Under the pieces are notes generated by a model that was given only the letters and a program-made list of their open reading frames with translations, was not told the origin of the DNA and did not search any database. Shown in pieces: positions 1 through 64,000 of a stretch of DNA of 64,000 nt. How positions within the stretch are numbered: the stretch's first letter is position 1; each line of letters begins with the position of its first letter. Both the position numbers and the translations under genes were made by a program. This stretch comes from Isurus oxyrinchus (Eukaryota), in the NCBI GenBank assembly GCA_026770705.1, contig JANJGN010001343.1, forward strand, positions 62,001 to 126,000. Direction: 5' to 3'.

Positions 1-267
1 CTCACATTTTTAAGGAGTGCTGAGCAACATCTGCTCCTTCAGAAGATCCACCTCAACACCTGGAGTGAGCAGTGAAATGAAACTCGCTCAACGACTGCTC
101 AGCTTTACACAGGAATCACGTCATAGAGTCAGGACACAAAGGGTTAACTGTTTGCTTACAACACAACACTAAGGCCCTACATTTCAATGAAAGTGTTTTC
201 ATAATTGTTCCCCAATTCCTCATTTGACTCACAGTGACACATCCACCCTTTCTCATTAAATACACAG

Positions 268-352
268 AGGGAGCAGCACAGGAAGAGGTCATTCAGCCCA
301 AGCAGAGCGTGTGGGCAGTTCCTCCCCAGGCGAGCAGTCGGACAGGTCCTGG
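268..352 (+). other. Conserved 85-nt exon 'X' (5'UTR exon elsewhere; here upstream of cytoplasmic-tail exons)
   Basis: Near-identical to copies ending at 4584, 6724, 21021, 54332 and 58044. Strong donor GG|GTAAGT at 353; possible acceptor tacacag at 261-267. Confidence 0.6.
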
Positions 353-544
353 GTAAGTAACGGAACGATTGGAATTCACTTCCACCACCAACACCGTCCT
401 TTGTTGATGTTGTGACTTTATAAAGACAGATTCCAATGATTGATGCCTTTGAAAGATTTCTACTGATTATTGAGATCTGGGTGTGAGGCTCAAGTCTGTT
501 GTACAGAACATCTTTCTGGTTAAATTGTGCAGACAGGTTACACA

Positions 545-795
545 CAGTCTACGATTATATTCCCTCGGGTCTAGAAGATTAAGGAGGGATCTAACTGAGG
601 GGTTCAAACTGATTAAACACTCGATAGGGTCGATAGAGAGAAGCTATTCCCTCGGGTGGGGGTGGGTGGTGGGTGTCGGGTGGAGTCCAGAACAAGGGGG
701 CTGGAACTTCAGATTGGAGCCAGGCCGTTCAGGGGTGATGTCAGGAAGCACTTCTTCACACAAAGGGGAGTGGAAATCTGGAACTCTCTCCCCAA
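545..795 (+). mobile_element. CR1 LINE 3' ORF2 fragment
   Basis: Translates to LYSLGSRRLRRDLTEGFKLIK...FRGDVRKHFFTQRGVEIWNSLP, the typical CR1 ORF2 C-terminus. Confidence 0.8.
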
Positions 796-863
796 TAATC
801 AAACCCAACACCGAATACACATCATGTTGATTGTCACTCTGTCCATTTCCATCTCTATTACAG

Positions 864-968
864 AAGAGAGGAAAGGGGAAAGCAGGAATCAAATCGAACC
901 ATCGTGTTGATGAACATCGAAGTCCTGTTTATGAAAACTGTGAGCGTGGTTGGGCTTTGAGGAATCAG
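864..968 (+). CDS. Cytoplasmic tail exon A (phase 0-0), KRGKGKAGIKSNHRVDEHRSPVYENCERGWALRNQ
   Basis: Acceptor tttccatctctattacag, donor CAG|GTGAGT, 105 nt open frame with a Tyr motif (VYENC). Homologous to exon B. Confidence 0.7.
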
Positions 969-1100
969 GTGAGTCACACGCCACAGGATCCCCAGTCTCT
1001 CAGCTGCTCCAGTAGCCTGGTTATTGATATGGCTGCTCCAGTCCTGTATCTGCAATGTTTTATACAGTCACTCCCAAACCCAACCAAACTCACACCCAAC

Positions 1101-2151
1101 ACCATTCAGAATCAATAATCAAACCCCGTTCAGAATCAATAATCAAACCCCATTCAGAATCAATAATCAAACCCCATTCAGTATCAATAATCAAACCCCG
1201 TTCAGTATCAATAATCAAACCCCGTTCAGAATCAATAATCAAACCCCGTTCAGAATCAATAATCAAACCCCGATCAGAATCAATAATCAAACCCCGTTCA
1301 GTATCAATAATCAAACCCCATTCAGTATCAATAATCAAACCCCGTTCAGTATCAATAATCAAACCCCGTTCAGAATCAATAATCAAACCCCGTTCAGAAT
1401 CAATAATCAAACCCCGTTCAGAATCAATAATCAAACCCCATTCAGAATCAATAATCAAAACCCATTCAATATCAATAATCAAACCCCATTCAGTATCAAT
1501 AATCAAACCCCGTTCAGAATCAGTATTCACACCCCATTCAGTATCAATAATCAAACCCCATTCAGAATCAATAATCAAACCCCATTCAGAATCAATAATC
1601 AAACCCTGTTCAGAATCAATAATCAAACCCCATTCAGTATCAATAATCAAACCCCGTTCAGTATCAATAATCAAACCCCGTTCAGAATCAATAATCAAAC
1701 CCCATTCAGTATCAATAATCAAACCCCGTTCAGAATCAATAATCAAACCCCTTTCAGTATCAATAATCAAACCCTGTTCAGAATCAATAATTAAACCCCG
1801 TTCAGTATCAATAATCAAACCCCCTTCAGAATCAATAATCAAACCCCGATCAGAATCAATAATCAAATCCCGTCCAGAATCAATAATCAAACCCTGTTCA
1901 GAATCAATAATCAAACCCCGTTCAGAATCCATAATCAAACCCTGTTCAGAATCAATAATCAAACACCGTTCAGAATCAAAAATCACACCCCGTTCATTAT
2001 CAATAAACAAACCCGGTTCAGTATCAATAATCAAACCCCATTCAGAATCAATAATCAAACCGCGTTCAGAATCAATAATCAAACCGCGTTCAGAATCAAT
2101 AATCAAACCCCGTTCAGAATCAATAATCAAACCCTGTTCAGTATCAATAAT
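1101..2151. repeat. 24-bp minisatellite (ttcagaatcaataatcaaaccccg), about 44 copies
   Basis: Visible tandem array; translates as 8-aa repeats such as FRINNQTP and SESIIKPR. Confidence 0.95.
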
Positions 2152-2249
2152 TAATGTATCTATTGTGGGTGGAATTTTCGATTTGGATCAATAATACTAA
2201 ACACTGATCACTCTGATTGTCACACTGATCATTTCTGTTTCTATTACAG

Positions 2250-2366
2250 AAGAAAGATGAGAAGGATCTGGAAATGAAATCTAACCGCGGAGTCAATCCT
2301 GATACAGATGATGATCTTTACGCAAACTGTGAATTTGCTGAGGATTCTGTTTATGGGAATTTATAA
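2250..2366 (+). CDS. Terminal cytoplasmic exon B, KKDEKDLEMKSNRGVNPDTDDDLYANCEFAEDSVYGNL*
   Basis: Acceptor atttctgtttctattacag, phase 0, two Tyr motifs (DLYANC and C-terminal SVYGNL), stop TAA at 2364-2366, AATAAA at 3141. Confidence 0.72.
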   Translation, partial: KKDEKDLEMKSNRGVNPDTDDDLYANCEFAEDSVYGNL

Positions 2367-3419
2367 ACTGAGCAAGAATGAGACACACACAGTGTGGGGA
2401 GAATACAGAATGGGAGAATCATTCAAAACTCCAATTTACCTTCCTAATATCCACAGGAACTCACTCCCAGGAAATAGATTTAAACCTCTTGTTACAATCT
2501 GATGGAATTTCTTCGGAATGATCTATCCATGATGATTGTCTGTGGGTTTCAATTTGAACATCATCCTTCAGAATTGTCCCTCACTGTTGGAAACATCCTT
2601 CTCTCCATTCTGATTGTAAATGTCTTTAGATATCGTTCGATGATGTACCAGGACAGAACGGACAAATTCAATCCCGTGTCCGTGATTATGAGTTAATTTT
2701 CATTCTGTTATTCACCTTCCTGTCTGTCAGTGTTTACAGAATATTCATCAGCCAGTGTAGACTTCAGGAAATGCAGGATCGGTGGATAATTGGAGCAGAG
2801 GAGATTGGCAAAATTTACTCAGCATTTTGTAATCAAATGTATTTTCAGATATATATTTGGATTTTACACTTCATCGTTAAACCGCAAAACTAACAGCAAT
2901 CCCAGAAACAGGGAAACAATTTGTTTGGAGATTTGAGAAATTCTCTGCAGCTCAGAGGATAACAGATGTGCTACAGTGCCACCACTGATGGGAGGACATC
3001 ATTTCAGCGTGACATGTTTACATTGATGTTGCCAATGAACATTGGAAATTATGATGTGAAAAATTGGTTGCAGGTTTATCTTCTTCAATATGTCATTGGA
3101 TGGATGAGACAGCTTTGATAACAGAATGAGATATAGCTGCAATAAACCACCATTTTAGTCTTTCACACTTGGAGAGTACAATTAGCATCCATCCTGAAGG
3201 CTGAGTGGATGGGTGGACTGTGCGATGTGTTACAGATTACAGAGACCAACATACTCGATCCTGGTTCTGCTCTGTGTTTGATGAGATACTTGGATCAAAG
3301 ATTGGGAAAATAAATAATCCTCCGGCCTTAACCTGTAACTGGTCTCCCCATCTGTCAATGTCCTGAGGACAGAATTGGGTTTGAGGTCCCAAATCAGACG
3401 CATACTTTGACTGCCCATT

Positions 3420-4370
3420 TGAATAGGAACAGGAGGAGGCCATTCAGCCCCCTCGAACCTGCTACACAGGAACAAGAGAGCACCTGAAATAAAAACAGAA
3501 AATGCTGGAGAAACTGAGTAGGTCTGGCAGCATCTGTGGAGAGATAAACGGAATTAACATTTCGAGTCCGTATGACCCTTCTTCAGTGTCTATAAGCAAA
3601 AATTCTGTTTCTCTCTCCACAGCTGCTGCCAGACCGGCTGAGGTAAGGCAGCATTTTCTGTTTTTATTGAAGATTTATAACATCTGCAGTATTTATTTTT
3701 AATGAGAGGAGGACATTCAGCCCCTCGACACTGTTACACAGGAACAGGAGGAGGCCATTCAGTCCCCTCGAGCCTGTTACACAGGAACAGGAGGAGGCCA
3801 TTCAGCCCCATGAGCCTGTTATACAGGAAAAGGAGGAGGCCATTCAGCCCCTCAAGCCTGTTACACAGGAACAGGAGGAAGCCGATTCAGCCCTCGAGCC
3901 TGTTACACAGGAACAGGAGGAGGCCCATTCAGCCCCTCGAGCCTGTTACACAGGAATAGGAGGAGGCCCATTCAGACCTTCGAGCCTCTTACACCAGAAC
4001 GTAAGGACGTCATTTCAGCCCCATGAGCTTGATGAACAGGAACAGGAGGAGGTCCATTAAGCCCCTCAAGTCAGTTACATAGGAACAGGAGAAGTCTCAT
4101 TCAGCCACACAAGCATCTTATATAAGAACATGAGGGGACCCAAACAGCTCCTCAAGCATGTTACACAAGAAGCGGAGTAGGATGTTCATTCAGTCCCATG
4201 AGGCTGTTATACAGGAACAGGAGGAGGCCCATTCAGCCACACAAGCCTCTTACACAAGAACAGGAAGAGGTCCATTCAGCCCCTCAAGCCTGTTACACAG
4301 GAACAGGAGGAGGTCCGTTCAACCCCCTCGAGCTTGTTGCATGTGAACAGTCGATGGGCCTTCAGCCACA
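3420..4370. repeat. ~42-bp minisatellite (gttacacaggaacaggaggaggccattcagcccctcgagcct), derived from CR1 3' end
   Basis: Tandem array, main part 3702-4370. The unit matches the antisense CR1 tails at 29420-29455 and 32835-32870. Confidence 0.85.
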
Positions 4371-4379
4371 TTCTTGGCA

Positions 4380-4584
4380 CGCAAAGGGTTAACAGTTTTC
4401 TAACTGTGCGAGGCAAAGAGATGCTTTCTAACTTGGTACTAACCACTTCCTCATTTTGTCTCACAGAGACACATCAACCCTTTCTAATTAAACACAAATA
4501 GGGAGCAGCACAGGAAGAGGTCATTCAGCCCAAGCAGAGCGTGTGGGCAGTTCCTCCCCAGGCGAGCAGTCGGACAGGTCCTGG
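4380..4584 (+). promoter_or_regulatory. Putative promoter and non-coding first exon, cassette 1
   Basis: PU.1/ETS-type site cacttcctcatttt (reverse complement AAAATGAGGAAGTG) at 4444-4457, further GGAA cores, donor at 4585. A leader exon follows 410 nt downstream. Confidence 0.55.
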
Positions 4585-5027
4585 GTAAGTAACGGAACGA
4601 TTGGAATTCACTTCCACCACCAACATCGTCCTTTGTTGACGTTGTGACTTTATAAAGACAGATTCCAATGATTGATGCCTTTGAAAGATTTCTACTGGTT
4701 ATTGAGATCTGGGTGTGAGACTCAAGTCTGTTGTACAGAACATCTTTCTAGCTCAAGGGATGAGGGAAGAGCAGGGACATGAGCTTTGGGGTGTCCTAAG
4801 CAGGTGAAAGGCGATATAGAAATGCAAGTCCTTCATTGTTTTACTTTCTTAAAGCCTTGTAACTATCTGCAGAGCACCTATCATCCCACAGAGAATGAAA
4901 TTAGTCTCTGAAGACATTGTCTAAAAGCAGTTCTGATCTCTCGAGAGGTGTCGGTCAAGAGGTGAGGTCTCATTAACTCCTTTCTCTTTCACAGCTTGAG
5001 AACCAATGAAATACCTGGGAGTGGACA

Positions 5028-5067
5028 ATGATCGGGAAATCTTACTTCCTCCTGTCACTTCTCCAAG
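5028..5067 (+). CDS. Signal-peptide (leader) exon copy 1, MIGKSYFLLSLLQ, phase 1
   Basis: Acceptor tttctctttcacag at 4994, ATG in acaATGa context, hydrophobic core, donor G|GTAATA. Phase-compatible with the V exons. Confidence 0.7.
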
Positions 5068-5852
5068 GTAATATCATTGTCAGCTCGGACAGATTTATGG
5101 CTAATCATCTTTGTAAAACATAATTCTTATTGAGCTGTGATTGGGAACAGATTCAGCAGTGAGCCAGTGTACAATCTCACACCAAGTCCCATTCACCCAT
5201 CACCCCTGTGCTCACTGATATACACTGACTCCCTGTCTGACAGCAGAATTGGAGGAGAGCAGAGGACTTTGAGGTTTGCATGGTTGGAGGAGAAAGTGAT
5301 TGGAGAAGAGGAATGGAGGGAATGGAAATTGAGGATGAGAGTCTTAAACTCGAGGCTCTGCTGGACTGGGAGCCAGTGCAGGTCAGCGAGTGGCGGAGGG
5401 TGTGAGGTGCTGAGTTGAGAAACAGTGATAAATACTGGGGGATGAAGTCTATCCTGATGCTTGGACTCCGATAGCAAAGGAATGAAATTTGTGTGTTTTG
5501 CTGATTTTAATCAGAATTTCCCATGAAGACAACACAGCAGCTCCTAGAATAGACAGGCTGTTCAGTGTCACACTTCCTGTCCATTCTCACCTTGCTAGAT
5601 ACTTCAATAAGGGAGCAAGATAACTGAAAGAGAGAAGGAAGGTAAAGCTGTCCGTGTGTAAATGGGTCAATATACAGTTTGTATATTTGTCTTTCTCTCG
5701 ACACATGCAGAGCTCAAGCTAGAGGCGCTTTGTTAGTGTGTTTCACAGTGTCTGCTGGAGTAGGGTCAGTGCTGAGCTTGGGGACAAGTCAGTCTACAAT
5801 GCTGCATCGGAATCAACAATACAACAATATGGGGTTTGGATCAGAAATAATC

Positions 5853-6035
5853 CCTTAGACAATGAGGATCCAAAGAGATTCCATAGACAATGAGGATCCA
5901 AAGAGATTCCTTAGACAATGAGGATCCAAAGAGATTCCTTAAACAATGAGGATCCAAAAAGATTCCTTAGACAATGAGGATCCAAAGAGATTCCTCAGAC
6001 AATGTGGATCCAAAGAGATTCCTTAGACAATGAAC
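5853..6035. repeat. 28-bp minisatellite (ttagacaatgaggatccaaagagattcc), about 6.5 copies
   Basis: Visible tandem array. Confidence 0.9.
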
Positions 6036-6175
6036 ATACAAAGTGCACCAATCAGATTGAATCAGATTAACCAATCAGCTGTGTTGAGGAGCAGACAGAA
6101 ATTAGTGATTCATGACGGTGATAATGGCGGGAGTTCTGAGGGCTCCTAATCCATTGTCCTGTCTTGTAAATCAGC

Positions 6176-6355
6176 ACCTTAATACTGACCCTCCAACAGT
6201 GCAGCACTCCCTCAGTACTGATCCTCCAACATTGCAGCACTCCCTGATTAATGTCCCTCTGACACTGCAGCACTCCCTCAGTACTGACCTTACAATAGTG
6301 CAACACTCGCTCAGTAATGACCATCCGACAGTGCAGCACTCCCTCAGTACTGACA
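6176..6355 (+). repeat. 33-bp satellite (ctgaccctctgacagtgcagcactccctcagta)
   Basis: Tandem units of the same family as the larger arrays in this window. Confidence 0.85.
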
Positions 6356-6509
6356 CTGGGGAGTTTCAGTCTACTCTGTGGGGCAGACATCCCCTGAATG
6401 GGGTCTTGAACCCCACAACATTCTGACCCCCTGAATTTGGCTGTGAAACCCACTGACCCACAGGAGAAATTCCTGGTCAATGACTGTCCACCTGTGAGCA
6501 GAAATATCA

Positions 6510-6724
6510 CCACAGGGTCAGGACACAAAGGGTTAACAGTTCACCAACATCTCAAAACATGAGCTGCTCTGTCACTTTAATCCAACTTCCTCATTTTGAC
6601 TCACAGAGACACATCCACCCTTTCTAATTAAACACACAGAGGGAGCAGCACAGGAAGAGGTCATTCAGCCCAAGCAGAGCGTGTGGGCAGTTCCTCCCCA
6701 GGCGAGCAGTCGGACAGGTCCTGG
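6510..6724 (+). promoter_or_regulatory. Putative promoter and non-coding first exon of gene A
   Basis: acttcctcatttt ETS/PU.1 motif at 6585-6597, exon X copy, donor GTAAGT at 6725. Confidence 0.55.
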
Positions 6725-7174
6725 GTAAGTAACGGAACGATTGGAATTCACTTCCACCACCAACACCATCCTTTGTTGATGTTGTGACTTTATAAAGACA
6801 GATTCCAATGATTGATGCCTTTGAAAGATTTCTACTGATTATTGAGATCTGGGTGTGAGGCTCAGGTCTGTTGTACAGAACATCTTTCTAGCTCAAAGGA
6901 TGAGGGAAGTGCAGGGACATGAGCTTTGGGACATCCTGAGGTGGTGAAAGGTGCTATAGAAATGCAAGTCCTTCATTGATTTATTTTTTTAAAGCTTTTT
7001 AACTCTCTGCAGAGCACCTATCATCCCACAGAGAACCAAATTAGTCTGTGAAGACATTGTCTAAAAGCAGTTCTGATCTCTTGAGAGCTGTCGGACAAGA
7101 GGTGAGGCCTCATTAACTCCTTTCTCTTTCACAGTTTAAGAGTCAGAAGCTAAAGGAATATCTGGGAGTGGACA

Positions 7175-7214
7175 ATGATCGGGAAATCTTACTTCCTCCT
7201 GTCACTTCTCCAAG
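7175..7214 (+). CDS. Leader exon of Siglec-like gene A (MIGKSYFLLSLLQ)
   Basis: Acceptor at 7133-7134, ATG at 7175, phase-1 donor at 7215. Joins V1 to give ...LLQ-VGLS-QEW. Confidence 0.78.
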
Positions 7215-10200
7215 GTAATAACATCGTCAGCTTGGACAGATTTATGGTGAATAGTCTTTGTAAAAGAACATTCTTATTGAGCTCTGATAGGGAACTGATT
7301 CAGCAGTGAGCCAGTGTACAAACTCACACCAAGTCCCATTCACCCATCACCCCTGTGCTCACTGATATACACTGACTCCCTGTCTGACAGCAGAACTGCA
7401 GGACAGCAGAGACCTCAAAGGGTTTCAGGGCTGGAGGAGGTGACAGTGACAGGGAGTGGAGAGGGCGGATGGAGGGATAAGGAATCAATGAAGAGATTTT
7501 GAAAATTGAGTCATTGTTGGACTGGGAGCCAGTGGAGGACAGCGAGTGACAGGGGAGCGATGGGCTGAATAGAGAATCAGGGATAAAAACTGGGGGGTGA
7601 AGTCTATCCTGATGCAAGCACTCCGATGTCAATGCCCTGAAATGTTTCTCTCTTGCTGATTTTCATCAGAATTTCCCATGAAGACAACACAGAAGCTCTT
7701 AGATTAGACAGGCAGTTCAGCGTCACACTTCCTGTCCCTTCTCACCTTGCTAGAAAATTCGATAAGATAGCAAGATAACTGATAGAGAGAAGGGAGGCAA
7801 AGCTGTCTGTATGTAAAACTGTCAAATATTCTGAGTTATCATGATTGTTTCTGATCTGCTGCAGAGTTTATATTTCATTGAAACTTATCACTTTGCAGTT
7901 CAGAGAGAGACCATTGACTCACTGCCTGAAAGGGCGGTGGAAGCAGATTCAACAGGAACTTTCAGAAGGAGAACTGGATAAATACTTGAAGGGGACATTT
8001 TGCAGGGCTGTGGGGGAGAGAGCAGAGGTGAGAGTGGGACGAATTGGACAGATCTTTCAAAGGCCCAGCACAGGCTCGATGGGCCAAATGGCTTCCTTCA
8101 GTTCTGGATCATTCTACAATCCGATAAATTAAATCTCTTATCAGTAACTCTTCAGGCTCCCGCTGCAGGAATGGATCTTTGAGAAGGACAGGGAACAAGC
8201 GGTTTCTCATATCATGTTCATATTTATTGACAGTTACATAAGTGCATGGAACTGTTGAATATTTGACTCTCTAAAGTGTGGATTTAACCTTCTGGTCCAC
8301 CCAGATCTTGTGCTGGTTACCTTGCCTGGAGGTGTCTTTAACTGCTCACAGTGATCTGTGGGATTGTCACCCTTGGATGTTGTTCCTGATTTCATGTGGG
8401 ATCTTCTCCTCGATGGAATAGGAGCGGGAATGGATCTGATTTATCCTCGGTTCCACCTCACCGCTGTGCCCTTGTGTGTTTGACTCCATAGGCCCTTGGT
8501 TCTGAACAAATCCTTGTCACCTCGACTGGTGATCATGAAACTTCTGTGGGATCCTGGATGTGAACTTGTCCCAACTGTAAACTTGGCAACTCTGCACCTC
8601 CATTTTTATCATGAACATTCCTTATCTTCTCTTGTAGTTTTAAAAGTTGCCCTCTGGTTTCTGAGAGAGTAGAATGGGTAAGAGTAGCGAAATTGGTCAC
8701 TACTGGCCCACCAAACATGCTCTCTGTCAGTGATGGAATAAGGTGAGGTGATGGTGTAGTGGTATTGTTGCTAGATGAGTAATTCAGACACCCAGGGTAA
8801 TGTCCTGAGAATATGGGTTCAAATCCGACCATAATAGATGATGGAATTTGAATTTAATAAAAAGATGAAATTCAAAGTCTAGTGATGACCACAAAACCAT
8901 TGTTGGAAATCCCACCTGGTTCACCAGTGCCATTTAGGGAACAAAATTGTCTGGCGGACATGTGACTCCAGACTCCACGTCAATGTGGTTGACTCTTACA
9001 TTAGGGATGGGTAATAAATCCTGGCCTGACCAGTGACTCCCACATCCCATGAATGAATTTAACAAAGTTGCAGTTGTAGGTGTTGATCTCAGATGTAACA
9101 TTGCAATGTGTGGATCTTGCTTGGTCTGTCTACATTTGAGAATTAGGGATTTCACTGTGTGAATCATTCATTCAGCTAGGCTGTTAGATCTGGGGTAATG
9201 AGGAGAAGAAGTAGTGTGATTGATATTCCAGATTATCTGTAATCATGAACCTAGGTTCACCAAATAAACTGAAAATAGTGCTTAGAGTGTGTGCACCAGT
9301 TGTGCTCGGTGTGTTGTGCTATTTTTGAATAATGGGATATCTGGTAAAGCTGTCGACGATGACGATGAAGTCAGTGACATGGACATGAAAGGATTCAGAT
9401 GTGATTTTGGACTAAGAATAGGCAGGAATTTCCTGTGGAATCAATGTTTCTTTGTGTTGATTTGGCTCATCCTCTTGACAAGCCTCGTACTTCCCTACAA
9501 CAACTTCAAGGTCATTGTTCATACCCGGCCAGGGACTGTATCTCTTGTGAGTCTCCTTGTGTGATCTGTGCCCATGTGTGAGGGATGAAGTTGTTGAAGA
9601 ATATAGGATCACAAATGTGCCGGTATGATGCCCTGCCTGCCATTAAAAATGACTCCCTGGGAGATGCCTCGCTTATCTCGATGAGGTCAAGTTGAATCAG
9701 GCCACCCTTTCAATGATATTTCCACAGTTCCTGCAGAATTTTTCACTGTTCCCTCTTGTAGCTGCTGGCATTTCTGTTGTGCTAAATGTACTGGATCAAT
9801 TGACAGACTTGCATTCTCCTGCAGGTGTAATGTAGCAGCTCCCTTGAAACTGACAATACTGTTGAAACTTTCTGCATATTTCAATGTTATGTCCATGAAC
9901 TGAGTTGATGGGGTAGTTTCTGCATTTGACCCATGTGAAGTCTGACAGATTCCATGCATTGTCACTAGTGTGAGGTCACCGCATGCCGGTAGACTTGCAA
10001 TTGCTCAGCCTTTAGTCTCCACGATGTAGAACATCTGTGACACCCAGGAGGATTGATTGTATTTGCACCCCAGGACTATGGATTCTGCACATGGAGTTGA
10101 AGTGTTGTACACAGCAGTAGGTTTCCCCATGGCCTCCCATGTCCTTGGATACATGTCTTTGAAAATTTGCTGGGGTGGGCTGTGGGAGGGGAATGTTGGC

Positions 10201-13200
10201 ACTTGCCCCTGTGTCAATCTTGGTCAATAAAGGGGAGGTTGCAACTTTCTCAAGGCAGAAAATTGGAATCTTGGCCAATAGTGCAGGTGATGTGACAGCA
10301 TCTGTTCTCCGTGAGATCGATGGTGTAAAAGGTTTGAAATTGTTCAACAATTGTACAATACGTTGAGCACAACTGTTGCACAAACTCTAGGTTGGGGTTT
10401 TCCGGCACAGTCATGATGGGACCTGCCGTGGGAGATTGGACAAACATTGGCTTTCGGCTGGACTGGACAATCCTGGCAATGGGTGGGGCCAGAAAATCCC
10501 ACCCCTATGGGACATTTTCAGTTTATTTGATGTGCCCAGAGAGATCTTTAAAGACAACAATCCACAATTTATTGGCAAGCCACGCCAGGATATGTGTGAG
10601 AGGTGGAATATCGATCAGCGCTCCTCGTCTCACCGTGTACATCATCGCCATTTCCTGGTTTGTCAGTCACCACATGTATATGTTCCTGATGGAATAGCGG
10701 ATGGTCATTCTTATTGCTTGAAGGTTCCCCGTTGTGTAGGGTCTGTTTGGATCAGTGCACGGCTCTTTGTAGCTGCATGAGCCTTTGCTCTAGTGCCCTG
10801 CCGCTGTCAATGGCCCTTTCTGCCACAAGCCTTGCAGGATTGGTGGAAAGCTGGGCATTTCCTTGGTGCCTGCAGAAGGCCACACCTTCCACCTGTCTCA
10901 CTAGGTTTGGATGTTCTAGTGAGTGTGTCAACAATTGATGTTGTACTGAGGACCTGTAAGCTTCGTTGACCTGCGAGGATCACTTCGTATTTATGTCCAT
11001 CCTTGAGTAGCTCTTCAATGCTATAGGTTTTGGTCTTATCTAGCAGATCTCACCACGAGGGATCCGTCTGCTCCCCAGCTCTTTACTTGAGCTCTTTCCC
11101 ATCACTGTGTCTTCAAAGGTTTCCTGAGCAGTCAGTACACTGCGATTTCAACCCTCTCTGATGCTGTGTCTCTGTTATGGTCTGACCAAAGCGTTGAGGG
11201 TCGTCTCATGTCATGTAGCTCGATCTCAGGCTGTTCACCACGTCATACCTGTACTGAATCTTGCTGCCAGAATGTTTGGCCACCGCTGATCACCATGTTG
11301 TGTTTTTATAATGATATAAAGGCACCAGCCACTGATACGGAATTAGGTAAATACATTGTGGATTCTTTTATTTAGAATAGTGACATGAGAACAGATATAC
11401 AAGGATAGAAACTGGGAGACACCTGTGTGAGCTGTGTTCTGCTCACAGGCCAAAGTGAAACTTGGACTGGATGGTGTTATCATCCCAGCTGATGTTACTA
11501 CTGGGCAAGTCAGATCCCAGGGTGGAGCTCAGCTTGATAGGTCCTAACTTATATTTTTTATTTAGGAATGTGGAGTGCGGCTACTGAACAGAGTCACAGG
11601 AGTCATCTGATGAACTTCTAACAAAAGAATAAAACATTTATTAAACTAGGAAAGACAAACTATATTACATTACTCCTTCACCCAGACCTATACATTTACA
11701 GATATATACAGATTCATAAAGATAACGCAAGTTACAATAGCTATCTTATACTCTCATGTTCAAACTAAGTACACAGTCCATGTAAACCAATAGACGACCT
11801 GTGGTCAGGGGCACCACATTCTAAAATCAAGTGACAGAACCCACTTGAAACAAATGCTATGTCTCCCTCCTCATCTGACCCCAGACGCTTGTTACACTGT
11901 GAGCCAACCAGTCTCACTGAACTGAGATATCCACATGAGGGTTTCCAATCTCCACTCTCCAAGAACTCTCTTTGGAATCTTCTCCAACATGACACTTTCT
12001 CTCAGACACCTTCCACACGGGTCCACTTTCACTATTTCAAACTCTCCTTCCCATGTTCCTGCCCCCTGGATCGCCACGTGCATTCAGCCTTCCTTCCGCG
12101 CCCTGTCTCTCCAATGCTCAGCCGTGTCAATGGAACACCATGGCTTCACATGGCCGTAGTAATGAGTCACCAACCTGTGGTGTCTCCTAGGATCTTCTGG
12201 CTTCTCACAAGCCTATTTTGCTTTAGGTCTGTGTCCTGCTGCTTTCTCCCTTTATGCTTGAAGCCTTCTTCTGCTCCTCACTCTTAACTTCACTTAACAG
12301 GGCCTTTTCCAGATTTGACTAGAAGGTTTTCTTGGGCCCTTTCTCCTGTTCCACTCGATGGTTTTGGCTTCTTCTTTACTTTGGGACTGACTATCTGTCC
12401 CGCTCCTTTGCTGCTTCTCCTGGCAACTCCTTTCAACAGAACTGAAAGTACTTTTCTGTTTTTCTCGGTCTCTGTGGGTCTTTCCCTCTGGATCACTGTT
12501 GCTAGGCAACAGCATAGTTTTTTACACCTTGTGTTTGTTTTGACAGTCAGAAAACCTCAAAGGAATGCTGGCTTCTTTTAAAGTCAAATTCTATCTTTTC
12601 AAAACACCTAAACACAAAAATACAAACTAAACTTGAACTTAAAGATAGACCTTATGCCTAACACACAAATAGACACAGAGAACTGACTTAAGCCAACCGC
12701 CGTTCCTATAGATCACATGACACACTTCCCCTCGAGTGATGTCATGCTGCTATCCCTGAAAGGCATATTACAACAGTGTTATCACTTGGCAGGTGATGTG
12801 TGCCAGGCAGACCAAGTCCCTGAGAGAAAGGTGGTCACATGATCATAATGATTTTGCAATTTGTATTTATTATGAGATGTGTGCACTGAATTCAGAAGCA
12901 ATAAGTCCACCAAGAAATTTAGAGAATTAAAAAAATAAATTAAAATATTTGTCATCAAAATAAAAGATTTCAAGCACATACATAAGACTACAATGACAGC
13001 TATAATAACTCCTAAAATTCCTAATTAACCTGACTCCCAGTTACACTCCCGTTAAGGCAACAGTCCAAAAATAGATGTTAGATTTAAAACAAACTCAGCA
13101 AGTTAACCCAATGCCCTGGACAGTGGAATTCCAAATGGATTTTCCCCAACTTCAGTTCTGTTGGATAGCAGGCTTGTGCACAAACAGGGTCCTGAGGACC

Positions 13201-16200
13201 ATCAGCCAATGTAGAATGATCTTGTCAACTCCTGTGTCCAGGATTCTCTTCTAACCATTGTGATACCTTGTGGAGTTCCTTGTGTGTCCTGTAGATGGTC
13301 CACACTGCAGCCGATGTGCCCCAGTGATGGAGGGGGTGGATATCGAGTCTAGTGGATCTACAAATTATCAAGATTTAAATATTGATATTTCTCTCCCCAG
13401 TTGGACTGTCACAAGAATGGGAAAGTAACACTCCACGAGAGGTGACAGCACAGAAAGGTTCATGTGTACAGATTCCATGTCATTACAATTACCCATCACA
13501 TTTGTTAGAGAAAACACGTGTCGGAATCTGGAATATGAGAAGGGACAAATGGAATACATTGTCTATAGCCTTTCACTCCAAGCATCACAGTCACGAGTTA
13601 TCACGGTTCCACCATCGGACCCGGCTGTCTGGAGACCTGAAAGATGGCGACTGTTCTCTGATTATAAACAACATCAGATGGGGAGATGCAGGATTTTTTT
13701 TTTTCAGAATAGAATTTGACAATGGTCGGAGCCACAACTATTACCCTGAAACCCTGCTTCACGTTTCTGGTAAGTGCTGTGTTATAATTACTCAACAATT
13801 CACATCCAACACTCAATGGGAGATAATAGTGTTTGATTTGCTTGTTTTTTGGCCGTGTTAACCAGCGTCACTATTTTTAATGATTTGTCTATTTCTGCTC
13901 CCAGATCCATGAGCTTATTGTGTGTGATTGAATCCACATCATAGCTGTAACGTAAACCGAGCTGAGGGGTGATGACACCTCCCCCCTGAGTGAAGTGTCT
14001 CCTCCCCACTACACCTTCCACCCCTCACACCGTCAGGTCTGACCTGGTGACAGTGCGGAGCTTATCACCAAATCACACCTTGGCTTGACCCCCACCCCCA
14101 CCTCCTCTGGCACTTTCTCCTCCTTTGAATATCTCACAGTGTTCCACCCCTCTCATCTCTCCTTCTAACTTCTCGTTCTCTATCGCCGATCACTCCAGGA
14201 ATGATAAACATCTTCGCCCCAGGATATCTTCACTGCTTTCCTCCCTCAGTCTCTGCACCGACTGAATTCCCATCCTCGGAGATCTCAATCTCCATCTCAT
14301 CTCATCCCGCTCGGTTATTCCAACTCACTCCTGGCTGGTCTCGCACATTCCACCCTCTGTAAACTTGGGGTCATCTAAAACTCAGCTGCCCCTGTCTTAA
14401 CCAGCAGTAACTCACGTTCCCCTATCCCCCCCTCGACTCTCTGACCTTGAATGGCTCCTGGACAAGCAATGTCTTGATTTCAAAATGCTTGTCCTTGCTT
14501 CCTCTCTATCTCTGTAATCTCCTCCTGTGCTACAGCCTTCCCAGATTTCTGCACTCCTCTACCTCTGGACTCTTCAGCATCCCTGATTTCCATCGCTCCA
14601 GCATGGACGGCCAAGCCTTCAGTAGCCTGGGTCCTGAGACTTAAATCCTTTCATCTTTCTATCTCCTCCTTTAAGGTGCTCCTTTAAACCCACCTCTTCA
14701 ACCAAAGTTCTGATTATCTGACCTAATATCTCCTTATATGGCGTGGGACCATACTTTCTATTATAATGCTCCTGTGGAGCACCTTGGCATGTTATATTAC
14801 AATATAGGCACTATATAAATATAATCTATTGTTCTATGCTCCTCTAGACCATTTAGATTCTTAATTTTGAGTTAACATGCAACCTGATAACCTGGTGATA
14901 GCTTCCAGTTCAGTCCAAAAGCAAACTCTAATAATCACGTTTAATATCAATGATTAAATGTATTGACTGTGTCCATCAATGTTATCAGCTTATCCACTCC
15001 CATCAATCTCTCTAATCCTGTCTCGAAGTCTGACATATCGACAGAAGAATGATTCACATTTCTGTAGCACCTTTCACCACCTCAGCACGGACCAAATCAC
15101 TTCACAGCCAATGAGCTGATTCCTGAATTGTAGTTACTGTTGTAATGTGGGAAACACAGCAACCAATTTGCGCACAGCAAGCTCCCACAAATTGACAAGT
15201 AACAAATGGCCCATATCGCTGAGTGAATGATGGGGTAGTGCACTCCAAACTCTGGTCTGCTCCTCCACCCTCACCCACTATTATCAGTTCAAGTTTCTCG
15301 GAGTGAACGTATATTAAGCTGAGAGAGAGAAACACCAAAGTCTCAAAGCAGGAAATTCTCTCCTGATCATTGTAACCTCTCAGATCTGATATCATCCTTG
15401 TAAAAGTGCTTTCTCTTGTGGGGCTGTGATTTCTATTTGAACTGATGCTTCACGTTATATTTCTCTAAAAGGATCCATTCCCTGTCTGTTAGATTTCACA
15501 GATAAACCCACGATATTCCCTGCTGAAATTATTGCAGGAAAGCGTGTGGATGTAAGCTGCACCTTCAACACAACGTGCAATGGAACAGCAGCACCTGTCT
15601 TAAACTGGGACATTCCCACTGACGTACCTGGATCAGTCTCAAACACTGTAACTCAGCATGGTGTCACTCTGACCTATACTTCTGTTCTGACCCTGATCCC
15701 ATCACTCAAACACCACGGACACAATCTCAGCTGCAGAGTGAGATATCCATCTGTTTCATCGGAGCGGACCCTCGTACTAACTGTGCAAGGTAAGTATGGA
15801 CACCCTTCATTCTACATCAGCACTCCCTCAGCGCTGACCCTCTGACAGTGCAGCCCGTTCTCAGTATCCATATTCTCAGGCCACTCAAATTTGCTTCACA
15901 GTCGATAGAAGTTAACTGATCTTTAATTGATTATTGCTGAATGAAGGGACAAGCTGTCTAAACTTTACAGCTTGCACACGTTATTTTCCATGGCAACACC
16001 TCCTCTCATCAGAGACCACTTGCCAACCAATCAGCACTCTCTTCCCTTTAAATATAAATTGTTGTTCATTTTCTGTTGGTAAACCTGCGAGCTGTCTTGT
16101 TGAGTCCTGCCCTGACATCTCAATATCACAATGAACAGAACAAGTTCCAACAATGAGCTGTGGTTGGTGATTCCTCACATTACATCCAGGGACACTGGAG

Positions 16201-17526
16201 ACTATCAATGTGTGGCAGAGAATGAACATGGAGCAGTGGAGGTGTCCATAACCATCACTGTGGAACGTGAGTGTACACAGACTTCAACATCACTCTCAGG
16301 TTCAAACACTACACAAATACAAACAAATATACAGACCTAAGCAGACACCTGCAGACACACAATCCCACATGTATGAGCACACACAAAGACACACTCACAA
16401 ACAAACACACTATCACAATCTGCCCTGTGGGTTACCTGACCTCCCTCAGTGCTGCACCGGAGTATTGACCTAGATTCTGGGTTTTGTGTTCCCTTTCATA
16501 TTTATGGAAGAATATGGAAATTGCAAAGTCTATTACAGACACTCAGATGCACAGAGATACTCACAGATACTCTCTGCCTCTCCAACTCTCTATCCTCCTT
16601 TAAGAAGTTTCCTGAAACCTAATCCTTTGACCAGTCACCTGTCCTAAAACCTCTTACGTGATTTTGTGTGAAATTTTGTTTGAGTATCTGAGAGTAAGTG
16701 AGAGGTGGAGAGGTTTAGGAAGGGAATTCCTGTTGGTGAAAAGCTTACATCATGTTCTCAGCTTTCCAGTGCCCATTTTTCACATGATGTCCAATGTCCT
16801 TGTTCATAATGGGGATTGCCTATGTAAACGTCACGCTGTAGTTACACTCTCCCACCAGTGGTGGCACGGTAACATTTATCCCTTGCATCTCCAAGCTTTT
16901 CAAGCAATTTCCCTTCCTAATTTGCTACTATTCACCTCAACCACTCCCAGTGGGAGCGAGTTCCACATTCTCCCCTCTCTCTGGGTAAAGATTGGAACTG
17001 TTTATTAAGCGGGGGGTGTAAGTCCGTGAGGGAGTCCATCTCGATCCTGCCCGATTCGCACACGCGTCCGAGATGGATTTCCACCCTGCACTAAACGTTT
17101 CCAGAATTTTCTACAGCACAATCCTGTACACAGCGATGGAGAGAAACATTGGACAGGGAGTCAAACAGCACAATGATCCATTCTCACCAATGTTCCACGC
17201 TAAGGGGAAAGTTCCGATTGTCCACTCTTAGAGTGTTTACAATGAAAACATTCATTCCACATTGAATCCCAGTGGATGGGTCAATATTACAGCAAATGTT
17301 GCAGTGATATGAAGCTTGATTGTTCAGCCAGAGTGAGAGATTGAAAGCGGAGAGTCAGTGATGATTTCTTTCTGTGTGTTCTCTAGATAGTGGAGGAGAG
17401 ATTCTGCACGTGATCCTGATCCTGGGAATACGAGCTGTGATATTCCTTGTGGCTGTGGTTATCACTATCGCTGGAGTCTGTGTCTGGGAGAGACAAACAG
17501 TGAAAGGAAGTCGACAGACTGTTTAA
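7175..17526 (+). CDS. Siglec-like gene A, activating-type (leader-V-C2-TM with Arg, short tail); join(7175..7214,13401..13769,15493..15789,17387..17526), about 281 aa
   Basis: All junctions are GT-AG and phase 1, giving an open 846-nt CDS if the broken third Ig exon is skipped. Siglec Cys pattern and F-strand Arg are present. Confidence 0.72.
8300..11490 (-). mobile_element. Degenerate Ty3/Gypsy LTR retrotransposon in the leader-V intron
   Basis: Minus-strand remnants: gag zinc knuckles (GRCG...KCPAFHQSCKACGRKGH), protease KIDTGASAN, integrase pieces (WPGMNNDLEVVVGKYEACQE; IHTVKSLILKCRQTKQDPHIAMLHLRSTP), and a PBS-like CA|TGGTGATCAG at about 11296. Many stops and frameshifts. Confidence 0.8.
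8745..9062 (+). mobile_element. tRNA-derived SINE nested in the Gypsy integrase
   Basis: A box TGGTGTAGTGG (8752-8762), B box GGTTCAAATCC (8816-8826), CR1-like tail (agggatgggtaataaatcctggcc). Confidence 0.72.
11493..13200. mobile_element. LTR-like interspersed repeat(s)
   Basis: Recurs at 24895-26560 and 62824-64000. Its 3' part is an inverted homologue of the insertion at 43007-43899. Confidence 0.5.
13401..13769 (+). CDS. Siglec V-set Ig exon V1 (essential Arg present)
   Basis: Acceptor ctctccccag and donor G|GTAAGT, 369 nt. Motifs GSCVQIPC (Siglec inter- and intradomain Cys), W, GDLKDGDCSL, DAGFFFFRIE (Arg codon 13706-13708). Confidence 0.92.
14030..14830 (+). mobile_element. L2-like LINE fragments
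   Basis: Pyrimidine-rich L2-type sequence ending in the ggcactatataaat tail; related to 27430-28400. Confidence 0.5.
15493..15789 (+). CDS. Siglec C2-set Ig exon (domain 2) of gene A
   Basis: ttag|ATTTC...CAAG|GTAAGT, 297 nt, phase 1-1. Encodes DFTDKPTIFPAEIIAGKRVDVSCTFNTTCNGT..W..SVLTLIPSLKHHGHNLSCRV, including the extra Cys that pairs with the V domain in Siglecs. Confidence 0.92.
16116..16266 (+). pseudogene. 5'-truncated third Ig (C2) exon of gene A
   Basis: HLNITMNRTSSNNELWLVIPHITSRDTGDYQCVAENEHGAVEVSITITVE with donor C|GTGAGT. In-frame TGA at 16113; first Cys, Trp and acceptor are missing, replaced by repeat-like sequence. Confidence 0.8.
17387..17526 (+). CDS. TM/terminal exon of gene A: DSGGEILHVILILGIRAVIFLVAVVITIAGVCVWERQTVKGSRQTV*
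   Basis: Acceptor tttctttctgtgtgttctctag, phase 1, hydrophobic helix with Arg (CGA 17431-17433), 12-aa Tyr-free tail, TAA at 17524-17526, AATAAA at 18507. Confidence 0.82.
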
Positions 17527-17544
17527 AGATTTGTACGCAACAAT

Positions 17545-18150
17545 CTCGTCATGGAACAGAAGGACGGCATTTGGCCCATCGACTCCATGCTGTCTCTCTG
17601 TAGAGCAATCCAGTCAGTCCCATTCCCCCGCTCTATCCCCGTATCCCTTCAAGTTTATTTCCCCTCAAGTGTCCATCCAATTTCCTTTTGAAATCATTCA
17701 TCGTCTCCGCTTCCACCATCCTCGTAGGCAGCGAGTTCCAGCTCATTACCACTCGCGGTGTAAAAAAGTTCCTCCTCACATCCCCCTCTGCCCACAACCT
17801 TCAATCTGTGTCCCCCAGTCCTTGTCCAATCAGCTAATAGCAACAGCTTCTCTTCGTCTACCTGATCTAAACCCATCATCATCTTGTACACCTCGATCAG
17901 ATCCCCCCTCAATCTCCTTTGCTCCAAGGAGAACAACCCCAGCTTCTCCAACCCAACCTTGTAGCTAAAATCCCTCATCCCTGGACCCATTCTGCTCAAT
18001 CTCCTCCCCACCCTCTCAAGGACCCTCACTTCCTTCCCAAAGTGAGGAGACCAGAACTGGACACAATACTCTAGTTGTGACCTAACCAGAGCTTTATAAA
18101 TGTTCAGCATAACCTCCCTGTGTTTGTACTCAATGCCTCGATTTATGAAA
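17545..18150 (-). mobile_element. CR1 LINE 3' fragment
   Basis: ORF IYKALVRSQLEYCVQFWSPH...LEKLGLFSLEQRRLRGDLIEVYK. Confidence 0.92.
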
Positions 18151-18869
18151 AGCTAATTCTTTCCATCAGCACAAACAACAATTTCCAAGCGGACTCCCAT
18201 CAGCAGACAGAGTGCAATGAAACATCGGCATGTCTGCTTCTTAATGTACGGAGAGAAACCTGGAACGAGAGATTCTCCTTCTTCTCCTCAGCAAGCTGAA
18301 ACTTTTCCTTATACCTGGTGCTCCCCAGTCCTGCTGTGTGGACACATCATAACCACGGCATTGTCTGGCTGTGTGCAGCAAACATGGTCGAATAGGAATG
18401 AACAGAAATGTGACGTTGCTAAACTCTGTTCTCTGATTGGAATGTGCTTTCTGAATGCTGCACCTTTTTCATGCTGCGATAGATTGTAAGAAGCATTTGG
18501 GTTATGAATAAAATTACATTGATTAACACAAGTGATTAAAATGCTCAGCCTGTTCTGTAGATATTTATAGATTAAAATTCTTATTTTGAAGCCAAATTTT
18601 TGGTTCAAAGACATTACTTCATGTTGTCACATTTTTTCTATCATACGAATTCCTGTGCCCATCTTTATAATAGAAATTTCCCATGTAAACATGTCACATT
18701 GTAGATTCACACTCCTGCCAGTGGTGGTGCCATTCCAAACCTGTCTTGCTGCACCGACACCGTGAGAAATATTCTCGACGTGTACATGATGTTGTTGTTA
18801 CACAGACATCAGGCGGAACCTTGGGCAGTGCCTAGAATGCACTTAGGACAGTGCAGACCACGCTCAGAA

Positions 18870-20652
18870 CTGACAGTGCAGCGTTTCCTCAGTGCTGACC
18901 CTCCGTCAGTGCAGCGCTCCCTCATTACTGTCCCTCTGACAGTGCTGCACTACCTCATTATTGACCCTTTTCAAGTGCAGCACCCCGTCAGCACTGACCT
19001 TCTGACAGTGCAGCACTCCCTCATGGATGACAATCTGACAGTGCAGCACTCCCTCAGTACTCACTCACCCACAGTGCAGCATTCCCTCAGTACTGATCCT
19101 CTGATACTGTATCCCTCCCTCACTACTGACCTTCTGACAGTTTGGCACTCCCTCGGTACACACCTTCTGACTGTGCAGCACTCCCACAGTGCTGACAAAC
19201 TGACAGTGCAGCATTCCCTCAGTTGTGACCCTCTGACACTGTATCCCTCCCTCACTACTGACCTTCCGACAGTTCAGCACTCCCTCAGTACTGACGCTCC
19301 CACAGTGCAGCACTCCCTCACTTCTCACCCTCCCACAGTGCAGCCCTCCCTCTGTACACACCCTCCCACAGTGCAGCCCTCCCTCAGTACTCACTCTCCC
19401 GAAGTGCTGTGCGAGTTGTTTCAATCAAGCCTGGTGCCCAAAGAGGGAGGTTTCATTGCTAAATCATTGAAATCCGTGAAAATTATTTTTAGGCTTACGC
19501 GAACAAGACTTAGGTCCTCAAATCCTTTCTTTTGCAATAACACACAGTACAAGAATCTCTTTTTAAATAAATTCCAGTTAAACTTTGCCATGAAAGGATA
19601 TCTCCTCACGCTCCGCTCTACCTCAGTACTAACCCTCCCACAGTCCGGCACACTCTCAATACTGACCCTCCAATTGTGCGGAACTCACTCAGTACAGACC
19701 CTCCGACAGTGCAGCACTCCCACATTAGTGACCCTCTAACAGTGCAGCCCTCCCACATTACTGACCCTCTGACAGTGCAGCACTCCCTCATTACTGACCA
19801 TCTGACAGTGCAGACCTCCCACATTACTGACCCTCTGACAGTGCAGCCCTCCCACATTACTGAGCCTCTGACAGTGCAGCCCTCCGACATTACTGACCCT
19901 CTGACAGTGCAGCACTCCCTCATTACTGAACCTCTGACAGTGCAGCACTCCCTCAGTACTCACCCTCCCACTGTGCAGCACTCCCTCAGTACTCACCCTC
20001 CCACAGTGCAGCACTCCCTCAGTACTCACCCTCCCACAGTGCAGCACTCCCTCAGTACTCACCCTCCCACTGTGCTGTGCGAGTTGTTTCAATCAAGACT
20101 TTCGCCCAAAGAGGCAGGTTTTAATGCTAAATCATTGAAATCTGTGAAAATTATTTTTAGGCTTACGGGAACAAGACTTAGTTCCTCAAATCCTTTCTTT
20201 TGCAATAACACACAGTACAAGAATTGTGTTTAAATATATTCCAGTTAAACTTTGCCATGAAAGGATATATCCTCACACTCCACTCTACCTCAGTACTAAC
20301 CCTCCCACAGTCCGGCACCTCCTCAATACTGACCCTCCAACTGTGCGGAACTCACTCAGTACAGACCCTCCGACAATTCAGCACTCCCACATTACTTACA
20401 CTCTGATAGTGCAGCACTCCCTCATTACTGACCCTCTGATGTTGCAGCACTCCCACATTACTGACCCTCTGACAGTGCAGACCTCCCACATTACTGACCC
20501 TCTGATAGTGCAGCCCTCCCACAGTACAGTGCCGCTGACAGTGCAGCACTCCCTCAGTACTGACACTCTGACAGTGCAGACTCCCTCAGTACTGACCCTC
20601 TGATAGTGCAGCCCTCCCACAGTACAGTCCCACTGACAGTGCAGCACTCCCT
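18870..20652 (+). repeat. 33-bp satellite array with two copies of a ~200-bp unique insert
   Basis: TVQHSLSTDPL-type periodic translation; inserts at about 19403-19607 and 20071-20275. Confidence 0.9.
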
Positions 20653-20874
20653 CCTTAATGATAACAGGGATCGTTGAAATGTATCATAAGGCCAGAGACC
20701 AGTATTGGGAACTCTTATCGCCTGAGTTTCAGCCTCCGAGGTGAGGGGGAGGAGTCTAATCCCACGGAGCCAATGGAGAAGCTTGATGACTACAGCTGCC
20801 CAAATATGAGCTGACAGATCATCACATGGTAAACGTTTTGCTGAGAGCACAAAACATCCTCGATCTTCTCACTG

Positions 20875-21021
20875 GTTACCCACTTCCACATTTTGTCTCA
20901 CAGTGACACATCCACCCTTTCTAATTAAACACACAGAGGGAGCAGCACAGGAAGAGGTCATTCAGCCCAAGCAGAGCGTGTGGGCAGTTCCTCCCCAGGC
21001 GAGCAGTCGGACATGTCCTGG
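20875..21021 (+). promoter_or_regulatory. Putative promoter and first exon of gene B
   Basis: Exon X copy with donor at 21022, ETS motif variant cacttccacatttt, and an upstream ATG at 21013. Confidence 0.55.
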
Positions 21022-21471
21022 GTAAGTAACGGAACAATTGGAATTCACTTCCACGACCAACACCGTCCTTTGTTGATGTTGTGACTTTATAAAGACAGAT
21101 TCCAATGATTGATGCCTTTGAAAGATTTCTACTGGTTATTGAGATCTGGGTGTGAGACTCAAGTCTGTTGTATGGAACATCTTTCTAGCTCAAGGGATGA
21201 GGGAAGTGCAGAGACATGAGCTTTGGGATGTCTTGAGGTGGTGAAAGGTGCTATAGAAATGCAAATCCTTCAATGTTTTTCTTTCTTAAAGCCTTGTAAC
21301 TCTCTGCAGAGCACCTATCATCCCACAGAGAATCAAATTAGTCTGTCAAGACATTGTCCAAAAACAGTTCTGATCTCTTGAGAGCTGTCGGACAAGAGAT
21401 GAGGTCTCATTAACTCCTTTCTCTTTCAGAGTTTGAGAGTCAGAAGCTTATGAAGTATCTGGGAGTGGACA

Positions 21472-21511
21472 ATGATCGGGAAATCCTACTTCCTCCTGTC
21501 ACTTCTCCACG
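21472..21511 (+). CDS. Leader exon of gene B (MIGKSYFLLSLLH)
   Basis: Acceptor ctctttcag at 21429, ATG at 21472, donor G|GTAATA. Confidence 0.78.
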
Positions 21512-59619: not shown

Positions 59620-62600
59620 CCCAGATCTTGTGCTGGTTACCTTGTCTGGAGGTGTCTTTAACTGCTCACAGTGATCTGTGGGATTGTCACCCTTGGATGT
59701 TGTTCCTGATTTCATGTGGGATCTTCTCCTCGATGAAATAGGAGCGGGAATGGATCTGATTTATCCTCGGTTCCACCTCACCGCTGTGCCCTTGTGTGTT
59801 TGACTCCATAGGCCCTTGGTTCTGAACAAATCCTTGTCACCTCGGCTGGTGGTCATGAACCTTCTGTGGGATCCTGGATGTGAACTTGTCCCAACTGTAA
59901 ACTTGGCAACTCTGCACCTCCATTTTTATCATGAACATTCCTTATCTTCTCTTGTAGTTTTAAAAGTTGCCCTCTGGTTTCTGAGAGAGTAGAATGGGTA
60001 AGAGTAGCGAAATTGGTCACTACTGGCCCACCAAACATGTTCTCTGTCAGTGATGGAATAAGGTGAGGTGATGGTGTAGTGGTATTGTTGCTAGATGAGT
60101 AATTCAGACACCCAGGGTAATGTCCTGAGAATATGGGTTCAAATCCGACCATAATAGATGATGAAATTTGAATTTAATAAAAAGATGAAATTCAAAGTCT
60201 AGTGATGACCACAAAACCATTGTTGGAAATCCCACCTGGTTCACCAGTGCCATTTAGGGAACAAAATTGTCTGGCGGACATGTGACTCCAGACTCCACGT
60301 CAATGTGGTTGACTCTTACATTAGGGATGGGTAATAAATCCTGGCCTGACCAGTGACTCCCACATCCCATGAATGAATTTAACAAAGTTGCAGTTGTAGG
60401 TGTCGATCTCAGATGTAACATTGCAATGTGTGGATCTTGCTTGGTCTGTCTACATTTGAGAATTAGGGATTTCACTGTGTGAATCATTCATTCAGCTAGG
60501 CTGTTAGATCTGGGGTAATGAGGAGAAGAAGTAGTGTGATTGATATTCCAGATTATCTGTAATCATGTCCCTAGGCTCACCAAATAAACTGAAAATAGTG
60601 CTCAGAGTGTGTGCACCAGTTGTGCTCGGTGTGTTGTGCTATTTTTGAATAATGGGATATCTGGTAAAGCTGTCGACGATGACGATGAAGTCAGTGACAT
60701 GGACATGAAAGGATTCAGATGTGATTTTGGACTAAGAATAGGCAGGAATTTCCTGTGGAATCAATGTTTCTTTGTGTTGACTTGGCTCATCCTCTTGACA
60801 AGCCTCGTACTTCCCTACAACAACTTCAAGGTCATTGTTCATACCCGGCCAGGGACTGTATCTCTTGTGAGTCTCCTTGTGTGATCTGTGCCCATGTGTG
60901 AGGGATGAAGTTGTTGAAGAATATAGGATCACAAATGTGCCGGTATGATGCCCTGCCTGCCATTAAAAATGACTCCCTGGGAGATGCCTCGCTTATCTCG
61001 ATGAGGTCAAGTTGAATCAGGCCACCCTTTCAATGATATTTCCACAGTTCCTGCAGAATTTTTCACTGTTCCCTCTTGTAGCTGCTGGCATTTCTGTTGT
61101 GCTAAATGTACTGGATCAATTGACAGACTTGCATTCTCCTGCAGGTGTAATGTAGCAGCTCCCTTGAAACTGACAATACTGTTGAAACTTTCTGCATATT
61201 TCAATGTTATGTCCATGAACTGAGTTGATGGGGTAGTTTCTGCATTTGACCCATGTGAAGTCTGACAGATTCCATGCATTGTCACTAGTGTGAGGTCACT
61301 GCATGCCGGTAGACTTGCAATTGCTCAGCCTTTAGTCTCCACGATGTAGAACATCTGTGACACCCAGGAGGATTGATTGTATTTGCACCCCAGGACTATG
61401 GATTCTGCACATGGAGTTGAAGTGTTGTACACAGCAGTAGGTTTCCCCATGGCCTCCCATGTCCTTGGATACATGTCTTTGAAAATTTGCTGGGGTGGGC
61501 TGTGGGAGGGGAATGTTGGCACTTGCCCCTGTGTCAATCTTGGTCAATAAAGGGGAGGTTGCAACTTTCTCAGGGCAGAAAATTGGAATCTTGGCCAATA
61601 GTGCAGGTGATGTGACAGCATCTGTTCTCCGTGAGATTGATGGTGTAAAAGGTTTGAAATTGTTCAACAATTGTACAATACGTTGAGCACAACTGTTGCA
61701 CAAACTCTAGGTTGGGGTTTTCCGGCACAGTCATGATGGGACCTGCCGTGGGAGATTGGACAAACATTGGCTTTCGGCTGGACCGGACAATCCTGGCAGT
61801 GGGTGGGGCCAGAAAATCCCACCCCTATGGGACATTTTCAGTTTATTTGATGTGCCCAGAGAGATCTTTAAAGACAACAATCCACAATTTATTGGCAAGC
61901 CACGCCAGGATATGTGTGAGAGGTGGAATATCGATCAGCGCTCCTCGTCTCACCGTGTACATCATCGCCATTTCCTGGTTTGTCAGTCACCACATGTATA
62001 TGTTCCTGATGGAATAGCGGATGGTCATTCTTATTGCTTGAAGGTTCCCCGTTGTGTAGGGTCTGTTTGGATCAGTGCACGGCTCTTTGTAGCTGCATGA
62101 GCCTTTGCTCTAGTGCCCTGCCGCTGTCAATGGCCCTTTCTGCCACAAGCCTTGCAGGATTGGTGGAAAGCTGGGCATTTCCTTGGTGCCTGCAGAAGGC
62201 CACACCTTCCACATGTCTCACTAGGTTTGGATGTTCTAGTCAGTGTGTCAACAATTGATGTTGTACTGAGGACCTGTAAGCTTCGTTGACCTGCGAGGAT
62301 CACTTCGTATTTATGTCGATCCTTGAGTAGCTCTTCAATGCTATAGGTTTTGGTCTTATCTAGCAGATCTCACCACGAGGGATCCGTTTGCTCCCCAGCT
62401 CTTTACTTGAGCTCTTTCCCGTCACTGTGTCTTCAAAGGTTTCCTGAGCAGTCAGTACACTGCGATTTCAACCCTCTCTGATGCTGTGTCTCTGTTATGG
62501 TCTGACCAAAGCGTTGAGGGTCGTCTCATGTCATGTAGCTCGATCTCAGGCTGTTCACCACGTCATACCTGTACTGAATCTTGCTGCCAGAATGTTTGGC

Positions 62601-62820
62601 CACCGCTGATCACCATGTTGTGTTTTTATAATGATATAAAGGCACCAGCCACTGATACGGAATTAGGTAAATACATTGTGGATTCATTTATTTAGAATAG
62701 TGACATGAGAACAGATACACAAGGATAGAAACTGGGAGACACCTGCAGCCAAACTGTGTGAGCTGTGTTCTGCTCACAGGCCAAAGTGAAACTTGGACTG
62801 GATGGTGTTATCATCCCAGC
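59620..62820 (-). mobile_element. Third copy of the Gypsy remnant with nested SINE (about 60065-60382)
   Basis: Near-identical to 8300-11490. Confidence 0.8.
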
Positions 62821-64000
62821 TGATGTTACTACTGGGCAAGTCAGATCCCAGGGTGGAGCTCAGCTTGATAGGTCCTAACTTTTATTTTTTATTTTGGAAT
62901 GTGGAGTGCGGCTACTGAACAGAGTCACAGGAGTCATCTGATGAACGTCTAACAAAAGAATAAAACATTTATTAAACTAGGAAAGACAAACTATATGACA
63001 TTACTCCTTCACCCAGACCTATACCTTTACAGATACATAAGTAGAACACAAATTACGATAACTATCTTATATTCTCATGTTCACACTAAGTACACAGTCC
63101 GTGTAAACCAATAGACGACCTGTGGTCAGGGACACAACATTCTGAAAGCAAGTGGCAGAGCCCACTTGAAACAACTTCTATGTCTCATCTGTCCCCAGAC
63201 GCTTGTTACACTGTGAGCCAACCAGTCTCACTGAAAAGCTTCTTTCATATGAGAGTTTCCAATCTCCACTCTCCAAGAACTCTCTTTGGAATCTCCTCCA
63301 ACATGACACTTTCACTCAGACACCTTCCACAAGGGTCCACTTTCACTATTTCAAACTCTCCTTCCCATGTTCCTGCCCCCTGGATCGCCACGTGCATTCA
63401 GCCTTCCTTCCACGCCCTGTCTCTCCAAAGCTCAGCCGTGTCAATGGAACACCATGGCTTCACATGGCCGTAGTAATGAGTCACCAACCTGTGGTGTCTC
63501 CCAGGATCTTCTGGCTTCTCGCAAGCCTATTTTGCTTTAGGCCTGTGTCCTGCTGCTTTCTCCCTTTATGCTTGAAGCCTTCTTCTGCTCCTCACTCTTA
63601 ACTTCACTTTACAGGGCCTTTTCCAGATTTGACGAGAAGGTTTTCTTGGGCCCTTTCTCCTGTTCCACTCGATGGTTTTTGCTTCTTCTTTACTTTGGGA
63701 CTGACTATCTGGCCCGCTCCTTTGCTGCTTCTCCTGGCAACTCCTTTCAACAGAACTGAAAGTACTTTTCTCTTTTTCTCGGTCTCTGTGGGTCCTTCCC
63801 TCTGGATCACTGTTGCTAGGCAACAGCACAGTTTCTTACACCTTGTATTTGTTTTGACTTCCCTTCAACAGTCATAAAACCTCAAAGGAATGCTGGCTTC
63901 TTTTAAAGTCAAATTCTATCTTTTCAAAACACCTAAACACAAAAATACAAACTAAACTTGAACTTAAAGATAGACCTTATGCCTAACACACAAATAGACA

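Follow-up and report, generated by a model that had tools for sequence, protein, structure and literature searches.

An arginine within the transmembrane (TM) segment is a textbook mark of an activating receptor. Among the closest described systems, the activating members of the primate pairs Siglec-5/14 and Siglec-11/16 combine a Siglec V and C2 ectodomain with a basic TM residue and a short tail, have a near-identical 5' part in common with their ITIM-bearing partners, and are often lost, with null alleles known (PMC13358205 and PMC6288428, in part). The shark locus described here resembles them in ectodomain, TM residue and tail, and likewise in the 5' part common to an inhibitory partner and in the frequent loss of the activating member. 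CD89, KIR2DL4, NKp46 and the macaque activating KIRs also resemble it, in the placement of an Arg within the outer half of their TM segment, and the macaque activating KIRs arose by recombination of an Arg-bearing TM exon onto another ectodomain (PMC13107469 and PMC8102735, in part). The chicken CHIR genes, too, form a massive cluster built by block duplication, in which activating and inhibitory loci stand with pseudogenes (PMC1458963, in part). Unlike the primate pairs, the shark system is probably of independent origin, has an activating TM exon unrelated to its inhibitory TM exons, and likely uses FcR-gamma/zeta rather than DAP12 as its adaptor. It differs from the FcR-gamma-coupled Arg receptors in its ectodomain family and in a longer hydrophobic run above the Arg; and whereas KIR shuffling took place within one family, the shark exon has apparently moved across families and scaffolds.

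The window is a stretch of 64,000 nucleotides from Isurus oxyrinchus (contig JANJGN010001343.1, positions 62,001 to 126,000, forward strand). It contains a phase 1 exon of 140 nt that reads SLDSGGEILHVILILGIRAVIFLVAVVITIAGVCVWERQTVKGSRQTV in frame 3, preceded by a pyrimidine-rich acceptor with its AG at 17385-17386 and closed by a TAA stop at 17524-17526 (Table 1). A preliminary description had proposed an Arg-bearing TM exon at this position, overlooked by the ORF track, forming a single terminal TM-plus-tail exon and unrelated to the two neutral TM exons of the window. Each of these points holds: acceptor, open frame and stop are in place, the exon is absent from the window's stop-to-stop ORFs (208 with 80 aa or more), and it ends the gene model given below. 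The exon is unrelated to the neutral TM exons, since the two sets of homologues match separate sites in the window, those of the Arg-bearing exon only 17386 and those of the neutral exons only 34361 and 53185.

Table 1. Features of the window, in window positions, with the evidence on which each rests
Feature	Positions	Strand	Evidence
5' block common to inhibitory-type neighbour, 96.9% identity	6578..13826	+	Alignment to window 57900 onward, C1343:119900-127150
Leader exon, ATG at 7175, MIGKSYFLLSLLQ; acceptor before 7135, GT donor after 7214	7135..7214	+	Homologues
Siglec-type V-set exon; F-strand Arg retained; frame crosses an 11-T run	13401..13769	+	Homologues, PDB matches
C2-set exon with three Cys (Siglec pattern)	15493..15789	+	Homologues, gene model
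3' half of a further C2 exon, within the last intron	16116..16267	+	Homologues; skipped by the observed joint
TM segment and 12-residue tail, last coding exon	17387..17526	+	Sequence, splice contigs, gene model
Intramembrane Arg codon CGA	17431..17433	+	Sequence, genome pattern matches, alignment
Neutral TM exon (type A) belonging to the next gene; tail exons with tyrosine motifs come after it	34362..34460	+	Homologues
Neutral TM exon (type B); three Tyr-motif tail exons come after it	53186..53283	+	Homologues
Leader of inhibitory-type partner gene L-V-V-C2-C2-C2-C2-TMA-tail, which extends past the window	58495..58534	+	Homologues, V tree, shared block

Within the exon, seven hydrophobic residues precede the Arg and 18 follow it, and the tail beyond them has no Tyr. 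The Kyte-Doolittle mean over 21 residues is 2.95, a value exceeded in the window only by three reads of (TG)n repeats. A basic residue within the TM segment and a short tail lacking a tyrosine motif are thus both present, the exact depth of the residue in the bilayer being uncertain: on a rough insertion scale the top-scoring window begins at the Arg, and 19-residue windows from the Arg or just before it score equal to the longer windows that bury it. Those equal scores, and the tail without Tyr, would suit a receptor whose Arg sits at the outer membrane interface, with the 18 residues below it spanning the bilayer, and which acts as a tailless, non-signalling decoy or adhesion receptor. Such a receptor is improbable here, since the ILGI above the Arg does not vary between three orders or between three types of ectodomain, a constancy for which a passive anchor would give no reason, and activating and inhibitory pairs have V domains in common.

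The four-exon model leader-V-C2-TM has an open 846-nt frame of 281 aa with canonical splice sites. Its V domain finds its top PDB matches in sialoadhesin, MAG and Siglec-5 (E 2e-9 to 6e-9), the best matches being split among the three. All 98 longer homologues come from sharks and rays, the closest from Carcharodon and Cetorhinus, and their labels are mostly Siglec, MAG, CD22 or CD33-like. The F-strand Arg lies in FFFRIEF, which aligns to the FRFE motif of sialoadhesin; among 100 open V exons from activating-type genes, 87 retain this essential residue and 8 could not be called. The Cys residues of the model stand at 35, 40 and 98 in the V domain (none on the F strand) and at 159, 165 and 217 in the C2 domain, an arrangement that we take to be the Siglec bonding pattern. 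Judged by V-set homology, the F-strand Arg and the Cys pattern, the gene is Siglec-like.

The preliminary description had proposed that junction reads from 15789 to 17387 be sought, and this joint (GT..AG) occurs in contigs from all four runs examined, while the upstream joint 13769>15493 occurs in contigs from three of the four. These runs are four of 22 found, cover three samples, three studies and two organism labels, and were guessed to be RNA; since their contigs were placed at 90% likeness and are not assignable to this copy, they demonstrate splicing at the level of the family and for no particular copy. Runs whose word shares were small were left out of the evidence. A processed-pseudogene origin of the joint is ruled out, as all of 104 surveyed copies retain intron sequence before the exon. 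The further C2 exon in the last intron is partial in 87 of the same 104 copies, full and open in 13, and missing from four. Upstream of the gene, window 6640-6724 repeats the first cytoplasmic exon of the type-B genes, acceptor and donor included; others lie at about 4500, 20935 and 57958, and nearly all leaders, including most of those in C52:1-620000, have such a copy some 450 nt before them. It may serve as a non-coding first exon, the leader exon itself having an acceptor.

The gene has a close inhibitory-type neighbour. The 5' block common to the two extends over 7.27 kb and takes in the leader and V exon, and the window V domain has as its sister (support 100/99, identity 93%) the first V domain of the inhibitory-type gene with its leader at 58495; the tail exons of that gene carry YANI/YAQI-type motifs. 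In a tree of 37 V domains the activating and inhibitory classes are mixed, with 10 changes of class against a mean of 12.5 after shuffling; about 50 of 500 shuffles gave a count as low, and well-supported branches force at least four changes. The activating gene thus has an inhibitory counterpart with a near-identical ligand-binding domain, and there is good support for reading the exon as the activating arm of a paired, Siglec-like system in sharks. Adaptor-coupled activation, as first suggested from the exon alone, agrees with the anatomy (a conserved Arg, a Tyr-free tail, a Siglec-type ectodomain and an ITIM-type neighbour), from which we infer the binding of an adaptor.

Within window 35433-42717 the type-A gene has three tandem terminal tail exons, two of which read YANP and not the ITIM-like YTNI/YANI, which suggests alternative tails that may differ in strength. 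The gene at 26791-34460 consists of V-V-TM, with no C2 exon found and an N stretch lying between, and its first V has Met in place of the essential Arg. The type-B TM exon at 53186-53290 comes without its own leader or V exon and has the donor GTCAGT, compared with GTAAGT in its paralogues; it is probably a truncated copy. A 24-nt minisatellite in the type-B tail intron, at 1078-2190 and 55070-55490, contains long open frames.

The exon belongs to a very large set. A 30-nt core that leaves the Arg codon unspecified has 216 matches in the genome, and its reversed control none; 211 of the matches read CGN (Arg) and five CAA, with no stop and none without a first-position C (CAA against TGA 5:0, p=0.06, the copies being non-independent). 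The five copies in which Gln replaces the TM Arg (L096, L132 and three more) include two that were examined and have open V and C2 exons; such copies could possibly be adaptor-free decoys. When one mismatch is tolerated, the TM matches number 229 for the Arg type, 219 for type A and 108 for type B, 556 genome-wide, and at two mismatches V exons give 809; uncollapsed haplotypes may inflate these totals, perhaps up to twofold. This inflation is suspected because the FCER1G TM exon occurs twice, nearly identical, on the small contigs C1723 and C1648 (L032, L033), a pair that is either a haplotype duplicate or a recent duplication. A single contig of 4.17 Mb, C52, has at least 66 Arg-type, 56 type-A and 32 type-B TM exons, and 620 kb of it hold 14 Arg-type and 15 neutral ones. 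The shark genome thus has hundreds of copies, compared with 15 human Siglecs (PMC8615218, in part), and at least 154 TM exons on one contig, compared with 103 CHIR loci, although the CHIR cluster is LILR-like and the shark cluster Siglec-like (PMC1458963, in part). The number of tandem V exons in the activating-type genes on C52 and C71 ranges from one to four or more; in eight of these genes the leader is joined to C2 with no V.

Many of these copies are damaged. Integrity was surveyed in 104 copies, made up of the first 100 core matches listed, three on C1343 and one on C121. The Arg is retained in 102 of them, and acceptor and TM segment are intact in 101. A copy was called intact when the TM segment was intact, at least one V was open and C2 was open or absent; 46 of the 104 genes are so (the leader being in view for 17 of the 46) and 58 fail. 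Among 29 gene units in continuous sequence, V is open in 10 of 16 activating-type and in all 13 inhibitory-type units (Fisher p=0.02; 11 of 16 under the scoring of the 104-copy survey, the copies being non-independent). The within-genome pN/pS is 0.96 for C2 and 1.66 (0.4-24) for the TM exon, where the differences are too few; it comes from copies chosen by TM pattern and does not demonstrate purifying selection; within-genome copies of the variable V region give no sign of positive selection (0.93, 0.66-1.52). Diversity in the 3' flank is probably inflated by misalignment and was left out of the evidence.

These figures bear on the partly separate question of whether this particular member of a real family is silent or dying, a duplicate that segmental duplication has carried along. 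That is possible but doubtful. The proportion of copies that fail the survey and a C2 pN/pS near 1 would agree with it, as would the V exon's T-run, which has 6 T in 79 of 100 open V exons and 11 T, as here, in two; moreover, the sister copy on C121, 98.5% identical, has its V frameshifted at the same run. On the other side, all four exons of this copy are open with canonical splice sites, and a C71 paralogue that differs by 8 nt has the same 11-T form, so that the run is unlikely to be a single assembly error. C1343 was also considered as a simple haplotig of C121, and the two are collinear over 19.4 kb only.

The genome has TM exons of both FCER1G and CD247, each with its Asp. Counted from the cytoplasmic boundary, the Arg stands 18 residues up and the FCER1G/CD247 Asp 15, which fits gamma/zeta; numbered from the extracellular end of its hydrophobic stretch, the Arg has position 8, and gamma/zeta fits less well. 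In described receptors, Arg in the outer half of the TM segment is the signature of zeta/gamma partners and a central Lys that of DAP12 partners, whose Lys stands at position 9, near the position of this Arg (PMC13107469 and PMC8102735, in part). The type of residue and its depth lean towards FcR-gamma/CD3-zeta over DAP12. Coupling of the same activating receptor to DAP12 (or DAP10), after the manner of mammalian activating Siglecs, seems unlikely. Siglec-14 couples to DAP12 through an Arg. Siglec-14, -15 and -16 use DAP12, as do mammalian activating Siglecs generally (PMC13233462, in part), and the Arg here is the eighth residue of its hydrophobic run; against this, nearly all DAP12-type partners (in the portions of the literature covered) carry a central Lys, and the Arg, 18 residues from the cytoplasmic boundary, lies in the outer third of the TM segment. 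A search of the genome for the DAP10 family gave one weak match (E 0.41) with an internal stop, which is not credible. It seems somewhat probable, on the sequence evidence, that the exon, one of more than 200 of its kind interspersed among inhibitory-type genes, encodes the activating half of a paired shark Siglec-like receptor, and that its Arg would pair with the Asp of an FcR-gamma/CD3-zeta-type ITAM dimer.

The exon is more strongly conserved than the V domain, with 80-96% identity to its homologues where the V domain has 56-75%, and ILGIRA stands unchanged in all 12 of the sequences aligned, which represent three shark orders. This TM segment ends seven of the 98 V homologues. Searches with the exon gave 9 and 10 matches, from Carcharodon, Scyliorhinus, Mustelus, Chiloscyllium, Hemiscyllium and Rhincodon (one, P0110, was a repeat artefact and was dropped); the same searches yielded nothing from rays or from squalomorph sharks, a result that speaks only weakly for absence.

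Some of these matches end other receptors. In carpet sharks the exon also terminates CD22-like gene models, which could be mis-joined; in the present genome the CD22-like gene on C2274 has no Arg-TM exon within 16 kb downstream, and a pairing with CD22 is unconfirmed there. In two carcharhiniform sharks the exon terminates a SLAM-labelled protein: P0111 is named SLAM family member 9-like by NCBI, and the PDB matches of P0109 are CEACAMs, CD276, NCAM2 and CD2, with no Siglec. On scaffold C21 of the shark genome a homologous SLAM-like gene is followed by a homologous exon, identical at 153 of 223 nt including about 85 nt of intron (E 4e-18). A stop interrupts the V exon of this Arg-exon gene, which is probably dead; about 35 kb upstream, a CD2/SLAM-like neighbour combines a neutral TM with a V exon that is similar and open. 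The pair lies in G000:C21:89402001-89468000 (L215-L220). No Arg exon occurs within 8 kb of three more distant SLAM-like loci. The three SLAM-type exons group together (99/98) on an unrooted tree of 43 columns, so the split predates the two orders. Homology at the DNA level on a CD2/SLAM-like gene of another scaffold points to exon shuffling. Whether, in galeomorph sharks, one portable activating exon was copied among Siglec-like, CD2/SLAM-like and CD22-like receptors, giving each an FcR-gamma-coupled 'on' form and underlying the paired cluster of several hundred genes seen here, is finely balanced. A further 13 matches to a more distant SLAM-like C2 domain lie on small contigs (C62, C87, C133 and C219 among them, with C225, C790, C795, C962 and others); they are a second expanded receptor family.

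In function, the receptor would need an ITAM dimer to reach the cell surface, and a ligand at the V domain, probably sialic acid bound through the retained Arg, would trigger ITAM/Syk signalling. It may thereby act against pathogens that turn the inhibitory twin to their own use. The V domains of the two would be kept matched by duplication and gene conversion, with activating copies arising and dying fast.

In the literature searched, which lay mostly outside subscription journals, no description of shark paired Siglecs was found. PMC8455134 and PMC13262535, in the parts available, treat Siglecs only in passing, and PMC4536121 makes no mention of sharks; relatives of the gene are already annotated by NCBI, some as Siglec-14-like. 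The principle is known, and what is new is the scale, the likely adaptor and the exon common to families. Paired activating and inhibitory Siglecs have been described from mammals, and the shark system would show that the design recurred at the base of the jawed vertebrates, probably with another adaptor and on a far larger scale. If the reading of a portable exon is true, the cluster is far larger than any described Siglec family, and an exon that different receptor families have in common would offer a concrete route by which activating receptors come into being again and again.
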